Source of the DNA: Escherichia coli
Lineage (GTDB): Bacteria > Pseudomonadota > Gammaproteobacteria > Enterobacterales > Enterobacteriaceae
DNA: 64,000 nucleotides
Assembly (NCBI RefSeq): GCF_036507355.1
Contig: NZ_AP027877.1
Direction: 5' to 3' (one strand)
Part shown: positions 1 through 64,000 of the stretch, piece by piece
Layout of the letters: the number at the start of each line of letters is the position of its first letter
Numbering within the stretch: the first letter of the stretch is position 1
Notes under the pieces: generated by a model
Databases searched by the model: none
Told to the model about the DNA's origin: nothing
What the model saw: only the letters and a program-made list of their open reading frames with translations
Made by a program: the position numbers and the translations under genes

Positions 1-210
1 GTTTATCTTTCTCTTTCAGCGACTCGATGATCAGGCTCTGAACGGTATGTTTAAGTACGTCGGCGTGGTTGCCAGCGTGAAAGCTGTGGCGATAACTGAG
101 CATGGGTAAAGGTGTTCCGGTAAGTAAAAATCGGCCCGTATTCGGGGCGCACAAAAGCCTATCAGGACAGTATACCGAAAAGAGGCCGCCGCCGCGAAAG
201 CGTAACGTTT

Positions 211-245
211 CTCATTGAAATTCACTACACTTAACCCCATGCTAC
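211..245 (+). promoter_or_regulatory. sigma32 (heat-shock) promoter upstream of prlC
   Basis: ATTGAAA followed about 14 nt later by CCCCATGCTA, matching the sigma32 -35 CTTGAAA / -10 CCCCATnT consensus, about 60 nt upstream of the prlC start. Confidence 0.7.
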
Positions 246-305
246 ACACATTATGTAAAGCGCCTGTTGAGCGCTTCCTTAACCTCTTTAACCAGGACTG
301 CGCTA

Positions 306-2348
306 ATGACGAATCCGTTACTGACTCCCTTTGAATTGCCTCCGTTTTCTAAAATTCTCCCGGAACATGTCGTTCCAGCCGTGACTAAGGCATTGAATGA
401 CTGCCGCGAAAATGTGGAGCGCGTAGTAGCGCAAGGAGCACCGTACACCTGGGAAAATCTCTGCCAGCCGTTGGCGGAAGTGGACGATGTGTTGGGGCGT
501 ATTTTCTCCCCGGTCAGCCACCTGAACTCGGTGAAAAATAGCCCGGAATTGCGCGAAGCGTACGAACAAACTCTGCCGCTGCTGTCGGAATACAGCACCT
601 GGGTAGGGCAACATGAAGGGCTGTATAAAGCGTACCGCGACCTGCGCGATGGCGATCATTACGCCACGCTGAACACGGCTCAGAAAAAAGCGGTTGATAA
701 CGCACTGCGCGATTTTGAACTCTCAGGCATCGGTCTGCCGAAAGAGAAACAACAGCGTTACGGCGAAATTGCCACTCGTCTTTCTGAACTGGGCAACCAG
801 TACAGCAACAACGTCCTTGATGCGACGATGGGCTGGACCAAACTCGTTACCGACGAAGCGGAACTGGCGGGGATGCCAGAAAGCGCGCTGGCTGCGGCAA
901 AAGCCCAGGCCGAAGCGAAAGAGCTGGAAGGCTACCTGTTGACGCTGGATATCCCAAGCTACTTGCCGGTAATGACCTACTGCGACAACCAGGCCTTGCG
1001 TGAAGAGATGTATCGTGCTTACAGCACCCGCGCTTCAGATCAAGGTCCAAACGCCGGTAAATGGGATAACAGCAAGGTGATGGAAGAGATCCTCGCTCTG
1101 CGTCACGAACTGGCGCAACTGCTGGGTTTTGAAAACTACGCCTTTAAATCCCTTGCCACTAAAATGGCAGAAAATCCGCAGCAGGTGCTTGATTTCTTAA
1201 CCGATCTGGCAAAACGCGCGCGTCCGCAAGGTGAAAAAGAGCTGGCGCAACTGCGTGCCTTCGCTAAAGCCGAATTTGGCGTGGATGAGTTGCAGCCGTG
1301 GGATATCGCGTACTACAGCGAAAAACAAAAACAGCACCTCTACAGCATCAGCGACGAGCAGCTGCGTCCGTACTTCCCGGAAAACAAAGCGGTTAACGGC
1401 CTGTTTGAAGTGGTGAAACGTATTTACGGCATCACCGCTAAAGAGCGTAAAGATGTTGATGTCTGGCATCCGGATGTACGTTTCTTCGAACTGTATGACG
1501 AGAACAACGAACTGCGCGGCAGCTTCTACCTCGACCTGTATGCCCGTGAAAACAAGCGCGGCGGGGCGTGGATGGATGACTGCGTAGGCCAGATGCGTAA
1601 AGCCGACGGTTCGCTGCAAAAACCGGTCGCGTATCTGACCTGTAACTTTAACCGCCCGGTAAATGGTAAACCGGCGCTGTTTACCCATGACGAAGTGATC
1701 ACTCTGTTCCACGAGTTCGGTCATGGTCTGCACCATATGCTGACCCGCATTGAAACTGCCGGTGTATCTGGTATCAGCGGGGTGCCGTGGGATGCAGTCG
1801 AACTGCCGAGCCAGTTTATGGAAAACTGGTGCTGGGAGCCGGAGGCGCTGGCGTTTATCTCTGGTCACTACGAAACCGGCGAACCGCTGCCGAAAGAGTT
1901 GCTGGATAAAATGCTGGCGGCGAAGAACTACCAGGCGGCGCTGTTTATTCTGCGCCAATTAGAGTTCGGTCTGTTCGATTTCCGCCTCCATGCAGAGTTC
2001 CGCCCGGATCAGGGAGCGAAAATCCTCGAAACCCTGGCAGAAATCAAGAAACTGGTTGCCGTGGTGCCGTCTCCGTCCTGGGGTCGTTTCCCGCACGCTT
2101 TCAGCCATATTTTCGCCGGTGGTTATGCCGCAGGTTACTACAGCTACCTGTGGGCCGATGTGCTGGCGGCAGATGCCTTCTCGCGCTTTGAGGAAGAGGG
2201 TATTTTCAACCGTGAAACCGGGCAGGCGTTCCTCGACAATATTCTGAGCCGTGGCGGTTCAGAAGAGCCGATGGATCTGTTCAAACGCTTCCGTGGTCGT
2301 GAGCCGCAACTGGATGCGATGCTGGAGCATTACGGCATTAAGGGCTGA
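306..2348 (+). CDS. prlC: oligopeptidase A (M3 zinc metallopeptidase)
   Basis: ORF 267..2348; HEFGH zinc motif; N-terminus [14 protein letters not shown] places the likely start at the internal ATG (306). Confidence 0.95.
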
Positions 2349-2355
2349 TCATTCA

Positions 2356-3108
2356 GTGAAAATCTGCTTAATTGATGAAACAGGCGCCGGAGACGGCGCC
2401 TTATCTGTTCTGGCGACCCGCTGGGGGCTGGAGCACGATGAAGACAATCTGATGGCGCTGGTGTTAACGCCGGAGCATCTGGAACTGCGCAAGCGTGATG
2501 AGCCGAAGCTTGGCGGCATCTTCGTTGATTTTGTCGGCGGGGCGATGGCGCACCGTCGCAAATTCGGCGGCGGACGCGGTGAGGCGGTGGCGAAAGCGGT
2601 GGGCATTAAAGGCGATTATTTGCCGGATGTGGTGGACGCTACCGCAGGGCTGGGGCGCGATGCCTTTGTGCTGGCTTCGGTCGGCTGCCGCGTGCGGATG
2701 CTGGAGCGTAATCCAGTCGTTGCCGCGCTACTCGACGACGGCCTGGCGCGTGGATATGCGGATGCGGAAATCGGCGGCTGGTTGCAGGAGCGTTTGCAGT
2801 TAATTCACGCCTCCAGCCTGACGGCGCTGACCGATATTACTCCGCGCCCGCAGGTGGTCTATCTCGACCCGATGTTCCCGCATAAGCAGAAAAGCGCGCT
2901 GGTGAAAAAAGAGATGCGCGTCTTTCAGTCGCTGGTGGGACCGGATCTTGATGCCGATGGATTACTGGAGCCTGCACGCTTGCTGGCGACCAAACGCGTG
3001 GTGGTAAAGCGCCCGGACTACGCGCCACCGCTGGCGAATGTCGCCACGCCAAACGCGGTAGTCACTAAAGGGCATAGGTTTGATATTTATGCCGGAACGC
3101 CAGTGTAA
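2356..3108 (+). CDS. rsmJ: 16S rRNA m2G1516 methyltransferase
   Basis: ORF 2251..3108; likely GTG start at 2356 just after the prlC stop, giving a 250-aa product beginning [10 protein letters not shown]. Confidence 0.85.
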
Positions 3109-3156
3109 AAGTAAAGCAGGGTAGCGATAACGCTACCCTGCTTTCTGCAAGAATAA

Positions 3157-4626
3157 TTAATGGCTTTCCGGCGTCGCAATCATGCGTTTCAGCCACGGCA
3201 CCATCAACAGCATCACTACTGCAACGCCCAGTGTGACCAGACCAATCTTACCAAACACGTTGGTATAGACAGGCAACGTCTCAAGCGGATCGGTAATGTT
3301 GTCTGGTACTGCGGTAAATGTTGCCACATAGCCGCCCAGCAAGAACGCGGCAGCCTGCGTCAGGAACCACATCCCGAGAATAAAGCCCATCAAATGCTGC
3401 GGCACCAGGGCAGCAATCATCGCCAGGCCAAGGGCGCTAATAAACAGTTCACCTAAGCTCTGGAATAAGTACACCAGCACGATAAACCATGGCGATGTCA
3501 GCCCTTGTGCATCCGCAAACCACATTCCCGCAGCTGCCGCCGTCAAAAAGCCCAGTGAGCACATAAACATGCCGAGAGTAAATTTCATCGGCATGGAGAG
3601 GTCTTTGCCTTTATTCCCCAGATGGGTGTAGATACCTGCCAGTACCGGGCTGGCGAGCACCACCCAGAACGGGTTAAGCGCCTGGAAGCTCACCGGGTTG
3701 ATGGAAAAACCGAGAATTTCATGATGCACGTTGTTGATGGCAAAGAAGTTCAGCGACGTTGGCATCTGGGCGTAGAGAATGTAAAACACCACCGCTTCGA
3801 GCATCAGGACAAAGGCGACAAACATTTTATTGCGCCCGGTTTTATCCAGCTTGAATGCCTGACGAAAGAAGATGATGGTGACGACGATGGAGAGAACAAT
3901 CAGCACCAGATTGGCGACTTCTACGTTGTGCATCAGCCAGGCGCAGACGAAGATCATCACCACGCTGCCAAGTAATACGTACAACAGTTTGCTGAAGCTC
4001 ATTGGCCGGAAGTCGGGCTCAGAACCAATGTCTTTCACCATTCCACGACAGGCGATGTAAACCAGTAATGCGATAATTAACCCCGCCCCGCACAGGTTGT
4101 AGGTGACTGAATAGCCGAATCTATCAGCGATCACAGGGGCCAGCGATAACGCTATCAACGAGCCGATGTTGATCGACATATAGAACAGGGTGAATGCGCC
4201 ATCAAGGCGCGGATCTTTCGGCGGATAGCACTTCGAAAGCAAGCTGGCTGGGTTAGCTTTAAACAGGCCGTTACCGACAGCGATAGTCCCCAGGGCGATG
4301 AAAATCAGGTCAGGCTTAAGTAGCGACATGCCGGTCATGAAGTAGCCAATCGCCAGCACAAGTGCTCCGAGAACAATGGTGCGTTTGGTCCCCAGCAGGT
4401 GGTCGCCGACATAGCCGCCAATGGAAATGAGGCCATAGACCAGCGCAGCAAAAGCACCAAAAGTGACAAAAGCCTGCTCTTGCGAGAATCCAAGCTGTTT
4501 AACGAAGAAAACCGCCAGTACGCCCTGCACGCCGTAGTAGCCGAATCGCTCCCATAACTCGACAAAAAAGATCATGAAAAATGGGCGAGGTTGCTGCAGC
4601 ATCCCCATGGGTGTTGTTGTATTCAT
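3157..4626 (-). CDS. dtpB: dipeptide/tripeptide:H+ permease (POT family)
   Basis: 489-aa polytopic membrane ORF with POT-family signature; position between rsmJ and uspA. Confidence 0.9.
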
Positions 4627-4884
4627 ATTTATTAACCTTCCAATACCATCCTGAAAAGTATGAACGCGTAAGGGATAACGCGCGAAAAAGTTTACATCTG
4701 TCAGAGATTCTTAATATTGATGCGGTGAATAGATTAATACACTATTACAACAGAAAATAACCAGCTGATCACACTAATGATGGAAAATATGATGGTGTTA
4801 AATATTGTATTGGCTGGGGATTTTGATTGCGAACGCAGACCGTAGGCCAGATAAGGCGTTTACGCTAATCAGGTAACAAGGCGC

Positions 4885-4918
4885 GCCAAAAAGCAAAACG
4901 CCCGCATATGCGGGCGTT
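4885..4918 (-). terminator. intrinsic terminator downstream of uspA
   Basis: Perfect palindrome AACGCCCGCATATGCGGGCGTT followed on the minus strand by a T-rich run (TTTTGCTTTTT). Confidence 0.75.
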
Positions 4919-4942
4919 CAGGAACACGTCGTGGAGGGAAGA

Positions 4943-5377
4943 TTATTCTTCTTCGTCGCGCAGCGGAACAATCAGCATATCAACGTGAACGGTGTTGATC
5001 AGCTGACGTGCGGAAGACATCAGTTTGCTCCAGAAGTCCTGGTGGTGACCACAAACCACTAGATCCATATCGTATTTCTTGATTGCATCGACCAGAACCT
5101 GGCCCAGGTCGCCGCTGCCGCTCAGGGTTTCAGTGATTGGGTAGCCTGCATTAGTGGAAAGCTCGGTCAGCGCATGATGTGTCTCTTCAGAGATGCGTTT
5201 CTGCATATCACCAAGATTCACATCAATAAGCCCGGTATATAGGTCAGAGTAGTTTACATCTACGTGGATCAGAGAAACTTTCGCATTGTATGGGCGAGCC
5301 ATAGAGACTGCTTTCTCTACCAGAACTTTGCTTTCCGGGGAGAGATCGACCGCGATGAGAATGTGTTTATAAGCCAT
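4943..5377 (-). CDS. uspA: universal stress protein A
   Basis: 144-aa [19 protein letters not shown]..., Usp domain. Confidence 0.95.
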
Positions 5378-5767
5378 AGTGTTACTCCTTCCATAAAGTT
5401 GTCGATGACTGGCCAGCTAGCGTTTCTTGTGCCGTTACGTCACCCGCGTCCTGCGAACTACGTGCGCGGGGCTAACCCAGCCGTAAAGATTCAGTGTTAA
5501 GACCATCCTTACCTTATAGCGACCCGGATGATCCGTCAATCCGCCTTGCTTACCCGTTAGATAAACAAATTTTCGACATGAATATATTGATAGTGGTTAA
5601 CCTTCTGGAAAAAAAACAACCTGATCTCCTACACTATCTATAGAGCCGCTCGGATGTTGGTCACCACAAAAGCGGTTTCTCCAGGACCTGGTGTTAACTG
5701 ATTGGCAGCGTATCGGGAGCGGTAGCCCCGGGGTGGAACTCCGCGGGCAGGTCGCCGGGGAGGAGGT

Positions 5768-6103
5768 ATGATAAGCACCGTCGCATTATTTTGGGCTTTA
5801 TGTGTCGTTTGCATTGTTAACATGGCGCGCTATTTCTCATCACTACGCGCGTTGTTAGTGGTACTGCGTAACTGCGATCCATTGCTCTATCAATATGTTG
5901 ATGGAGGGGGCTTTTTTACCTCACATGGCCAACCCAACAAACAGGTGCGTCTCGTTTGGTATATCTATGCCCAACGTTATCGCGATCATCACGATGATGA
6001 GTTTATTCGCCGCTGTGAGCGGGTGCGTCGGCAGTTTATTCTGACCAGCGCATTGTGTGGTCTGGTGGTGGTCAGCCTGATTGCCTTGATGATTTGGCAT
6101 TAA
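5768..6103 (+). CDS. uspB: universal stress protein B (small membrane protein)
   Basis: 111-aa ORF with two hydrophobic segments, divergent from uspA. Confidence 0.9.
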
Positions 6104-6173
6104 GCACTTCAGCAATAATAACGCATAAAAAAAGCGGGCCAGTAAACTGACCCGCTCGTTTTGGTGCGTACTA

Positions 6174-7673
6174 TTACAGGAACTGCAAGGAGAGCCAGTA
6201 AAGCCCGCCGGAAAGCAGTACCGCAGCCGGAAGGGTAAACACCCAGGCCATCAGAATGCTGGTCACGGTTTTACGCTGTAAGCCGCCACCATCTACCACC
6301 ATCGTCCCCGCGACAGAAGAGGAGAGTACGTGAGTAGTGGAAACCGGCATCCCGGTATAACTCGCCAGGCCGATAGACACTGCCGCAGTCATCTGGGCAG
6401 ACATCCCCTGAGCGTAGGTCATGCCTTTCTTACCGATTTTCTCACCGATAGTCGTTGCCACACGACGCCAGCCAATCATCGTACCGATACCTAACGCCAG
6501 CGCGACCGCCATGATGATCCACACCGGTGCATACTCGATGGTGCTAAGCATGTCGGACTTCAGTTTCTTCAACAGGCGCTGATCGTCAGCACTCACGCCA
6601 GGCATCTTCACCACTTTGTCGATAGTGTCAGAAACGCACAGCATAATGCGGCGCATCTGGCTACGTTGATCAAGCGACAGCTTGTCGTAGCTTTCCACAT
6701 CGGTAGTCAACATGCCTTTCAGGCGGTTGAGCGCGTTAATGGTATTCGACGGATGGCAATGGAACTCCGCGGGTTGCGTTGCGCCAGCTTCCGGAGCCGG
6801 TACTAATTGATCAGCACCAGTAGCTTGTTTCAGCAGCGCAGGATGCTGCTCAAAGTAAGCTTCGACGTTGTTGATGGCATCACGGGTACGGGTGATTTCG
6901 TAGCCAGTGGCATTCATGTTCACCACGAAGCCTGCTGGTGCGACACCAATCAATACCAACATAACCAGACCAATGCCTTTCTGACCATCGTTTGCGCCGT
7001 GCGAAAACGCCACGCCGATAGCGGAAAGGATCAGCGCGATACGCGTCCAGAACGGTGGCTTTTTCTTGCCGTCTTTCTTTTCACGCTCCGCTGGGGTCAG
7101 GTGGATTCGGGCGCGTTTCTTGGTGCCGCTCCAGTAGCGACGCAGCAAGAAAATCAGACCGCCAGCAAACACCAGGCCGACAATAGGGGAAACGATCAGA
7201 GAACCGAAAATACTTAATACTTTCGGGATATTGAGTGCATCCACCACTGACGTCCCGGTCATCAACGCATTGGTTAAACCAATCCCGATGATCGCGCCAA
7301 TCAGCGTATGAGAGCTGGATGCAGGTAAACCAAAGTACCAGGTACCCAGGTTCCAGATAATCGCCGCCAGCAACATAGAGAACACCATGGCAAGGCCATG
7401 AGACGATCCCATATTAAGCAGCAGATCCGTCGGCAGCATATGCACAATGGCATAGGCAACACTCAGACCACCCAGCAAAACACCCAAAAAGTTGAACACC
7501 GCTGCCATAACCACGGCGAGCTGAGAACGCATCGCGCGGGTATAGATAACGGTTGCCACGGCGTTGGCTGTGTCATGGAAACCATTGATGGCTTCGTAGA
7601 ACAGCACAAAAGCCAGTGCAAGCAATAATAACAGCCCGGTATGCAAATCCAGGCCAGCAAACAAATGTAGCAT
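6174..7673 (-). CDS. pitA: low-affinity inorganic phosphate transporter
   Basis: 499-aa PiT-family membrane ORF. Confidence 0.92.
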
Positions 7674-7904
7674 AGGACGTTACGCCATTTTGAGGACATG
7701 AACGCGGCGCATTATCAGTGACTTTCGCGGCGCGGGCAAAGTGAAATATAGACTTTTTTTGATTTGCCTCCTGTATAGATTTCACTCAAAAAATAATTAT
7801 CTTATATAATTCAGGCAAATACTTCCTTTTAGTAATATTGATGCTGGTGCGACCACTGAGGAATCTTTACAATTCACGCCCGTTTTTTCTAAGAGGAGCG
7901 CAAC

Positions 7905-9107
7905 GTGGAAAGGTTTGATGCCATTATTATAGGCGCTGGTGCGGCGGGTATGTTCTGTTCTGCGCTGGCAGGTCAGGCAGGACGCCGGGTTCTGCTGATC
8001 GATAATGGTAAAAAACCAGGGCGCAAAATCCTTATGTCTGGCGGTGGGCGCTGCAACTTTACCAACCTTTATGTCGAACCGGGCGCTTATCTGAGCCAGA
8101 ATCCGCATTTTTGTAAGTCTGCACTCGCGCGTTTTACCCAGTGGGATTTCATTGATCTGGTCAATAAACACGGCATCGCCTGGCACGAGAAAACGTTAGG
8201 GCAACTCTTCTGCGATGACTCCGCTCAGCAGATTGTCGACATGCTGGTGGATGAGTGCGAGAAGGGCAATGTGACCTTCAGATTGCGTAGCGAAGTGCTG
8301 AGCGTGGAGAAGGATGATACAGGCTTCACGCTTGAACTGAACGGCATGACTGTCGGTTGCGAAAAGCTAGTCATCGCGACCGGTGGACTGTCAATGCCGG
8401 GGCTGGGCGCGTCGCCGTTTGGTTATAAGATTGCCGAACAATTTGGCCTCAACGTGCTGCCGACCCGCGCGGGTCTGGTGCCATTCACTCTGCATAAACC
8501 GTTGCTCGAAGAGTTACAGGTGCTGGCAGGCGTGGCGGTGCCTTCCGTGATTACCGCTGAAAACGGCACCGTTTTCCGTGAGAACTTACTCTTCACCCAT
8601 CGCGGCCTGTCTGGACCGGCGGTGTTGCAGATTTCCAGCTACTGGCAACCGGGGGAATTTGTCAGCATCAATCTGCTACCGGATGTGGATCTCGAAACCT
8701 TCCTGAATGAGCAGCGTAACGCACATCCGAATCAAAGCCTGAAAAACACACTGGCGGTTCATCTACCGAAGCGGTTGGTTGAACGCTTACAGCAAATCGG
8801 GCAAATCCCGGATGTCTCGCTAAAACAGCTCAACGTGCGTGACCAACAGGCACTGATTAGCACATTGACCGACTGGCGCGTACAACCCAACGGCACTGAA
8901 GGCTATCGCACTGCCGAAGTGACGCTCGGCGGCGTGGACACTAACGAACTCTCTTCACGGACGATGGAAGCGCGCAAAGTGCCTGGGCTGTACTTTATCG
9001 GCGAAGTGATGGACGTCACCGGCTGGCTGGGGGGCTATAACTTCCAGTGGGCGTGGTCGAGTGCATGGGCTTGTGCGCAGGATTTGATTGCAGCGAAGTC
9101 GTCCTGA
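7905..9107 (+). CDS. yhiN: FAD-dependent oxidoreductase (HI0933-like flavoprotein)
   Basis: 400-aa ORF with N-terminal GAGAAG dinucleotide-binding motif. Confidence 0.85.
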   Translation: MERFDAIIIGAGAAGMFCSALAGQAGRRVLLIDNGKKPGRKILMSGGGRCNFTNLYVEPGAYLSQNPHFCKSALARFTQWDFIDLVNKHGIAWHEKTLGQLFCDDSAQQIVDMLVDECEKGNVTFRLRSEVLSVEKDDTGFTLELNGMTVGCEKLVIATGGLSMPGLGASPFGYKIAEQFGLNVLPTRAGLVPFTLHKPLLEELQVLAGVAVPSVITAENGTVFRENLLFTHRGLSGPAVLQISSYWQPGEFVSINLLPDVDLETFLNEQRNAHPNQSLKNTLAVHLPKRLVERLQQIGQIPDVSLKQLNVRDQQALISTLTDWRVQPNGTEGYRTAEVTLGGVDTNELSSRTMEARKVPGLYFIGEVMDVTGWLGGYNFQWAWSSAWACAQDLIAAKSS

Positions 9108-9371
9108 CCTATTATCTAAAGATGAAAATTATTAGAGCCGCATTAAAAATGAGCTAATTTTGATAGTGGTTATCTTGTGATTATTTTCTAATGAGCCCGT
9201 GAGCTGAAACCCTCCATGCTTAATAAAAGGTGGAGGGAAAGTGATTGAAAACTCACCCAGTGATCAGCTCTTTATAAAACATGAACAGGTTGAAAAAGAC
9301 AGTAACTTTGCTGTTTTTTTATCCTTAACCACTATGCATTAATGCTGTGTTATTTCATTCTACCTAAGAAA

Positions 9372-9403
9372 AACCAGCGTTACGCAAATGGTCAACGCTG
9401 GTT
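9372..9403. terminator. bidirectional hairpin terminator downstream of yhiM
   Basis: Perfect 10-bp stem AACCAGCGTT / AACGCTGGTT with a 12-nt loop, flanked by T-runs on both strands. Confidence 0.6.
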
Positions 9404-9421
9404 TTATCCGGTACGTTGCAA

Positions 9422-10474
9422 TTATTTTTTAGCAGAACCCGCTTCTAATATTGAAACGATTGAGAACAACGTAAAGCATACCGCTCCCAAACCGACCAGA
9501 ACCCGCGAAGGAATAAAATATCCCATGTCGGTCTGCGCCATTTCCGCAAGAAACGATGCCAGAAAAAGGCAAAACAGACAGGTAAATACCGGTATCATCG
9601 GTATTCTGTTGGCTAACGAACAGGTACGTCTCCAGACCAGTGCCAGTAGCCAGACTTTTGAGAATATGCTGTAACAGATCATTCCCAAGCAAATGAGGAT
9701 AATACCGGGAGCCAGTCGGGCGCTTGCATCAGAACTGACTAACACGTATATGCCCTGCAGCACCGTGATTGAGCCGAGAAAAATAACCCAATAACACCAC
9801 AGCCAGTGCTCTTTGGAAGAGAACGTATTACGTGTTTGATGGACGATTGTGGCAACAAGGCCAATTAGACAGGCACAGATTGCGGTTAACCCGAGCAATA
9901 CGTGACCGGCGACATAATGCGGAGTTATGTCGGCACTACGTAACAGCGTAATAGACCAAATGAAACCGAGCAGGGTGAGTAACACGGGAACGGCAATGAG
10001 GCAATTACCGATTAATGAAGAATAAGCCTGTACCGGTGTTCCGTCGCTCTTGCTCCCCGCTGCGTTTTTAGGAATGAGCAGAAAGTGACCGGATGACGCT
10101 GCCACCGTCGATACACAGGCGGCAATCATACCAACGCCGAAAATAACATGGCCGGCGACAAACTCGTCTGCCATCACATCATTACCTGCTAACAGTGCCC
10201 AACCCCATATCATGGTGATAATTGACCCCGCATAGCCAATAATGGGGAACAATGTATTGTAAAACGTATTAACGCCGCGCGTGAGCTGCGAAATGATAAT
10301 AAATGCGGTAGTGAATAATGCCAGGCATATGGCTGCCAGAGAAATGAGCACATGACCCGCGACGAAATATTCGCTTTGCCCTGAACTTTCCAGCACAAAG
10401 CCACCTAACGCGATACAAATCAAGCCCATAATTAAAGGGATTAATTTGAAAAGCCACCCGATATATATGTTCAC
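9422..10474 (-). CDS. yhiM: inner-membrane protein YhiM (DUF2776)
   Basis: ORF 9422..10573; likely GTG start at 10474 preceded by GAGGAG RBS gives 350 aa starting VNIYIGWLFKL; multi-pass membrane protein; AT-rich codon usage. Confidence 0.8.
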   Translation of the reverse strand: MNIYIGWLFKLIPLIMGLICIALGGFVLESSGQSEYFVAGHVLISLAAICLALFTTAFIIISQLTRGVNTFYNTLFPIIGYAGSIITMIWGWALLAGNDVMADEFVAGHVIFGVGMIAACVSTVAASSGHFLLIPKNAAGSKSDGTPVQAYSSLIGNCLIAVPVLLTLLGFIWSITLLRSADITPHYVAGHVLLGLTAICACLIGLVATIVHQTRNTFSSKEHWLWCYWVIFLGSITVLQGIYVLVSSDASARLAPGIILICLGMICYSIFSKVWLLALVWRRTCSLANRIPMIPVFTCLFCLFLASFLAEMAQTDMGYFIPSRVLVGLGAVCFTLFSIVSILEAGSAKK

Positions 10475-10856
10475 TTTAAACTCCTCAGGTATCCCTGCTA
10501 ATATTGAAATGTGCATTAATGATAATTTCAGCCTGTTAATACAATGACGAGATATCATTAAAGACAAATGCATAGCATAACTATAGCGGGGTTTACTTTG
10601 CAGAGCGCTACTTTTCAGCGTTCAAAAGGCCATGATAAATAAATATTTATCCTAAGATTAATTCTTATTCTGTTGTTTTTTACGATTATCTTCCAGGGAG
10701 GGATTCTTTTTCATTATTTGGTAAAAGACCGGATGGTCTCGGTGCTTAAAATCAGCGAGCATATACGCATTATTGCTTTATATCGTCGAAAATATGTCTT
10801 TCAGACATGTATCATTTATTTTGTTACTAACAAGTCAAAAATATCACGGGTTATTT

Positions 10857-12467
10857 ATGAAAGTATTTCACAATATATTTAAGCACATCTCTTCAAACCA
10901 TCAAGATAAGCATCCAGATAAAGTTAACAGTCATCAACACCATGGCAAGGTTGATAAAAAACATCGTTCAAAGATAGTTGAAATTGATAAGCTGGATAAA
11001 CATTCGCAAATAGATAACGATTTTGGCCTGCATATCATCTATTTCCTGCAACATGGCTGCTGGAAGGTAACTGAACATAGTCCTCAGATAGAAAAAATAT
11101 GGTTTTACAATAGTGAGCCATCTATAGCTATTCAAGAATATAATAGTTTTGCCGACAATACTACTGACACGTTTATCTTTACAATTATACCAGACAATAA
11201 CCATGTGATAAAATTATCGTCTCCCATTACCGTTACGATTGAGCGTAAGGACGGTTATTATTTTATTAATTTCTCCGGGGATAAATCAGACATAATTTAT
11301 AAAGTTGATGGGTTTTCTATCAAAGAGAGAAATTTCTTTACTCTTCTTAGTGGTAATTTCAAACCTGACTGGCGTTGGGCTGTCTCTAAAGAGACGTTTA
11401 CTAAGGAAAAGTTTGATAGCTATGTTGAATCTGTTTTTTCAAAAATAGACTTTTATAAACAGTGTGGTGTGATTAACCCACAAAATGCCAACACGGCTTA
11501 TTTTGGCGATACAGATGGAAGAGTAGGCGCTGTACTTTATGCATTGCTCGTTTCAGGGCATATAGGCATCAGGGAAAAGGGGTGGAGTTTATTATGTGAT
11601 TTATTAGAACACGAAGACATGGCTTCATTCGCATATGAAAATAAAAAATTGGGAAAACTCTTCACTTTATTAGATAAGAGAGACATGTTCTTGAATGAGT
11701 TGCATCAACATGTTTTTTTAAAATGCGATGCGATTACCCCTTGTATCTTCCTTGGGGATCATACAGGCGATAGATTTAGTACTATTTTTGGTGATAAATA
11801 TATCCTTACTTTGCTAAATTCTATGCGAAATATGGAGGGTAATAAAGATAGTCGTATAAATAAAAATGTCGTTGTTCTGGCTGGAAATCATGAAATCAAT
11901 TTTAATGGTAACTATAGTGCACGACTAGCAAATCATAAACTCTCTTCCGGTGATACATATAACTTAATTAAAACGCTCGATGTTTGTAATTATGACTCAG
12001 AAAGGCATGTTTTAACCAGTCATCACGGAATAATAAGGGATGAAGAAAATAAATGTTATTGTCTCGGTGCTTTGCAGGTTCCATTTAATCAGATGAAAAA
12101 TCCTACTGATCCTGAGGAATTAGCATATATATTTAATAAAAAACATAAACAACATATGGATGATCATCTTTTCCATCTAATTAGAAGCAATACTATGGCA
12201 CCCACACCTGTATATGCTGATTATTTAAATAACACTACTGATTTCAGACCAGATCCTGAAGATATCTTCAAATGTGGACAGACGCTCGAATGTGGCGACC
12301 CCCGCAAAAACATTAGACAAAAATATGGCCATCATGGGTTAGGGGTAAATCAGAATCAACAATTTGATAATGGTGTTATGGGGCTAAATTCCAGGGTGGC
12401 AGTGTTTGATGAAAATAAAAAAATAATAGGTTCTTCCTCAGGGCTTAGTTGTTTTCAACCACATTAA
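10857..12467 (+). CDS. yhiL: DUF4049-like protein, paralog of YhiJ; intact here
   Basis: ORF 10773..12467 (first ATG at 10773 also possible); shares motifs YFGDTDGRVGAVLYAL, TPCIFLGDHTGDRFS, VLAGNHEIN with the downstream paralog; AT-rich. Confidence 0.7.
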   Translation: MKVFHNIFKHISSNHQDKHPDKVNSHQHHGKVDKKHRSKIVEIDKLDKHSQIDNDFGLHIIYFLQHGCWKVTEHSPQIEKIWFYNSEPSIAIQEYNSFADNTTDTFIFTIIPDNNHVIKLSSPITVTIERKDGYYFINFSGDKSDIIYKVDGFSIKERNFFTLLSGNFKPDWRWAVSKETFTKEKFDSYVESVFSKIDFYKQCGVINPQNANTAYFGDTDGRVGAVLYALLVSGHIGIREKGWSLLCDLLEHEDMASFAYENKKLGKLFTLLDKRDMFLNELHQHVFLKCDAITPCIFLGDHTGDRFSTIFGDKYILTLLNSMRNMEGNKDSRINKNVVVLAGNHEINFNGNYSARLANHKLSSGDTYNLIKTLDVCNYDSERHVLTSHHGIIRDEENKCYCLGALQVPFNQMKNPTDPEELAYIFNKKHKQHMDDHLFHLIRSNTMAPTPVYADYLNNTTDFRPDPEDIFKCGQTLECGDPRKNIRQKYGHHGLGVNQNQQFDNGVMGLNSRVAVFDENKKIIGSSSGLSCFQPH

Positions 12468-12530
12468 AACTCAATGAGTGCTGTGGTATATCTTTTTAAT
12501 GCTGCCAGTATTTCATAGGTTTTCTTAATC

Positions 12531-12567
12531 GATTGTAGAGGTATGTGCTGATGACGCCTCTACAATC
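12531..12567 (+). terminator. stem-loop between the yhiL and yhiJ paralogs
   Basis: Perfect 11-bp inverted repeat GATTGTAGAGG ... CCTCTACAATC with a 15-nt loop, about 65 nt after the yhiL stop; only a short T tract follows. Confidence 0.45.
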
Positions 12568-23053: not shown

Positions 23054-24404
23054 AAACCGTGCTCCGCGTCATTCGGAAAATGCCATACAGTACCAGGGCG
23101 ATAACCGGCACCAGACCAATGGCGATGAGATTGCCGTTGAAGATTTCCAGCAGCCAGAAGCGGAACGGGTTACCGCCATCAAGGAAACTGGAAACCTGGC
23201 CGCTGGAGCCTTCGGCAAATTTGAAGTTAACGTCTTTCGCCATGCCGGTAATAAACGGTGCGATTTTAGTCGCAATCCACAGGTCGGCAATAATCACCGG
23301 GATCGCCGCCAGAACGGTGCGGAAAATATTGCCACGGCTGGCTAAAGCAATCATCGACGCCATTACCGCCAGGTTGGCAAGGTCGCCAAGCGGCAGGACT
23401 TCATTACCTGGGAGGACAAACGCGATAAAGACCGAGATTGGCGTTAGCAGCAGGGCGGTGGAGATAATCGCCGGATTACCTACGGCAACGGCGATATCCA
23501 GTCCGATATAGAGATCGTCACGGTCAGGGTATTTGGCATTGAGATACTTTTTAATGGCTTCAGACAGCGGTAATAAACCTTCCATCAGGATGCGAACCAT
23601 GCGTGGCAGGATGAACATCACACCGCCAATGCTGATGCCAAGCAGCAACACTTTTTTGAAATCGTATCCTGCAATCACGCCGAGCAGTATGCCCAGAATA
23701 GTGCCAACCATCATCGGTTCGCCGAAGATGCCAAACTTTTTCTGTACGGTTTCCGGGTCGATATGAATACGATTGAGGCCGGGGATATGGTCGATGATTT
23801 TGTCGACCAGCAGACCGACCGGGAAGAACACCACCGAAGAGAGCGTCGGCAATGAGATCCCTTCCAGTCCAAAGTATTTTTGTACCAGTGGCGCAGACCA
23901 GTCGGCGAGTTTAAGTACTACCACCGCAGCAATCGCCGCCGCCAGCAAACCAAAGAACAGGCTGCCGGTGCTGTAATAAACCAACGTACCAGCAAGGGCA
24001 AAATGCCAGTAGTTCCACATATCTACGTCAACGGTACGGGTTTTATTTAACGCCAGCATCGCCACGTTAATCAGAATGGTCAGGGGAATAACAAACGGGG
24101 CAATTGGCGAACCCCATGTAATAGCGGAAAGCGGCGGCCAGCCTAAATCTACCACCGGTAAATTAATTCCGGTGCGTTCAACCATCGCCTGGGCCGCTGG
24201 CCCGACATTGCTGGTCAGAATATCGAAAATGGCATAAATACCGACAAAACCAATGCCGACTGTTAATGACGAACGTAAGGCTTTAGCGGGTTTTACTTTA
24301 AAACAGAGAGCAAGAATAAATAACACCAACGGCAACATTACCGTCGGGCCAAATCCCAATATATATTGCACAATATTATAGAGGGTATGCGCGATATCGT
24401 TCAT
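23046..24404 (-). CDS. PTS EIIC component (galactitol family)
   Basis: ORF 23046..24434, polytopic membrane protein; likely start MNDIAHTLYN at about 24404 preceded by a GAGG RBS. Confidence 0.8.
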   Translation of the reverse strand: MNDIAHTLYNIVQYILGFGPTVMLPLVLFILALCFKVKPAKALRSSLTVGIGFVGIYAIFDILTSNVGPAAQAMVERTGINLPVVDLGWPPLSAITWGSPIAPFVIPLTILINVAMLALNKTRTVDVDMWNYWHFALAGTLVYYSTGSLFFGLLAAAIAAVVVLKLADWSAPLVQKYFGLEGISLPTLSSVVFFPVGLLVDKIIDHIPGLNRIHIDPETVQKKFGIFGEPMMVGTILGILLGVIAGYDFKKVLLLGISIGGVMFILPRMVRILMEGLLPLSEAIKKYLNAKYPDRDDLYIGLDIAVAVGNPAIISTALLLTPISVFIAFVLPGNEVLPLGDLANLAVMASMIALASRGNIFRTVLAAIPVIIADLWIATKIAPFITGMAKDVNFKFAEGSSGQVSSFLDGGNPFRFWLLEIFNGNLIAIGLVPVIALVLYGIFRMTRSTVYA

Positions 24405-24480
24405 AATAAACCTCTTTTTCAGGCGAGAGCGCACCTCGCGTTAGCGCCTGATGGAGTGGGTTGAAATTAATTATTATTAA

Positions 24481-24762
24481 TTAATTTTTAAGGATCGAAA
24501 CAATTTGCGCCAGTACTTTCTCTTCGCCAATACCGGTAATAATCGGCAAGCCGTTAACTACCGGGACGTCGAGTTCATAAGGCACTTTAGTCGTTGAGAC
24601 TACCAGTGCTACGCCATCAGTATTTCCAGGTAAAGAGGCAACGTTGGTTTGGGAATAATTGACGTTAAGACCGTGCTCTTTACAATATTCCATGACTTTT
24701 TCTGTTACCGCCGTGGATGTGGCAATACCCGTGGCGCAGACAAATAAAATGGTTTGACTCAT
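24481..24762 (-). CDS. PTS EIIB component (galactitol type)
   Basis: 93-aa ORF; MSQTILFVCATGIATS with the active-site Cys. Confidence 0.8.
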   Translation of the reverse strand: MSQTILFVCATGIATSTAVTEKVMEYCKEHGLNVNYSQTNVASLPGNTDGVALVVSTTKVPYELDVPVVNGLPIITGIGEEKVLAQIVSILKN

Positions 24763-25232
24763 ATTTCACCTCGTTCTTTCATTTTGTTTAAGATTACTGT
24801 GTGTATTTCTGTTGTTTCCATCGCAAGCAGGGCTTGCATAAAGGGTGTATCCTGAATCATTTCCATAATCCAGCCCAGGGCATTTAATTGTTTATTACTT
24901 TCGCTTAAGGCGAGCAAAAAAATCACCCTGACAGGTACGGGGTCAGGATCGCCGCCCATATCGGCAAACTCTACCGGTTCCGGCAGGATGCCGACGGCAA
25001 TTGCATTGTGCCTGACATGTTTATGGTCCGTGTGCGGAATAGCGACGCACGGTGGTTCGGTAGGCAGCCCCGTTGGGTACGTCGCCTCACGTTTCAGTAC
25101 GTGATCGGCAAAATCAGGGACGACCAGCTCGGCGGCAACCAACGGTTGCGCTAACTGACGGATGATCTGTTCAACGCTTAACCCTGCCGGAAGTCGTTGA
25201 ATATAATTTTCCTGAAAATGTATGCCTTGCAT
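24759..25232 (-). CDS. PTS EIIA component (type 2, mannitol/fructose family)
   Basis: 157-aa ORF; conserved His in AIPHTD. Confidence 0.75.
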   Translation of the reverse strand: MQGIHFQENYIQRLPAGLSVEQIIRQLAQPLVAAELVVPDFADHVLKREATYPTGLPTEPPCVAIPHTDHKHVRHNAIAVGILPEPVEFADMGGDPDPVPVRVIFLLALSESNKQLNALGWIMEMIQDTPFMQALLAMETTEIHTVILNKMKERGEI

Positions 25233-25256
25233 TTTATTCCTCTTAAAAAAGTGTAC

Positions 25257-26003
25257 TTAACTCACTTCCCGCCGTTGCAGTACGGTGCCAAGATAATATT
25301 TATTTCCTTTTAACCAGACGTTGCCAAACTCAATGGGTAAACCTCGGGAGAAAAAGACTAACTGCTCCAGATGCAAAACGGGTGCGTCTTCACTGATATC
25401 TAAAAAATGACCACGTTCATTACCAATTAATCGCGCGGCATAGCGACTTTCCGAGTAACGAATTTTTCTTTGCGACAAACTTTCTATTGTTGGAAATAAA
25501 TTATGTTGATTAAAATCGATTTCCGCAATACCGGGGCATAGCTCAATATTGATACGGTTCTCTATCAGCATCGCTTTTTCATCACCAATTGAGCGTAAGC
25601 GTTCAAGGTAAAGAATATCCTGACCGGGCGTTATTCTTAATTTCTCTGCCACATAACGATTAGCCGGTTCAATCCGTGACGTAATAACTTCAGTGGTAAA
25701 ATGTATTTTCTGGCTTTCCAGCGATTCCGCGAATGACAATAATCCTTCACCTAACGGATATGCCACGTTCTCTTTTTTGACAAATGTTCCCTTACCCTGG
25801 ACCTGTATTAACACGCCTTCTTTTACCAGTTGGGCGACCGCTTTTTTAACGGTTCCCCGACTCACTTCCAGCATATCCATAATCTGGTATTCCGAAGGAA
25901 TGCGATCGTCTTCCACCAGATCTCCGGTATAAATACTTTCTCTTATCCACTCCACCACTTGTTGATAGAGCGGTATTTGTGACGACTTACTTAATGATTT
26001 CAT
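25257..26003 (-). CDS. GntR-family transcriptional regulator (HTH plus UTRA effector domain)
   Basis: ORF 25257..26012; N-terminal winged-HTH (IPSEYQIMDMLEVSRGTVKKAVAQLVKEGVL), C-terminal UTRA-like domain; directly upstream of the PTS genes on the same strand. Confidence 0.8.
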   Translation of the reverse strand: MKSLSKSSQIPLYQQVVEWIRESIYTGDLVEDDRIPSEYQIMDMLEVSRGTVKKAVAQLVKEGVLIQVQGKGTFVKKENVAYPLGEGLLSFAESLESQKIHFTTEVITSRIEPANRYVAEKLRITPGQDILYLERLRSIGDEKAMLIENRINIELCPGIAEIDFNQHNLFPTIESLSQRKIRYSESRYAARLIGNERGHFLDISEDAPVLHLEQLVFFSRGLPIEFGNVWLKGNKYYLGTVLQRREVS

Positions 26004-26026
26004 GGCGCGCACCTGAACATTTACAG

Positions 26027-26058
26027 TTGTCTATGGACAATCATGGACAACTTCAAGC
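26027..26058 (-). promoter_or_regulatory. candidate GntR-type operator upstream of the regulator gene
   Basis: Perfect palindrome TTGTCTATGGACAA followed by a repeated TGGACAAC half-site, about 25 nt upstream of the regulator start. Confidence 0.4.
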
Positions 26059-26201
26059 GTATAGTAGGTGAACGGGAGAAAAAGAGGATCGAAGCGTCTC
26101 ACATTTTGAGGGACCAAATCGTGATCAAAAAAATGTGACGTGAGTCGATATGTGTCAGAAGTTTACTGCGCCGTAAGGAAATAACGGCGCGTTGGTAGGT
26201 G

Positions 26202-29005
<2,804 letters not shown>

Positions 29006-29009
<4 letters not shown>

Positions 29010-29950
29010 GCGTGCGCTCCTTCATGACGACGAATGCGCGGGTCCAGCGCGGCGTTGAGCAAATCGACAATCAAATTACAGACCACAAAAACCACCACCA
29101 TCATCAGCGTAAAGCACTGGATCACCGGATAGTCACGGTTAAAAATCGCCGACACCGCATAGCGCCCGACGCCTGGCCAGGCAAAGATGTTTTCGATAAT
29201 CATCGTCCCGCCAATCAGTTCGCCAATGTGCATCCCTACGGCAGTGATCATCGGCAGCGACGCATTGCGCAGGATGTGGCGACGTTCGGTCTGTTTGTCA
29301 TTCAGGCCGCGTAGCCGCGCCCAGGTGACGTGACGCTGACCGGCGACGTCCAGCATACTGGCGCGCAGCAGCCGCGCGTTAATCGCCAGCGACATAAAGG
29401 CAATGGAAACCGCAGGCAAAATGATGTGCTGCCAGCCGCCGTAACCCATCGCGGGTAGCCATTGCAGATACACCGAAAATGCCATCACCAGTAAAAACGC
29501 CAGCCAGAAGTTAGGCATCGACACGCCAAGAAACGCGATGAAACGTACGGCGAAATCCGGCAGACGGTCGCGATGGCGCGCCGCCCAGATACCGAGCGGT
29601 ACGGAAGTGAGCAGAATTAATACCAGCGCGGCACCTGCAAGTTCCAGCGTGGCAGGCAGGAAGTTCAGCATATCGTCCAGCACCGGGCGTTGGCTGGCGA
29701 ATGAGATACCAAAGTCAAGATGCAGCGCCTTCCACAACCAGGTGCCGTACTGGACGTACAGCGGCTGATCCAGTCCCAGCATGGTGCGGGTAGAGGCCAG
29801 CATCTCCGGCGTCGGCGGCAGGTTAGACAGACGCAAATAATCGAGCGCCGGGTCGCCGGTACCGAGGCGCAGCATCAGAAAAATGATCACCGAGGCGGCG
29901 AGCACCATCGGGATCAGCAGCAGAAAGCGGCGTAATACGTAACGCAACAT
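29006..29950 (-). CDS. nikB: nickel ABC transporter permease
   Basis: 314-aa membrane ORF. Confidence 0.92.
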
Positions 29951-31524
29951 TAAGGTTTCACCGGTTTAATCTGTTCGAACGGAATTTCGGTGGCGATCGG
30001 CGCGTAGGGGATGTTACCCAGCTCCGGTTTTGATACCACCATCATTGAGATGTAACTGATAGGCAGATAAACCGCCTCGTCATGCAGACGGGTCAGAATG
30101 TCGCGATACAGCGCCTGACGTTGCGTTTCGTCATGGGTCGCCAGCACTTCGCCGATCTCTTTATCAATCAGCGGCTTGTCGGCTAATCCTTGCTGTGCCT
30201 GGAAGTCAGCGTGTGACGGTACGCGCATTGAACTGAGGAAGGCGTGTGGATCGTATGGCGCGCCCCAGGTGCGGTGGAAAATCATGCCAAAACGACCGTC
30301 GCGCTGACGAGCATAGATACTGCTCTCTTCTTCGCCAATCAGCGAGACATCTGCGCCAATCTGGCGCATATCAGCCTGAATGATTTCCGCCATCGATTTG
30401 CTTAACGCATCGGTGCCGATGAACGACAGTTCAATGCGCAGCGGCTGACCATTTTTCTCGCGGATGTCTTTGCCCGCAGGCAGCGTCCAACCGGCTTTTT
30501 CCAGCAACGCTTTCGCTTTCTGCGGATCGTACTGGCGCGGTTTCAGGCCGAGGTTGGCGTAGGGCACAGAAGGGGCAAACAGGGTGTCGGCGACCTGCTG
30601 GGTGCCATATAACGCGTTATCAATCAGCGATTTTTTGTTTACCGCGTAATTAAGAGCTTCACGTACTGCCAGCTCGTTGGTGGGGGCTTTGGCGGTATTG
30701 AGCGCCAGCATCACGGTTTCGATCGGCTGTGACAGTTGGGTGTGGTAAGCCGGATTCTGGCTAAAGCGGGCGAAGGTATCGAGCGGTAATAACCCTTCGT
30801 TTCCGTACAGCAGGTCGATATCGCCAGTTTCAAACGCTACCGCGCGGGTCGTCGGGTCCGGGATGACGTTAAAAGTGATCTTCTTAATCGCCGGCTTTTC
30901 GCCCCAGTAGTTTTCGTTACGGACGAAGACATCGTACTGATTCAGTTTCGATTCCTGCAAAACCCACGGCCCGGTGCCAATCGGCGCTTTAATCCCGTTC
31001 ATGGTTTCATGGTTTTTAAACTGCGAGGGGGCGATAAAGCGGAAAGGGCGCGGCAGGGCCAGTTCTTGCAGGAAAGGATAGTAGGCGCTTTTCAGGGTGA
31101 TCTGCAGCTCGTTTTTACTGAGTGCTTTGACATCAACAATCTGGTTTGCCAGCTCCAGCCAGGCGTGACGTTGACGGTTATCGAGCACTGCGCGGAAGTT
31201 TTCTGCCGCTGCCTCTGCATCAAACGGTTCGCCGTTGGAGAATTTCACGTCATCACGCAGGGTGAAGGTCCAGGTTTTACCATCTTCTGAATGAGTCCAG
31301 CTTTTTGCCAGCCACGGGATCACCGAACCATCAGCCTGATATTTCACCAATGGTTCATAAACCATGCTCTGGGCGAACATCTGGTTAGGCGTGTAAAGGT
31401 GCGGGTTTAGTGGCCCGACATTCACCGGCCAGGCGGTGGTGATTTCATCTGGTGCAGCGGCATGGACGATAAAAGACGCACAAGCCAGCAGCGCAAATAG
31501 AGTGCGGCGGAGTGTGGAGAGCAT
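29950..31524 (-). CDS. nikA: periplasmic nickel-binding protein
   Basis: 524-aa ORF with signal peptide, family 5 solute-binding protein. Confidence 0.93.
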
Positions 31525-31561
31525 GGTAACCCCAATGGATTAAAATAGATGGCGGAAATAA

Positions 31562-31589
31562 GTATGACGATTTTAAGTATTCGTCATAC
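31562..31589 (-). promoter_or_regulatory. NikR operator at the nikA promoter
   Basis: GTATGA, 16 nt, TCATAC dyad (GTATGACGATTTTAAGTATTCGTCATAC) about 40 nt upstream of nikA. Confidence 0.8.
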
Positions 31590-31634
31590 TGATTACCTGT
31601 TCTGGATCAATAGATGGGCAGTCGGGTGGGCGGA

Positions 31635-32222
31635 TCAGTTAACTGAATCGATCCATTGCACACTGTCGGCGGTGAGCGTAAAGGGAGTAGGGGTGCAGAT
31701 CGCCAGGCTTAAATTTTCTAGCTGACAATGGCTGACTGACAGCGAGGAGTGATAGGTGCTGTCTACGCTGACGATTTGCCAGGCGCTGCCACCACGCTGT
31801 TTAACGATGGCTTCTTTGCGCGTCCAGATGCGCCAGAACATTTCCAGTTGCTGATCAGGATGCACGGCGTCCATCTCAGCGTGTTCCCCGAGGCTGAATA
31901 CGGCGTTCGCCAGCCAGCGCCAGTTGGCGCGCGGGCGAATCACTTCGATATCGCAGCCGACTTCGCCTTCATCACTCAACAGCAGAGCGATATCGTCACC
32001 GCTATGGCTTAAGTTGAACCATAGCGGCGTTTCCGGCGCGAATGCAGGTTTGCCTTGTTCGCCATAGATGATCTCCGGTAGCGGGGAAAGCGTGTGCGAA
32101 AGTAATGCACGCCCCGCCAGCCAGCGTTGGCGTCGTGGACCTTGCGGTGCTTGCTCGCGTAAACCTGGTGGCAGTGGAGCTGCGCTTAAGGTCGAAACTT
32201 TCCCCAGAACTATCCGATACAT
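31635..32222 (-). CDS. acpT: 4'-phosphopantetheinyl transferase
   Basis: 195-aa ORF with PPTase motifs (GKP ... FNLSHSGD ... WTRKEAIVK). Confidence 0.85.
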   Translation of the reverse strand: MYRIVLGKVSTLSAAPLPPGLREQAPQGPRRQRWLAGRALLSHTLSPLPEIIYGEQGKPAFAPETPLWFNLSHSGDDIALLLSDEGEVGCDIEVIRPRANWRWLANAVFSLGEHAEMDAVHPDQQLEMFWRIWTRKEAIVKQRGGSAWQIVSVDSTYHSSLSVSHCQLENLSLAICTPTPFTLTADSVQWIDSVN

Positions 32223-32276
32223 ATCAGGGCCAACGTTTAATGGAAAATGAAAGTGCGTATCGTATCACTTGTCGCC

Positions 32277-33326
32277 TCATCCCGGTAACCGACTTTTCGG
32301 TCTGCCCGGCCCCAGTAAAATCGCCAGTTTGCTGCCGCCTTTCGTCGTTTCCATCCAGATTTTACACACGCTGGTTAATGGCACCGAAAGTAGCATCCCT
32401 ACCGGGCCGAGCAGCCATCCCCAAATTAACAATGAAAGAAATACCACCATGGTGGACATCCCCAGGCGATGGCCCATCATCCGTGGTTCTAAAATATTGC
32501 CGATGACCATATGGACCACTAAAAACAATGCGCCGACCAGAATACATTCGTAAACACCATTAAACAGCAGCACCTGAATCATTGGCGGTACGGCGGAAAT
32601 TACCGCGCCGATATTGGGCACGTAGTTGAGCAAAAACGCCAGTACTGCCCACATCAGCGCAAACTGCACCCCCATCAGCTCCAACCCCAGCCAGACGATG
32701 ACACCTGTCCATAAACTGAGTAGCGTCTTTAACGCCAGATAATGCGAAACGCCTTTAAGTGCGCGGTGTAATCCTGCGATATGAATCTGTGGATTATTCA
32801 ATGCAAAACGCATTTTGTAAGGGACGTGGCGCACTTCAAATAGCATGAAAACAACGGTCATCACCAGCAAAAGTACGCTTGCCATTGCTCCGGACAGCCC
32901 GGTCATTAGCGCCGTGGTGAAGGTAACCACTTTTTCCGAGTCCATCCGCTGCAGCATTCGCTCCGGCGACATATGCAAATTAAGAAAAGGCAACATCTCC
33001 TGCAATTTAAAAAGTTTGCGCGTCAGCTCCTTATTAAACTTCGGCAGCATAGAGATAAATTCGTTAAACGATGCCGCCAGTACGCCGACCAGCGCGGTTA
33101 GTGCGATCAGCATCACCACCACTACAATCGTAATGGCAACGGGGCGTTGTACTCCCCGACGAATAAACCAGGTGACGAGCGGGTTGAGGACGATGGCAAA
33201 AAACAGCGCCAGTAACAGCTGCACAATGATATCTGCCGCTGCGTGAATGCCCGCGAGGATCACTACCAGCGAGGCCAGCTTGAGCAGAATGTGCATGCCC
33301 GTTTTATCGGGTTGAGGGGTTTCCAT
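32277..33326 (-). CDS. yhhT: AI-2E/PerM-family membrane transporter
   Basis: ORF 32277..33407; probable start at the internal METPQPDK giving about 349 aa. Confidence 0.8.
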   Translation of the reverse strand: METPQPDKTGMHILLKLASLVVILAGIHAAADIIVQLLLALFFAIVLNPLVTWFIRRGVQRPVAITIVVVVMLIALTALVGVLAASFNEFISMLPKFNKELTRKLFKLQEMLPFLNLHMSPERMLQRMDSEKVVTFTTALMTGLSGAMASVLLLVMTVVFMLFEVRHVPYKMRFALNNPQIHIAGLHRALKGVSHYLALKTLLSLWTGVIVWLGLELMGVQFALMWAVLAFLLNYVPNIGAVISAVPPMIQVLLFNGVYECILVGALFLVVHMVIGNILEPRMMGHRLGMSTMVVFLSLLIWGWLLGPVGMLLSVPLTSVCKIWMETTKGGSKLAILLGPGRPKSRLPG

Positions 33327-33457
33327 TGGGGCTTCCTTGTGACTTTTTGTATTAAGTGTAGCGGGAGTCACGCCAGCAATATTCTGATTCTTACTGCTGA
33401 TTTTCACGTCAGCACGTGGTAAAAATGAAACACTGTTGTAAAAATGTGGTGATCCTC

Positions 33458-34675
33458 ATGCCCGAACCCGTAGCCGAACCCGCGCTAAACGGATTGCGCC
33501 TGAATTTGCGCATTGTCTCCATTGTCATGTTTAACTTCGCCAGCTACCTCACCATCGGGTTGCCGCTCGCTGTATTACCGGGCTATGTCCATGATGTGAT
33601 GGGCTTTAGCGCTTTCTGGGCAGGATTGGTTATCAGCCTGCAATACTTCGCCACCTTGCTGAGCCGCCCTCATGCCGGACGTTACGCCGATTTGCTGGGA
33701 CCCAAAAAGATTGTCGTCTTCGGTTTATGCGGCTGCTTTTTGAGCGGTCTGGGATATCTGACGGCAGGATTAACCGCCAGTCTGCCCGTCATCAGCCTGT
33801 TATTACTTTGCCTGGGACGCGTCATCCTTGGGATTGGGCAAAGTTTTGCCGGAACGGGATCGACCCTGTGGGGCGTTGGCGTGGTTGGCTCGCTGCATAT
33901 CGGGCGGGTGATTTCGTGGAACGGCATTGTCACTTATGGGGCGATGGCGATGGGTGCGCCGTTAGGCGTCGTGTTTTATCACTGGGGCGGCTTGCAGGCG
34001 TTAGCGTTAATCATTATGGCCGTGGCGCTGGTGGCCATTTTGTTGGCGCTCCCGCGTCCGACGGTAAAAGCCAGTAAAGGCAAACCGCTGCCGTTTCGCG
34101 CGGTGCTTGGGCGCGTCTGGCTGTACGGTATGGCGCTGGCACTGGCTTCCGCCGGGTTTGGCGTCATCGCCACCTTTATCACGCTGTTTTATGACGCTAA
34201 AGGTTGGGACGGTGCGGCTTTCGCGCTGACGCTGTTTAGCTGTGCGTTTGTCGGTACGCGTTTGTTATTCCCTAACGGCATTAACCGTATCGGCGGCTTA
34301 AACGTAGCGATGATTTGCTTTAGCGTTGAGATAATCGGCCTGCTACTGGTTGGCGTGGCGACTATGCCGTGGATGGCGAAAATCGGCGTCTTACTGGCGG
34401 GGGCCGGGTTTTCGCTGGTGTTCCCGGCATTGGGTGTAGTGGCGGTAAAAGCGGTTCCGCAGCAAAATCAGGGGGCGGCGCTGGCAACTTACACCGTATT
34501 TATGGATTTATCGCTTGGCGTGACCGGACCACTGGCTGGGCTGGTGATGAGCTGGGCGGGCGTACCGGTGATTTATCTGGCGGCGGCGGGACTGGTCGCA
34601 ATCGCGTTATTACTGACGTGGCGATTAAAAAAACGGCCTCCGGAACACGTCCCTGAGGCCGCCTCATCATCTTAA
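33458..34675 (+). CDS. yhhS: MFS transporter
   Basis: ORF 33416..34675, 12-TM MFS pattern; likely start MPEPVAEPALNG. Confidence 0.8.
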   Translation: MPEPVAEPALNGLRLNLRIVSIVMFNFASYLTIGLPLAVLPGYVHDVMGFSAFWAGLVISLQYFATLLSRPHAGRYADLLGPKKIVVFGLCGCFLSGLGYLTAGLTASLPVISLLLLCLGRVILGIGQSFAGTGSTLWGVGVVGSLHIGRVISWNGIVTYGAMAMGAPLGVVFYHWGGLQALALIIMAVALVAILLALPRPTVKASKGKPLPFRAVLGRVWLYGMALALASAGFGVIATFITLFYDAKGWDGAAFALTLFSCAFVGTRLLFPNGINRIGGLNVAMICFSVEIIGLLLVGVATMPWMAKIGVLLAGAGFSLVFPALGVVAVKAVPQQNQGAALATYTVFMDLSLGVTGPLAGLVMSWAGVPVIYLAAAGLVAIALLLTWRLKKRPPEHVPEAASSS

Positions 34676-34678
34676 AAC

Positions 34679-35236
34679 TTACTGAATAACCAGCGTATTA
34701 ATGATGTTTTCTGCGGTTGTCTGCGCTTTTTGCTGATCGTCAGCTGGCAGCGTAATTTGCATGGTTAGCAGTTGATTACCCACGTTACCCAGAATAACGG
34801 AAGAGTACGCCGTCTGGCCTTTCGCGGAGATAATACTGTCTAACTGCTGCATTTTGTGACCTTTCAGCTCAATGGCTTTATTGGTTACCACTTGCAGCTG
34901 CGGATCGCGGCTACGTTGCTGATCTTCCAGACGCTTCGCCAGCACCGCCAGATCTTCTTTCGGATCATCGCCCATGATGACGATGACTGCTTTCTGCCCG
35001 GTGGCGTCGGACCAGACATGCATGTTATTGGCCTGCGTTCCCAGCTTACCGCTCTGGTCGGTCATATCCGCTGGCAGCGAGAAACTTAACTTGCCATCAA
35101 GCAGGTTGACGGGATTCCCGGTAGCGTTACTTTCCGCGACCGAACCCTGCGCCGTAGCGTTAGTGTCTTTATCATCACAGGCCGCAAGCCCCATAACCAG
35201 CAGGCCAATTCCGACATATTTAACCAGATTGCGCAT
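34679..35236 (-). CDS. dcrB: periplasmic lipoprotein DcrB
   Basis: ORF 34679..35290; likely start [20 protein letters not shown] with lipobox. Confidence 0.8.
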
Positions 35237-35308
35237 TGACTTCTTCCTTTCGATAAACGGCCATAACGGCTCATTCATCCATCTTATCACAACTCTGATA
35301 ACGAACCT

Positions 35309-35974
35309 TTAACTCGCCTGCAAAGCGTTGATTTCGGATTTATCTGCCAGTCTTTTCAACAGCATATTGAGTAATACGCCATACATTGGCAGGAAGAAAA
35401 CGATACTGATTAACACTTTGAAACAGTAATCGACCAGCGCGATTTCCATCCAGTGTTCAGCCATAAAGGCATCCGGGCTACGCCAGAAGGCAATGAAGAA
35501 AAAGGCCAGCGTGTCGCTGACGTTACCGAACAGTGTGGACGCTGTCGGTGCCAGCCACCAGCGGCGACTCTGACGCAGGCGGTTAAAAACGTGCACGTCG
35601 AGGATCTGCCCCAGCGCGTAGGCCATGAAACTGGCGGTGGCGATACGGGCGACAAACAGGTTGAAGTGGGCGAGTGCGCCGAATCCCTGCCATGAACCCA
35701 TATAGAATAGCGACGAGATGACGTAGGAGATCAGCAACGCCGGGATCATCACCGCAAAGATGATACGACGGGCCAGCGGTGCGCCAAAAATACGCACGGT
35801 CAGGTCGGTAGCGAGAAAGATAAACGGAAAGCTAAACGCGCCCCAGGTGGTATGGAAACCAAAAATGGAGACGGGAAGCTGAACCAGATAGTTACTGGAG
35901 GTGATCACCAGCAGATGAAATAACGATAACCAGAACAACGCCTTATAGCGTTGAGTTTGCGAGAAAACGTTCAT
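35309..35974 (-). CDS. yhhQ: queuosine-precursor transporter (YhhQ family)
   Basis: 221-aa membrane ORF. Confidence 0.85.
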   Translation of the reverse strand: MNVFSQTQRYKALFWLSLFHLLVITSSNYLVQLPVSIFGFHTTWGAFSFPFIFLATDLTVRIFGAPLARRIIFAVMIPALLISYVISSLFYMGSWQGFGALAHFNLFVARIATASFMAYALGQILDVHVFNRLRQSRRWWLAPTASTLFGNVSDTLAFFFIAFWRSPDAFMAEHWMEIALVDYCFKVLISIVFFLPMYGVLLNMLLKRLADKSEINALQAS

Positions 35975-36194
35975 ATTGTACCTTTTTGATTAACCATTGG
36001 GGTGAGGGAACCCAATACGTACGACACGTCTGTTACCTTAACATAATAACGTGCTTACCCTTTTTTCGAGCCGCCGCATGATACTGCTTTACGTTGACAA
36101 TGCAATGGTTAATTTTCACGCAATCGTTAACCTGATTTGCTTACGGACTCACAGGGCGTAAACTAGCGCCGTTTTTTTATGTGATGAGAAGAAA

Positions 36195-36440
36195 ATGACC
36201 GATCTCTTTTCCAGCCCTGACCACACACTCGACGCACTTGGCCTGCGCTGCCCGGAACCCGTAATGATGGTGCGCAAAACAGTGCGCAATATGCAGCCAG
36301 GTGAAACGTTGCTGATTATTGCTGACGATCCGGCGACGACCCGCGATATTCCTGGGTTTTGTACCTTTATGGAACACGAACTGGTTGCTAAAGAGACGGA
36401 TGGACTGCCTTATCGCTATTTGATTCGTAAAGGTGGTTAA
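36195..36440 (+). CDS. tusA: sulfur carrier protein TusA
   Basis: 81-aa ORF with CPxP motif ([15 protein letters not shown]). Confidence 0.92.
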
Positions 36441-36454
36441 GGTGGATCACGGAC

Positions 36455-36565
36455 TGTTACCCTAACCCTCTCCCCAGAGGGGCGAGGGGACCGATCGCAC
36501 TCAATGTTGCTGCTTGAAACCGGTACGTAGGACGGATAAGGCGTTCACGCCGCATCCGGCAAGCA
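36455..36565. repeat. REP-type intergenic palindromic repeats
   Basis: CCCTCTCCCCAGAGGGGCGAGGGGA palindromic unit followed by GTAGGACGGATAAGGCGTTCACGCCGCATCCGGCA, a typical REP. Confidence 0.6.
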
Positions 36566-36584
36566 AGTGTAATGGAATACACAA

Positions 36585-36893
36585 ATGGATTATTTAATTC
36601 CTGTTTGCCTGGGATTGCTGGGATTGTTCGCGATGCTCGCCCCCAATTGGCTGATGCCTGTTTTAATCGCCGTGGGGGGATGGCTGGGGGTACTTGCCTG
36701 TGGTTGGCTCTGGCTAATGCTATTTTTACCTTTACTCAACGGCGTCGGGCTTGCTTATGCCCTGTGGTTGATGTTCAAAAGGCCATCATTCACGTCCCGC
36801 TTGGTTGCTACATGTTGTGTTATCTCCGTCATTCTGATGTTAGCGCTTTATTATGCTTTCCTGACCATGCCGCCGTTCCCGCCTCAGCACTAA
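36585..36893 (+). CDS. hypothetical small hydrophobic protein (unconfirmed ORF)
   Basis: 102-aa open frame, almost entirely hydrophobic (2-3 predicted TM helices); no obvious SD; lies between the REP and the zntA stop. Confidence 0.3.
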   Translation: MDYLIPVCLGLLGLFAMLAPNWLMPVLIAVGGWLGVLACGWLWLMLFLPLLNGVGLAYALWLMFKRPSFTSRLVATCCVISVILMLALYYAFLTMPPFPPQH

Positions 36894-36925
36894 GCCTGAT
36901 AGCCAGAGGCTATCAGGCAACACCT

Positions 36926-39124
36926 TTACTTCCTGCGCAACAACCTTAACGCATTCGCCGTCACCAGCACCGTCGCACCCGTATCTGCCAGCACCGCCAG
37001 CCACAGTCCGGTCATCCCCAACAGCGTCGTGACGAGGAAGATCCCTTTCAGCCCCAGTGCAATAGTGATGTTCTGACGGATATTAGCGTGAGTGGCGCGC
37101 GCCAGTTCAACCATTTGCACCAGACCGCGCAGGTGGTTATGGGTTAATGCCGCGTCGGCGGTTTCCAGTGCGACGTCTGTGCCGCTACCCATTGCAATCC
37201 CAATGGCGGCAGCTTTCATCGCTGGCGCGTCGTTAATACCGTCCCCGACCATCGCCAGCGGCGCATGTTGATTCAGCTCGGTCACCGCTTTAACTTTATC
37301 TTCCGGCAACAGGCCCGCTTTAAATTCCAGCCCCAGTTCCCCGGCGATTGCCGCCGCGGCGCGTGGATTATCGCCGGTGAGGATCACTCCTTTGACGCCC
37401 AGCGCGTTCAGTTCACTGATGGCAGTTGCAGCATCGGCGCGCAGAGTATCCTGCAATGCAATGATACCCAGCACGTCATCGTTACGTACTACCAGCACTA
37501 CCGTTTGCCCGGCGCTTTCCAGCTCGTTAATTAAACCAGCAAATGCATCAGCGGGATGTTTCCCGGCAGCGCATATCAACACGCGCTCACCGTTAACCTG
37601 TGCTTCAATGCCAGACCCGACCAGCGCCCGCTGTGATTCGGCGGCGGGAATGGCGAGTGCAGCAACCTGTGCTTCGCGCACGATGGCCTGCGCCAGTGGA
37701 TGCGTCGCGCCTTGCTCGACCGCCGCCGCCAGTGTCAGCAGTTCAGATTCACTAATACCCGTTGCCGGATGAATCGCGGTAACGCGCGGTTTACCGACGG
37801 TCAGCGTACCGGTTTTATCAAACGCCACTTGGGTAACACGACCTAGCTGCTCCAGCGCCGCACCGCCTTTAATTAACGCCCCACGACGTGCCGCTGCTGC
37901 CAGCCCGGAGGTAATCGCCGCGGGCGTGGAGATAACTAACGCACACGGGCAGCCAATCAGCAGCAGCGTCAGCCCTTTATAAATCCACTCTTGCCAGCTG
38001 GCGGCAAACAGCAGCGGCGGCACCAGCGTTACCAGCAGGGCGACGGCCATAATCGCTGGCGTATAAATACGGCTGAAACGGTCGATAAACCGCTCAATGG
38101 GGGCGCGGCGCTCTTCGGCTTCTTCGATCAGTTTCAGAATCCGGTCAATGGCGCTGGCACCCGGTTCTGACAGCACTTCCAGCGTTACCAGACGGTCTAC
38201 GCTGGTGGCTCCTGCAGGAACTTTATCGCCCGTTGCGCGCTCCACCGGAATGGATTCGCCGGTCAGGGCGCTTTCATCAAAACTGGCAAAGGGCGAGAGC
38301 AGTTTACCGTCGGCAGGCAAACGCCCGCCCGCCGCAACTTCAATCACATCGCCAGGCCGCAGGCTGTTAATCGCCACCTCTTCCCGCTCACCGTTACGCA
38401 GGCGCGTGGCGGTTTCTGGTTTCAGCGCCATTAACGCGCTAACGCCCTGACGCGCGCGGCTGGCGGCCCAGCCTTCCAGTCGTTCACCAATCAAAAACAG
38501 CAGCAACACCATCGCAGCTTCAGCCGTTGCGCCAATAAACAGCGCACCAATAGCAGCTACGCTCATTAACGTTTCAATGGCGAAGTAACTGCCTGATTTG
38601 ATCAGCCGTAATGCCTGACGAGCAATCGGGTACAGCCCAACCAGCGTGGTCGCGATAAACGCCAGTTGCCCGAACGGATGATTGAACTGCTCCAGACCCC
38701 AGCTGATTACCATCATCACGATAAGCGTAATCAGCGACAAATTCTCTTTCAGGCGTGATGTTTGCGGTTCTTCGGCGGACTGTTCATCGCGCAGGGAATA
38801 GCCCGCTTTTTGCACCGCAGATTCAACTTGTGCACGGATGTCATTGTCGGCATCAACCACCAGTTTTTCGGTGGCGAACAGTACCTGCACCTGATTCACG
38901 CCTGCAAGCTGGCGCACGGCATTTTCTACCTTGCGCGCACAGGCGGCGCAGTCCATGCCGCTGACTTTCCAGCTATAGCGGGTGCCGGAGACGTTTTCAG
39001 AGAGCGTTGGCGTGCTGGAACATGCGCCGTCGCAGCAACAGTCGTTGGCGTTCTGTACCGTGGTTAGCGGTTTGAACGCAGCAAATTGAGGGGCTTTCTT
39101 GCCGTGATTGTCAGGAGTCGACAT
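36926..39124 (-). CDS. zntA: Zn/Cd/Pb-exporting P-type ATPase
   Basis: 732-aa ORF with N-terminal metal-binding GMDCAAC, CPC transmembrane motif and DKTGTLT phosphorylation motif. Confidence 0.95.
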   Translation of the reverse strand: MSTPDNHGKKAPQFAAFKPLTTVQNANDCCCDGACSSTPTLSENVSGTRYSWKVSGMDCAACARKVENAVRQLAGVNQVQVLFATEKLVVDADNDIRAQVESAVQKAGYSLRDEQSAEEPQTSRLKENLSLITLIVMMVISWGLEQFNHPFGQLAFIATTLVGLYPIARQALRLIKSGSYFAIETLMSVAAIGALFIGATAEAAMVLLLFLIGERLEGWAASRARQGVSALMALKPETATRLRNGEREEVAINSLRPGDVIEVAAGGRLPADGKLLSPFASFDESALTGESIPVERATGDKVPAGATSVDRLVTLEVLSEPGASAIDRILKLIEEAEERRAPIERFIDRFSRIYTPAIMAVALLVTLVPPLLFAASWQEWIYKGLTLLLIGCPCALVISTPAAITSGLAAAARRGALIKGGAALEQLGRVTQVAFDKTGTLTVGKPRVTAIHPATGISESELLTLAAAVEQGATHPLAQAIVREAQVAALAIPAAESQRALVGSGIEAQVNGERVLICAAGKHPADAFAGLINELESAGQTVVLVVRNDDVLGIIALQDTLRADAATAISELNALGVKGVILTGDNPRAAAAIAGELGLEFKAGLLPEDKVKAVTELNQHAPLAMVGDGINDAPAMKAAAIGIAMGSGTDVALETADAALTHNHLRGLVQMVELARATHANIRQNITIALGLKGIFLVTTLLGMTGLWLAVLADTGATVLVTANALRLLRRK

Positions 39125-39165
39125 GGCATCCTCCGGTTAAGTTTTTTCTCATTAACCGAAGGATA

Positions 39166-39187
39166 CACTCTGGAGTCGACTCCAGAG
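39166..39187 (-). promoter_or_regulatory. ZntR (MerR-family) operator within the zntA promoter spacer
   Basis: Perfect 22-bp palindrome ACTCTGGAGTCGACTCCAGAGT located between a TTGACT -35 and the -10, consistent with a long-spacer MerR-type promoter. Confidence 0.85.
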
Positions 39188-39197
39188 TCAAGTTTTA

Positions 39198-39824
39198 TCA
39201 GAGATACAGCGAGCGGACGATGAGGAAGTGACCGGCAAAGTAGCAGGCCGCAGCAATCGCGTTATCCGCACGGAAGCGTCGGCGATAGTGGCTACCCAGC
39301 CAGACAAAGTTACTGATAAACAGCAACGAAGCGCCGACAAACGCAGAGAGTGCCGGAGCGGTCGGACGGAAGAACCACAGTTCACCTGCCAGCCACACCA
39401 TCACCAGCGTCATGCCGATAAACGTGCAGATGGGCCAACGATACTCTTCCAGCCGCGTCCAGATAATCGCCAGTAACAGCGCGCCCAGAACCAGCAACAC
39501 CAGTGGTAGAGGCCAGAAGAAAGAGAGCGTCATCTGACTGGCGAAATAGATGGTGTACAGCAGGTGCGAGAGGAAAAACGCGCCGATGGCGTACATCAGA
39601 CGTTGACGTGGCAACAGGGTTAGCGCATCGCCCAGCAGTGAGGCGCACAGCCCTGCCAGCACCAGATAGCTAATGGCGTCGAACATCGGCGCTTGCCAGG
39701 CCAGTAACAACAGGAGAAGAAGGGTTAACGGTTTAAACACCCAGCGTTGCCAGGTTGGCCCACGATACGATGCATCCACAGATAGCCATGCGGAAAGACA
39801 GACAGCGATAAACGACCAAAGCAT
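39198..39824 (-). CDS. yhhN: YhhN-family inner-membrane protein
   Basis: 208-aa polytopic membrane ORF. Confidence 0.85.
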
Positions 39825-39964
39825 CTTAGTTCCTTGAATTCGTTATTTTTTCGTAAGCGGAATGCCTACGGTCTTGCTTCCAGTTTAGTGGCGAGGGTGG
39901 ACGGATGACAACACCATAACTGGCAGGGTATGCTTAATTCCGCATTTTCCGATGAGGGATAAAG

Positions 39965-40324
39965 ATGAGCAAACCACCTCTTTTCTTTATTGTTATCATT
40001 GGCTTAATCATCGTCGCCGCATCGTTTCGTTTTATGCAACAGCGACGGGAAAAAGCTGATAATGATATGGCACCGCTCCAGCAAAAGCTGGTGGTGGTGA
40101 GCAACAAGCGGGAAAAACCGATTAACGATCGCCGTTCGCGCCAGCAGGAAGTGACTCCGGCAGGCACCAGTATGCGCTATGAGGCAAGCTTCAAACCGCA
40201 AAGCGGAGGAATGGAGCAGACGTTTCGCCTCGACGCCCAGCAGTACCACGCCCTGACAGTGGGCGATAAAGGTACGCTGAGCTATAAAGGAACGCGCTTT
40301 GTTAGCTTTGTTGGCGAACAATAA
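39965..40324 (+). CDS. yhhM: DUF2500 membrane-anchored protein
   Basis: 119-aa ORF with N-terminal TM helix. Confidence 0.8.
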   Translation: MSKPPLFFIVIIGLIIVAASFRFMQQRREKADNDMAPLQQKLVVVSNKREKPINDRRSRQQEVTPAGTSMRYEASFKPQSGGMEQTFRLDAQQYHALTVGDKGTLSYKGTRFVSFVGEQ

Positions 40325-40326
40325 GG

Positions 40327-40596
40327 TTATTTTTTAACTTTAAATTTCTTCTGCCAGACCAGCAGTTCAAACACGCCGAAAAGGAAAATCCGCACCTTTT
40401 CGGCGGTGGTCATCTGCGGGCCATCTTTCGGTAAAGTGGATTTCAATAGCGCCAGCTGCATACCATGCATCAGCACGGTAAAAATCAGCGCCACGTTAAC
40501 GAAAATATTCAGCGGGCGCGGGAAGGGATGCACCAGGTTGAGGATTAAAAATCCCCAAACGCAGAGCATTAACAAACGACCAATATTAATCAGCAT
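40327..40596 (-). CDS. yhhL: DUF1145 small membrane protein
   Basis: ORF 40327..40719; likely start at the internal MLINIGRLLML giving 89 aa; start overlaps the rsmD end. Confidence 0.7.
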   Translation of the reverse strand: MLINIGRLLMLCVWGFLILNLVHPFPRPLNIFVNVALIFTVLMHGMQLALLKSTLPKDGPQMTTAEKVRIFLFGVFELLVWQKKFKVKK

Positions 40597-41182
40597 CACT
40601 TTCTCCTTGTGCTTCGCGTTGATATAGCCGATAAGCCACCTGACCCGCCACTTTTTCCCGATGTAATGACCAGTTTGCCGGAACAGTGGGCAGACCGTTT
40701 TCGACTTCGCTTTCGACATAAATCAGGGCTTCGTCAGCCAGCCAGCCGTTATCTTCCAGTAAATTTATCGTCTCTTCTAACAAGCCACGGCGGAACGGTG
40801 GATCGACAAACACGATATTATGCGGTGTGCCTTTTTGCGCCAGGAATGACATCGCGTTGCTGTTCACCACGCGTGCATTGCCTGCTTTTAGTGTCGCCAG
40901 ATTCTTAATTAACTGCTGAGAAACTGCACGATCCATCTCAATCAACGTGGCCCCCGCAGCGTAGCGTGATAACGCTTCCAGCCCCAGCGCGCCGCTTCCG
41001 GCGAAGCAATCCAGACATTGGGCGTCAACAATGACCGGAGCCAGCCAGTTAAATAACGTTTCGCGTACGCGGTCGGTGGTGGGGCGCAGACCTGGGCTAT
41101 CAGGAACCGGGAGTTTACGGCCTCGCCACTGCCCGCCAATAATGCGGATTTGGCCGCTGCCGGAATGATTCGGTTTTTTCAT
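40586..41182 (-). CDS. rsmD: 16S rRNA m2G966 methyltransferase
   Basis: 198-aa ORF with SAM-binding motifs (LDCFAGSGALGLEA, VFVDPPF). Confidence 0.9.
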   Translation of the reverse strand: MKKPNHSGSGQIRIIGGQWRGRKLPVPDSPGLRPTTDRVRETLFNWLAPVIVDAQCLDCFAGSGALGLEALSRYAAGATLIEMDRAVSQQLIKNLATLKAGNARVVNSNAMSFLAQKGTPHNIVFVDPPFRRGLLEETINLLEDNGWLADEALIYVESEVENGLPTVPANWSLHREKVAGQVAYRLYQREAQGESDAD

Positions 41183-41331
41183 GATAAATTGCTCAATCCG
41201 CCAGATAACACATACTTGCAGGCGGTGATGTGAATTAAGTTAAGTGATAGACTATTTCATCATTTTTTTAGCTGCTATGTACATAGCGTTAACGCTGTGC
41301 CATGAAGCAACAGCGAGGAGTGTAGTCGCAA

Positions 41332-42828
41332 ATGGCGAAAGAAAAAAAACGTGGCTTTTTTTCCTGGCTGGGCTTTGGTCAAAAAGAGCAGACCCCGGAA
41401 AAAGAGACAGAAGTTCAGAATGAACAACCGGTTGTAGAAGAAATCGTTCAGGCGCAAGAGCCTGTGAAGGCTTCTGAACAAGCCGTTGAAGAGCAGCCGC
41501 AGGCGCATACTGAAGCCGAGGCGGAAACTTTTGCTGCCGAAGTTGTGGAAGTCACTGAACAGGTTGCTGAAAGTGAAAAAGCGCAGCCTGAAGCGGAAGT
41601 CGTTGCACAGCCGGAACCGGTCGTAGAAGAAACGCCGGAGCCAGTGGCTATCGAACGTGAAGAGCTGCCGTTGCCGGAAGACGTCAACGCCGAAGAGGTT
41701 TCGCCAGAAGAGTGGCAGGCTGAAGCGGAAACCGTAGAGATTGTCGAAGCGGCGGAAGAAGAAGCGGCTAAAGAAGAAATTACCGACGAAGAGCTGGAAA
41801 CACAGGCGCTGGCTGCCGAAGCGGCAGAAGAGGCGGTGATGGTGGTTCCTCCGGCAGAAGAAGAGCAGCCGGTGGAAGAAATCGCTCAGGAGCAGGAAAA
41901 ACCGACCAAAGAAGGTTTTTTCGCGCGCCTGAAACGCAGCCTGTTAAAAACCAAAGAAAATCTCGGTTCCGGATTTATCAGCCTGTTCCGCGGTAAAAAA
42001 ATCGACGATGATCTGTTTGAAGAGCTGGAAGAACAGCTTTTGATCGCCGATGTGGGTGTGGAAACCACACGTAAAATTATCACCAATCTGACGGAAGGCG
42101 CATCCCGCAAGCAGCTTCGTGATGCCGAGGCGCTCTATGGCCTGCTGAAAGAAGAGATGGGCGAGATTCTGGCGAAAGTCGATGAGCCGCTGAATGTTGA
42201 AGGCAAAGCGCCGTTTGTGATCCTGATGGTGGGCGTCAACGGTGTGGGTAAAACCACGACGATTGGTAAGCTGGCACGTCAGTTTGAGCAGCAGGGTAAA
42301 TCGGTGATGCTGGCGGCGGGCGATACTTTCCGTGCAGCAGCGGTTGAACAGCTTCAGGTCTGGGGTCAGCGCAACAATATTCCGGTGATTGCCCAGCATA
42401 CCGGTGCGGATTCCGCCTCTGTTATCTTCGACGCCATTCAGGCAGCTAAAGCGCGTAATATCGACGTCCTGATTGCCGATACCGCCGGACGTCTGCAGAA
42501 CAAATCGCATCTGATGGAAGAGTTGAAGAAAATCGTCCGCGTGATGAAGAAACTCGACGTTGAAGCGCCGCATGAAGTTATGCTGACTATTGATGCCAGC
42601 ACCGGGCAGAACGCGGTAAGCCAGGCCAAACTGTTCCACGAAGCTGTTGGCTTAACCGGCATCACGCTAACGAAACTGGACGGCACGGCGAAAGGCGGGG
42701 TAATTTTCTCGGTGGCTGACCAGTTTGGTATCCCTATCCGCTACATTGGTGTCGGCGAACGTATTGAGGATTTGCGTCCGTTTAAGGCGGACGACTTTAT
42801 AGAGGCACTTTTTGCCCGAGAGGATTAA
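41332..42828 (+). CDS. ftsY: signal recognition particle receptor
   Basis: 498-aa ORF; acidic E/A/V-rich N-terminal domain, C-terminal SRP GTPase domain (GVNGVGKTTTIGKLA, DTAGR). Confidence 0.95.
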   Translation: MAKEKKRGFFSWLGFGQKEQTPEKETEVQNEQPVVEEIVQAQEPVKASEQAVEEQPQAHTEAEAETFAAEVVEVTEQVAESEKAQPEAEVVAQPEPVVEETPEPVAIEREELPLPEDVNAEEVSPEEWQAEAETVEIVEAAEEEAAKEEITDEELETQALAAEAAEEAVMVVPPAEEEQPVEEIAQEQEKPTKEGFFARLKRSLLKTKENLGSGFISLFRGKKIDDDLFEELEEQLLIADVGVETTRKIITNLTEGASRKQLRDAEALYGLLKEEMGEILAKVDEPLNVEGKAPFVILMVGVNGVGKTTTIGKLARQFEQQGKSVMLAAGDTFRAAAVEQLQVWGQRNNIPVIAQHTGADSASVIFDAIQAAKARNIDVLIADTAGRLQNKSHLMEELKKIVRVMKKLDVEAPHEVMLTIDASTGQNAVSQAKLFHEAVGLTGITLTKLDGTAKGGVIFSVADQFGIPIRYIGVGERIEDLRPFKADDFIEALFARED

Positions 42829-42830
42829 CA

Positions 42831-43499
42831 ATGATTCGCTTTGAACATGTCAGCAAGGCTTATCTCGGTGGGAGACAGGCGCTGCAGGGCGTTACGTTCC
42901 ATATGCAGCCGGGTGAGATGGCGTTTCTGACCGGTCATTCCGGCGCAGGGAAAAGTACCCTCCTGAAGCTGATCTGTGGGATTGAGCGGCCCAGCGCCGG
43001 GAAAATCTGGTTTAGCGGCCATGACATCACGCGTCTGAAAAACCGTGAAGTTCCGTTTCTGCGCCGCCAGATTGGCATGATTTTCCAGGATCACCATCTA
43101 CTGATGGACCGTACTGTCTACGATAACGTGGCGATCCCGCTGATTATCGCCGGTGCCAGCGGTGACGATATTCGTCGCCGGGTGTCGGCGGCGCTGGATA
43201 AAGTCGGGCTACTGGACAAAGCGAAGAACTTCCCTATTCAGCTTTCTGGCGGTGAACAACAGCGTGTTGGCATTGCCCGCGCGGTGGTGAATAAGCCCGC
43301 GGTACTGCTGGCGGACGAACCGACTGGTAACCTGGACGACGCGTTGTCGGAAGGGATTCTACGTCTGTTTGAAGAGTTTAACCGCGTTGGGGTAACCGTA
43401 TTGATGGCAACGCACGACATCAACCTGATTTCACGGCGTTCCTATCGCATGCTCACCCTGAGCGATGGTCACTTGCATGGAGGCGTGGGCCATGAATAA
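42831..43499 (+). CDS. ftsE: cell-division ABC ATPase
   Basis: 222-aa ORF with Walker [10 protein letters not shown] and LSGGEQQR. Confidence 0.95.
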
Positions 43500-44550
43500 G
43501 CGCGATGCAATCAATCATATTCGGCAGTTTGGCGGGCGTCTTGATCGCTTCCGTAAATCGGTCGGCGGCTCAGGCGACGGCGGTCGTAACGCGCCGAAAC
43601 GCGCGAAATCCTCGCCAAAACCGGTAAATCGCAAAACCAACGTTTTCAACGAACAGGTGCGCTATGCCTTCCACGGCGCATTGCAGGATCTGAAAAGCAA
43701 ACCGTTCGCCACGTTTTTAACGGTGATGGTTATCGCCATCTCTCTGACGCTGCCCAGCGTCTGTTATATGGTGTACAAAAACGTTAACCAGGCGGCGACG
43801 CAGTATTATCCGTCACCGCAAATCACTGTTTATCTGCAAAAAACGCTGGACGATGACGCTGCTGCGGGCGTGGTGGCACAGTTGCAGGCCGAGCAAGGCG
43901 TAGAGAAAGTGAATTATCTTTCTCGTGAAGACGCACTGGGCGAGTTCCGTAACTGGTCTGGTTTTGGTGGTGCGCTGGATATGCTGGAAGAAAACCCGCT
44001 TCCGGCAGTGGCGGTGGTGATCCCGAAACTCGATTTCCAGGGTACGGAATCACTCAATACGCTGCGTGATCGTATCACGCAGATTAACGGCATTGACGAA
44101 GTACGGATGGATGACAGCTGGTTTGCCCGTCTGGCGGCGTTGACCGGGCTGGTCGGGCGCGTTTCGGCGATGATCGGCGTGTTGATGGTGGCGGCAGTGT
44201 TCCTCGTCATCGGTAACAGTGTACGCCTGAGTATCTTTGCTCGTCGTGACTCCATTAACGTGCAGAAACTGATTGGTGCAACGGATGGTTTCATCCTGCG
44301 CCCGTTCCTGTACGGTGGCGCATTGCTGGGGTTTTCTGGCGCATTGTTGTCACTAATTTTGTCAGAAATTCTGGTACTGCGATTGTCATCGGCGGTTGCG
44401 GAAGTGGCACAGGTTTTCGGAACGAAGTTTGATATCAATGGCTTATCGTTCGATGAATGCCTGCTATTGCTGCTGGTATGCTCGATGATTGGCTGGGTGG
44501 CAGCGTGGCTTGCCACGGTACAACATTTACGCCACTTTACGCCTGAATAA
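43492..44550 (+). CDS. ftsX: cell-division ABC-type membrane protein
   Basis: ORF 43465..44550; likely start [12 protein letters not shown] overlapping the ftsE stop. Confidence 0.92.
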
Positions 44551-44565
44551 TAAAAGCGTGTTATA

Positions 44566-44602
44566 CTCTTTCCCTGCAATGGGTTCCGTAGCAGGGAAAG
44601 AG
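44566..44602 (+). terminator. stem-loop after ftsX
   Basis: 12-bp perfect inverted repeat CTCTTTCCCTGC ... GCAGGGAAAGAG; no strong T-run, so possibly an attenuating rather than full terminator. Confidence 0.45.
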
Positions 44603-44674
44603 ACCCCGTTGTCTCTTCCCGGTATTTCATCTCTATGTCACATTTTGTGCGTAATTTATTCACAAGCTTGCATT

Positions 44675-44701
44675 GAACTTGTGGATAAAATCACGGTCTG
44701 A
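44675..44701 (+). promoter_or_regulatory. sigmaE-dependent promoter of rpoH (P3-like)
   Basis: GAACTT, 16 nt, TCTGA (GAACTTGTGGATAAAATCACGGTCTGA), matching the sigmaE -35/-10 consensus, about 95 nt upstream of rpoH. Confidence 0.75.
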
Positions 44702-44794
44702 TAAAACAGTGAATGATAACCTCGTTGCTCTTAAGCTCTGGCACAGTTGTTGCTACCACTGAAGCGCCAGAAGATATCGATTGAGAGGATTTGA

Positions 44795-45649
44795 ATGACT
44801 GACAAAATGCAAAGTTTAGCTTTAGCCCCAGTTGGCAACCTGGATTCCTACATCCGGGCAGCTAACGCGTGGCCGATGTTGTCGGCTGACGAGGAGCGGG
44901 CGCTGGCTGAAAAGCTGCATTACCATGGCGATCTGGAAGCAGCTAAAACGCTGATCCTGTCTCACCTGCGGTTTGTTGTTCATATTGCTCGTAATTATGC
45001 GGGCTATGGCCTGCCACAGGCGGATTTGATTCAGGAAGGTAACATCGGCCTGATGAAAGCAGTGCGCCGTTTCAACCCGGAAGTGGGTGTGCGCCTGGTC
45101 TCCTTCGCCGTTCACTGGATCAAAGCAGAGATCCACGAATACGTTCTGCGTAACTGGCGTATCGTCAAAGTTGCGACCACCAAAGCGCAGCGCAAACTGT
45201 TCTTCAACCTGCGTAAAACCAAGCAGCGTTTGGGCTGGTTTAACCAGGATGAAGTCGAAATGGTGGCCCGTGAACTGGGCGTAACCAGCAAAGACGTACG
45301 TGAGATGGAATCACGTATGGCGGCACAGGACATGACCTTTGACCTGTCTTCCGACGACGATTCCGACAGCCAACCGATGGCACCGGTGCTCTATCTGCAG
45401 GATAAATCATCTAACTTTGCCGACGGCATTGAAGATGATAACTGGGAAGAGCAGGCAGCAAACCGTCTGACCGATGCGATGCAGGGTCTGGACGAACGCA
45501 GCCAGGACATCATCCGTGCGCGCTGGCTGGACGAAGACAACAAGTCCACGTTGCAGGAACTGGCTGACCGTTACGGTGTTTCCGCTGAGCGTGTGCGCCA
45601 GCTGGAAAAGAATGCGATGAAAAAACTGCGCGCTGCTATAGAAGCGTAA
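44795..45649 (+). CDS. rpoH: RNA polymerase sigma-32 factor
   Basis: 284-aa [38 protein letters not shown]... Confidence 0.97.
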
Positions 45650-45670
45650 TTTCCGCTATTAAGCAGAGAA

Positions 45671-45702
45671 CCCTGGATGCGAGTCCGGGGTTTTTGTTTT
45701 TT
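45671..45702 (+). terminator. rpoH intrinsic terminator
   Basis: CCCTGGA-TGCGAG-TCCGGGG hairpin (one G-U pair) followed by TTTTTGTTTTTT. Confidence 0.7.
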
Positions 45703-45919
45703 GGGCCTCTACAATAATCAATTTCCCCTCCGGCAAAACGCCAATCCCCACGCAGATTGTTAATAAACTGTCAAAATAGCTATTCCAATATCATAAAAAT
45801 CGGGTATGTTTTAGCAGAGTATGCTGCTAAAGCACGGGTAGTCATGCATAAAATGAAATAAAGTGCTGAACAACAACATCACAACACACGTAATAACCAG
45901 AAGAATGGGGATTCTCAGG

Positions 45920-47023
45920 ATGAACATAAAGGGTAAAGCGTTACTGGCAGGATGTATCGCGCTGGCATTCAGCAATATGGCTCTGGCAGAAGATATTAAA
46001 GTCGCGGTCGTGGGCGCAATGTCCGGTCCGGTTGCGCAGTACGGTGACCAGGAGTTTACCGGCGCAGAGCAGGCGGTTGCGGATATCAACGCTAAAGGCG
46101 GCATTAAAGGCAACAAACTGCAAATCGTAAAATATGACGATGCCTGTGACCCGAAACAGGCGGTTGCGGTGGCGAACAAAGTCATTAACGACGGCATTAA
46201 ATATGTGATTGGTCACCTCTGTTCTTCATCAACGCAGCCTGCGTCTGACATCTACGAAGACGAAGGCATTTTAATGATCACCCCAGCGGCAACCGCGCCG
46301 GAGCTGACCGCCCGTGGCTATCAGCTGATCCTGCGCACCACCGGCCTGGACTCCGACCAGGGGCCGACGGCGGCGAAATATATTCTTGAGAAAGTGAAAC
46401 CGCAGCGTATTGCTATCGTTCACGACAAACAGCAATACGGCGAAGGTCTGGCGCGAGCGGTGCAGGACGGCCTGAAGAAAGGCAATGCTAACGTGGTGTT
46501 CTTTGATGGTATCACCGCCGGGGAAAAAGATTTCTCAACGCTGGTGGCGCGTCTGAAAAAAGAGAATATCGACTTCGTTTACTACGGCGGTTATCACCCG
46601 GAAATGGGGCAAATCCTGCGTCAGGCACGCGCGGCAGGGCTGAAAACTCAGTTTATGGGGCCGGAAGGTGTGGCTAACGTTTCGCTGTCTAACATTGCGG
46701 GCGAATCAGCGGAAGGGCTGCTGGTGACCAAGCCGAAGAACTACGATCAGGTTCCGGCGAACAAACCAATTGTTGACGCCATCAAAGCGAAAAAACAGGA
46801 CCCAAGCGGCGCATTCGTCTGGACCACCTACGCCGCGCTGCAATCTTTGCAGGCGGGCCTGAATCAGTCTGACGATCCGGCTGAAATCGCCAAATACCTG
46901 AAAGCGAACTCGGTTGATACCGTGATGGGGCCGCTGACGTGGGATGAGAAAGGCGATCTGAAAGGCTTTGAGTTCGGCGTATTTGACTGGCACGCCAACG
47001 GCACGGCGACCGATGCGAAGTAA
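45920..47023 (+). CDS. livJ: Leu/Ile/Val-binding periplasmic protein
   Basis: ORF 45863..47023; likely start [23 protein letters not shown] (signal peptide); paralog of the livK product. Confidence 0.93.
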
Positions 47024-47043
47024 CGGATAGATAAATGAAAATG

Positions 47044-47076
47044 CCCGATGCGCTTAACGTCCATCGGGTTTTTTTA
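47044..47076 (+). terminator. livJ intrinsic terminator
   Basis: CCCGATG ... CATCGGG stem followed by TTTTTTTAT. Confidence 0.75.
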
Positions 47077-47172
47077 TGTTTGTCGAAATGGTTGTAGAAA
47101 GATTAAACAATCCAGGATATGCTTATTGTACGGTGATATGCCGTACATATTATACGGAGCAGGAGAGTTCAC

Positions 47173-47439
47173 ATGTCTGCTGTTAAAAAGCAGCGTATCG
47201 ATCTGCGTTTAACTGACGATGACAAAAGTATGATTGAGGAAGCGGCAGCGATATCTAATCAGTCCGTCAGCCAATTTATGTTGAACAGCGCTTCGCAGCG
47301 GGCTGCGGAAGTGATTGAACAACATCGGCGGGTGATCCTCAATGAGGAATCCTGGACGCGGGTGATGGATGCGCTGAGTAATCCACCGTCACCAGGTGAA
47401 AAGCTAAAACGTGCGGCAAAACGTCTTCAGGGAATGTAA
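47173..47439 (+). CDS. DUF1778 antitoxin (AtaR/TacA-like)
   Basis: 88-aa ORF, RHH-like N-terminus (RIDLRLTDDDKSMIEEAAAISNQSVSQFML); 6-nt gap to the downstream GNAT gene. Confidence 0.75.
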   Translation: MSAVKKQRIDLRLTDDDKSMIEEAAAISNQSVSQFMLNSASQRAAEVIEQHRRVILNEESWTRVMDALSNPPSPGEKLKRAAKRLQGM

Positions 47440-47445
47440 TAATTT

Positions 47446-47973
47446 ATGGATGATCTGACGATAGAGATTCTGACCGATGATGCAGATTATGATCTACAGC
47501 GATTCGACTGCGGCGAGGAAGCGTTAAATCTCTTTCTGACGACACATCTGGTTCGTCAACATCGCAACAAAATTCTGCGAGCGTATATCCTTTGTCGCAA
47601 CACTCCAGAACGTCAGGTGCTGGGATATTACACATTATCCGGCAGTTGTTTTGAACGAGCCGCATTGCCCTCGAAATCGAAACAGAAAAAAATTCCCTAC
47701 AAAAATATTCCCAGCGTCACTCTTGGGCGTCTGGCAATTGATCATTCAATACAGGGGCAGGGATGGGGAGCAACACTGGTTGCTCATGCCATGAAAGTCG
47801 TCTGGTCAGCCTCTTTAGCGGTAGGTATTCACGGTCTTTTTGTCGAGGCGCTGAATGAAAAAGCCCATACGTTTTATCAGTCGCTGGGCTTTATCCCGTT
47901 AGTCGGGGAAAACGAAAATGCGTTATTTTTCCCAACGAAATCCATTGAACTGCTTTTTACACAGAGCGATTAA
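47446..47973 (+). CDS. GNAT-family acetyltransferase toxin (AtaT/TacT-like, predicted aminoacyl-tRNA acetyltransferase)
   Basis: 175-aa ORF with acetyl-CoA-binding motif (IQGQGWGATLVAHAM) and GNAT core; classical antitoxin-toxin gene arrangement. Confidence 0.75.
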   Translation: MDDLTIEILTDDADYDLQRFDCGEEALNLFLTTHLVRQHRNKILRAYILCRNTPERQVLGYYTLSGSCFERAALPSKSKQKKIPYKNIPSVTLGRLAIDHSIQGQGWGATLVAHAMKVVWSASLAVGIHGLFVEALNEKAHTFYQSLGFIPLVGENENALFFPTKSIELLFTQSD

Positions 47974-48353
47974 CGCTTCTCCCAGCCGCCCTGCTGTGCC
48001 GTAAATCCCAGTGCCTGCATAAACGCCGTCATCACACCGCGATCTTCCACGCCTGCATCCGCCATCCACCAGCATGAAACGCCAGGATTGTTACGCAAAA
48101 CCTCTTCCAGCAGATATTGCCCCACACCGCGACGTCGGGTGACTTCCCGCACGCGCAGGGAATCCAGTGCTCCCTCGGTGCCGCTTAAGGTTACCCGTAC
48201 GGCAGCGAGCAGGCGCTCGTTAAAACGCGCGGCGTAGATACGGTGGTTATCGTCAACCTGTAACGAGGAAGGGGAATACTCCGGCCAGATCTTTTGCAGG
48301 TCAATCCGGTCCTGGTCGCTAAATTTTTCTAATCGAATGATGGTCAGCTTCAT
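47970..48353 (-). CDS. panZ: PanD maturation/regulatory factor (GNAT-like)
   Basis: 127-aa ORF MKLTIIRLEKFSDQDRIDLQKIWPEY...; between livJ and livK. Confidence 0.85.
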   Translation of the reverse strand: MKLTIIRLEKFSDQDRIDLQKIWPEYSPSSLQVDDNHRIYAARFNERLLAAVRVTLSGTEGALDSLRVREVTRRRGVGQYLLEEVLRNNPGVSCWWMADAGVEDRGVMTAFMQALGFTAQQGGWEKR

Positions 48354-48776
48354 GGGTAACCCGTGTAAATCACAAAAGTGGAACCAGTGTAGCGAAATAA
48401 TTTAATCGGAGGCTTTCTCTTTTTTATTTCTTTTGGCAGGTGATTAATTTTTTAACAGCAATAATTACAAAGTTAAAACATTAGAGAATGAAAAATGTCC
48501 AGCATAATCCCCTGAATGATAGTGAATTATTCCGCCCTTTATGCCGTTATTTTATGCTGACAAAGGCACTTTTTTCTGTTTATCTATCAATAAATTCAGA
48601 ATATTATCTGTTCTTAATCGACTGAAAAATAGGGGTTTTAATCGCTATCATCACAAAATACTGCGCTAACCCCTTAATCAGACAGGCAAAAACAGTGCAG
48701 TATAAAAAAAGAACAGTCTGATTTGTTAACACATAAAAACAAAGCAACACAACATCACGAATGGGGATTTTTGACT

Positions 48777-49886
48777 ATGAAACGGAATGCGAAAACTATC
48801 ATCGCAGGGATGATTGCACTGGCAATTTCACACACCGCTATGGCTGACGATATTAAAGTCGCCGTTGTCGGCGCGATGTCCGGCCCGATTGCCCAGTGGG
48901 GCGATATGGAATTTAACGGCGCGCGTCAGGCGATTAAAGACATTAATGCCAAAGGGGGAATTAAGGGCGACAAGCTGGTTGGCGTGGAATATGACGACGC
49001 CTGCGACCCGAAACAAGCCGTTGCGGTCGCCAACAAAATCGTTAATGACGGCATTAAATACGTTATTGGTCATCTGTGTTCTTCTTCTACCCAACCTGCA
49101 TCAGATATCTATGAAGACGAAGGTATCCTGATGATCTCGCCGGGGGCGACCAACCCGGAGCTGACCCAACGCGGTTATCAACACATTATGCGTACTGCCG
49201 GGCTGGACTCTTCCCAGGGGCCTACAGCGGCAAAATACATTCTTGAGACGGTGAAGCCCCAGCGCATCGCCATCATTCACGACAAACAACAGTATGGCGA
49301 AGGGCTGGCACGTTCGGTGCAGGACGGGCTGAAAGCGGCTAACGCCAATGTTGTTTTCTTCGACGGTATTACCGCCGGGGAGAAAGATTTCTCTGCGCTG
49401 ATCGCCCGCCTGAAAAAAGAAAACATCGACTTCGTTTACTACGGCGGTTACTACCCGGAAATGGGGCAGATGCTGCGCCAGGCTCGTTCCGTCGGCCTGA
49501 AAACCCAGTTTATGGGGCCGGAAGGTGTGGGTAATGCGTCGCTGTCGAACATTGCTGGCGAAGCCGCTGAAGGCATGTTGGTCACTATGCCAAAACGCTA
49601 TGACCAGGATCCGGCAAACCAGGGCATCGTTGATGCGCTGAAAGCAGACAAGAAAGATCCGTCCGGGCCTTATGTCTGGATCACCTACGCGGCGGTGCAA
49701 TCTCTGGCAACTGCCCTTGAGCGTACCGGCAGCGATGAGCCGCTGGCGCTGGTGAAAGATTTAAAAGCTAACGGTGCAAACACCGTGATTGGGCCGCTGA
49801 ACTGGGATGAAAAAGGCGATCTTAAGGGATTTGATTTTGGTGTCTTCCAGTGGCACGCCGACGGTTCATCCACGGCAGCCAAGTGA
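48777..49886 (+). CDS. livK: Leu-specific periplasmic binding protein
   Basis: ORF 48723..49886; likely start [23 protein letters not shown]. Confidence 0.93.
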
Positions 49887-49933
49887 AAATCCCACCGCCC
49901 GTGAAATGCGGGCGGGTTTAGAAAGGTTACCTT

Positions 49934-50860
49934 ATGTCTGAGCAGTTTTTATATTTCTTGCAGCAGATGTTTAACGGCGTCACGCTGGGCAGTACCTACG
50001 CGCTGATAGCCATCGGCTACACCATGGTTTACGGCATTATCGGCATGATCAACTTCGCCCACGGCGAGGTTTACATGATCGGCAGCTACGTCTCATTTAT
50101 GATCATCGCCGCACTGATGATGATGGGCATTGATACCGGCTGGCTGCTGGTGGCGGCGGGATTCGTCGGCGCAATCGTCATTGCCAGCGCCTACGGCTGG
50201 AGTATCGAACGGATGGCCTATCGCCCGGTGCGTAACTCCAAGCGCCTGATTGCACTCATCTCGGCAATCGGTATGTCCATCTTCCTGCAAAACTACGTCA
50301 GCCTGACCGAAGGTTCGCGCGACGTGGCGCTGCCGAGCCTGTTTAACGGTCAGTGGGTGGTGGGCCATAGCGAAAACTTCTCTGCCTCTATTACTACCAT
50401 GCAGGCGGTGATCTGGATTGTTACTTTCCTCGCCATGCTGGCGCTGACGATTTTCATTCGCTATTCCCGCATGGGGCGCGCGTGTCGTGCCTGTGCGGAA
50501 GATCTGAAAATGGCGAGCCTGCTTGGCATTAACACTGACCGGGTGATTGCGCTGACCTTTGTGATTGGCGCGGCGATGGCAGCGGTGGCGGGCGTACTGC
50601 TCGGTCAGTTCTACGGCGTCATTAACCCCTATATCGGCTTTATGGCCGGGATGAAAGCCTTTACCGCTGCGGTGCTCGGTGGGATTGGCAGTATTCCGGG
50701 GGCGATGATTGGCGGGCTGATTCTGGGGATTGCGGAGGCGCTCTCTTCTGCCTATCTGAGTACAGAATATAAAGATGTGGTCTCATTTGCCCTGCTGATT
50801 CTGGTGCTGCTGGTGATGCCGACCGGTATTCTGGGTCGCCCGGAGGTAGAGAAAGTATGA
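49934..50860 (+). CDS. livH: branched-chain amino acid ABC permease
   Basis: 308-aa membrane ORF. Confidence 0.93.
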
Positions 50861-52134
50861 AACCGATGCATATTGCAATGGCGTTGCTCTCTGCCGCGAT
50901 GTTCTTTGTCCTGGCAGGCGTTTTTATGGGCGTACAACTGGAGCTGGATGGCACCAAACTGGTGGTCGACACGGCTTCAGACATCCGTTGGCAGTGGGTG
51001 TTTATCGGCACGGCGGTGGTCTTTTTCTTCCAGATTTTGCGACCTGCTTTCCAGAAAGGGCTGAAAAGCGTTTCCGGACCGAAGTTTATTCTGCCCGCGA
51101 TTGATGGCTCCACGGTGAAGCAAAAGCTGTTTCTCGTGGCGCTGCTGGTGCTTGCGGTGGCGTGGCCGTTTATGGTGTCGCGTGGGACGGTGGATATCGC
51201 CACCCTGACCATGATCTACATTATTCTCGGCCTCGGGCTGAACGTGGTTGTTGGTCTTTCTGGTCTGCTGGTGCTGGGGTACGGCGGTTTTTACGCCATC
51301 GGCGCTTACACCTTTGCGCTGCTCAATCACTATTACGGCCTGGGCTTCTGGACCTGTCTGCCGATTGCCGGGTTAATGGCGGCGGCGGCGGGCTTCCTGC
51401 TCGGTTTTCCGGTGCTGCGCCTGCGCGGCGACTATCTGGCGATCGTTACCCTCGGTTTCGGCGAAATTGTGCGCATATTGCTGCTCAATAACACCGAAAT
51501 TACCGGCGGCCCGAATGGTATCAGTCAGATCCCGAAACCGACTTTCTTCGGCCTCGAGTTCAGCCGTACCGCCCGTGAAGGCGGCTGGGACACGTTCAGT
51601 AATTTCTTTGGCCTGAAATACGATCCCTCCGATCGCGTTATCTTCCTCTACCTGGTGGCGTTGCTGCTGGTGGTATTAAGCCTGTTTGTCATTAACCGCC
51701 TGCTGCGGATGCCGCTGGGTCGCGCCTGGGAAGCGTTGCGTGAAGACGAAATCGCCTGCCGTTCGCTGGGCTTAAGCCCGCGTCGTATCAAGCTGACCGC
51801 CTTTACCATCAGCGCCGCGTTTGCGGGTTTTGCCGGAACGCTGTTTGCGGCGCGTCAGGGCTTTGTCAGCCCGGAATCCTTCACCTTTGCTGAATCAGCC
51901 TTTGTACTGGCGATAGTGGTGCTCGGCGGTATGGGCTCGCAATTTGCGGTGATTCTGGCGGCTGTTCTGCTGGTGGTATCGCGCGAGTTGATGCGTGATT
52001 TCAACGAATACAGCATGTTAATGCTCGGTGGTTTGATGGTGCTGATGATGATCTGGCGTCCGCAGGGCTTGCTGCCCATGACGCGCCCGCAACTGAAGCT
52101 GAAAAACGGCGCAGCGAAAGGAGAGCAGGCATGA
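50857..52134 (+). CDS. livM: branched-chain amino acid ABC permease
   Basis: 425-aa membrane ORF overlapping the livH stop. Confidence 0.93.
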
Positions 52135-52898
52135 GTCAGCCATTATTATCTGTTAACGGCCTGATGATGCGCTTCGGCGGCCTGCTGGCGGTGAACAACG
52201 TCAATCTCGAACTGTACCCGCAGGAGATCGTCTCGTTAATCGGCCCTAACGGCGCCGGAAAAACCACGGTCTTTAACTGCCTGACCGGTTTCTACAAACC
52301 CACCGGCGGAACCATTTTACTGCGCGATCAGCATCTGGAAGGTTTGCCGGGGCAGCAAATTGCTCGCATGGGCGTGGTGCGTACCTTCCAGCATGTGCGT
52401 CTGTTCCGCGAAATGACGGTGATTGAAAACCTGCTGGTGGCGCAGCATCAGCAACTGAAAACCGGGCTGTTCTCTGGCCTGTTGAAAACGCCTTCTTTCC
52501 GTCGCGCCCAGAGCGAAGCGCTCGACCGTGCCGCCACCTGGCTTGAGCGCATTGGTTTGCTGGAACACGCCAACCGTCAGGCGAGTAACCTGGCCTACGG
52601 TGACCAGCGCCGTCTGGAGATCGCCCGCTGCATGGTTACGCAGCCGGAGATTTTAATGCTCGACGAACCTGCGGCAGGTCTTAACCCGAAAGAAACGAAA
52701 GAGCTGGATGAGCTGATTGCCGAACTGCGCAATCATCACAACACCACTATCTTGTTGATTGAACACGATATGAAGCTGGTGATGGGAATTTCGGACCGAA
52801 TTTACGTGGTCAATCAGGGGACGCCGCTGGCAAACGGTACGCCGGAGCAGATCCGTAATAACCCGGACGTGATCCGTGCCTATTTAGGTGAGGCATAA
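52131..52898 (+). CDS. livG: branched-chain amino acid ABC ATPase
   Basis: 255-aa ORF with Walker [10 protein letters not shown]. Confidence 0.93.
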
Positions 52899-52899
52899 G

Positions 52900-53613
52900 A
52901 TGGAAAAAGTCATGTTGTCCTTTGACAAAGTCAGCGCCCACTACGGCAAAATCCAGGCGCTGCATGAGGTGAGCCTGCATATCAATCAGGGCGAGATTGT
53001 CACGCTGATTGGCGCGAACGGGGCGGGGAAAACCACCTTGCTTGGCACATTATGCGGCGATCCACGCGCCACCAGCGGGCGAATTGTGTTTGATGATAAA
53101 GACATTACCGACTGGCAGACGGCGAAAATCATGCGCGAAGCGGTAGCGATTGTCCCGGAAGGGCGTCGCGTCTTCTCGCGGATGACGGTGGAAGAGAACC
53201 TGGCGATGGGCGGCTTCTTTGCCGAACGCGACCAGTTCCAGGAGCGCATAAAGTGGGTGTATGAACTGTTCCCGCGTCTGCATGAGCGCCGTGTTCAGCG
53301 GGCAGGCACCATGTCCGGCGGTGAACAGCAGATGCTGGCGATTGGTCGCGCGCTGATGAGCAACCCGCGTTTGTTGTTGCTTGATGAGCCATCGCTCGGT
53401 CTTGCGCCGATTATCATCCAGCAAATTTTCGACACCATCGAGCAGCTGCGCGAGCAGGGGATGACTATCTTCCTCGTCGAGCAGAACGCCAACCAGGCGC
53501 TAAAGCTGGCGGATCGCGGCTACGTGCTGGAAAACGGTCATGTGGTGCTCTCCGATACTGGTGATGCACTACTGGCGAACGAAGCGGTGAGAAGTGCGTA
53601 TTTAGGCGGGTAA
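52900..53613 (+). CDS. livF: branched-chain amino acid ABC ATPase
   Basis: ORF 52888..53613; likely start MEKVMLSFDKV; Walker A GANGAGKTT. Confidence 0.93.
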   Translation: MEKVMLSFDKVSAHYGKIQALHEVSLHINQGEIVTLIGANGAGKTTLLGTLCGDPRATSGRIVFDDKDITDWQTAKIMREAVAIVPEGRRVFSRMTVEENLAMGGFFAERDQFQERIKWVYELFPRLHERRVQRAGTMSGGEQQMLAIGRALMSNPRLLLLDEPSLGLAPIIIQQIFDTIEQLREQGMTIFLVEQNANQALKLADRGYVLENGHVVLSDTGDALLANEAVRSAYLGG

Positions 53614-53624
53614 ATTATCGATAA

Positions 53625-53647
53625 CCCGGCAGCTAAGTTCTGCCGGG
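53625..53647 (+). terminator. hairpin after livF
   Basis: CCCGGCAG-CTAAGTT-CTGCCGGG stem-loop; weak T tract. Confidence 0.5.
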
Positions 53648-53731
53648 CTCTTCGTCCGTATACAGACTTGTTTCAACTGACCGGGAGGATTAAAACCAGA
53701 CCACTTATTTGCCACGGAAAGGTTCACTCCC

Positions 53732-54478
53732 ATGCATTATGCCGTTGTTGTCATGCTTGAACTGCTTTGCTGTATTCACGCTTACCGTACCGGACAAGAG
53801 CGGTACTGGATTTTTATCATTTTCTGTTTTCCGGTGATTGGCTGCGTGGCGTATTTCGTCATAGTGATGCTGCCTGAAACGGGCGCTGACCGTCACGGGC
53901 ATACTTTGCTGATGCGCCTGCAGGACAAACTCAACCCTGAGCGCCACCTGCGCAAATTAACCGAAGAACTGGCGATTGCCGAGACGAATCAAAACCATTA
54001 TGCGTTGGCTAATGAACTGGCGCGTCTGGAGCGTTACCACGAAGCCGTTCCCCATTATCAGCAGGCGTTAAGCGGGATATTCGCCCATGAAGCGGCAATG
54101 ATGTTAAGCCTGGCGCAGGCACAGTTTGCTATTCAGGAGTTCGCCGCCTGTCAGCAGACGCTGGAAGATGTGATGCGTTATAACCCTGATTTTCAGTCGG
54201 CAGACGGGCATTTGTTATTTGCCAGAACGTTAGCCGCACAAGAAAAATACGCTGATGCGGAAAGCGAGTTTGAAGTATTGATTTCTTATTACCCCGGCCC
54301 GCAGGCGCGTATTTACTATGCGGAAATGTTGGCGAAAATGAGTCGGTTACGTGAAGCCAACGAGCAGTATGTTGCTGTAGTTGATACGGCTAAACGCTCA
54401 AGACCTCATTATAGAAAACACCACCGGGAATGGATTAAGACCGCCAATGAACGGCTGAAGCAGAGTGTGGTGCAATGA
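53732..54478 (+). CDS. hypothetical membrane-anchored protein with helical (TPR-like) C-terminal domain
   Basis: 248-aa ORF; N-terminal hydrophobic hairpin (YWIFIIFCFPVIGCVAYFVIVML), alpha-helical alanine-rich C-terminus; not expected between livF and ugpB from the K-12 gene order (memory). Confidence 0.55.
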   Translation: MHYAVVVMLELLCCIHAYRTGQERYWIFIIFCFPVIGCVAYFVIVMLPETGADRHGHTLLMRLQDKLNPERHLRKLTEELAIAETNQNHYALANELARLERYHEAVPHYQQALSGIFAHEAAMMLSLAQAQFAIQEFAACQQTLEDVMRYNPDFQSADGHLLFARTLAAQEKYADAESEFEVLISYYPGPQARIYYAEMLAKMSRLREANEQYVAVVDTAKRSRPHYRKHHREWIKTANERLKQSVVQ

Positions 54479-54699
54479 AAATCTTCTTTGCCGTTAGACC
54501 AGTGTCGCGGCAATCTTTTGTTAAAATTGAAAAATGTAGCTCTCATCGGGCAGCAAAACTGGACGCAGAATTTGCTGCCATTTTTGCTCTTCATGGTAAG
54601 GAGTTCTGGCGATTAGCTGGCCGTTAATCGCCTCTTTTCAGTGCATTCTCGGGATATCCGTGCCCCATCTCCCATTTTCCCTCACCCGTACCGTCACCG

Positions 54700-54790
54700 C
54701 CTTGTCATCTTTCTGACACCTTACTATCTTACAAATGTAACAAAAAAGTTATTTTTCTGTAATTCGAGCATGTCATGTTACCCCGCGAGC
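54700..54790 (+). promoter_or_regulatory. Pho-box region of the ugpB promoter
   Basis: TTGTCATCTTTCTGACAC followed by CTTACAAATGTAACA and a downstream TGTCATGTTA, resembling tandem PhoB boxes (CTGTCAT-N4-CTGTCAC) about 60-140 nt upstream of ugpB. Confidence 0.55.
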
Positions 54791-54837
54791 ATAAAACGCG
54801 TGAATTCGCGCATTCGGTACAACAAGAGAGATAAACG

Positions 54838-56154
54838 ATGAAACCGTTACATTATACAGCTTCAGCACTGGCGCTCGGACTGGCGTTAATGGGGAATGCA
54901 CAGGCAGTGACAACCATTCCGTTCTGGCATTCTATGGAAGGGGAACTGGGTAAAGAGGTGGATTCTCTGGCCCAACGTTTTAACGCCGAAAACCCGGATT
55001 ACAAAATTGTACCGACCTATAAAGGCAACTACGAACAGAATTTAAGCGCGGGGATTGCCGCATTTCGTACCGGCAATGCTCCGGCTATTTTGCAGGTTTA
55101 TGAAGTTGGCACCGCCACCATGATGGCGTCGAAAGCCATTAAACCGGTATATGACGTGTTTAAAGAGGCGGGGATTCAATTCGATGAGTCGCAGTTTGTG
55201 CCGACGGTTTCCGGTTACTACTCCGACAGCAAAACGGGCCACTTACTCTCCCAGCCATTCAACAGCTCGACCCCCGTTCTCTATTACAACAAAGACGCCT
55301 TCAAGAAAGCAGGATTAGACCCGGAACAGCCGCCGAAAACCTGGCAGGATCTGGCGGACTATTCTGCAAAACTGAAAGCCTCCGGAATGAAGTGCGGCTA
55401 CGCCAGCGGCTGGCAGGGCTGGATCCAACTGGAAAACTTTAGCGCCTGGAACGGTCTGCCGTTTGCCAGCAAAAACAACGGTTTTGACGGCACAGACGCG
55501 GTGCTTGAGTTCAACAAGCCGGAGCAGGTGAAACACATCGCCATGCTCGAAGAGATGAACAAGAAGGGCGATTTCAGCTACGTCGGGCGTAAGGATGAAT
55601 CCACCGAGAAGTTCTATAACGGTGATTGCGCGATGACCACCGCCTCTTCCGGTTCTCTCGCTAATATTCGTGAGTACGCCAAATTTAACTATGGCGTAGG
55701 CATGATGCCTTACGACGCCGATGCGAAAGATGCACCGCAAAACGCCATTATCGGCGGGGCCAGCCTGTGGGTGATGCAGGGCAAAGATAAAGAAACGTAT
55801 ACCGGCGTGGCGAAGTTCCTCGACTTCCTCGCGAAGCCAGAAAACGCTGCCGAGTGGCATCAGAAAACCGGTTATCTGCCAATCACCAAAGCGGCGTATG
55901 ACCTGACTCGTGAGCAGGGCTTTTACGAGAAAAACCCAGGTGCGGATACCGCGACGCGTCAGATGCTGAACAAGCCGCCGTTGCCGTTCACCAAAGGTCT
56001 ACGTCTGGGCAACATGCCGCAGATCCGCGTGATTGTGGATGAAGAGCTGGAGAGCGTGTGGACCGGTAAGAAGACACCACAGCAGGCACTGGATACCGCC
56101 GTTGAGCGTGGAAATCAGTTGCTGCGCCGCTTTGAGAAATCGACGAAGTCTTAA
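54838..56154 (+). CDS. ugpB: sn-glycerol-3-phosphate periplasmic binding protein
   Basis: 438-aa ORF with signal peptide. Confidence 0.93.
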
Positions 56155-56159
56155 TCAGT

Positions 56160-56235
56160 GTAATGTCGGATGCGTTTCGCTTATCTGACCTGGCATCGCG
56201 TGTAGGCCGGATAAGCGAAGCGCATCCGGCACAGT
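56160..56235. repeat. REP/BIME element between ugpB and ugpA
   Basis: Inverted pair TGTCGGATGCGTTTCGCTTATCTGACC ... GTAGGCCGGATAAGCGAAGCGCATCCGGCA. Confidence 0.7.
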
Positions 56236-56251
56236 TCAGGAATTAACCGTA

Positions 56252-57139
56252 ATGTCATCATCCCGTCCGGTGTTCCGCTCGCGCTGGCTGCCTTATCTGC
56301 TGGTCGCGCCGCAGCTCATCATCACCGTTATCTTTTTTATCTGGCCTGCGGGCGAAGCGTTGTGGTACTCGCTACAAAGCGTCGATCCGTTTGGTTTCTC
56401 CAGCCAGTTTGTCGGCCTGGATAACTTCGTCGCGCTGTTTCATGACAGCTACTATCTCGACTCCTTCTGGACGACGATAAAATTCAGCACCTTTGTCACC
56501 GTCAGCGGTTTGCTGGTATCGCTGTTCTTTGCGGCGCTGGTGGAGTACATCGTGCGCGGCAGTCGTTTCTATCAAACCTTGATGCTGCTGCCGTATGCCG
56601 TGGCTCCCGCCGTTGCCGCCGTATTGTGGATCTTCCTGTTTAACCCCGGTCGCGGGCTGATCACCCATTTTCTCGCTGAGTTCGGCTACGACTGGAACCA
56701 CGCGCAAAATAGCGGTCAGGCGATGTTTCTGGTGGTGTTTGCCTCAGTATGGAAGCAAATCAGCTACAACTTCCTGTTCTTCTATGCCGCGCTGCAATCC
56801 ATTCCCCGTTCGTTGATCGAAGCCGCAGCCATCGACGGTGCAGGGCCGATTCGCCGCTTCTTTAAGATTGCGCTGCCGCTTATCGCCCCGGTGAGTTTCT
56901 TCCTGCTGGTAGTGAACCTGGTGTATGCCTTCTTCGACACCTTCCCGGTGATCGACGCCGCCACGTCCGGCGGGCCGGTTCAGGCCACCACGACGCTGAT
57001 TTATAAGATCTACCGCGAAGGCTTTACCGGACTGGATCTGGCTTCGTCTGCCGCACAGTCGGTGGTGTTGATGTTCCTCGTCATCGTGCTGACGGTGGTG
57101 CAGTTCCGCTATGTTGAAAGCAAGGTGCGTTACCAATGA
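56252..57139 (+). CDS. ugpA: G3P ABC transporter permease
   Basis: 295-aa membrane ORF. Confidence 0.93.
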
Positions 57140-57981
57140 TTGAGAACCGTCCGTGGCTGACGATATTCAGCCATACCATGCTGATCCTCGGGATCGCGGT
57201 GATCCTCTTCCCGCTGTACGTGGCGTTTGTCGCGGCGACGCTGGATAAACAAGCCGTCTACGCCGCGCCGATGACGCTCATCCCCGGCACGCATCTGCTG
57301 GAAAACATCCACAACATCTGGGTAAACGGGGTTGGCACGAATAGTGCGCCGTTCTGGCGGATGTTGCTTAACAGCTTTGTGATGGCGTTCAGCATTACGC
57401 TCGGCAAAATTACCGTCTCGATGCTCTCGGCATTTGCCATTGTCTGGTTTCGTTTTCCGCTACGTAACCTCTTCTTCTGGATGATTTTTATCACCCTGAT
57501 GCTGCCGGTTGAAGTGCGTATCTTCCCGACGGTGGAAGTCATCGCCAACCTGAAAATGCTCGACAGCTACGCAGGTTTAACGCTGCCGCTGATGGCCTCG
57601 GCGACCGCTACCTTCCTGTTCCGCCAGTTCTTTATGACGCTGCCGGATGAGCTGGTGGAAGCCGCGCGGATCGACGGCGCGTCGCCAATGCGCTTCTTTT
57701 GCGACATCGTTTTTCCGTTGTCCAAAACTAATCTGGCGGCGTTGTTTGTGATCACCTTTATTTACGGCTGGAACCAGTATTTGTGGCCGTTGTTGATTAT
57801 TACCGACGTGGATCTCGGCACCACCGTGGCAGGGATCAAAGGGATGATCGCCACTGGCGAAGGCACCACAGAATGGAACTCAGTGATGGCGGCGATGTTG
57901 TTAACCCTGATCCCACCAGTAGTGATTGTTTTAGTGATGCAGCGTGCCTTCGTGCGCGGCCTGGTCGATAGTGAGAAATAA
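57136..57981 (+). CDS. ugpE: G3P ABC transporter permease
   Basis: 281-aa membrane ORF. Confidence 0.93.
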
Positions 57982-57982
57982 G

Positions 57983-59053
57983 ATGGCAGGACTGAAATTA
58001 CAGGCAGTAACCAAAAGCTGGGATGGCAAAACCCAGGTGATTAAACCGCTGACCCTTGATGTGGCGGATGGCGAATTTATCGTGATGGTCGGGCCGTCAG
58101 GCTGCGGGAAATCGACGCTGCTGCGCATGGTTGCCGGGCTGGAGCGGGTGACGGAAGGCGATATCTGGATCAACAACCAGCGGGTGACCGAAATGGAGCC
58201 GAAAGATCGCGGGATTGCGATGGTGTTCCAGAACTACGCGCTTTATCCGCATATGAGTGTTGAAGAAAACATGGCGTGGGGGCTGAAAATTCGCGGCATG
58301 GGCAAGCAGCAAATTGCCGAGCGCGTTAAAGAAGCGGCGCGCATTCTGGAACTGGACGGTCTGCTTAAGCGCCGCCCGCGCGAGCTTTCCGGCGGTCAGC
58401 GTCAGCGTGTGGCGATGGGCCGCGCGATTGTGCGCGATCCGGCGGTGTTCCTGTTTGATGAGCCACTCTCTAACCTCGATGCCAAGCTGCGCGTGCAGAT
58501 GCGCCTTGAATTGCAACAGTTACACCGTCGCCTGAAAACGACTTCACTCTACGTTACTCACGATCAGGTTGAGGCGATGACCCTCGCCCAGCGAGTAATG
58601 GTGATGAACGGCGGCGTTGCCGAACAGATTGGCACACCAGTTGAAGTCTACGAAAAGCCCGCCAGCCTGTTTGTGGCGAGTTTTATCGGCAGTCCGGCGA
58701 TGAACCTGCTGGCAGGCCGCGTGAATAACGATGGCACGCATTTCGAACTGGACGGCGGTATCGCGCTACCGCTAAACGGTGGCTACCGTCAGTATGCCGG
58801 GCGTAAAATGACTCTCGGCATTCGCCCGGAACATATAGCGTTAAGCTCGCAGGCAGAAGGCGGCGTACCGCTGGTGATGGACACGCTGGAGATCCTCGGC
58901 GCTGATAATCTGGCGCACGGACGATGGGGCGAACAGAAGCTGGTGGTGCGACTGGCGCATCAGGAGCGCCCGACGGCAGGCAGCACGCTGTGGCTGCATC
59001 TGGCGGAAAATCAGCTGCATCTTTTTGATGGTGAAACAGGACAACGAGTATGA
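57983..59053 (+). CDS. ugpC: G3P ABC transporter ATPase
   Basis: ORF 57944..59053; likely start [13 protein letters not shown]; Walker [10 protein letters not shown]. Confidence 0.93.
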
Positions 59054-59793
59054 GTAACTGGCCTTATCCCCGCATCGTCGCACATCGTGGCGGCGGTAAG
59101 CTGGCCCCGGAAAACACCCTGGCGGCAATCGACGTCGGGGCAAAATACGGTCATAAGATGATCGAATTTGACGCGAAGTTATCGAAAGATGGCGAGATCT
59201 TTCTGCTCCATGACGACAATCTCGAACGTACCAGCAACGGCTGGGGCGTCGCGGGTGAACTGAACTGGCAGGATTTACTACGTGTGGATGCAGGCAGTTG
59301 GTACGGCAAAGCGTTTAAAGGTGAGCCGCTGCCGTTGCTTTCGCAGGTGGCGGAACGCTGTCGCGAACATGGGATGATGGCGAATATCGAAATCAAACCC
59401 ACCACTGGCACTGGGCCATTAACGGGCAAAATGGTGGCGCTGGCGGCACGCGAGCTGTGGGCCGGTATGACGCCGCCGCTACTGTCATCGTTTGAGATTG
59501 ATGCTTTAGAAGCCGCACAACAGGCAGTACCAGAACTGCCGCGCGGTTTGTTGCTGGATGAGTGGCGCGACGACTGGCGAGAACTGACCGCGCGGCTGGG
59601 CTGCGTCTCTATTCATCTCAATCATAAGTTGCTCGATAAAGCGCGAGTGATGCAGTTGAAAGACGCCGGATTACGGATTCTGGTTTATACCGTCAATAAA
59701 CCCCAGCGCGCGGCAGAGTTGCTGCGCTGGGGCGTGGATTGCATCTGTACCGATGCGATTGATGTGATTGGTCCGAACTTTACGGCCCAATAG
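59050..59793 (+). CDS. ugpQ: glycerophosphodiester phosphodiesterase
   Basis: 247-aa ORF with GDPD motif (IVAHRGG). Confidence 0.93.

Positions 59794-64000: not shown

Follow-up and report, generated by a model that had tools for sequence, protein, structure and literature searches.

The window analysed here is a stretch of 64,000 nucleotides of Escherichia coli DNA. On its minus strand nikABCDE-nikR (nikR stop at 26202) is followed by a seven-gene cluster on the same strand, and then by hicAB and yhhJ. The first gene of the cluster (25257..26003, minus strand; ATG at 26003, stop at 25257) encodes a regulator of 248 aa. It is followed on the minus strand by genes for PTS IIA (25232–24759), PTS IIB (24762–24481), a Gat-family PTS IIC (24434–23046), an FGGY kinase (23053–21545), an HPr-like protein (21555–21286), and a class II aldolase (21254–20394). 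The regulator gene directly precedes the PTS genes, as the preliminary description of this locus stated. The gaps between the seven genes are 0–46 bp, and a scan of the cluster for internal promoter-like or terminator-like signals showed no excess of either. The six structural genes (20394..25232, minus strand) are predicted to be co-transcribed with the regulator.

Homology to E. coli K-12, which carries rhsB at this place, ends exactly at the nikR stop codon, so the whole 198-bp regulatory region is island-derived. The island extends from 26202 to approximately 19700 and is present in 1635–1637 of 5426 complete E. coli genomes (~30%), among them O157:H7, ST131, APEC O2:K1, and a Nissle derivative. 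A HicA/HicB toxin–antitoxin pair lies at its far end, ahead of yhhJ. Just past nikR, in island-specific DNA, there is an inverted repeat (GCGCCGT...ACGGCGC, 26166–26191). It has no T-run and was not called a terminator; it could limit read-through from nikR into the operon.

The regulator has an N-terminal GntR winged helix-turn-helix (wHTH) domain (PF00392, residues 12–75) and a C-terminal UTRA domain (PF07702, residues 98–236), the domain pair of the HutC subfamily, and on this basis it is assigned to that subfamily. When compared with the named HutC equivalogs (PhnF, TreR, HutC, the LSA1692 type, PRK09764, and PRK11402), it scored under every NCBIfam cut-off, the best score being 123.6 bits against a cut-off of 275. 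It is accordingly a member of an orthologous group that has not been named. The closest characterised relative is NagR/YvoA of Bacillus subtilis (E 1e-22). The PDB entry 3HFI, a 'putative regulator' from structural genomics, corresponds to the UTRA domain of this protein (residues 79–248, E 3e-107), which means that a structure of its effector-binding domain already exists.

A profile of the regulator was used to scan one genome per species, and this yielded 80 loci of approximately 12 kb each. They come from many Enterobacterales and from Gilliamella, Enterococcus, Selenomonas/Centipeda, and Atopobiaceae. In the 50 or more closest loci (regulator identity of at least 45%) the regulator is clustered with genes for IIA, IIB, and IIC, an FGGY kinase, and an aldolase. 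In the Collinsella-type loci (~43% regulator identity) the only common feature is a nearby aldolase gene. From these orthologues we aligned the upstream regions of 16 that represent different genera and whose regulators are 83–99% identical in protein sequence (alignment A2).

The element of interest lies upstream of the regulator. The plus strand at 26027–26040 reads TTGTCTATGGACAA, and its reverse complement is TTGTCCATAGACAA. This sequence had been described as a perfect 14-bp dyad. The arms TTGTC and GACAA are perfect, but the T at position 6 and the G at position 9 have no counterpart in the other half, and symmetry holds at 12 of 14 positions; perfect versions occur in orthologues, for instance TTGTCTATAGACAA (L005–L007 and the Salmonella locus L152) and TTGTCCATGGACAA (L013). 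The sequence ATGGACAA at 26033–26040 recurs as ATGGACAA(C) at 26043–26050, at an offset of exactly 10 bp, and the half-site repeat noted earlier is thus present. Read on the gene (minus) strand, the region is GAAG-TTGTCCATGA-TTGTCCATAGACAA-CTG, with its near edge 23 nt 5′ of the regulator ATG (26003), where about 25 nt had been given. We refer to the dyad (26027..26040, minus strand, reading TTGTCCATAGACAA) as box B and to the direct-repeat half-site (26043..26050, minus strand, reading TTGTCCAT) as box A. Box A starts 10 bp upstream of box B.

Box B, as TTGT-CCATAG-ACAA, conforms to the GntR-family operator pattern (NyGTNxACNy palindrome) with its 12/14 symmetry, and the GT...AC core that had been taken as typical of this family is present as an inverted core (consensus according to PMC4494728). 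In the window, as in every orthologue, 6 nt separate GT from AC, which places the centres of the half-sites one helical turn apart, as they are in the direct boxes. Operators of the HutC subfamily are mostly of the GTMTAKAC type with 4 nt from GT to AC, and the 6-nt distance sets this site apart from them. This spacing excludes the canonical HutC subtype and not HutC-type binding, given that the survey lists exceptions. In its location the site does behave like a HutC-type operator, lying upstream of an operon headed by a HutC-type regulator and being kept across the orthologous regulons. When compared with the direct-repeat operators of the FarR/MngR type, the window has direct boxes at exactly 10 bp, but the repeat unit is of another sequence and is accompanied by an inverted box.

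In the alignment of 16 orthologues the sequence GTTGTaCATgATTGTCyATAGACAAC is almost invariant upstream of the regulator. Pairwise identity reaches 0.97 in box A and 0.95 in box B, compared with 0.42–0.51 for the spacers and 0.49–0.50 for third codon positions of the regulator gene. An identity of about 0.5 at third codon positions means that neutral divergence is near saturation, and the boxes are under strong purifying selection. The same two boxes precede the regulator orthologues of 16 Enterobacterales genera, Salmonella, Gilliamella, Enterococcus, and Selenomonas/Centipeda. Box A at the 10-bp offset is seen in all Enterobacterales orthologues and in a Firmicute locus (L109). The allelic variation that separates B2 strains of E. 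coli from the others leaves the boxes untouched, and likewise the –10 hexamer and the TGTGA core described below. Co-variation between the arms of the dyad is mixed; Erwinia-type sites alter both arms (TCGT...ACGA), and three other loci (L010, L021, and L022) alter one only.

More distant relatives show how the boxes can be arranged. In a second group of orthologues (group 2: Raoultella, Erwinia, Pantoea, Serratia, and Buttiauxella), where the regulator is 66–71% identical, the cluster is split into a PTS–kinase–dehydrogenase operon and a regulator–aldolase–HPr operon. Both promoters have box A and, 10 bp further on, either TTGTAyATAGACAA or a degenerate copy of it. In Gilliamella and Enterococcus the TTGTAYAT repeats of the orthologues are all direct and follow each other every 10 bp, with arrays of four to five phased boxes; there are four direct boxes at exactly 10-bp spacing in Gilliamella and four at 10 bp in Enterococcus canintestini and E. 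larvae. In the Enterococcus avium group TTGTACA boxes occur every 20 bp. The conserved unit is a set of TTGTNNA boxes in 10-bp phase, on one side of the helix, rather than a lone palindrome. E. coli has two direct boxes, the second of which overlaps an inverted box, and this pair forms the dyad. A composite pattern run over both strands of the 80 loci matched only at regulator and PTS promoters, apart from one weak match.

The split clusters also differ in gene content. Those of Raoultella, Erwinia, and Pantoea contain two added Zn-dependent dehydrogenases (in L024 at 4777–5811 and 7936–9114), which hints at a polyol substrate in these bacteria. Since the E. coli and Salmonella clusters lack the dehydrogenases, the substrate there may be a ketose or an already-oxidised sugar.

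The motif is specific within the window. We built a position weight matrix from 32 orthologous sites, leaving out the window itself, and scanned both strands of the 64 kb. The matrix scored 39.7 bits at 26025–26052 on the minus strand and 2.7 bits at the runner-up among non-overlapping matches, a difference of 37 bits. A search of the island for additional copies of the dyad had been proposed, and the same scan detected no further operator copies in the island or in the rest of the window. By simple counting, TTGTC-N4-GACAA is expected 0.04 times per 64-kb window and was found twice. The second occurrence is TTGTCCTTTGACAA at 52915–52928, in codons 6–10 of livF; considered as an operator, it is inside coding sequence and has no adjacent box A, and it is taken as chance. 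The ATGGACAA sequence by itself is not rare (three found compared with 2.2 expected).

A reverse approach gave a similar picture. A metagenome scan with TTGTNCATNNTTGTNNATAGACAA, which has 19 specified bases, returned 66 matches, and 54 of these sit 23–31 nt upstream of an orthologue of the regulator. Near-identical copies from E. coli make up most of the 54, which thus add few independent lineages; four orthologues of 83–88% identity and one Firmicute orthologue of 51% identity, that of L109, are included. One other match (L138) is the E. coli motif with too little downstream sequence to judge. The other 11 matches, all A/T-rich variants, fall in coding sequence or in unrelated surroundings, and their number is approximately that expected by chance.

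The boxes occupy a fixed place relative to a putative promoter. A predicted –10 hexamer, TACTAT, is located at 26061..26066 on the minus strand, and the pattern TAnnnT is nearly invariant in alignment A2. The gap between the –10 hexamer and box A is fixed at 10 nt in group 1 of the orthologues and is 9–10 nt at most group-2 PTS promoters. Firmicute locus L109 has a canonical TTGACA-17-TATTAT promoter with box A 9 nt downstream, a layout that supports both the assignment of the –10 hexamer and the position of the operator downstream of it. At the E. coli promoter itself no –35 hexamer is recognisable, and a generic sigma-70 scan called no promoter in the intergenic region. The motif, its conservation, its specificity for the regulon, and its constant position relative to the –10 hexamer are established by these computations.

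Two CRP-like sites, which the preliminary description had not mentioned, are predicted upstream. The proximal site, TGTGAGACGCTTCGAT (26088..26103, minus strand), has an identity of 0.91 and a TGTGA that is invariant in the 16 orthologues, and it matches the TGTGA-N6-TCACA core at 7 of 10 positions. The upstream site, ATCGACTCACGTCACA (26134..26149, minus strand), matches this core at 9–10 of 10 positions in most orthologues, being perfect in many; its left half is degenerate in E. coli, and the match in the window is 7 of 10. Transcription is predicted to start 7–8 nt past the –10 hexamer, at 26053..26054 (minus strand), and all aligned sequences have an A at 26053. With a start at 26054, 7 nt past the –10 hexamer, the CRP-like sites would be centred at approximately –41.5 and –87.5 and the boxes would extend from about +5 to +28, with box A at about +5 to +12 and box B at about +15 to +28. 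The proximal site would then be in the class II position, where a CRP site takes the place of the –35 hexamer. This placement is computed from the –10 hexamer, and the site has an invariant TGTGA but matches the core at just 7 of 10 positions. At the group-2 PTS promoter a site with 9 of 10 core positions is centred at –60.5/–61.5, the classic class I CRP position. Given the 7/10 matches and the lack of a sigma-70 call, the promoter assignment depends entirely on conservation. A TGATC block between the CRP-like sites (26123–26127, minus strand) has an identity of 0.93 in the 16 orthologues. We considered TGATC together with an AAAnT block as –35 and –10 elements, and rejected this pairing with its spacing of only 14 nt.

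The leader contains a further conserved segment. A 17-nt block, ATGTTCAGGTGCGCRCC (26004–26020, minus strand), adjoins the regulator ATG, and its conservation equals that of the operator (0.95 identity). The block includes a Shine–Dalgarno-like sequence, CAGGTG (26010..26015, minus strand), which is invariant in alignment A2 and lies 6 nt before the ATG, as well as a GC-rich palindrome, GGTGCGC(A/G)CC. A hairpin that buries the Shine–Dalgarno sequence and AUG was also considered and set aside; it is weak (–5.5 kcal/mol, z –0.19), with one compensatory pair and no significant covariation. Part of the block, ATGTTCA (26014..26020, minus strand), is 20 bp past the start of box B and fits both the nTGTnnA pattern and the 10-bp register. 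It could be a further in-phase operator box, which is a speculative assignment at present.

In our judgment the element is most probably the operator of the adjacent HutC-type regulator and acts in repression. The preliminary description had likewise proposed an operator for the neighbouring GntR regulator with autoregulation and control of the whole operon, and the computational tests are all supportive of that proposal. From the sequence we infer that the regulator binds here, that its effect is negative, and that the promoter depends on CRP; the transcription start, the inducer, and the stoichiometry of binding in the following scheme are likewise predicted. With cAMP-CRP present, RNA polymerase would be able to use the promoter. 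When there is no sugar, the regulator would occupy the region from about +5 to +28 and keep polymerase either from binding or from escaping the promoter. One dimer may sit on the dyad, with a further subunit or dimer on box A. Repression would silence a single transcript for the regulator, PTS transporter, kinase, HPr-like protein, and aldolase. Upon import of the substrate, the sugar phosphate made by the PTS would bind to the UTRA domain and the repressor would leave the DNA, so that the whole operon is induced. With the regulator encoded at the head of the transcript, this arrangement would provide negative autoregulation as well as coordinate induction of the seven genes.

A broader form of this idea is that the operator, instead of being a classical palindrome for a single dimer, is a helically phased array of two to five TTGTNNA boxes, depending on lineage, in a 10-bp register and with GT-N6-AC where a box is inverted. 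The repressor would then build up on a single face of the DNA, beginning at about +5 and proceeding toward the start codon, in a layout that is kept from Firmicutes to Enterobacteria and is unlike the GT-N4-AC HutC site. The block at 26004–26020 would either be part of the array or add a second level of control, at translation, by which repressor synthesis is kept low. We offer this form tentatively and consider it possible but doubtful.

Other explanations for the boxes were weighed against repression by the adjacent regulator. The same HutC-type protein could bind them as an activator or dual regulator, for example by recruiting polymerase in a manner dependent on a sugar phosphate, and the promoter, having no –35 hexamer, does need some activator. 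However, the conserved CRP-like sites already explain activation, and boxes that begin 10 nt downstream of the –10 hexamer (about +5 to +28) are in a position typical of repression. The boxes of L109 are also downstream of a promoter that has canonical –35 and –10 elements, and the HutC relatives NagR/YvoA and DasR are named repressors in their PDB entries. Activation is therefore improbable. It is somewhat less probable still that the boxes belong to another DNA-binding protein, for instance a global regulator or, like H-NS, a nucleoid protein, while the GntR regulator binds elsewhere. This idea draws on reports that the orthologous Salmonella island is AT-rich and repressed by H-NS and that STM3784 is ArcA-dependent (PMC3604774, PMC3075218). 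Yet the motif bears the GT...AC signature of the GntR family and follows the regulator gene into Firmicutes and Orbales, in which those global regulators are absent or different, and the promoter alignment contains no alternative conserved dyad where the GntR regulator might bind instead. By eye, we also compared the site with the consensus sequences of ArcA, Cra, and the LacI family, and none fits.

The boxes might also act in RNA, where box A could pair with the right arm of box B (AGUUGUC...GACAACU) into a hairpin at the 5′ end of the leader and affect mRNA stability or translation. RNAfold and RNAalifold both draw this hairpin at the predicted 5′ end, but its energy is no better than that of shuffled sequence (–12.6 kcal/mol, z –1.13) and no Rfam match was obtained at E <= 1 in 25800–26300. 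The TTGT/ACAA sequence itself is kept across phyla, beyond what pairing potential would call for, the direct repeats of Gilliamella and Enterococcus at 10- or 20-bp spacing are unable to pair, and the group-2 regulator promoters (TTGTATACAGATGA) lose the complementarity. A role in RNA thus seems very unlikely. The probability that the element is a functionless near-palindrome that arose by chance is close to nil. While ATGGACAA alone is no rarer than expected and TTGTC-N4-GACAA does occur a second time inside livF, a chance sequence would not be expected to hold identities of 0.95–0.97 where neutral positions are at about 0.5, to recur at two promoters per regulon in other genera, or to exceed the runner-up in the window by 37 bits.

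If the boxes are the operator of the adjacent regulator, this site and CRP-dependent promoter would provide a direct handle on the sugar substrate of a widespread accessory island. A promoter reporter or the purified repressor, for which the effector domain is represented by 3HFI, could be used to find the inducer and hence the pathway. For the biology of GntR regulators, the site is a well-supported case of GT-N6-AC spacing with an equally conserved, phased extra box.

We looked for earlier accounts of this operator. No description was found in the searchable literature by flanking genes, gene-family terms, or motif, and neither this orthologous group nor the motif occurs in the accessible portion of the supplementary tables to the 2015 survey of GntR motifs. 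It is very likely that the operon follows ordinary repressor–operator logic that has not been described for it previously.

A known counterpart is the STM3779-STM3785 cluster of Salmonella enterica, of which the published account says only that it comprises a regulator, an aldolase, and a complete PTS of unknown specificity (PMC3604774). We equate the Salmonella locus of our set with this cluster by gene neighbourhood and not by accession match. It contains the same seven gene families, its regulator is 83% identical, and it has the same promoter layout and box A together with a perfect TTGTCTATAGACAA (L152, 6820–7010). By contrast with the E. coli island, it is inserted beside uhpT (uhpABCT) rather than nikR, and its aldolase and HPr genes have exchanged places. 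This counterpart (STM3779-3785) was gained by subspecies I.

As a comparison with GntR operators in general, the 2015 survey gives a family consensus of NyGTNxACNy, with 4 nt from GT to AC in most HutC sites (PMC4494728). The HutC operators of NagR/YvoA and the dre sites of DasR (NyGTMTAKACNy) resemble the present site in that an inverted GT...AC core surrounds A/T-rich central positions, that the site lies in the promoter of the regulator's own operon, and that the regulator has wHTH and UTRA domains. They differ in that GT and AC are usually separated by 4 nt, whereas the distance here is 6 nt (GTCCATAGAC). Many GntR palindromes are accompanied by an extra, weaker box 7–12 nt away (PMC4494728). 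The E. coli site also has an additional box on one side at a short, fixed distance (10 bp), but this box is as conserved as the palindrome (0.97 compared with 0.95) and so not weaker, and distant orthologues have four to five phased boxes. Among the exceptions with direct repeats are FarR (TGTATTAWTT) and NagQ (TGGTATT) (PMC4494728). FarR/MngR of E. coli and NagQ are like the present system in that a HutC-type regulator of a PTS sugar operon is paired with approximately 10-bp direct repeats starting with TGTA or TGTC, although the likeness of the FarR repeat to the present site is limited to TGTAT. Unlike these, the E. coli site adds an inverted box and is a hybrid of direct and inverted repeats. 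The site thus fits known GntR themes, and its GT-N6-AC spacing and phased boxes are a modest variation on them.

Follow-up and report, generated by a model that had tools for sequence, protein, structure and literature searches.

The GTATGA-N16-TCATAC dyad upstream of nikA in an Escherichia coli genome: a NikR operator within an FNR-dependent promoter

The gap between acpT and nikA in the stretch of Escherichia coli DNA analyzed here (64,000 nucleotides, referred to below as the window) contains an inverted repeat that is almost certainly the NikR operator of the nikABCDE-nikR operon, set within a minus-strand class II promoter that depends on FNR. This operator is already known and has been structurally characterized. 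An earlier note, made from the letters of the sequence, had proposed a NikR operator at nikA, and this interpretation is supported, with two corrections, by identity to the K-12 site, agreement with the published consensus, an identical NikR protein and conservation across species. The sequence of the site, its uniqueness, its identity to the K-12 site, the occurrence of an identical NikR and the conservation between genera of the dyad, the spacing, the −10 element and the FNR half-site were established in this analysis; Ni-dependent binding, the architecture of the tetramer, FNR occupancy and FNR dependence are taken from the literature.

Positions 31525–31634 correspond to the whole of the 110-bp acpT-nikA gap, from the acpT stop codon to the nikA ATG. 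Within this gap, the segment at 31562–31589 reads GTATGACGATTTTAAGTATTCGTCATAC, that is, GTATGA, 16 nt exactly, and then TCATAC. On the minus strand, GTATGA (31584–31589) is the promoter-distal half-site and TCATAC (31562–31567) the promoter-proximal half-site, and the operator lies 37 nt from the nikA ATG. The 16-nt spacer given in the earlier note was thus confirmed by exact counting, and a fixed-gap pattern also places 16 bp between the hexamers, as in NikR operators of the E. coli type. The repeat can also be described, at 31561–31590, as two perfect 10-bp arms, AGTATGACGA (31561–31570) and TCGTCATACT (31581–31590), separated by 10 nt, and a weaker dyad symmetry extends further, with 17-nt arms of 88% complementarity reaching 31554–31597. 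The exact pattern GTATGA-N16-TCATAC occurs once in the 64-kb window, for 0.01 occurrences expected, and one of 100 shuffled sequences gave a match. A search of the 64-kb window for a second NikR site, with up to two mismatches allowed, yielded just two other positions (12997 and 19851), as expected at the chance rate.

A 156-bp alignment including the entire acpT-nikA intergenic region is 100% identical to E. coli K-12 MG1655. In the review PMC7055735, the operator of the nikABCDE promoter is given as GTATGA-N16-TCATAC, in a K-12 sequence identical to that of the window, with nanomolar binding by Ni-NikR; the same review bases this operator on the studies of Chivers and Sauer (2000, 2002) and Bloom and Zamble (2004), and Ni-dependent NikR binding and repression are described there as published for the K-12 site. 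Aligned with the published nik operator, a check suggested beforehand, the window agrees base for base, and this identity, together with the match to the published consensus, identifies the site as the published operator. A full-text literature search with the exact 28-mer operator found no paper. The K-12 nikABCDE operator was reportedly described by Chivers and Sauer in 2000, and the co-crystal of NikR with DNA is said to be the work of Schreiter and coworkers in 2006. NikR is a tetramer with two ribbon-helix-helix domains, and its complex with operator DNA is available as PDB 2HZV. The half-sites, the 16-nt spacer, the distance to nikA and the NikR protein are all alike in the window and in K-12; the site itself displays no differences, and the surrounding chromosome departs from that of K-12 only beyond nikR.

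The nickel genes follow the operator on the minus strand. The first gene of the NikR-regulated operon, nikA (29950–31524), encodes the periplasmic nickel-binding protein (NCBIfam TIGR02294, 839.6 bits; RefSeq annotation). It is followed by nikB (29006–29950), nikC (28176–29009), nikD (27412–28176) and nikE (26609–27415), open reading frames for an ABC importer identified from the RefSeq annotation of collinear loci, and by nikR (26202–26603), encoding the nickel-responsive ribbon-helix-helix repressor (NCBIfam NF002815 and TIGR02793, both above cut-off). A cognate NikR is therefore encoded 5 kb downstream of the operator; it is identical to K-12 NikR at 133 of 133 residues and matches PDB 1q5v, 2hza, 2hzv and 3od2. 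The upstream neighbor, acpT (open reading frame at 31635–32222, minus strand; NCBIfam NF007676), is outside the nickel system. It had been described in the earlier note as divergent-looking with respect to nikA, and this part of the description has to be corrected: according to the open reading frames and the RefSeq annotation, the two genes are arranged in tandem, both on the minus strand. Two short palindromes at the end of acpT are probably trivial: a perfect TCAGTT/AACTGA across the stop codon (31635–31646) and TGAATCGAT/ATCGATCCA in the 3' end of the gene (31644–31655). The flanks of the locus are mosaic. The DNA upstream of acpT is K-12-like (yhhT-like open reading frame at 32277–33407; blastn), and genes for a GntR-family regulator and PTS IIA/IIB/IIC components are present downstream of nikR (24759–26012) in place of the K-12 rhsB. 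The source strain is other than K-12. Strain SCU-316, which provides the best match over the promoter, has an aryl-polyene/fatty-acid-like cluster upstream of acpT that the window does not have.

The stretch is present in 5425 of 5426 complete E. coli genomes, and 5198 of these 5425 reach 99% identity or more over the 110-bp intergenic region; when 801 bp with the coding flanks are considered, only 389 genomes do so. The three most divergent of the intergenic variants retrieved were aligned. Most of their substitutions lie upstream of the FNR box (31597–31610, see below), with one between the box and the dyad, and none of the three variants is altered in the hexamers, the −10 element, the FNR box or the leader. 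In E. coli JNE21-009, a C-to-T change is found at the seventh base of the distal arm, towards the consensus for other genera.

The operator of the window is of the enterobacterial type. The enterobacterial NikR signal is GTATGAT-N13/14-ATCATAC, a comparative-genomics consensus quoted in PMC545781, and the site resembles it in its core and in its overall length of 28 bp. It differs at the seventh position and at the mirrored one, which are C and G in E. coli (GTATGAC...GTCATAC) and T and G or A in most other genera. The half-site sequences of other NikR operators are unlike those of the window, being GTGTTAC-N13/14-GTAACAC in delta-proteobacteria and TATWATT-N11-AATWATA in H. pylori. Two-fold symmetry, a length of about 27–28 bp, recognition by a NikR tetramer and location at nickel-transport promoters are common to all three (PMC545781).

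Conservation beyond E. coli was assessed by scanning GTDB species genomes with NikA, which gave 80 nikA loci, numbered with the prefix L, including loci from Escherichia, Citrobacter, Klebsiella, Raoultella, Enterobacter, Kosakonia and Edwardsiella, and a few from alpha-proteobacteria, Halomonas, Desulfovibrio and Firmicutes. In 74 of the 80 loci, a dyad with a 16-nt spacer lies no more than 300 bp upstream of nikA, with 12 of 12 specified bases matched in 52 and 11 of 12 in 22. Of 3715 control windows taken from these loci, one matched at 12 of 12 and none at 11 of 12; this lone match is the own operator of locus L007, displaced by an insertion. With spacers of 12–15 and 17–20 nt, 11 of 12 matches were reached in at most one of the 80 loci for each length. 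The dyad is missing from the distant loci, those of Stappia, Desulfovibrio, Paenibacillus and Domibacillus. The 74 distinct dyad-anchored sequences give the consensus aTTGATCCag.acA...ca.aaGTATGAtGAAT..tTAaAATCgTCATACtttttt, with aaGTATGAtGAAT..tTAaAATCgTCATACtt over the extended palindrome and GTATGAtGAAT..tTAaAATCgTCATAC over the operator, and no conservation farther upstream or downstream. TAnAAT occupies operator positions 15–20 in 69 of 75 loci. In 67 of 75, TTGAT lies at −21 to −17 relative to the dyad, and the CC after it is conserved, as is the A in the second half-site; the loci without TTGAT include the non-enterobacterial L071–L074, L077 and L079. The distance from the dyad to nikA varies between 19 and 41 nt across genera.

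Several loci depart from this general picture. Ten of them (L019, L021, L022, L025, L030, L042, L052, L057, L061 and L064), from Enterobacter, Lelliottia, Pluralibacter, Kosakonia and relatives, have TCACAC in place of TCATAC as the promoter-proximal half-site and retain the distal GTATGA. This recurrent variant suggests that replacement of T by C, at the start point or close to it, is either tolerated or favored by selection. In Rhizobium, Fulvimarina and a proteobacterial MAG (L072–L074 and L077), nikR is divergent and lies upstream of nikA, not after nikE, and a GTATGA-N16-[TCA]CATAC dyad is found in the shared nikR-nikA intergenic region; in L071–L074, a TTGAC-like −35 element takes the place of the FNR box. 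The operator type is, thus, shared beyond Enterobacterales, and the activator input is not. A good NikR dyad is also present in loci in which nikR was not found in the locus DNA (L018, L020, L022, L029, L047–L049, L051, L053, L054 and L056), including Edwardsiella, Atlantibacter and some Citrobacter. For most of these loci, L022 and L049 excepted, the DNA covered continues for about 7 kb downstream of nikA, and NikR must be encoded elsewhere in these genomes.

Insertions have occurred in the nikA leader of two Escherichia loci. In Escherichia sp. MOD1-EC7003 (L009, 6853–6980), an ERIC/IRU-type-like insertion of about 112 bp, containing ...GAATCCCCAGGCGCTTACTAAAGTAAGTGACTGAGGTG..., lies between the intact FNR box and NikR operator on one side and the Shine-Dalgarno sequence on the other, and moves the operator away from the nikA ATG, to a distance of 149 nt; its end, GAAGTATGACGAGTATA, carries GTATGACGA, a NikR-like half-site. 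In Escherichia sp. E1V33 (L007, 6481–7000), about 430 bp are inserted directly after the intact operator, which ends in TCATACTG at the junction. This insertion comprises 3.1 copies of an 81-bp unit (6643–6894), with G+C-rich palindromic CCCTCTCCC/GGGAGAGGG motifs, and a degenerate partial copy of the right arm of the operator (AATCGTCGCCATACTTATTTCG) adjoins nikA. The nikA leader of this species would measure about 470 nt.

An inverted repeat located 45 nt beyond the acpT stop codon might act mainly as an RNA hairpin, terminating or stabilizing the 3' end of the acpT transcript, rather than as a protein operator, and the minus-strand RNA from 31548 to 31600 is indeed predicted to fold well (−15.6 kcal/mol, z = −5.6). 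A good fold is, however, expected of any perfect palindrome, and this one would have an A/U-rich stem, a 10-nt loop and no U-run; a terminator scan of 31400–31800 found no terminator-like site, and thus no rho-independent terminator for acpT. Comparison between genera also argues against such a role, because the DNA preceding the FNR box, the neighboring gene included, changes, whereas the dyad stays next to nikA, and because GTATGA and TCATAC are nearly invariant, with no compensatory changes, indicating that the sequence of the hexamers is kept and not mere complementarity. A hairpin or terminator function was rejected on the loop, the stem, the U-run, the scan and the conservation of the hexamers, and is considered very improbable. 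It is even less credible that the dyad is a palindrome of no function that arose by chance. Twelve specified bases can come together in this way, as the single match in 100 shuffled sequences illustrates, but the dyad lies exactly at the nikA promoter, is identical to a characterized operator and is kept in 74 of 80 nikA loci, and the sole control window to score 11 of 12 or better holds the operator of L007 in its displaced position. This explanation is refuted by the conservation data, and the dyad is best read as the NikR operator, with no observation speaking against this reading.

The region might also be regulated by NikR alone, with the FNR-like motif upstream of the dyad being fortuitous. 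This motif, TTGATCCAGAACAG (31597–31610, minus strand, centered at 31603.5), is composed of TTGAT, CCAG and AACAG, matches TTGAT-N4-ATCAA at eight of ten positions and is alone in the gap in resembling an FNR site. Equally good matches are common, with 48 in the window versus 33 expected, which is close to chance. The earlier note had mentioned a weak FNR-like half-match without calling it; the description as weak is fair on the letters alone, but the site left uncalled is genuine, and the note, reliable in its operator call, erred here on the side of caution. In K-12, FNR directly activates nikABCDE, with a ChIP-seq summit at 3,611,605 (U00096.2) and the best motif at −40.5, and with an FNR ChIP-chip peak at 3,611,593 (Myers et al., 2013, PMC3688515). 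The sigma-70 ChIP-seq peak at 3,611,651 is specific to anaerobic conditions (occupancy of 1897, versus 69 in aerobic conditions), and nikA expression in an fnr mutant is 0.03 times that in the wild type, a 33-fold loss (PMC3688515). The constant distance between TTGAT and the dyad, seen in 67 of 75 loci, also speaks against a fortuitous motif, and regulation by NikR alone appears most unlikely. On the published K-12 ChIP and expression data and the conservation described above, TTGATCCAGAACAG is a genuine class II FNR activator site.

The position of this site makes it possible to place the transcription start. With the motif centered at 31603.5 and the published center of −40.5, +1 would fall at about 31563, in the promoter-proximal half-site. 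The FNR peak is followed, 46 bp downstream, by the sigma-70 peak, which is self-consistent with a center at −40.5. Taking the conversion from U00096.2 to U00096.3 to be +1977, which we assume to be correct, the sigma-70 peak is located 39 nt upstream of the ATG, at window position 31563, and the FNR summit at 31609, inside the FNR box. The start of nikA on the minus strand is, thus, put at 31563, 39 nt upstream of the ATG. Relative to this start, the FNR box extends from −47 to −34 and the NikR operator from about −26 to +2, with a gap of 7 bp between the end of the box and the dyad. A −10 hexamer, TAAAAT (31570–31575, minus strand), can be read at −12 to −7, inside the operator spacer, so the operator would overlap the core promoter. 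The 5' untranslated leader of nikA would run from 31562 to 31525 on the minus strand, with a Shine-Dalgarno GGGG read at 31530–31533. A scan of 31400–31800 for the sigma-70 promoter consensus, which demands both hexamers, found nothing; this is expected of an activator-dependent promoter with no −35 element, yet it provides no positive support. An Rfam scan of 31300–31800 (E ≤ 1) found no family, and no riboswitch or small RNA therefore accounts for the nikA leader.

The nikA promoter resembles other class II FNR promoters (dmsA, narG, pflB P6 and yfiD) in having a box centered at about −41.5, a −35 element that is weak or absent, and anaerobic recruitment of sigma-70. It differs from them in its degenerate downstream half-site (AACAG against ATCAA) and in the presence of a metal-responsive repressor site directly downstream, over the −10 element and +1. 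A perfect NarL heptamer, TACTTAT (consensus TACYYMT), is also found on the minus strand at 31558–31564, from −1 to +6, overlapping the promoter-proximal NikR half-site and the proposed +1. NarL heptamers occur at chance frequency in the window (23, for 30 expected). Reading of the sequence revealed no 7-2-7 partner, the next heptamer being CCGCCAT, and the 74 distinct dyad-anchored sequences show no cross-genus conservation of TACTTAT. As nikA is among the NarL-regulated promoters without an identified site (PMC2718512), this heptamer could conceivably be the NarL site for nitrate repression of nikABCDE, a weak lead that seems rather improbable. If it were, NikR and NarL would have overlapping operator DNA.

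These elements can be combined into a model of regulation. In anaerobiosis, an FNR dimer on TTGATCCAGAACAG (−40.5) would recruit sigma-70 RNA polymerase to a promoter with a good −10 hexamer, TAAAAT, and no −35 element. Rising cytoplasmic Ni(II) would then occupy the four high-affinity, square-planar sites in the NikR tetramer, and the two ribbon-helix-helix domains would enter the two major grooves, one at GTATGA and one at TCATAC, which are separated by two turns of the helix; a second, low-affinity or K+ site makes binding stronger. The bound tetramer would span the −10 hexamer and the transcription start. The −10 hexamer lies between the half-sites and +1 under the proximal one, and Ni-NikR may therefore exclude RNA polymerase and be epistatic to FNR. 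Such occlusion of the polymerase, as the probable mechanism of repression, would override FNR activation and result in negative feedback on nickel import.

Nickel import serves mainly the anaerobic [NiFe]-hydrogenases. The strain has the standard nickel circuit, and nothing in this locus is new for nickel biology. The operator governs the import of nickel used to assemble [NiFe]-hydrogenases and serves as the structural paradigm of metal-regulated ribbon-helix-helix repressors, and the footprint conserved across genera corresponds to a composite promoter, in which an FNR box, 7 bp and a NikR dyad around the −10 element keep a fixed geometry across Enterobacterales.

Follow-up and report, generated by a model that had tools for sequence, protein, structure and literature searches.

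Whether a short, strongly hydrophobic open reading frame in the gap between tusA and zntA is a gene, and of what kind, is the question raised by one locus of the Escherichia coli contig NZ_AP027877.1 (assembly GCF_036507355.1), of which a stretch of 64,000 nucleotides, one strand, was analysed (hereafter the window). Over positions 20000-28000, the window has 99.3% identity to several E. coli chromosomes. The first-pass annotation of the window had pointed out this ORF between the REP element that follows tusA and the end of zntA, and its coordinates (36585..36893, plus strand), its length of 102 amino acids and its hydrophobicity were all confirmed; the frame opens with ATG and its product, MDYLIPVCLGLLGLFAMLAPNWLMPVLIAVGGWLGVLACGWLWLMLFLPLLNGVGLAYALWLMFKRPSFTSRLVATCCVISVILMLALYYAFLTMPPFPPQH, has a GRAVY value of 1.35. 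The comparisons with related genomes described below suggest that the ORF is probably a real, weakly constrained gene for a small inner-membrane protein, originally co-transcribed and translated with tusA, and that it is accessory and decaying in E. coli.

Organization of the tusA-zntA gap

Upstream of the ORF and on the same strand lies tusA (36195..36440, plus strand), which encodes the 81-aa sulfurtransferase TusA and was recognized from its own ORF, from annotated homologous E. coli loci and from the PF01206 domain present in every related locus. Downstream, the ORF converges with zntA (36926..39124, minus strand), coding for the Zn/Cd/Pb P-type ATPase, and the two stop codons are 33 nt apart. 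The yhhQ gene (35309-35974, minus strand) is two genes away from the ORF in the local order. The gap between tusA and zntA is 485 nt long and is filled by a G/C-rich repeat, a REP element, the ORF and a hairpin, in such a way that 144 nt of structured repeats separate tusA from the ORF in the window.

The G/C-rich repeated element CCCTAACCCTCTCCCCAGAGGGGCGAGGGGACCG (36457..36500) aligned at 51 of 54 positions with the tusA-zntA gap of O157:H7, and is also found in E. coli devoid of the ORF. In K-12, a putative G-quadruplex-hairpin element has been tabulated in the zntA-tusA interval (PMC5100583), which from its position and G-richness would be the same element. The REP-type palindromic repeat GTAGGACGGATAAGGCGTTCACGCCGCATCCGGCAAG (approximately 36527..36565), immediately 5′ of the ORF, forms the left edge of the segment that is absent from most E. 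coli. Queries including the REP hit many places in each genome, and the Rfam search gave no family at threshold, the sole match being to the REP-derived naRNA4 at 36530-36601, sub-threshold with 32.7 bits at a gathering score of 59.5. A different sequence replaces the REP at this position in some relatives.

Between the convergent stop codons, an inverted repeat (36894..36918) forms a hairpin with a perfect 11-bp stem and a 3-nt loop, with a folding energy of -20.6 kcal/mol (z=-4.45, plus strand). It was kept in all loci without a DUF2004 gene (see below), and was absent from Escherichia albertii and Escherichia sp. MOD1-EC7003. The probable role of the hairpin is to stabilise or terminate the two transcripts at their 3′-ends; the terminator scan did not call it because it has no U-tract.

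Signals for expression of the ORF in the window are faint. No consensus sigma-70 promoter was found by the promoter scan on either strand at 35900-37100. The translation-initiation region ATGGAATACACAA (36572..36584, plus strand) holds a weak Shine-Dalgarno (SD) sequence, only GGA at 36574-36576, 8 nt before the ATG, as had been remarked at first pass, and is overlapped by an out-of-frame ATG at 36572, which opens an overlapping alternative frame of 125 aa (36572..36949, plus strand). Within codons 9-14, a 9-bp unit, CTGGGATTG, is present in two tandem copies (36609..36626, plus strand), and its copy number varies in frame among alleles, giving a 105-aa protein with one additional LGL unit (P0001) and a 99-aa protein with one unit fewer (P0004).

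The length of the ORF is unremarkable by chance, since the segment is poor in A: when the 485-nt gap was shuffled 5000 times with its dinucleotides preserved, an ORF of 102 aa or more arose in 13.6% of cases. The significance of the ORF therefore rests on the comparison with relatives only.

Distribution and annotation in E. coli

The segment carrying the ORF was present in 317 of the 5426 complete E. coli genomes, for example in O145:H28 strains and SMS-3-5, always as a single chromosomal copy, and was absent from 5109 (ca. 94%). Global alignment with the common allele, as represented by O157:H7 strain FRIK944, showed that this allele is devoid of about 415 bp (approximately 36511..36925 of the window, including REP, ORF and hairpin), and that the G-rich repeat is retained. 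By the distances tabulated in PMC5100583 the gap of K-12 is similarly short, and by all appearances K-12 is without the segment.

The ORF had been described at first pass as unannotated-looking, of the kind of small membrane protein that is often missed, which did not hold. PGAP labels its orthologues WP_000385059.1, WP_000385055.1 and WP_000385056.1 (UniProt A0A066QZ38_ECOLX), which share 86-97% protein identity and the identical position, as "hypothetical protein"; the same label was the CDS product in all 60 rows sampled from the 317 carrier genomes. An intact 102-aa CDS was found in the E. coli records inspected, and the exact window protein occurs on 166 contigs in public protein collections. 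No name or family is attached to the three orthologues, and the gene was not mentioned in the papers searched by accession, locus tag and gene pair. Given the PGAP label, the ORF is uncharacterised rather than unannotated, and its unfamiliar look is due to the absence of the segment from the common allele of E. coli.

Conservation and selection within Escherichia

All of the 36 clusters returned by the protein search belonged to Escherichia. When each species was represented by a single genome, the scan identified five loci, in Escherichia sp. E1V33 (98%), a divergent "E. coli", Escherichia sp. MOD1-EC7003, the E. albertii type strain and E. whittamii. The order of tusA and the ORF on one strand, followed by convergent zntA, was constant in all 12 Escherichia contexts examined. 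The 102-codon frame was intact in the window and in 14 of 15 sampled segment-carrying loci (L001, L002, L004-L015), among them E. albertii, E. whittamii, E. marmotae and several unnamed Escherichia lineages, although this sample was partly ascertained via protein predictions, which favours open frames; in the fifteenth (L016, E. marmotae) the frame was broken by a 1-nt deletion in a G-run. Conservation among the Escherichia sequences starts at the SD block ATGGAAT, and the sequence further upstream is wholly different. In E4742 and SCPM-O-B-8794, additional upstream sequence provides AAGGAAT.

The 13 unique sequences had 81 variable nucleotide sites, which were distributed over the codon positions as 26/16/39. 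Substitutions were counted by parsimony reconstruction on a neighbour-joining tree. Over the whole ORF (frame +0), 60 synonymous and 70 nonsynonymous substitutions at an expected synonymous fraction of 0.30 gave an omega of about 0.50 (p=7.9e-5). The other two forward frames had omega values of 1.0 and 2.2 and acquired stops in relatives, and the antisense frames had values of 1.1, 2.4 and, in the frame sharing the wobble positions, 0.60. The check by synonymous and nonsynonymous changes that had been proposed at first pass hence singled out this frame as the only one with a strong synonymous excess.

The constraint was unevenly distributed along the ORF. For codons 47-102 omega was about 0.35 (p=7e-6), and for codons 1-46 about 0.8 (p=0.27). 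In codons 1-46, nonetheless, just 3 of the 43 reconstructed replacements of apolar residues led to a polar residue, proline or a stop, against 15.3 expected (p=1.5e-5). A tree-free count over the same codons gave 2 of 30 at an expected fraction of 0.30 (binomial p of about 0.002), and the pair of deviating changes, W41E and L42P, both from E. albertii, sit where the shorter homologues from other genera have a polar loop. Judging by these substitutions, the N-terminal half is constrained for hydrophobicity only, and the C-terminal core is constrained in its sequence. From the synonymous excess combined with the hydrophobic-only replacements it follows that the frame behaves over its full length like one translated into a membrane protein. 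Relative to the neighbouring genes the constraint is weak: the mean pairwise omega (Nei-Gojobori) was 0.41 for the ORF, versus 0.036 for tusA, 0.018 for yhhQ and 0.035 for zntA.

Disrupted alleles were also found, both frameshifted (P0023, P0025, P0028, P0029 and L016), with the frameshifts at homopolymer runs (G6, T7), and truncated (P0027, P0030, P0032-36). Such alleles, together with the weak SD and its overlapping out-of-frame ATG, the REP and G-rich repeats intervening between tusA and the ORF, and the scan that found no promoter-like site, would also suit a fading relic, i.e. a gene that was once functional, and maybe still is in genomes of the Huaxiibacter/Lelliottia type, and that window-type E. 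coli no longer express or profit from. The frame would then be open through the short time elapsed and through a composition, poor in A and rich in T at the second codon position, that makes stops rare; accordingly the share of shuffles giving an ORF of such length, the omega of about 0.8 in codons 1-46, and the deletion of the segment from 5109 of the 5426 complete E. coli genomes and from E. fergusonii could all be counted on its side. However, the substitutions behind the synonymous excess and the hydrophobic-only replacements took place within Escherichia, and the frame has stayed intact in 14 of the 15 sampled loci at pairwise dS values of up to 0.34, as it has in the inspected E. coli records; a CDS product is given in all 60 sampled rows. 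We regard a mere relic as unlikely, and a decaying gene under weak constraint as the better description. Of the two possibilities named at first pass, a small membrane protein or a spurious ORF, conservation thus speaks for a genuine gene; that it could be spurious as to function in this particular strain is kept alive by the weak translation signals.

Homologues in other genera

Outside Escherichia, a HMMER search with the Escherichia profile against 1.84 billion representative proteins returned P0039 (83 aa, E=4e-6) and P0042 (84 aa, E=6.5e-4), the cluster of the latter including proteins of Huaxiibacter chinensis and Lelliottia amnigena, and a word-indexed profile search added a further non-Escherichia homologue, P0067. 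These short forms, of 83-90 aa, are about 35% identical to the Escherichia protein, and their DNA is no longer alignable with it. Their genes are situated 36-37 nt downstream of tusA on the same strand, the value for P0067 assuming that the gene starts at the upstream ATG, and are preceded by a strong SD, AAGGAAGG or AAGGAAT/AAGGA, 6-10 nt before the ATG. The comparative check on conservation suggested at first pass was consequently answered by both close and distant relatives, in which the frame is kept.

The block from SD to ATG is homologous between the long and the short forms (CAAAGGAATGC in the short forms, ATGGAAT(A/G)CA in Escherichia). The N-termini correspond as well (MDYLIPVCLGLLGL in the 102-aa form and MKYLVPLFLSLVGW in the short forms), with none of 1000 shuffles scoring as high. 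Profile-profile alignment by hhalign matched Escherichia columns 44-102 to columns 27-86 of the short forms with a probability of 98.1% (E=1.2e-13), and the aligned region is the one of strongest purifying selection. This conserved core (codons 44-102, 36714..36890, plus strand) comprises the last two membrane helices, the motif N-G-x-G, the basic loop KRPSFTSR and, at the C-terminus, FPxQH. Between two of the short-form loci omega was 0.44 (26 differences), compared with 0.03-0.15 for neighbour genes.

The concentration of both cross-genus homology and purifying selection in codons 44-102 could indicate that the real product is the core only, a protein of about 58 aa and two helices starting at Met45, with the 44 upstream codons as a leader. 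One E. albertii record (P0030) is annotated with precisely this start, and in P0028 and P0029 the whole N-terminal half is swapped to another reading frame as the core stays in frame, yet in P0028 the codon for Met45 would itself be out of frame with the core. There is no SD-like sequence before Met45 (tggctctggctaATG), the short forms are homologous to the 102-aa form in SD block, start codon and N-terminus, and the N-terminal half is kept hydrophobic. A core-only product is in our view very improbable, and the 102-aa form is taken as the product in what follows.

It is scarcely credible that the segment is non-coding (a tusA 3′ UTR, an sRNA or a terminator region conserved for RNA structure) or that the 125-aa frame at 36572..36949 is the gene, for although the stable hairpin at 36894-36918, the weak REP-derived Rfam match and the openness of the 125-aa frame in the window would fit, substitutions had a three-base periodicity (26/16/39) with a synonymous excess confined to the 102-aa frame and its wobble-sharing antisense, the alternative forward frames had omega of 1.0-2.2 and stops in relatives, no Rfam family reached threshold, and amino-acid homology of about 35% identity reaches other genera where the DNA is unalignable. 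The 125-aa frame (omega at least 1) was likewise rejected as a coding sequence in its own right, as were the antisense frames (omega at least 1, except 0.60 in the wobble-sharing one), all of which have stops in relatives.

Adjacency to tusA on the same strand was common to the window, all Escherichia loci examined and all short forms. As far as these loci tell, the tusA-linked family is old, fast-evolving and patchy, with tusA as its one constant feature. The spacer of 36-37 nt and the strong SD of the short forms make it most likely that the gene would be a distal cistron of the tusA transcript.

Predicted architecture of the protein

The window protein has only five charged or ionisable residues (D2, K65, R66, R72 and H102), and no glutamate. 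Hydropathy and alignment to the short forms indicated four membrane segments, at about residues 3-19, 22-39, 44-64 and 73-95, instead of the two or three helices predicted at first pass. An AlphaFold2 model, built on an 18-sequence alignment, was all-helical with helices at 4-18, 21-65 and 69-94 (pLDDT 72.8, pTM 0.50), two of the predicted segments being merged into one 45-residue helix. The short forms are devoid of some 19-20 residues on the N-terminal side, and the family core is predicted to have three helices and the Escherichia form four. Residues 1-20 and 21-45 both resemble the first helix of the short forms, and the self-similarity of residues 1-20 and 21-40 was marginal (p of about 0.025); a duplication of the N-terminal helix in the Escherichia form is possible on this basis.

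Invariant or nearly invariant positions were P25, G32, W33, P49, G53, G55, M63, S71, R72, S81, M85 and L88. The core motif shared with the short forms reads P-x-x-N-G-x-G-L, followed by a basic loop with S-R, and then S-V-x-x-M-x-x-L-Y. The alignment of long and short forms contained no conserved cysteine, acidic or other catalytic residue. According to the positive-inside rule, basic loops of membrane proteins are cytoplasmic. The KRPSFTSR loop (K65-R66...R72) would then be cytoplasmic and both termini of the four-helix Escherichia form periplasmic, and the short forms, which start with M-K/R, would have a cytoplasmic N-terminus. The change from K/R to D at residue 2 fits this difference in the location of the N-terminus.

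Comparison with known families and systems

Searches against collections of known families produced no significant match. The best Pfam-A matches were PAP2_3 (E=0.99) and CapC (E=0.22), the best NCBIfam match scored 13.5 bits at a cut-off of 95, PHROGs and PADLOC gave no match, and the sequence profile search of the PDB returned matches at E>1 only. When the AlphaFold2 model was compared with the PDB by Foldseek, the best hits (E of 1.4) were helical repeats of Fis1 and 14-3-3 proteins, and are meaningless.

MrpF/PhaF, subunit F of monovalent cation/H+ antiporters, was alone among named families in coming up in two independent searches, namely as NCBIfam PRK12599 (E=0.09, the 13.5-bit match) and as PDB entry 6u8y_B (E=1.9), both covering approximately residues 46-93, and it is of a similar size (ca. 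85-90 aa) with three helices. No mrp or pha genes occurred in the gene lists of the loci, in which the neighbours are tusA, zntA, and DUF2004 or dctPQM, and both scores are far from significant; the simplest explanation of the matches is a common hydrophobic composition. A small multidrug resistance (EmrE-like) transporter, which has four helices and a glutamate embedded in the membrane in helix 1, was rejected, as there was no Pfam match (PF00893) and the protein has no glutamate, with D2 as its sole acidic residue. Type I toxin-like hydrophobic peptides are below about 60 aa, with one helix and an overlapping antisense RNA, and are often multicopy. The ORF was likewise rejected as such a peptide, being of 102 aa with four hydrophobic segments, present in one place per genome and having no promoter-like site on either strand. 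A mobile-element origin was rejected on the grounds that there was no match in the phage collection, that the sole match in the plasmid collection was a 4.9-Mb record and evidently a chromosome, that the gene is single-copy in each genome, and that the distant homologues are syntenic.

Among known arrangements, two resemble the locus in having a gene of the TusA family beside that of a polytopic membrane protein on the same strand. One is the pairing of DsrE2 with TusA in sulfur oxidisers. The other is the pairing of the YeeE/YedE transporter, which takes up thiosulfate, with YeeD (PMC13047784). YeeE/YedE proteins are of about 350 aa with ca. 9-10 helices, conserved cysteines and a Pfam family, none of which applies to the small protein; with no Pfam match, 83-102 aa, 3-4 helices and no invariant cysteine column, membership in that family was rejected. 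As a further difference, E. coli TusA works in strains that do not have the small protein.

A different likeness is to small accessory or modulator proteins of membrane complexes, such as KdpF of KdpFABC, MgtS and MgtR, which act on MgtA, and AcrZ, which acts on AcrB. As these, the protein is small, nearly all hydrophobic, free of catalytic residues and fast-evolving, with conserved small-residue and polar motifs inside the helices and with transport or metabolic genes as neighbours (here the convergent zntA, and yhhQ). Sequence similarity to them is absent, most of them are below 50 aa with one helix, whereas this protein is of 83-102 aa with 3-4 helices, and its constant neighbour encodes a soluble sulfur carrier, TusA, not a transporter. 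The family is new and unnamed, of a familiar kind, and there is no sign of a new mechanism.

History of the locus

The contents of the tusA-zntA interval differed among the genomes. In E. albertii, Escherichia sp. MOD1-EC7003 and the homologue locus L017, the ORF is followed by a convergent gene for a DUF2004 protein (162-165 aa) before zntA, and the DUF2004 protein of L017 is 63% identical to that of E. albertii. In E. fergusonii DUF2004 alone is present, and the ORF has left no trace. The window type, E. marmotae and E. whittamii have the small ORF and the hairpin only, and most E. coli have neither the small ORF nor DUF2004. In Huaxiibacter and Lelliottia, dctPQM genes for a TRAP transporter are located between the small gene and zntA. 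The simplest reading is an ancestral order of tusA, small gene, DUF2004 and zntA, followed by independent losses, and the gene was most likely inherited vertically from the Escherichia ancestor.

In Escherichia the gene looks dispensable and eroding. As signs of erosion may be read the two repeat elements that set it apart from tusA, the SD degraded to GGA, the alleles frameshifted at homopolymers, the N-terminal half held to nothing but hydrophobicity, and the loss from most E. coli and from E. fergusonii.

Possible function and significance

The conserved features of the protein are membrane-embedded or interfacial (P49, N52-G53-x-G55, S71-R72, S81, M85) and none is catalytic, which makes an accessory subunit likelier than an enzyme or a transporter working by itself. 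The protein may thus work through helix-helix packing, as a subunit that assists or modulates another protein, either of the membrane or recruited to it; this mode of action is suggested by the conserved residues. Candidate partners are TusA by gene linkage, and YhhQ or ZntA by proximity. More specifically, by analogy with the TusA-family pairs the protein could be a dedicated membrane partner of TusA that recruits or regulates the sulfur carrier at the inner membrane. The evidence in favour is the adjacency to tusA, invariant across genera, and against it stand the missing conserved cysteine and the dispensability of the gene in many E. coli; we consider this specific role improbable. If true, it would tie a membrane process to the sulfur trafficking that serves tRNA thiolation or molybdenum cofactor synthesis, and the repeated loss in Escherichia would amount to a rewiring of that pathway.

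The finding is of modest importance, adding to the Enterobacteriaceae an uncharacterised family of small membrane proteins without a Pfam entry, one missed by experimental small-protein surveys because the common E. coli allele does not carry the gene. The fixed position after tusA provides a concrete, testable hypothesis. The stepwise loss of the locus, from the full set in E. albertii, through a state with just the ORF (about 6% of E. coli, and the cryptic lineages, namely E. marmotae, E. whittamii and unnamed species), to none in the rest, offers a compact natural series for the decay of small accessory membrane genes.

Variation within the small ORF

The 102-aa frame between tusA and zntA contains a 9-bp tandem repeat, CTGGGATTG, present in two copies at window positions 36609-36626 (codons 9-14), and in-frame differences in its copy number among alleles result in proteins of 99, 102 and 105 aa. 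Two sites of homopolymer runs were also located within the ORF, i.e. a G6 run at 36674-36679, and a T7 run of the relatives at approximately 36719-36727, where the window reads CTATTTTTA. Frameshift and truncation alleles found in the databases (the Escherichia marmotae locus L016, and the truncated proteins P0032 and P0035) coincide with homopolymer runs in the ORF, and may reflect either genuine slippage or errors of sequencing.

A second open frame of 125 aa (36572-36949) starts from an out-of-frame ATG overlapping the weak SD of the ORF. Some database proteins (P0023, P0025, P0028 and P0029) start in this frame and pass by indels into the 102-aa frame. The 125-aa frame had omega of at least 1, and stop codons arise in it among relatives.

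Origin of the allele

In a comparison of window 36100-37100 with E. coli genomes, the nearest alleles of the segment were those of Escherichia sp. E1V33 (98%) and of E. coli UTME-3 / O145:H28 (96.5-97.5%). The flanking ends of tusA and zntA shared no more than 91-93% identity with the majority of E. coli, whereas window region 20000-28000 shared 95-99% with the majority, a pattern suggestive of recombinational import at the tusA-zntA locus. The tusA-ORF-zntA locus was also present in a 4.9 Mb E. coli record of the plasmid collection PLSDB (NZ_CP141089.1), which is evidently a chromosome misfiled among plasmids.

Directly 3′ of tusA lies a G/C-rich repeated element, CCCTAACCCTCTCCCCAGAGGGGCGAGGGGACCG (36457-36500), which is also kept in E. 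coli genomes devoid of the ORF (51/54 identity in O157:H7). In K-12, a putative G-quadruplex-hairpin element has been tabulated between zntA and tusA (PMC5100583), and we infer that the two are the same element.

Neighbouring genes in relatives

A DUF2004-domain gene encoding 162-188 aa was identified at the homologous loci L007 (3369-3866, minus strand), L006 (3378-3872, minus), L017 (688-1176, minus) and L024 of E. fergusonii (2501-3067, plus). The order small ORF, DUF2004 gene, zntA was found in E. albertii, Escherichia sp. MOD1-EC7003 and one enterobacterial contig, and in E. fergusonii, which lacks the small ORF here, tusA and zntA are separated by the DUF2004 gene. No DUF2004 gene was present at the corresponding position of the window, which holds only a hairpin. 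The zntA gene of E. fergusonii assembly GCA_003382705.1 (L024, 264-2464) was split into two gene calls of 468 and 218 aa, for which a frameshift, pseudogenization or misassembly could account.

Genomes of the Huaxiibacter/Lelliottia type carry an inserted dctPQM TRAP transporter operon that separates the small gene from zntA (L018, 4423-7221; L021, 4410-7208), so that adjacency to zntA is not a constant feature of this small-gene family.

Follow-up and report, generated by a model that had tools for sequence, protein, structure and literature searches.

The zntA promoter of Escherichia coli: a ZntR-type promoter with a 20-bp spacer and an adjoining predicted RNA hairpin

Introduction

Several metal-responsive promoters controlled by regulators of the MerR family have been described, among them PmerT/MerR (Tn501, Tn21), PcopA/CueR and PpbrA/PbrR. 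The ZntR-dependent promoter of zntA (PzntA) resembles them in its over-long spacer and in a dyad placed over the spacer and the -35 hexamer, and shares with them a near-consensus -35, a weak -10 and a mode of activation in which the DNA is distorted and contact with RNA polymerase is not required. The long spacer is required by MerR-family promoters, which are activated through distortion of the DNA, and its shortening abolishes regulation (PMC9909328). Loss of regulation or constitutive expression upon shortening, and underwinding of the DNA upon effector binding, have been reported for MerR, PbrR and the family at large. All 28 of 28 experimentally confirmed MerR-family promoters have spacers of 19-20 bp (PMC7722741); those of PmerT, PcopA and PpbrA are 19 bp long, versus 20 bp in PzntA (PMC3431237). 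Partial overlap of the -35 by the operator has been presented as the usual layout in this family, and the combination of a near-consensus -35 with a weak -10 as its characteristic pattern (bioRxiv 10.64898/2025.12.02.691827).

A zinc-responsive zntA promoter with a ZntR operator is already known in E. coli. Deletion of zntR in strain K-12 is reported to result in loss of zinc induction. The K-12 system was characterized by Brocklehurst et al. (1999) and Outten et al. (1999), and PMC3431237, citing these two studies, describes DNase I protection by ZntR over the -35, the spacer and the -10, similar to that given by MerR and CueR. The addition of zinc changes the effect of ZntR on PzntA from ~2-fold repression to ~10-fold activation, while occupancy of the operator remains unchanged (PMC9189660).

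A different kind of control is exerted in IS10 by a stem that has its 5' arm ahead of the element's own transcription start site and its 3' arm over the ribosome binding site, and that forms only in externally initiated RNA. This fold-back inhibition of read-through transcripts in IS10/Tn10 was reportedly described by Davis, Simons and Kleckner in 1985.

Here we compare with these systems the zntA locus found in a 64,000-nt stretch of E. coli DNA (NCBI RefSeq assembly GCF_036507355.1, contig NZ_AP027877.1), referred to below as the window.

Results

Organization of the yhhN-zntA locus

The zntA gene (36926-39124, minus strand), recognized from its open reading frame and translation, encodes a 732-aa P1B-type ATPase exporting Zn, Cd and Pb. 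Its identity was established by a full-length profile search, in which residues 1-732 matched NCBIfam NF033775 with 1445.6 bits against a cutoff of 1240. The co-directional gene yhhN (39198-39824, minus strand) encodes a 208-aa protein of the YhhN family, annotated as a lysoplasmalogenase in RefSeq, which matched Pfam PF07947 in a profile search (E = 4.3e-47). The two minus-strand genes are separated by a gap of 73 bp (39125-39197), bounded by the TGA stop codon of yhhN (39200-39198) and the ATG start codon of zntA (39124-39122). It was exactly this intergenic region that the initial annotation had put forward as a MerR-type zntA promoter, and both the name of the gene and the strand assigned to it proved correct.

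The yhhN-zntA junction with an annotated zntA was found in 5,425 of 5,426 complete E. coli genomes, and the gene order yhhN-zntA-tusA is common to the window and K-12. The window differs from K-12 in a cluster of repeats of ~400 bp (~36510-36931) located between the stop codon of zntA and tusA, which is absent from K-12 at the same position. This stretch belongs to a dispersed repeat family, which occupies a median of 33 sites in an E. coli genome. The full repeat arrangement following zntA is present in only 316 genomes, where it is annotated as 'hypothetical protein'.

Anatomy of the promoter

The elements of the promoter were read directly off the minus strand. The -35 hexamer TTGACT (39191-39186) is separated from the yhhN stop codon by 6 nt (TAAAAC) and is followed, by exact count, by a spacer of 20 nt (39166-39185) and the -10 hexamer TATCCT (39165-39160). 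An inverted-repeat search with exact matching identified the ZntR operator at 39167-39188 (a dyad assigned to neither strand) as ACTCTGGAG-TCGA-CTCCAGAGT; the 22-mer ACTCTGGAGTCGACTCCAGAGT is an ungapped, perfect 11+11 inverted repeat. It occurs as a single copy in the window, and with up to 3 mismatches allowed no second copy was detected either in the window or in 100 shuffled sequences. The dyad begins 9 nt past the yhhN stop codon, takes in the final three bases of the -35 (ACT) and leaves 1 nt free before the -10.

Placing the transcription start 7 nt past the -10, according to standard sigma-70 geometry, gives an inferred +1 at 39153 (minus strand). With the start at ~39153, the leader would be 29 nt long and the center of the dyad, between 39178 and 39177, would lie at approximately -24.5. 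The Shine-Dalgarno sequence GGAGG (39130-39134, minus strand) is located 5 nt 5' of the zntA ATG and is conserved as CCGGAGG among enterobacterial orthologues.

The -35 matches the consensus at 5 of 6 positions and the -10 matches TATAAT at 4 of 6, i.e., the former is near-consensus and the latter weak. The sequence characteristics of a MerR-type promoter were present: a spacer of 19-20 bp, a dyad in the spacer that overlaps the -35, and a near-consensus -35 combined with a weak -10. A scan for sigma-70 promoters with spacers of 16-18 nt returned no promoter at this site; since only these spacer lengths were allowed, such an outcome is expected for this class of promoters and does not constitute counter-evidence.

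Thus, the -35 and -10 hexamers upstream of zntA, the perfect 22-bp dyad and a spacer length falling, on exact counting, within the 19-20 bp range of the family all bear out the initial annotation. Its placement of the dyad in the spacer needs a small amendment: the dyad does fill the spacer, but it also extends by 3 nt into the -35. The MerR-type reading, based on a long spacer with a dyad, is supported, and the sequence is the same as that of the characterized K-12 promoter.

Two other sequences in the window have a similar appearance. The first is a copy of the operator center and right arm with one mismatch (GTCGACTCCTGA), which spans codons 1-5 of zntA (39111-39122). The half-site GTCGACTCCAGA at the start codon was found in exact form in 10 of 24 enterobacterial leaders. 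It was rejected as a functional site, since the third codon positions vary freely while the encoded peptide MSTP(D/E) is conserved; the copy looks like a by-product of this conserved N-terminus. The second, AACGCCCGCATATGCGGGCGTT (4897-4918), is a perfect palindrome of 22 bp, the sole one in the window besides the operator; on the minus strand it is followed by GTTTTGCTTTTT and lies ~25 nt past the stop codon of a gene for a 144-aa protein (4943-5377, minus strand). By these features it is an ordinary intrinsic terminator, in contrast to the zntA dyad and the second hairpin described below.

Conservation of the promoter and expectation by chance

The yhhN-zntA intergenic region, comprising the promoter and the leader, is 100% identical to that of K-12 MG1655 (NC_000913.3), so that no difference exists between the two promoters. 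In a 131-nt alignment with the K-12 MG1655 sequence a single difference was found, located inside yhhN. The longer yhhM-zntA region is 96.9% identical to K-12, with the flanking coding DNA diverged by ~3%. On the scale of the species, 5,354 of the 5,425 E. coli genomes share a 106-nt promoter stretch at 99% identity or more, while the surrounding 1.3 kb reaches at least 99% identity in just 9 of them. The near-invariance of the 106 nt beside a diverging 1.3 kb indicates that the promoter is more constrained than its flanks.

Promoters of more distant zntA genes were located by homology to the ZntA protein. A search with ZntA against protein sequences returned almost exclusively Escherichia and Citrobacter and was left out of the comparison, whereas a scan of contigs with ZntA yielded five close orthologues, the other matches being dominated by the generic P-type ATPase motif MVGDGIND. 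The geometry of a -35, 20 nt and TAnnnT, with the dyad in register, was observed in the zntA promoters of Citrobacter, Enterobacter, Photorhabdus and Vibrio. The -10 hexamers at 20 nt are TATCCT in Citrobacter, CATACT in Enterobacter, TAGAGT in Photorhabdus and TACACT in Vibrio; together with TATGCT and TAGGAT, these make up the variants found at this position in the orthologues. The dyad itself is unchanged in Citrobacter, Enterobacter, Kosakonia and Kluyvera, and in Vibrio it carries symmetric double changes affecting both arms (ACCTTGGAG...CTCCAAGGT).

These data also bear on the possibility that the dyad is a chance palindrome beside fortuitous hexamers, with no regulatory role. A perfect palindrome with a half-length of at least 11, considered alone, is not an extreme event, as one arose somewhere in the 64 kb in 6 of 200 first-order Markov simulations (~3%). 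However, the combined architecture, TTGAC[AT]-N20-TAnnnT with an embedded palindrome, was observed once in the window and in 0 of 100 simulations. Moreover, the sequence is near-invariant among E. coli genomes whose flanks diverge, and the architecture persists out to Vibrio, where both arms have changed symmetrically. The absence of the full architecture from the simulations, together with the conservation of the sequence, excludes a chance origin.

Length of the spacer

Published descriptions of PzntA do not agree on the length of its spacer. A TTGACT -35 with a 20-bp spacer is given in PMC3431237 and the same length in PMC7911910, whereas PMC9189660 gives 19 bp. The question was addressed by scanning metagenome contigs with the pattern TTGACYYTGGAGTNNNCTCCARRGT, which stops at the end of the dyad and leaves the -10 unconstrained. 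The scan returned 121 instances of the operator pattern, 100 of them unique. A hexamer with A at its second and T at its sixth position was present 20 nt past the -35 in 92 of the 100 unique operators, compared to 1 of 100 at 19 nt and 1 of 100 at 21 nt.

The 19-bp reading was rejected: the -10 would then have to be GTATCC, a hexamer without the essential A2 and T6, and a valid hexamer occurs at 19 nt in only 1 of 100 cases. The comparative register data point to 20 bp, not 19, for PzntA. Judged from these 100 unique environmental instances, the 20-bp spacer holds for the whole ACYYTGGAG-N4-CTCCARRGT class, and the inconsistency in the literature is resolved. The settled value should be useful for builders of ZntR-based biosensors.

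A promoter with a 19-nt spacer, found at one of the other loci, serves for comparison. This CadR/PbrR-like operator (L008, 2523-2553) reads TTGACC-19 nt-CAGTAT with the dyad ACCCTGTAG-TTG-CTACAGGGT. As in PzntA, the 9-nt arms start with AC within the -35 and the operator is located upstream of a gene for a ZntA-like ATPase. The differences concern the arm core (CTGTAG versus CTGGAG in PzntA), the dyad center (3 versus 4 nt) and the spacer (19 versus 20 nt). The extra base in the PzntA spacer matches the extra base in the dyad center, and, judging by this one comparison, spacer and center may vary in length together.

The regulator of zntA

Taken together, this region is almost certainly PzntA, the ZntR-dependent promoter for the zinc/cadmium/lead efflux ATPase gene zntA of E. 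coli. The following account of its operation relies on the literature for ZntR binding, zinc induction and DNA distortion. A separation of 20 bp, 3 bp above the sigma-70 optimum, would place the -35 and -10 out of phase and keep basal transcription low. A ZntR dimer would occupy the 22-bp dyad, which fills the spacer and overlaps the -35, and in its metal-free form would keep the promoter off or mildly repress it. Upon binding of Zn(II), Cd(II) or Pb(II), ZntR would kink and underwind the operator center, and this distortion would realign the -35 and -10, allowing formation of the open complex by RNA polymerase and transcription of zntA.

No ZntR homologue was found in the 64-kb window (best tblastn E = 3.3), and no MerR-family gene is present there. 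In K-12, zntR (3.4387-3.4391 Mb) and zntA (3.6065 Mb) lie ~167 kb apart. Given this distance, zntR would not be expected to fall in the window, and its product acts in trans; we presume that this genome carries zntR, as E. coli generally does. By contrast, in mer, pbr and cad the regulator gene as a rule lies alongside and is transcribed divergently, an arrangement also seen in several distant loci with ZntA homologues. In the PDB, ZntR is represented only by residues 43-141, without the DNA-binding domain, and no structure of ZntR with its operator was found; the nearest DNA-bound relatives in this database are CueR and CadR.

The operator might instead serve mainly another MerR-family paralogue, e.g., a CadR/PbrR-like or CueR-like protein. 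In environmental bacteria, the same degenerate operator precedes many MerR-family genes whose products are 28-49% identical to ZntR, a variety that shows the motif not to be confined to E. coli ZntR. However, in E. coli ZntR is the sole regulator reported for zntA (PMC9189660), the window contains no gene for such a paralogue, and the CadR/PbrR-type operator of L008 departs from that of PzntA in its arm sequence, center (3 nt) and spacer (19 nt). Control of this promoter chiefly by a paralogue is extremely improbable, and we retain ZntR as its regulator.

The linkage of operator and regulator differs among the loci that were inspected. Many distant ZntA-homologue loci have an adjoining MerR-family gene; a scan for the promoter architecture at such loci with divergent MerR genes, using criteria that were too strict, recovered 1 of 14. 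Most of the environmental ACYYTGGAG-N4-CTCCARRGT operators (L082-L201) are located 45-90 nt 5' of a MerR-family gene on the same strand. From the sequences, this placement suggests an autoregulated operon with the regulator gene first, unlike the situation in E. coli, where zntR is unlinked.

The operator dyad as an RNA element

The end of yhhN lies close to the promoter not only in E. coli. In all yhhN-zntA loci except one, the 3' end of yhhN is situated 6-32 nt 5' of the -35; the exception is L201, in which the match to yhhN stops 185 nt upstream of the -35. Such proximity raises the question of whether the dyad could chiefly be an RNA element of yhhN, either a terminator or a hairpin stabilizing the 3' end of the transcript. 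A terminator scan called 39167-39188 as a stem of 9 pairs, a stable hairpin, with a second one alongside, is predicted for the dyad in read-through RNA, and yhhN otherwise has no terminator ahead of zntA.

The T-run on which the call depends (CAAGTTTTAT) is, however, on the plus strand, antisense to both genes. On the sense strand the sequence after the stem of the dyad is GTGTATCCTTCGG, which contains no U-tract, and on this ground termination was rejected as the primary role of the dyad. Furthermore, the dyad keeps a fixed register with the -35 and -10 in 92 of 100 unique operators, mostly with no gene end just upstream, and binding of ZntR to the identical sequence has been published (PMC3431237). 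We regard a primarily RNA-level function of the dyad as very unlikely and its role as the ZntR operator as the proper reading, although it may have a secondary RNA role in yhhN transcripts.

A predicted second hairpin pairing the -10 region with the Shine-Dalgarno sequence

A further inverted repeat (I1), referred to here as hairpin 2, adjoins the operator. Its left arm GTATCCTTCGGTTAA (39152-39166, minus strand) covers the -10 hexamer and reaches the inferred +1, and its right arm TTAACCGGAGGATGC (39126-39140, minus strand), recognized also by RNA folding, includes the Shine-Dalgarno sequence of zntA. As the left arm ends at the inferred +1, the complete stem would be possible only in RNA reading through from yhhN. 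With only 6 nt between the yhhN stop codon and the -35, and no terminator between the genes, read-through transcripts would fold this stem.

The predicted folds differed markedly between the two kinds of transcript. Read-through RNA containing the 3' end of yhhN formed two adjacent hairpins, those of the operator and hairpin 2, with -40.8 kcal/mol (z = -6.07), and the hairpin 2 region folded separately gave -20.9 kcal/mol (z = -7.0). In RNA beginning at the inferred +1 no significant structure was predicted (z = 0.19). The mean unpaired probability from the Shine-Dalgarno sequence to the AUG was 0.12 in the read-through RNA versus 0.59 in the RNA from the inferred +1. Among the 56 gene starts of the window, zntA ranked first both for hairpin z (-6.5, compared to -3.0 for the next gene) and for the gain in accessibility (0.46).

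A stem of this kind was found in 21 of 21 yhhN-zntA leaders (among L003, L007 and L089-L201), with z values from -2.3 to -8.2. Six zntA leaders without yhhN gave z values of +0.4 to -1.8, and their accessibility was equal in long and short RNA; the leaders with and without yhhN represent clades and not independent samples. In Pantoea-like loci (Erwiniaceae) the stems are unrelated in sequence, being GGATAAGGGATGAAC/GTTCATCCCTTATCC in L165 and CAGTAACGGGCG/CGCCCGTTACTG in L125. Covariation among 17 alignable leaders was weak (2 of 14 pairs), which can be attributed to the nature of the arms, a promoter element on one side and the Shine-Dalgarno sequence on the other.

On the sense strand hairpin 2 is followed by CATGTCGAC, with no U-tract, and it does not have the form of an intrinsic terminator. 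No matching family was found in Rfam, where the search gave one sub-threshold chance match to a miRNA, and a literature search found no paper describing hairpin 2 of zntA.

We considered whether hairpin 2 goes with every zntA promoter that has an adjacent, co-directional gene upstream, and dropped this idea because two Vibrio-type loci, L005 and L179, have such a gene and no hairpin. In these loci (at ~2260 in L005 and ~8793 in L179) a co-directional ORF of ~500 aa terminates at the -35 or within it, the TGA of the L005 ORF falling within TTGACC. Both promoters are thus packed against the upstream gene more tightly than in E. coli.

Discussion

The main outcome of this analysis is confirmatory: the strand and identity of zntA are fixed, and its promoter is intact and identical to the reference. 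Nothing about this promoter is unusual apart from the adjoining RNA hairpin.

Tentatively, and by analogy with IS10, hairpin 2 might be a promoter-embedded anti-Shine-Dalgarno element that insulates translation of zntA from yhhN read-through by fold-back. A yhhN read-through transcript would fold the 15-bp stem and hide the Shine-Dalgarno sequence of zntA, whereas the ZntR-activated transcript would start within the left arm, leaving the Shine-Dalgarno sequence open. The resemblance to the IS10 fold-back lies in the 5' arm being upstream of the inferred transcription start site, the 3' arm covering the ribosome binding site, and a pairing predicted to be stable only in externally initiated RNA, which would then be translationally silent. 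Unlike in IS10, the gene that would be protected is a chromosomal metal exporter, and the 5' arm is the promoter's own -10. As part of the same tentative proposal, Enterobacteriaceae and Erwiniaceae would have reached the same structure with unrelated stem sequences. The main alternative is that hairpin 2 plays a role in the formation or stability of the yhhN 3' end.

If fold-back insulation of zntA is real, it would add a second layer of control and explain how a metal exporter can be tightly controlled although its promoter directly abuts the end of a neighboring gene. The zinc exporter would then be strictly ZntR-controlled despite the co-directional gene upstream, and hairpin 2 would represent a chromosomal analogue of the IS10 fold-back.

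Follow-up and report, generated by a model that had tools for sequence, protein, structure and literature searches.

A multi-promoter rpoH control region downstream of ftsX in Escherichia coli, with the sigmaE promoter P3 and a leaky 3'-end hairpin overlapping P1

Which signals lie between the end of ftsYEX and rpoH, and how do the transcripts that end there and those that begin there share the same DNA? The 244-nt ftsX-rpoH spacer occupies positions 44551-44794 of the window (the whole 64-kb stretch of E. coli DNA that was analyzed), between the ftsX stop codon and the rpoH ATG, as given by the list of open reading frames, the sequence and the RefSeq annotation. The spacer was found in 5,425 of 5,426 complete E. 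coli genomes, and positions 44428-44878 are base-identical to K-12 MG1655 except for one SNP, which is located inside ftsX. We consider it, with a probability of about 0.85, to be a multi-promoter rpoH control region that combines the sigmaE promoter P3, a leaky hairpin at the end of ftsYEX and the overlap of this hairpin with promoter P1, together with steps of RNA folding and 3'-end formation that we infer. The rpoH control region and P3 as such are already known. The features discussed below are the following:

44548-44550, plus strand: ftsX stop codon TAA, directly followed by a second in-frame TAA (sequence, list of open reading frames, RefSeq annotation)
44559-44567, plus strand: extended -10 element of P1, TGtTATACT, with a poor -35 region inside the end of ftsX (sequence)
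44566-44602, plus strand: hairpin with a perfect 12-bp stem, then an A.A mismatch, 4 further bp and a GUU loop, its 5' arm overlapping the P1 -10 and +1 (repeat search, RNA fold)
44575, plus strand: mapped transcription start site (TSS) of P1, 220 nt before the ATG (SMRT-Cappable-seq, M9 sheet)
44594-44620, plus strand: candidate alternative hairpin, GGGAAAGAGAC with GUCUCUUCCC, reusing the 3' arm of the main hairpin (fold prediction)
44608, plus strand: mapped ftsYEX 3' end, 6 nt past the stem (SMRT-Cappable-seq, Rich sheet)
44656-44664, plus strand: match to the DnaA-box consensus, TTATTCACA, in the left arm of inverted repeat I3
44675-44680, plus strand: -35 element of P3, GAACTT (motif search, published consensus)
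44680-44688, minus strand: perfect DnaA box, TTATCCACA, sharing the final base of the P3 -35 hexamer and running into the P3 spacer
44697-44701, plus strand: -10 element of P3, TCTGA, in the context CGGTCTGAT (44693-44701) (motif search, published consensus)
44707-44708, plus strand: predicted +1 of P3 (-88/-87), with the A at 44708 (spacing rules)
44714-44722, plus strand: extended -10-like element TGaTAACCT of a proximal sigma70 promoter of the P4/P5 class (sequence)
44731, plus strand: proximal rpoH TSS as mapped in rich medium, 9 nt past TGaTAACCT and 64 nt from the ATG
44737-44771, plus strand: stem-loop UCUGGC...GCCAGA of the 5' UTR, a short way before the Shine-Dalgarno sequence (fold)
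44774-44776, plus strand: strong RNA 3' ends in Term-seq, 21 and 19 nt before the rpoH ATG (PMC7815308 supplements)
44795-45649, plus strand: rpoH coding sequence (sigma32, 284 aa), with its ATG at 44795

General-purpose searches contributed little to this list. P1, P3 and the hairpin all went uncalled in a simple promoter/terminator scan, which returned a sigma70-like match at 44781-44808, judged likely spurious, and a weak terminator-like site within ftsX. The Rfam 15 covariance models gave no match with E <= 1 on either strand of 44300-45800, and a literature search with the spacer sequence as the query had a guide-RNA paper on enChIP as its sole match. An inverted repeat (44641-56/44794-809) through which the P1 leader could base-pair with the rpoH start codon was treated as a chance occurrence, because its complementarity falls from 13 to about 11 of 16 positions in relatives when the sequences are compared by eye.

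P3 is reportedly the founding sigmaE (sigma24, ECF02) promoter, described in 1989 by Erickson and Gross and by Wang and Kaguni. The element in the window is at the same locus and has the same sequence as E. coli rpoH P3, which is bound and transcribed by EsigmaE: GAACTT, a 16-nt spacer and TCTGA. The sequence-only reading had placed a sigmaE promoter about 95 nt upstream of rpoH and proposed it as the envelope-stress input into the heat-shock sigma factor, and both statements hold for P3. TCTGA ends 94 nt upstream of the rpoH ATG, and GAACTTGTGGATAAAATCACGGTCTGA (44675-44701) is the single match to GAACTT-N16-TCTGA on both strands of the window, with no match in 100 shuffles. The published sigmaE consensus comprises a GGAACTT -35 element, a spacer of preferably 16 nt (range 15-19), a (T/C)GGTCAAAA -10 element, a 5-6-nt discriminator and a start at A or G (PMC1312014). 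Six of the seven -35 positions are present in P3 (tGAACTT, 44674-44680), the spacer is exactly 16 nt, and a 6-nt discriminator puts the predicted +1 on the A at 44708. The -10 element retains the T, the invariant C and the final A of TCnnA, whereas its two middle bases differ from those of the later refined consensus TCAAA (PMC1312014).

That this motif is not used by sigmaE, being a chance match or a site of another sigma factor, is extremely improbable. In its favor, only two rpoH starts, at 44575 and 44731, were found by SMRT-Cappable-seq during non-stress growth (PMC6131387 supplements), and the P3 +1 is a prediction. Against it stand the uniqueness of the motif in the window and its absence from the shuffles, as well as its recurrence across proteobacteria, a strict sigmaE-type motif being found in the 300 nt before rpoH at 25 of 80 gamma- and beta-proteobacterial loci (background, 5 matches in 390 kb). 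Binding and transcription by EsigmaE argue in the same direction: genomic SELEX with reconstituted EsigmaE yielded a 37.4-fold peak for the spacer between rpoH and ftsX (PMC5493296), rpoHP3 supports transcription by EsigmaE in vitro, where it is used as a control template (PMC3490749, PMC3326320), and rpoHP3 (e.g. rpoHP3::lacZ) is a standard sigmaE reporter or in vitro template in the literature. GAACTT-N16-TCTGA is the classical sigmaE (RpoE) promoter rpoH P3, with a predicted +1 position. Under envelope stress or extreme heat, sigmaE would be freed from its anti-sigma factor RseA, and free EsigmaE would then make rpoH transcripts that start about 87-88 nt before the ATG, by which envelope stress would be tied to the cytoplasmic heat-shock regulon. 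This sigmaE-to-sigma32 link is central to the biology of bacterial stress, but as it has been on record since 1989, its confirmation brings nothing new.

P3 is also accompanied by potential binding sites for DnaA, which represses rpoH. The DnaA 9-mer TTATNCACA has three matches in the 64-kb window, and two of them, 15 bp apart, are the predicted binding sites at P3. Neither these two boxes nor the overlap of P1 with the hairpin had been mentioned in the sequence-only reading. Downstream of P3, the proximal start corresponds to a b3461 transcript in the Rich sheet of SMRT-Cappable-seq (3,599,880-3,600,847, reverse; PMC6131387 supplements), and its -10-like element reads TGaTATTCT in most relatives. 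The 5'-UTR stem-loop retains the outer CTGGC/GCCAG in relatives, with a different inner sequence, and the Term-seq ends that follow it have scores of 262,424 (g 3,600,804) and 425,251 (g 3,600,802) (PMC7815308 supplements).

The distal start was mapped by SMRT-Cappable-seq in M9 as the beginning of a b3461 transcript (3,599,880-3,601,003, reverse), g 3,601,003 corresponding to 44575 (PMC6131387 supplements). It lies 8 nt past the -10 hexamer, within the 6-9-nt range of sigma70 promoters, and the hexamer is close to TATAAT and preceded by TGn. All 81 distinct Enterobacteriaceae sequences compared have TGnTATA(A/C)T here. A distal sigma70 promoter P1 within a conserved enterobacterial rpoH regulatory layout has reportedly been described by Erickson et al. 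in 1987 and Ramirez-Santos et al. in 2001; the promoter in the window agrees with the published layout in lying more than 200 nt before the ATG (mapped start at -220), in adjoining the end of ftsX and in being conserved in enterics. The extended -10 element of P1 ends in the 5' arm of the hairpin, and the start lies inside this arm. Therefore, P1 mRNAs are unable to form the hairpin, and since they lack its first arm, the hairpin acts on upstream transcripts only. To our knowledge, no published work has commented on this sharing of sequence between the P1 -10 and +1 and the first arm of the ftsX hairpin.

The hairpin itself had been noticed from the sequence as a 12-bp perfect inverted repeat just after ftsX, without a T-run, that might modulate ftsYEX read-through instead of terminating fully, a description supported by the results given here and in the following paragraph. 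The 12 perfect bp are formed by CTCTTTCCCTGC (44566-44577) and GCAGGGAAAGAG (44591-44602), starting 15 nt past the ftsX stop codon, and the repeat can be extended to 17-nt arms (44566-82/44586-602) around a 3-nt loop. Its RNA fold has a free energy of -24.5 kcal/mol (z = -6.96), a stability reached by none of 200 shuffles, and it ranks first among the three separated-arm perfect repeats of at least 12 bp in the window. The 81 Enterobacteriaceae sequences contain 34 distinct versions of the hairpin, each of them able to fold (-14 to -25 kcal/mol), and in an alignment of 29 of these versions 93.4% of the cells are paired. In Vibrio, Pseudomonas, Photorhabdus and others, the ftsX-rpoH gene order is kept and the structures after ftsX are unrelated; the hairpin thus appears to be restricted to Enterobacteriaceae, the close relatives of E. 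coli. The lower stem hardly varies in sequence (5 of its 12 pairs are the same throughout), and the constraint imposed on the first arm by P1 could be the main source of this conservation. The inverted repeat might instead work as DNA and not as RNA, either by forming a cruciform or by serving a dimeric regulator of P1 as its palindromic operator, as would fit its overlap with the P1 -10 and +1 and the near invariance of both 10-bp core arms across Enterobacteriaceae. We consider this improbable: the core arms are 15-20 nt apart depending on the species, a range of 5 nt that agrees poorly with a fixed dimer site, the rare changes in the arms are compensatory (T-A to C-G or A-T at 4 pairs, 7 cells in the 29 versions, matched by 0-2 of 500 shuffles), and an RNA 3' end maps directly past the stem. 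We know of no regulator with the motif of the hairpin arms.

The stem is followed by ACCCCGTTGT... (ACCCCGUUGU), without a T-run, and the terminator scan made no call here; across species, the 10 nt after the stem contain 0-5 T residues, and the relatives also lack a T-run. In rich medium, SMRT-Cappable-seq recorded a transcript of b3464/b3463/b3462 (3,600,970-3,604,315, reverse) whose end is flagged novelTTS (PMC6131387 supplements). The ftsY TSS has 633 reads; 44608 is the end of 146 of them, another 43 stop no more than 50 nt further on, and 69 read through; the median read-through of these transcripts is 70 nt, and long reads spanning ftsE-ftsX-rpoH were recorded as well (PMC6131387 supplements). 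The hairpin is an RNA element of the ftsYEX transcripts, in which both arms are present and pair in a highly stable stem-loop, and whose 3' end has been mapped. It is a leaky, non-canonical 3'-end element, and some polymerases continue into rpoH. The Term-seq lists of Adams et al. contain no 3' end at the hairpin in any of three conditions, so that the 44608 end comes from one dataset.

How this 3' end is formed is less certain. Like canonical intrinsic terminators, the hairpin is a stable G+C-rich stem-loop (-24.5 kcal/mol) at the end of a transcription unit, followed within a few nt by an RNA 3' end; unlike them, it has no U-tract immediately 3' of the stem, lets polymerases through and has further 3' ends dispersed downstream. 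Because the U-tract is missing, we do not regard it as a canonical intrinsic terminator. We give about even odds to a 3' end made by diffuse, probably Rho-aided stops downstream, followed by trimming of the RNA to the hairpin. In such a process, most ftsYEX polymerases would stop diffusely within the C-rich, G-poor stretch of about 100 nt past the hairpin, probably with the assistance of Rho, and the RNA would be trimmed back until the hairpin, acting as an exonuclease barrier. Trimming of Rho-terminated transcripts back to a protective hairpin is known (Dar and Sorek 2018, PMC6061677; discussed in PMC7815308). The ftsX hairpin resembles these cases in its lack of a U-tract, in the C-rich, G-poor RNA downstream, in its diffuse read-through ends and in a bicyclomycin-sensitive signal nearby. 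The 38 nt after the stem (44603-44640) have a C:G ratio of 13:5, a C-rich, G-poor composition of the rut-like type, and the median C/G in the 45 nt after the hairpin is 2.5 in relatives. The bicyclomycin-sensitive breakpoint is at g 3,600,870, i.e. 44708 (Rho score 1.92, p = 1e-11, 800-nt windows; PMC7815308). This position is 100 nt downstream of the hairpin and coincides with the predicted +1 of P3; the score can be read equally well as induction of the proximal promoters by bicyclomycin instead of Rho termination, and to that extent the resemblance to the Rho-plus-trimming transcripts is limited.

The alternative is a non-canonical intrinsic terminator, in which the stem-loop, perhaps with NusA or NusG, would release some polymerases 6 nt downstream without Rho. 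The very stable stem with its G+C-rich core, the conservation of the hairpin and the discrete end at 44608, the commonest single end of transcripts from the ftsY promoter (146 reads), are consistent with such release. However, the U-tract is missing in E. coli and its relatives and the terminator scan was negative, many ends are spread over the sequence that follows (43 of them within 50 nt, with a median read-through of 70 nt), and 44608 is not among the Term-seq peaks, which makes intrinsic release rather doubtful in comparison with diffuse stops and trimming.

Since the first arm of the hairpin is absent from P1 mRNAs, the second arm is available for other pairing in these transcripts. The alternative hairpin is the only one of the two that is open to P1 transcripts. 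Per-sequence folding predicted pairing of the second arm with a third, downstream arm in nearly all of 49 variants (mean z -2.3), whereas RNAalifold on the region of these two arms returned a consensus of only 3 pairs, without covariation; for this reason, we infer the alternative hairpin at low strength. At its 5' end, P1 RNA is predicted to form a small stem-loop at +1, of 3+4 bp with a mismatch, and then a second hairpin; the free energy of -19.4 kcal/mol is not significantly better than that of shuffles (z = -1.65). Based on these predictions, we tentatively propose a fold switch that would depend on the start site, with the arms 44566-77 (1), 44591-602 (2) and 44611-20 (3): arm 2 would pair with arm 1 in ftsYEX RNA, forming the 3'-end and insulator hairpin, and with arm 3 in P1 mRNA. 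In the latter, the freed 3' arm of the main hairpin would thus pair with the downstream pyrimidine stretch, beside the small +1 hairpin. This switch is possible, though not probable.

A stabilizing 5'-terminal stem-loop in the ompA 5' UTR has reportedly been described by Emory, Bouvet and Belasco in 1992. By analogy, the sequence could serve mainly P1 mRNA, whose 5'-terminal structure (44575-44593) and 2:3 hairpin would shield the long leader from 5'-end-dependent decay, the ftsYEX hairpin being a by-product. P1 RNA resembles ompA-type transcripts in its predicted 5'-terminal hairpin at +1, a small one that is not significant relative to shuffles. The two predicted hairpins (-19.4 kcal/mol) and the predicted 2:3 pairing in nearly all of the 49 variants (mean z -2.3) agree with a protective role, but the z-score of -1.65 for the 5'-end fold, the lack of covariation in the 2:3 pairing and the compensatory changes that do exist, which back the 1:2 stem that is unavailable to P1 RNA, make it unlikely, more so than the start-site-dependent switch.

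The gain from this analysis is modest and anatomical: a conserved, leaky 3'-end hairpin after ftsX physically overlaps P1, and its 3' end is a novel, unannotated termination site in public long-read data. Owing to this arrangement, rpoH is largely, though not fully, insulated from ftsYEX transcription. The overlap also suggests that different start sites lead to different transcript folds, and the sole new element, that the start site of a transcript decides which of two hairpins forms, is a weakly supported proposal. If it is true, the insulator hairpin would keep most transcription of the cell-division operon out of rpoH, and the 2:3 leader hairpin of P1 mRNA would have a role of its own, e.g. 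in stability or in Rho access. One piece of DNA, conserved across Enterobacteriaceae, would then give RNAs opposite fates depending on the promoter used.

The window is E. coli chromosome, with ftsY-ftsE-ftsX, rpoH and livJ annotated around the spacer, and a 501-nt query around the ftsX-rpoH spacer matched 5,425 of 5,426 complete E. coli genomes. Since 44428-44878 differs from K-12 MG1655 by a single SNP, which lies in ftsX, published positions in MG1655 (g) were transferred exactly (window position = 3,645,578 - g). The classical rpoH region comprises a distal sigma70 promoter (P1), a sigmaE promoter (P3), proximal sigma70 promoters (P4/P5), and DnaA and CRP/CytR sites; Ramirez-Santos et al. 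reportedly found in 2001 that it is conserved across enteric bacteria. The spacer matches this description, with the following features:

44551-44794: ftsX-rpoH spacer, 244 nt, bounded by the ftsX stop codon (44548-44550) and by the rpoH ATG (44795)
44559-44567, plus strand: extended -10 of P1, TGtTATACT, directly upstream of the mapped start 44575
44566-44577 / 44591-44602: inverted repeat CTCTTTCCCTGC / GCAGGGAAAGAG, 12 perfect bp; with extension, 17-nt arms and a 3-nt loop
44594-44620: second inverted repeat GGAAAGAGAC / GTCTCTTCCC, sharing the 3' arm of the main hairpin
44656-44664: second DnaA box TTATTCACA, just upstream of the P3-overlapping box
44675-44701, plus strand: P3 motif GAACTT-N16-TCTGA (sequence match)
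44680-44688, minus strand: perfect DnaA box TTATCCACA, overlapping the P3 -35 hexamer by its final base and reaching into the promoter spacer
within 44714-44731: extended -10-like TGaTAACCT, 9 nt upstream of the rich-medium start 44731
within 44737-44776: 5'-UTR stem-loop UCUGGC...GCCAGA, 3-5 nt upstream of Term-seq 3' ends

The P3 motif is the single match on both strands of the 64-kb window, and none of 100 shuffles gave any. It ends 94 nt before the rpoH ATG, where the sequence-only reading had placed a sigmaE promoter (about 95 nt upstream). That match was right but somewhat circular, because the original 'GAACTT / TCTGA' consensus of Erickson and Gross in 1989 and Wang and Kaguni in 1989 is said to derive from rpoH P3 together with degP. 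The elements, read as tGAACTT, 16 nt and CGGTCTGAT, fit the published sigmaE promoter model (-35 GGAACTT; strongly preferred 16-nt spacer; -10 (T/C)GGTCAAAA; 5-6 nt discriminator; A/G start; PMC1312014), whose discriminator and start rules place the predicted +1 at C44707 or A44708. The proposed sigmaE input into rpoH agrees with published biochemistry: in genomic SELEX with reconstituted EsigmaE the spacer carries one of the high-intensity peaks, at 37.4-fold (PMC5493296), and isolated rpoHP3, a sigmaE reporter or template in published work, is transcribed in vitro by EsigmaE and serves as a normalising control template (PMC3490749, PMC3326320). P3 has all sequence characters of the sigmaE promoter family, and the biochemical ones are documented in the literature. 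Its start is absent from SMRT-Cappable-seq long reads of unstressed cells, which contain only other rpoH starts.

A strict sigmaE motif (GAAC[TC]T-N15-17-TCnnA; background, 5 matches in 390 kb) lies on the sense strand at most 300 nt upstream of rpoH in 25 of 80 gamma-/beta-proteobacterial loci collected with RpoH, including one Bordetella locus, consistent with PMC3490749. Judging from these motifs, the sigmaE-rpoH link is ancient. In two Pseudomonas loci (L025 and L030, about 1390-1500) the short ftsX-rpoH spacer folds into a long hairpin (-28.5 and -16.4 kcal/mol) enclosing a GGAACTT -35-like sequence, an arrangement unlike the enterobacterial one.

The two DnaA boxes near P3, which jointly form the inverted repeat I3, are two of the three DnaA-consensus matches in the window. 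The proximal rpoH promoters are reported to be repressed by DnaA, and the boxes, as predicted sites, agree with this. TTGCATT at 44668-44674 resembles the CytR recognition motif described by Kallipolitis and Valentin-Hansen in 1998 and is a candidate CytR site. The rich-medium start 44731 probably belongs to the proximal sigma70 class (P4/P5); most relatives read TGaTATTCT where E. coli has TGaTAACCT. Further downstream, very strong Term-seq 3' ends occur at 44774 and 44776 (-21 and -19 from the rpoH ATG; scores 262,424 and 425,251), which Adams et al. merely mention beside the rpoH thermometer (PMC7815308). The RNA ending there may be either a decay intermediate or a stable RNA derived from the 5' UTR. 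In Enterobacteriaceae the outer stem of the adjacent stem-loop is kept and its inner part changes.

The perfect 12-bp repeat reported just after ftsX was recovered with 12/12 pairs. Folded as RNA, it reaches -24.5 kcal/mol (z = -6.96; 0/200 shuffles equally stable), and it ranks top among three separated-arm perfect repeats of at least 12 bp in the window. The other two, at 3113-3144 (14-bp stem, 4-nt loop) and 9370-9405 (12-bp stem, 12-nt loop), are probably terminators of other genes. Rfam gave no family match in 44300-45800 on either strand. Full-length primary transcript reads (SMRT-Cappable-seq; PMC6131387, supplementary data) placed the following transcripts:

ftsYEX, rich medium: ftsY promoter to g 3,600,970; 3' end 44608, six nt past the stem, flagged 'novelTTS' (not a known terminator)
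b3463-b3462-b3461 (ftsE-ftsX-rpoH), condition not stated: reads cross the hairpin; given as an extension of the rpoH operon
rpoH, M9 medium: start g 3,601,003 = 44575, distal promoter P1
rpoH, rich medium: start g 3,600,847 = 44731, proximal promoter

Of 633 rich-medium reads starting at ftsY, 146 end at 44608, 43 stop no more than 50 nt beyond it and 69 pass through, with a median read-through of 70 nt (PMC6131387). Because of these ends and the read-through, the hairpin marks a genuine but leaky 3' end, as the suggested partial termination of ftsYEX had implied. Against this, the 3' ends that Adams et al. list from Term-seq (PMC7815308) include none at the hairpin under any of their three reported conditions.

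As also noted from the sequence, no T-run follows the stem; the terminator scan does not call the hairpin, and a U-tract 3' of the stem is found neither in E. coli nor in relatives. Since a canonical intrinsic terminator requires a U-tract, the hairpin should not be filed as one; its behaviour is that of a leaky 3'-end or insulator element. The best reading, to which we give a probability of about 50%, is that transcription would end diffusely in the P1-leader region, probably assisted by Rho, and that the RNA would then be trimmed 3'-to-5' back to the hairpin. Weak termination driven by the hairpin itself is the less probable alternative. Read-through ends are scattered over about 70 nt past the hairpin (PMC6131387), and C:G is 13:5 in the 38 nt that follow the stem (median C/G 2.5 across relatives). 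Adams et al. (PMC7815308) list a bicyclomycin-sensitive position at g 3,600,870 = 44708 (Rho score 1.92, computed on 800-nt windows; p = 1e-11). This peak is exactly a base predicted as the P3 +1, and bicyclomycin induction of the proximal promoters could equally well account for it.

The hairpin overlaps P1: its 5' arm contains the last two bases of the P1 -10 hexamer and the P1 start site. Because the first base of P1 RNA is the tenth of this 12-nt arm, P1 RNA cannot form the stem, and the 12-bp stem is possible only in transcripts arriving from ftsYEX.

Searching metagenomes with the P3 core in its Citrobacter/Enterobacter form yielded 118 stretches and, with the genome loci, 81 distinct upstream sequences. 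All 81 read TGnTATA(A/C)T followed at once by C-TTTCCCTGC ... GCAGGGAAAG, and each of the 34 distinct hairpin versions folds (-14 to -25 kcal/mol). In an alignment of 29 versions, standard pairs occupy 93.4% of cells and compensatory double changes occur at 4 of 12 pairs (7 cells); only 0-2 of 500 shuffles reached these values, and sliding the partner columns lowered pairing to 47-61%. The loop differs in sequence between versions, and its length ranges over 5 nt (15-20 nt from one 10-bp core arm to the other). This variable spacing and the compensatory changes fit a nucleic-acid hairpin better than a fixed site for a dimer. Because 5 of 12 pairs never vary, promoter constraint on the 5' arm probably accounts for some of the conservation. 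Acerihabitans, an enterobacterial relative outside Enterobacteriaceae, keeps TGTTATAAT and not the hairpin; in more distant taxa ftsX still adjoins rpoH (35/80 loci), but the structures after ftsX are unrelated. A short TTTCAT / TTCAT motif (44625-44630), with the hairpins on one side and the conserved TGTCACATTTTGTGCGTAATTTATTCACA block on the other, holds its relative position in most of the 81 Enterobacteriaceae sequences, with some exceptions; in Klebsiella/Enterobacter-like ones a T-run frequently comes before it.

An alternative partner for the 3' arm (GGGAAAGAG) is GUCUCUUCCC at 44611-44620. In the predicted fold of P1 RNA, a small hairpin at +1 is followed by this alternative hairpin (-19.4 kcal/mol, z = -1.65). 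Predicted folds of 49 variants almost always join the 3' arm to a pyrimidine stretch downstream of it (mean z -2.3), and in Klebsiella/Enterobacter-like sequences its partner is a degenerate copy of the 5' arm. Because RNAalifold gave only three consensus pairs and no covariation in this region, a fold switch governed by the start site is a doubtful hypothesis. A 16-nt long-range repeat (44641-44656 / 44794-44809; 81% complementary), through which the P1-specific leader could base-pair with the region of the rpoH start codon, is probably due to chance (complementarity about 11/16 in relatives).

The sequence-only finding is correct and was already known. The sole new detail is the overlap of the hairpin with P1 and its consequence for which transcripts can fold the hairpin.

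Follow-up and report, generated by a model that had tools for sequence, protein, structure and literature searches.

The closest known relative of the gene pair described here is AtaRT of Escherichia coli O157:H7, a named and biochemically defined system with solved crystal structures (PDB 6AJM, 6AJN, 6GTO-6GTS, 7CHD). Its type locus is Z4833-Z4832 in strain EDL933 (He et al., PMC7957018), and the pair is encoded by ECs_4308/ECs_4307 in strain Sakai. Dimers of the toxin AtaT acetylate the alpha-amino group of aminoacyl-tRNAs with acetyl-CoA (PMC7595197). Met-tRNAfMet was the first substrate to be reported, followed by Gly-, Trp-, Tyr- and Phe-tRNAs, and it is debated if the specificity is restricted to fMet or covers this broader set (PMC7595197). 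Which tRNA is acetylated depends on G-C pairs of the acceptor stem and on the aminoacyl moiety (PMC7595197). For toxicity, AtaT needs G108 (acetyl-CoA binding) and Y144 (catalysis) (Yashiro et al., PMC7595197). Toxicity likewise depends on H34/R37/R40, R71, S76, S78, K77/K79/K81/K82, Y85, R95 and F30, which contact the tRNA acceptor stem, and on L27 and L136 of the aminoacyl pocket (PMC7595197). According to published work, the heterohexamers of both AtaRT and KacAT bind a palindromic sequence within their own promoters (PMC6698736, PMC8138530). In kacAT, this palindrome spans the transcription start (PMC6698736), and for AtaRT, an excess of toxin lowers the affinity of the complex for its operator (PMC8138530).

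More distant systems share the same general design. TacAT, TacAT2 and TacAT3 from Salmonella as well as ItaRT and AtaRT2 from E. coli combine a DUF1778/RHH antitoxin with a GNAT toxin that acetylates aminoacyl-tRNAs (PMC9431474, PMC7367177, PMC7470980). They differ from the pair under study by distant sequences (PDB matches with E-values from 1e-20 to 4e-04), by other reported tRNA specificities and by their location at other loci.

The window analysed here is a stretch of 64,000 nucleotides of E. coli DNA (contig NZ_AP027877.1, assembly GCF_036507355.1). It contains a small RHH/DUF1778 ORF followed, 6 nt further on and on the same strand, by a 175-aa GNAT ORF, exactly as an earlier reading made from the letters and their ORFs alone (the sequence-only reading) had described. 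The first gene, ataR (47173..47439, plus strand), codes for the 88-aa predicted antitoxin and autorepressor and matches the Pfam domain TacA1/DUF1778 (PF08681, E = 7.9e-26). The second, ataT (47446..47973, plus strand), codes for the predicted toxin, an aminoacyl-tRNA N-acetyltransferase with Pfam matches to Acetyltransf_7 (E = 4.8e-07) and Acetyltransf_1 (E = 6.2e-06). A single promoter/operator region lies upstream of the two genes. Among the NCBIfam HMMs, no model for AtaT or AtaR was matched, and the GNAT and RHH families were hit only below threshold. NCBI evidently names such proteins by other rules, so that this is no argument against membership.

The proteins themselves leave little room for another assignment. 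AtaR matches the crystallised antitoxin from O157:H7 (PDB 6AJM_C/6GTO/6GTS) in each of its 88 residues and shows zero differences from ECs_4308 of strain Sakai. AtaT aligns with PDB 6GTS_A over its full length (residues 1-175 on 1-175, E = 3.2e-114) and is identical to the O157 toxin in 171 of 175 positions (98%), the changes being C65S, R100H, L102I and K145Q. Because both proteins are identical, or nearly so, to crystallised proteins, a chance pair of ORFs is excluded. The exact 175-aa toxin sequence is already present in NCBI, under the name AtaT, on 56 contigs. Among the matches listed for 1624 E. coli genomes, RefSeq names the corresponding genes ataR and ataT, and panM lies under the module match. 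In strain Sakai, ECs_4308/ECs_4307 occupies the same site, between livJ (annotated there as livK, ECs_4309) and panM. The two loci agree in gene order, in the 6-nt gap, in the operator half-sites, in the chromosomal site and in a 4-nt overlap with panZ; they differ by the four toxin substitutions and by three SNPs located within and next to the operator spacer, and these differences are natural polymorphisms throughout. We thus consider it about 93% probable that the pair is the chromosomal ataR-ataT operon at its canonical livJ-panZ site, an old polymorphic resident whose present allele, judged by its identity to the characterised system, would be active. The initial assignment to an AtaRT/TacAT-type system was right but understated, since the pair is AtaRT.

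KacA-KacT from Klebsiella pneumoniae (PDB 5ZGN, 5XUN) is a related GNAT/RHH pair (E = 3e-74 for the toxin and 2e-38 for the antitoxin). Its operator half-sites, TGTACGG/CCGTACAT, are identical to those of the window, and the heterohexamer and conditional regulation are alike according to the literature (PMC6698736). However, KacT is only about 68% identical to the AtaT of the window, and kacAT is flanked by a cusS-like kinase gene and a roxA-like gene rather than by livJ and panZ. An assignment of the window pair as KacAT ortholog was therefore rejected, and KacAT is regarded as a paralog-level relative.

The immediate setting of the operon is compact. Directly after the livJ stop codon (at 47023) begins a segment that is specific to the module, and its left border is marked by the livJ intrinsic terminator (47035..47077, plus strand), a hairpin followed by a U7 run. 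RNA folding gives -19.2 kcal/mol with z = -5.0, and none of 200 shuffled sequences folded as well. This terminator is kept in every aligned ataRT-bearing locus from Escherichia. On the other side lies the neighbour panZ/panM (47970..48353, minus strand), which is outside the module and matches the NCBIfam PanM equivalog (E = 1.2e-56). The placement between the livJ terminator and panZ and the convergent orientation of the toxin gene and panZ, both noted beforehand, are thus confirmed. A search with Rfam found no RNA family across the whole window.

Between the terminator and ataR, at 47127..47147, lies a perfect 7-nt inverted repeat (TGTACGG-N7-CCGTACA). Upstream regions were aligned from nine loci, namely from the window, O157, two other E. 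coli, E. albertii, E. ruysiae, another Escherichia, Salmonella enterica subsp. salamae and kacAT of K. pneumoniae. The half-sites are invariant in all nine, while the 7-nt spacer and the flanks vary. This palindrome is very probably the operator for the AtaR4-AtaT2 repressor complex. A Shine-Dalgarno sequence (AGGAG, 47161..47165, plus strand) is directly readable 7 nt before the ATG of ataR. The promoter is less obvious. A scan of 46900-48500 for consensus promoters and terminators found nothing; the livJ terminator was missed because its loop is too long for the scan, and folding confirmed it. There is, however, a weak candidate for a sigma-70 promoter of ataRT at 47095..47123 (plus strand), with a -35 element TAGAAA (47095-47100), a 17-nt spacer and a -10 element TATGCT (47118-47123). 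It scores 8 of 12 against the consensus, which is below the threshold of the scan, and it aligns with a better match (TTGAAA-N17-TACACT) at the locus from S. enterica subsp. salamae. If used, this promoter would place the transcription start inside the palindrome, as reported for kacAT (PMC6698736).

The likely mode of action can be carried over from the literature. A dimer of AtaT would block translation by acetylating charged tRNAs at their amino group. The C-terminal domain of AtaR would bind AtaT, preventing formation of the active dimer and building an AtaT-AtaR4-AtaT heterohexamer, the RHH domains of which would bind the palindromic operator that overlaps the promoter and repress the operon. 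An excess of toxin would relieve this repression. For the present allele, we base this scheme on the identity of the proteins, the intact catalytic and tRNA-binding residues, the operon architecture, the conserved operator half-sites and the conserved locus; binding of its complex to the operator is expected on the same grounds.

All residues attributed a role in O157 AtaT are present in the toxin of the window (L27, F30, H34, R37, R40, R71, S76, K77, S78, K79, K81, K82, Y85, R95, G108, L136 and Y144), and the acetyl-CoA motif Q/R-x-x-G-x-G/A is found as Q103-G106-G108. Two of the four substitutions are close to motifs of the active site, with R100H adjoining the acetyl-CoA motif and K145Q adjoining the catalytic Y144. 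PMC7595197 makes no mention of R100, K145 or C65. In an alignment of 15 sequences, all four substitutions fall into columns that are naturally variable in the family. S65 and Q145 are the majority states, I102 is shared with E. ruysiae, and H100 is found in further alleles from E. coli. The ataT allele of the window thus probably encodes an active toxin, with toxicity, neutralisation and tRNA acetylation predicted from its identity to characterised proteins.

A shorter form of the toxin is found at the same site in E. ruysiae, E. marmotae and related Escherichia. This 170-aa allele (proteins P0053, P0047 and P0051; positions 4001-4513 of the extracted Escherichia loci L014 and L015) has lost residues 81-85 (KKIPY) in frame, and NCBI does not apply the name AtaT to it. 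The mutation Y85A abolishes the toxicity of AtaT, and K81 and K82 are among four lysines whose joint mutation lowered it (PMC7595197). Given these mutant data, the 170-aa alleles may be naturally attenuated toxins.

Such alleles in the genus, together with the four differences from the characterised toxin, of which two lie close to motifs of the active site, could be taken to mean that the module of the window is decayed or domesticated, with either an attenuated toxin or an AtaT that acts mainly as a protein lysine acetyltransferase. The latter role is modelled on EspB, as AtaT is reported to acetylate EspB at K206 and thereby to enhance EHEC virulence (PMC7957018). We consider this very improbable. 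Both ORFs are full-length, every experimentally important residue is intact, and the substituted positions are variable in the family anyway. A fully conserved AtaR and an intact operator suggest a continuing need for neutralisation and repression. Furthermore, nothing in the window points to a type III secretion system or to the substrate EspB.

The sequence-only reading had also taken K-12 to lack a gene at this site and had proposed a strain-specific insertion into the liv locus. The first statement holds: in K-12 MG1655, livJ and panZ are separated by only 187 bp, with a REP-like element and without any gene. On one side, homology between the window and K-12 extends to the livJ stop codon; on the other, it breaks off inside the final panZ codon. 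This final codon differs in strains that carry ataRT, so that PanZ ends with ...EKC (Cys) in K-12 but with ...EKR (Arg) in the window.

The second statement is not supported. Of 5426 complete E. coli genomes, 1624 (30%) carry the module, where it is always single-copy and always chromosomal; in 1612 of the 1624, at least 80% of the query is covered. The K-12-type spacer is found in 3748 of the 5426. Judged by synteny at livJ-panZ, the proposal survives its own refuting condition (the two genes at this site in all E. coli including K-12) in the letter only: the module is not present in all E. coli and is missing from K-12, but it is far from being strain-specific. The arrangement of livJ, an antitoxin of 88-89 aa, the toxin, and panZ with the 4-nt overlap is also found in E. 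albertii, E. ruysiae and further Escherichia (there with the 170-aa allele). S. enterica subsp. salamae has the same arrangement, with a toxin that is 76-77% identical.

A recent horizontal insertion of a mobile toxin-antitoxin cassette, specific for this strain, would account for the absence of the module from K-12 and for the large share of genomes with the K-12-type spacer. It would also fit the base composition, as the module has a GC content of 46.6%, compared to 54.5% in livJ, panZ and livK. This difference indicates that the module was foreign at some point, though long ago. In E. ruysiae, the module is 95% identical to that of the window at the nucleotide level and the flanks are 94-96% identical, so that module and flanks have diverged to the same extent, which fits vertical descent. 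In S. enterica subsp. salamae, identities of 71-78% for the module and 76-89% for the flanks fit an old, fast-evolving resident. E. albertii deviates from this pattern. In the comparison of two of its loci (L004 and L005) with positions 45920-49886 of the window, identity is 97% for the module with its upstream spacer but only 92-93% for livJ, panZ and livK. This suggests a later recombinational exchange between species, which complicates the interpretation as an old resident and shows, in favour of an insertion, that the module can be exchanged. No transposase, integrase or other mobility gene and no direct or flanking repeat was found at the borders, which instead fall on the stop codon of livJ and the final panZ codon, and the site, the spacing and the 4-nt overlap with panZ are constant across the E. 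coli genomes that carry the module and in the other species named above. A recent insertion is thus largely refuted, and we consider it extremely unlikely.

Taken together, it is simplest to assume that the module was acquired at this site in ancient times, was then repeatedly lost or replaced (as in K-12), and was now and then exchanged by homologous recombination via the conserved flanks. The REP-containing spacer of the K-12 type is most simply explained by such a loss or replacement of the module. A deletion scar in K-12 was considered as a candidate trace of this event, but past its panZ stop codon, K-12 has only about 4 nt (CGAT) in common with the 3' terminus of ataT, too little to serve as evidence.

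The alternative occupant of the site is a repetitive extragenic palindrome. Within the K-12-type spacer (positions 2369-2555 of the extracted locus L001) lies a REP/BIME-like repeat with at least 11, and typically 40 or more, matches in each E. coli genome. In E. coli UID2309220033 (NZ_CM142689.1; positions 2207-2695 of the extracted locus L010), the site is in a third state. A 94-aa antitoxin of the TacA family, only 66% identical to AtaR, is followed there by a toxin pseudogene that is truncated at its 5' end and whose match to ataT is confined to the final ~200 nt (93%). This points to decay or allele replacement at the livJ-panZ site. As to the lineage of the window itself, none of the 5426 complete RefSeq E. 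coli genomes is identical to it, the best match for 44000-52000 reaching only 98.3% over 8 kb. For contigs that code for exactly this AtaT, the identity to the window is 98.6-99.05%. Identity is uneven from gene to gene, so that the lineage looks mosaic across 44000-52000.

Some type II toxin-antitoxin systems act in anti-phage abortive infection. A module of this kind, with a toxin that is released upon infection, would be compatible with the observed polymorphism, as presence and absence in E. coli are in line with the dynamics of defence genes. Neither AtaR nor AtaT matches a PADLOC model at E <= 0.01, however, and the site is a housekeeping intergenic region rather than a defence island and is stable across genera. 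In the literature examined, no report of phage defence by AtaRT was found. A role in phage defence is thus very unlikely.

The genes ataT and panZ, on opposite strands, end in the same 4-nt palindrome (TTAA, 47970-47973), in which their stop codons overlap. The convergent overlap is TTAA in all Escherichia loci and CTAG in S. enterica subsp. salamae. As no intergenic space is left for terminators, the transcripts of ataT and panZ must run antisense into each other. AtaT consumes acetyl-CoA, and PanZ/PanM is a regulator of pantothenate synthesis that senses CoA/acetyl-CoA. On this basis, and because the overlap is conserved, one may speculate that the two genes are functionally coupled rather than merely co-resident, and that antisense transcription could tie expression of the toxin to CoA homeostasis. 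We regard such a coupling as very unlikely. Among the papers found by a single literature search, none links AtaT to panZ, panM or livJ in a bacterial context.

As a discovery, the pair matters little, because AtaRT already has structures, a defined biochemical activity and a gene name in RefSeq. Only mildly new is that the site, the operator half-sites and the stop/stop overlap with panZ are conserved across genera. The last two of these, together with the natural alleles devoid of residues that are essential for toxicity, are of minor interest to specialists for toxin-antitoxin systems. The useful outcome is a corrected evolutionary inference: the module would be a long-standing, polymorphic occupant of the livJ-panZ site that E. 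coli has in common with its sister species and with a subspecies of Salmonella.

Follow-up and report, generated by a model that had tools for sequence, protein, structure and literature searches.

An accessory tetratricopeptide repeat gene with a predicted membrane hairpin in the multi-allelic livF-ugpB spacer of Escherichia coli

Introduction

LapB (YciM) is held in the inner membrane by an N-terminal anchor, and its TPR (tetratricopeptide repeat) domain serves there as a membrane scaffold. A comparable arrangement, an N-terminal inner-membrane anchor followed by a TPR domain, is predicted for the product of a gene that lies between livF and ugpB in an Escherichia coli chromosome (contig NZ_AP027877.1 of assembly GCF_036507355.1, of which a stretch of 64,000 nucleotides, the window, was analysed). 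Gene and product are referred to here as the TPR gene and the TPR protein. One member of the protein's family in AFDB carries the name 'Lipopolysaccharide assembly protein B'. LapB, however, combines a single transmembrane helix with about nine TPRs and ends in a rubredoxin-type zinc finger, whereas the TPR protein has a two-helix hairpin, about 4.5 TPRs, a basic end helix and, in its 248 aa, no CxxC motif. Given these properties, and with no NCBIfam LapB match at E <= 1, identity with LapB/YciM was rejected.

A second point of reference is the PLDc_N domain (PF13396) of the cardiolipin synthase ClsA, the second helix of which is matched by residues 26-44 of the TPR protein; similarly, the NCBIfam model bac_cardiolipin aligns residues 22-49 to its positions 31-60. 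Unlike ClsA, the TPR protein is without a PLD/HKD catalytic domain. Assignment as a cardiolipin synthase or phospholipase D was likewise rejected, there being no Pfam PLDc domain and a TIGR04265 score of 11.8 bits against a cutoff of 290, which comes from the N-terminal hairpin only.

The repeat fold itself is shared with CpoB/YbgF (tol_pal_ybgF, E 4.4e-7), with HemY (TPR_hemY_coli, E 0.004, at a score of 15.9 against a cutoff of 142) and with MamA (TM 0.75-0.79 over 164-170 residues). All three nonetheless stand apart in their identity to the TPR protein, which is 12-20%, and in their anchors and genomic contexts. CpoB (YbgF) in particular was rejected, as the TIGR02795 match reaches 30.5 bits against a cutoff of 90.1 and the context is liv/ugp, not tol-pal.

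A further described system bears on the sequence directly downstream. The C-terminal part of the antitoxin Phd is its Doc-binding part, as seen in Phd-Doc structures. A remnant of a phd gene that follows the TPR gene retains the AKLDAEFA motif together with the remaining C-terminal sequence, in frame with the stop codon; relative to phage P1 Phd, the DNA-binding two-thirds at the N-terminus are missing, and so is the doc toxin gene. Against this background, the TPR gene is an ordinary accessory chromosomal gene: real, conserved, strain-variable and already annotated.

A protein-coding gene between livF and ugpB

The spacer of the window (53614-54837, 1224 bp) holds a single long ORF, 53732-54478, on the plus strand, which is also the strand of liv and ugp (Table 1). 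An earlier note, made from the sequence of the window alone, had described here a 248-aa ORF with an N-terminal hairpin and a helical body, and on this the ORF itself, hydropathy, AlphaFold2 and Pfam all agree. A Shine-Dalgarno-like GGAAAGG (53716-53722) is found 9 nt 5' of the ATG.

Table 1. Positions, in the window, of the features in and around the livF-ugpB spacer
Feature	Position	Strand	Remarks
livF	52900..53613	+	final gene of livKHMGF; left edge of variable slot; RefSeq livF of 714 bp has the same stop
G+C-rich hairpin 3' of livF	53625..53647	+	CCCGGCAG-7 nt-CUGCCGGG, without U tract; RNA fold -17.1 kcal/mol, z -2.7
Candidate sigma-70-like promoter of TPR gene	53668..53696	+	TTGTTT, 17 nt, TAAAAC; putative, from reading of the sequence
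TPR protein CDS	53732..54478	+	248 aa, ATG start; ORF; equivalent to ECs_4300 of O157:H7 Sakai
Two-helix hydrophobic hairpin (PLDc_N-like)	53732..53881	+	codons 1-50; Pfam, conservation, hydropathy, AlphaFold2
TPR domain	53939..54472	+	codons about 70-247; about 4.5 TPR helix pairs plus basic capping helix (tail pI 10.4)
50-aa ORF	54475..54627	+	ATG overlaps TPR stop (ATGA); RefSeq hypothetical protein in some genomes
phd antitoxin gene remnant (3' third)	54520..54627	+	stop codon in register
Intrinsic terminator (predicted)	54608..54640	+	10-bp stem (54608-54632) then UCUUUUC; terminator scan; fold -19.2 kcal/mol, z -3.2
ugp regulatory block	54655..54837	+	183 bp, common to every spacer allele in the same layout; three-allele alignment
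ugpB	54838..56154	+	initial gene of ugpBAECQ; right edge of slot

The product is predicted, from the model and profile matches, to be an inner-membrane protein in which a PLDc_N-type two-helix hairpin precedes a soluble TPR domain. Mean Kyte-Doolittle hydropathy is 2.07 over residues 4-18 and 2.67 over residues 26-47, and the hairpin helices of the AlphaFold2 model run from residue 2 to 20 and from 23 to 50. Both the 7-residue loop between the helices (2.2 K+R) and the 15 residues after helix 2 (3.1 K+R) are basic, and the positive-inside rule accordingly favours neither orientation in the membrane. PLDc_N-like and TPR-like domains, which the earlier note had suggested as targets for profile searches, are indeed returned by Pfam, the former as a weak match confined to the second helix (i-E 6.9e-4; short and marginal). 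A precomputed PF13396 match also exists on one relative of the protein. Within the hairpin, residues H16, W26, P34, G37, Y41 and P48 are each kept by 93% or more of 167 family members, among which the structural TPR positions are likewise conserved. Such conservation of polar and aromatic residues suggests that the hairpin may be more than a passive anchor, with a part in lipid contact or self-association.

For the body of the protein, Pfam returns TPR_19 (1.3e-5), ANAPC3 (8.1e-4), TPR_1 (8.6e-4) and TPR_16 (8.2e-3). The AlphaFold2 model, built with 20 relatives as input, has a mean pLDDT of 88.2, with values in the 90s across residues 70-240; a low-confidence linker at residues 51-53 is followed by helix pairs over residues 71-247. 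Foldseek against the PDB matches this model to consensus TPR, to the OGT TPR domain and to MamA, each at probability 1.0 and at 12-20% identity. Pfam, AlphaFold2 and Foldseek thus concur on a TPR-repeat protein, a class defined by at least three tandem 34-residue repeats.

Comparison with other genomes indicates that the frame is maintained. Pairwise dN/dS of the TPR gene is 0.20 with Escherichia sp. E1V33, 0.08 with E. whittamii and 0.09 with E. coli FDAARGOS_943, and against C. freundii pN is 0.14 and pS 0.80 (saturated); judged from these ratios, the gene is under purifying selection. That the ORF might be spurious, a possibility the earlier note had allowed for, is contradicted by the dN/dS range of 0.08-0.2 and by the ribosome-binding site, and 53732-54478 is, with high confidence, a functional protein-coding gene.

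The TPR protein belongs to a large Proteobacteria family of uniform length (about 245 aa). Full-length relatives have 94-95% amino-acid identity in other Escherichia, 68-77% in Citrobacter (75% in C. freundii) and 41-44% in Pseudomonas (43% in P. indica), with others across many Proteobacteria. When 1.84 billion representative proteins were searched with a profile, at least 661 clusters (50% identity) reached E <= 1e-30, nearly all of 240-255 aa and matched end to end, and 154 stretches with relatives were confirmed among GTDB species genomes. Foldseek against AFDB50 matches the same family only, its members being unnamed or called 'cardiolipin synthase N-terminal domain-containing protein'.

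Neither is the gene new. It is ECs_4300 of O157:H7 Sakai, annotated 'hypothetical protein'; RefSeq calls it 'tetratricopeptide repeat protein' (WP_000558842, strain FDAARGOS_943), and the exact protein of the window is present in NCBI on 83 contigs. The ORF is already present in the O157:H7 Sakai reference and absent from K-12. A literature search on ECs4300/Z4823, on the livF-ugpB pair and on PLDc_N returned nothing relevant and no paper naming the gene.

Alleles of the spacer

The earlier note supposed that K-12 has no gene at this position and that the ORF may be strain-variable, and both points hold. In K-12 MG1655, b3453-b3454 enclose a geneless 398-bp spacer with the livF terminator and two REP sequences, and the TPR segment is found in 659 of 5426 complete E. 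coli genomes (about 12%), carriers including many O157:H7 strains, O145, O27:H7 and IAI39. Of 5425 genomes matching the query, most align at the livF and ugpB ends only (about 35% of the query), a pattern that is, in the sampled rows, that of K-12-type genomes. The spacer alleles part directly after the livF stop and reunite at 54655, 183 bp 5' of the ugpB start.

Between these two points the livF-ugpB spacer is a multi-allelic slot. Its contents are the TPR gene with a phd remnant, as in the window; phd-doc; TPR with an SMI1/KNR4 gene; TPR with two ORFs and phd-doc; or REP sequences only. The allele with the TPR gene and a short tail occurs in strain ET350, in E. whittamii, in Escherichia sp. 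E1V33 and on contigs of an 'E. fergusonii' cluster, a label that is NCBI's and is attached to the representative of the cluster whose contigs carry the gene. The SMI1/KNR4 form is that of strain JNE151685 and Escherichia sp. MOD1-EC7003, and a small membrane ORF accompanies the TPR gene in E. whittamii and E. albertii. The phd-doc toxin-antitoxin pair occupies the slot in 107 of the 5426 genomes; intact pairs are seen at the slot in EC12 and in C. freundii, where the order is TPR, 93-aa ORF, 135-aa ORF, phd, doc. An IS4-like insertion is also among the slot contents. In Salmonella, STM3558-STM3559 are presumably located between ugpB and livF. A Salmonella gene list gives this pair as phd-doc (PMC3868539, a retracted paper).

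Loss from K-12-type strains or recent gain

The earlier note took the TPR gene for a possible insertion. Synteny comparison suggests that the polarity is probably the reverse, as an ortholog is found at the same site in other Escherichia, in Citrobacter and in Pseudocitrobacter. Indeed, every Enterobacteriaceae relative found has its ortholog between livF and ugpB: within Escherichia, E. albertii, E. whittamii, two unnamed species and the cluster labelled 'E. fergusonii', and outside it, three Citrobacter lineages and Pseudocitrobacter. In E. albertii the TPR gene is frameshifted, and the gene can thus be considered dispensable. That same genome also has the K-12-type REP segment: positions 123-398 of the K-12 spacer, which include the second REP, are 88.9% identical to the sequence directly downstream of the E. 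albertii pseudogene. The K-12 REP pair is, furthermore, found upstream of the TPR gene in Pseudocitrobacter. Because gene and K-12-type REP co-occur in E. albertii, and the REP pair recurs in Pseudocitrobacter, the K-12 form is most simply read as a deletion. We consider it probable, from these sequence comparisons, that K-12-type strains lost the TPR gene; the gene would then be an old resident of the slot, and its deletion in K-12-type E. coli would have left the REP elements behind.

The most serious competitor to loss from K-12 types is that the TPR gene arrived recently in the lineage of the window strain, as a small islet, with the K-12 form as the ancestral empty site. Its presence in just 12% of complete E. 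coli genomes would fit such an event, as would the mobile-type cargo that the slot also takes (phd-doc, the SMI1/KNR4 gene, the IS4-like insertion) and a regional mosaic of divergence that shows recombination. Within Escherichia, on the other hand, dS of the TPR gene is 0.13 and 0.35, close to that of livG, livF and ugpB (0.10-0.27). Against Citrobacter, the saturated pS of the TPR gene is above the 0.46-0.57 of the flanks; this excess speaks for recent insertion, and an old lateral exchange of the TPR allele is conceivable. Composition and borders argue in the opposite direction. G+C content (0.49-0.53) is host-like and resembles that of the flanks; a search for direct repeats flanking the slot returned none, and no integrase, transposase or tRNA is seen at its borders. 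By repeats, mobility ORFs and composition, then, the slot does not have the marks of a mobile element or genomic island. With the same position occupied in Citrobacter, in Pseudocitrobacter and in no fewer than five species or clades of Escherichia, and with gene and K-12-type REP segment joined in E. albertii, recent insertion appears unlikely.

Transcription and the ugp promoter

The hairpin that follows livF is specific to the TPR allele. It was not among the terminators called by the scan and is predicted to be weak or leaky in that role. The corresponding hairpin of K-12 and EC12 is a different one (GGAGUC..GACUCC) and has a U run. Since the U tract is missing from the hairpin of the window, some read-through from liv into the TPR gene, as the earlier note had envisaged, is plausible from the sequence. 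The promoter scan found no good sigma-70 promoter for the TPR gene, the candidate in Table 1 falling under the criteria of that scan; its elements and spacing are kept in Escherichia spp. and in C. freundii (TTGTTT, 17 nt, TAAATA). Transcription would probably come from this weak promoter of the gene's own, together with some liv read-through, and would stop at 54608-54632, where the predicted intrinsic terminator closes the TPR transcript ahead of the ugp promoter. An Rfam search of 53500-54900 returned no family.

Over the ugp regulatory block, identity with the K-12-type spacer is 98.4%. The motif seen by PhoB ChIP-seq at K-12 ugpB, TGTCATCTTTCTGACACC (PMC10294691), is found at 54703-54720, inside the shared block and 225 bp past the TPR stop, in keeping with the earlier description of the ORF as lying upstream of a Pho-box and on the strand of both operons. 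A weak CRP-like site at 54659-54674 (7/10 positions) is a guess. Because the block is common to the alleles and a terminator stands upstream, the ugp promoter is most likely unaffected by the TPR gene, and a stop at 54608-54632 would leave ugp control unchanged. The suggestion that the ORF could alter the architecture of the ugp promoter accordingly becomes improbable, with a 183-bp block shared by the alleles and a strong terminator ahead of it.

The phd remnant and its neighbourhood

The identity of the remnant is given by tblastx, at 47% over 36 codons against the phd of EC12 and 42% against that of C. freundii, and by blastn, at 82% over 44 nt. The Phd of EC12 itself aligns with phage P1 Phd (PDB 3hry/3k33). 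No doc follows, the ugp block beginning 27 bp further on. The 50-aa ORF that contains the remnant is annotated WP_001302354.1 in strain SC516; its frame is intact in O157, O145, 6EVA and SC516 but disrupted in E. albertii. It does not qualify as a Phd/YefM antitoxin, similarity being confined to the last ~36 codons and doc not being adjacent, and phmmer of this ORF alone against PDB sequences gave no match. The order TPR then phd is common to the window allele and C. freundii, and the window allele therefore looks like a trimmed C. freundii array. It would derive from a Citrobacter-like array (TPR ... phd-doc) through deletions that took out both small ORFs, doc and all of phd but its 3' end.

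The segment that follows the TPR gene, 54479-54654, varies far less than its surroundings. Across nine diverse genomes with the TPR allele, it is variable at 3 of 176 positions (pi 0.005). The corresponding figures are 82 of 750 for the TPR gene (pi 0.044; 0.089 at third codon positions), 20 of 118 for the livF-TPR spacer (pi 0.057), 8 of 183 for the ugp promoter block (pi 0.014) and 31 of 200 for third codon positions of ugpB (pi 0.056). On the wider sample, 636 of 640 genomes have the segment at 99% identity or above, as opposed to 527 of 659 for a piece of the TPR gene of equal length, the minimum identity of which is 92.0% (up to about 8% variation). The segment folds, as RNA, at -52.2 kcal/mol (z -2.6). 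Its near-invariance could reflect selection on the sequence or a younger ancestry through recombination. We regard it as improbable that 54479-54654 is functional, whether as a translationally coupled, Doc-binding mini-antitoxin of 50 aa or as a structured small RNA that derives from the 3'UTR and has its end at the terminator. If it were, function would account for the near-invariance beside the more variable TPR gene, and a mini-antitoxin made of the Phd end would guard the cell against incoming Doc toxins, an anti-addiction role.

Could the TPR ORF be a decaying or non-functional leftover like the adjacent phd fragment, with no present role, its conservation merely recent shared ancestry? 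The gene is gone from 88% of E. coli and frameshifted in E. albertii, it has no strong promoter by scan, and neither literature nor phenotype was found for it. A decaying frame, however, would hardly remain intact over 25-32% amino-acid divergence in Citrobacter, nor at a dN/dS of 0.08-0.2 and with pN so far below pS (0.14 against 0.80), and the family keeps invariant residues throughout and a uniform length over 661 clusters. Decay of the TPR gene is, on balance, improbable.

Possible function

For the TPR gene as a maintained gene, the mechanism that we put forward is that of a membrane-tethered adaptor. The hairpin would fix the protein in the inner membrane, and the TPR groove would keep a partner protein there, in the manner of LapB and other anchored TPR proteins. 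We propose this solely because of the fold class and architecture, by analogy, and it is tentative. Searches for a more specific role were negative within their scope. Foldseek against the PDB found generic TPR proteins only and no specific structural relative; phmmer of the TPR protein found no PDB sequence at E <= 0.01; and every NCBIfam match is far under its cutoff. Clustering of neighbouring ORFs (>=80 aa) at 72 loci of distant relatives found no family in more than 12 loci, and those that recurred reflect genus-level synteny.

That the TPR protein works in toxin immunity or phage defence, as one component of a conflict system with variable downstream genes (phd-doc, SMI1/KNR4, the small ORFs of C. 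freundii) could be argued from the antitoxin- or immunity-type genes repeatedly found directly downstream, their start codon sometimes overlapping the TPR stop, but is very improbable when PADLOC anti-phage defence models match 0 families at E <= 0.01, when the gene occurs outside Enterobacteriaceae by itself, no partner being conserved, and when the downstream cargo changes between strains while the TPR gene stays. Taken as a whole, the best explanation, held with moderate confidence, is an accessory membrane TPR gene, an old resident of the slot lost from K-12 types, with an adaptor role.

Implications

As a discovery the gene carries little weight, for the O157:H7 reference genomes have included it for years and routine annotation already labels it a TPR protein, and its presence brings no change to the understanding of ugp or liv regulation. 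What the analysis does provide is documentation of livF-ugpB as a multi-allelic slot, the K-12 form of which looks like a REP-flanked deletion scar. Attention is also drawn to the antitoxin remnant that follows the TPR gene and to its unusual invariance. Finally, ECs_4300 belongs to a large and well-conserved PLDc_N-TPR family, and it offers, in a tractable host, a reasonable first target for functional work on that family.

Divergence and conservation around the TPR gene

Compared with the corresponding region of E. coli FDAARGOS_943, window 52131-57139 is a mosaic of divergence, with dS of 0.12-0.14 for livG and livF and of 0.02-0.05 for the TPR gene, ugpB and ugpA. Because of this mosaic, the sequence comparison implies a putative recombination breakpoint close to the livF/TPR junction.

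The segment directly 3' of the TPR gene, which comprises the phd 3' remnant and a terminator, is near-invariant. Only 3 of its 176 nt vary among nine diverse genomes, and identity is at least 99% in 636 of 640 genomes; the TPR gene, the spacer and the synonymous sites of ugpB carry 5-20 times more variation. Its predicted RNA fold is a good one, at z -2.6, but a comparison with Rfam gave no match.

Contents of the livF-ugpB slot in other genomes

An SMI1/KNR4-family gene, from a family that frequently functions in toxin immunity, directly follows the TPR gene in E. coli JNE151685 and in Escherichia sp. MOD1-EC7003, its start codon overlapping the TPR stop in the latter. E. whittamii and E. albertii carry ~400 bp extra between livF and the TPR gene, a stretch containing a small hydrophobic ORF, and in E. 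albertii the TPR gene is frameshifted. In C. freundii, two ORFs of 93 and 135 aa, neither with an NCBIfam or PADLOC match, separate the TPR gene from phd-doc.

Other differences within the window

The yhhT side abuts the acpT/nikA side, unlike in O157:H7 Sakai; the window lacks the ~15-kb ECs_4324-ECs_4342 cluster of that strain, an acyl-carrier/fatty-acid-type biosynthetic cluster. Between livJ and panM, the two ORFs of window 47173-47973 look like a TacAT-type toxin-antitoxin pair; their Sakai counterparts are ECs_4308 and ECs_4307, and they are not known to occur in K-12.

Coordinates of features in the window and in comparison loci
Feature	Sequence	Position
Antitoxin-like ORF, 88 aa	window	47173-47439
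GNAT acetyltransferase ORF, 175 aa	window	47446-47973
yhhT-acpT/nikA junction	window	32242-32281
Near-invariant segment with phd 3' remnant and terminator	window	54479-54654
SMI1/KNR4-family gene	JNE151685 (L092)	3385-4068
SMI1/KNR4-family gene	MOD1-EC7003 (L011)	from 5799
Region of the extra livF-TPR stretch	E. whittamii (L014)	5473-6000
Region of the extra livF-TPR stretch	E. albertii (L015)	5462-6000
93- and 135-aa ORFs	C. freundii (L004)	6850-7676
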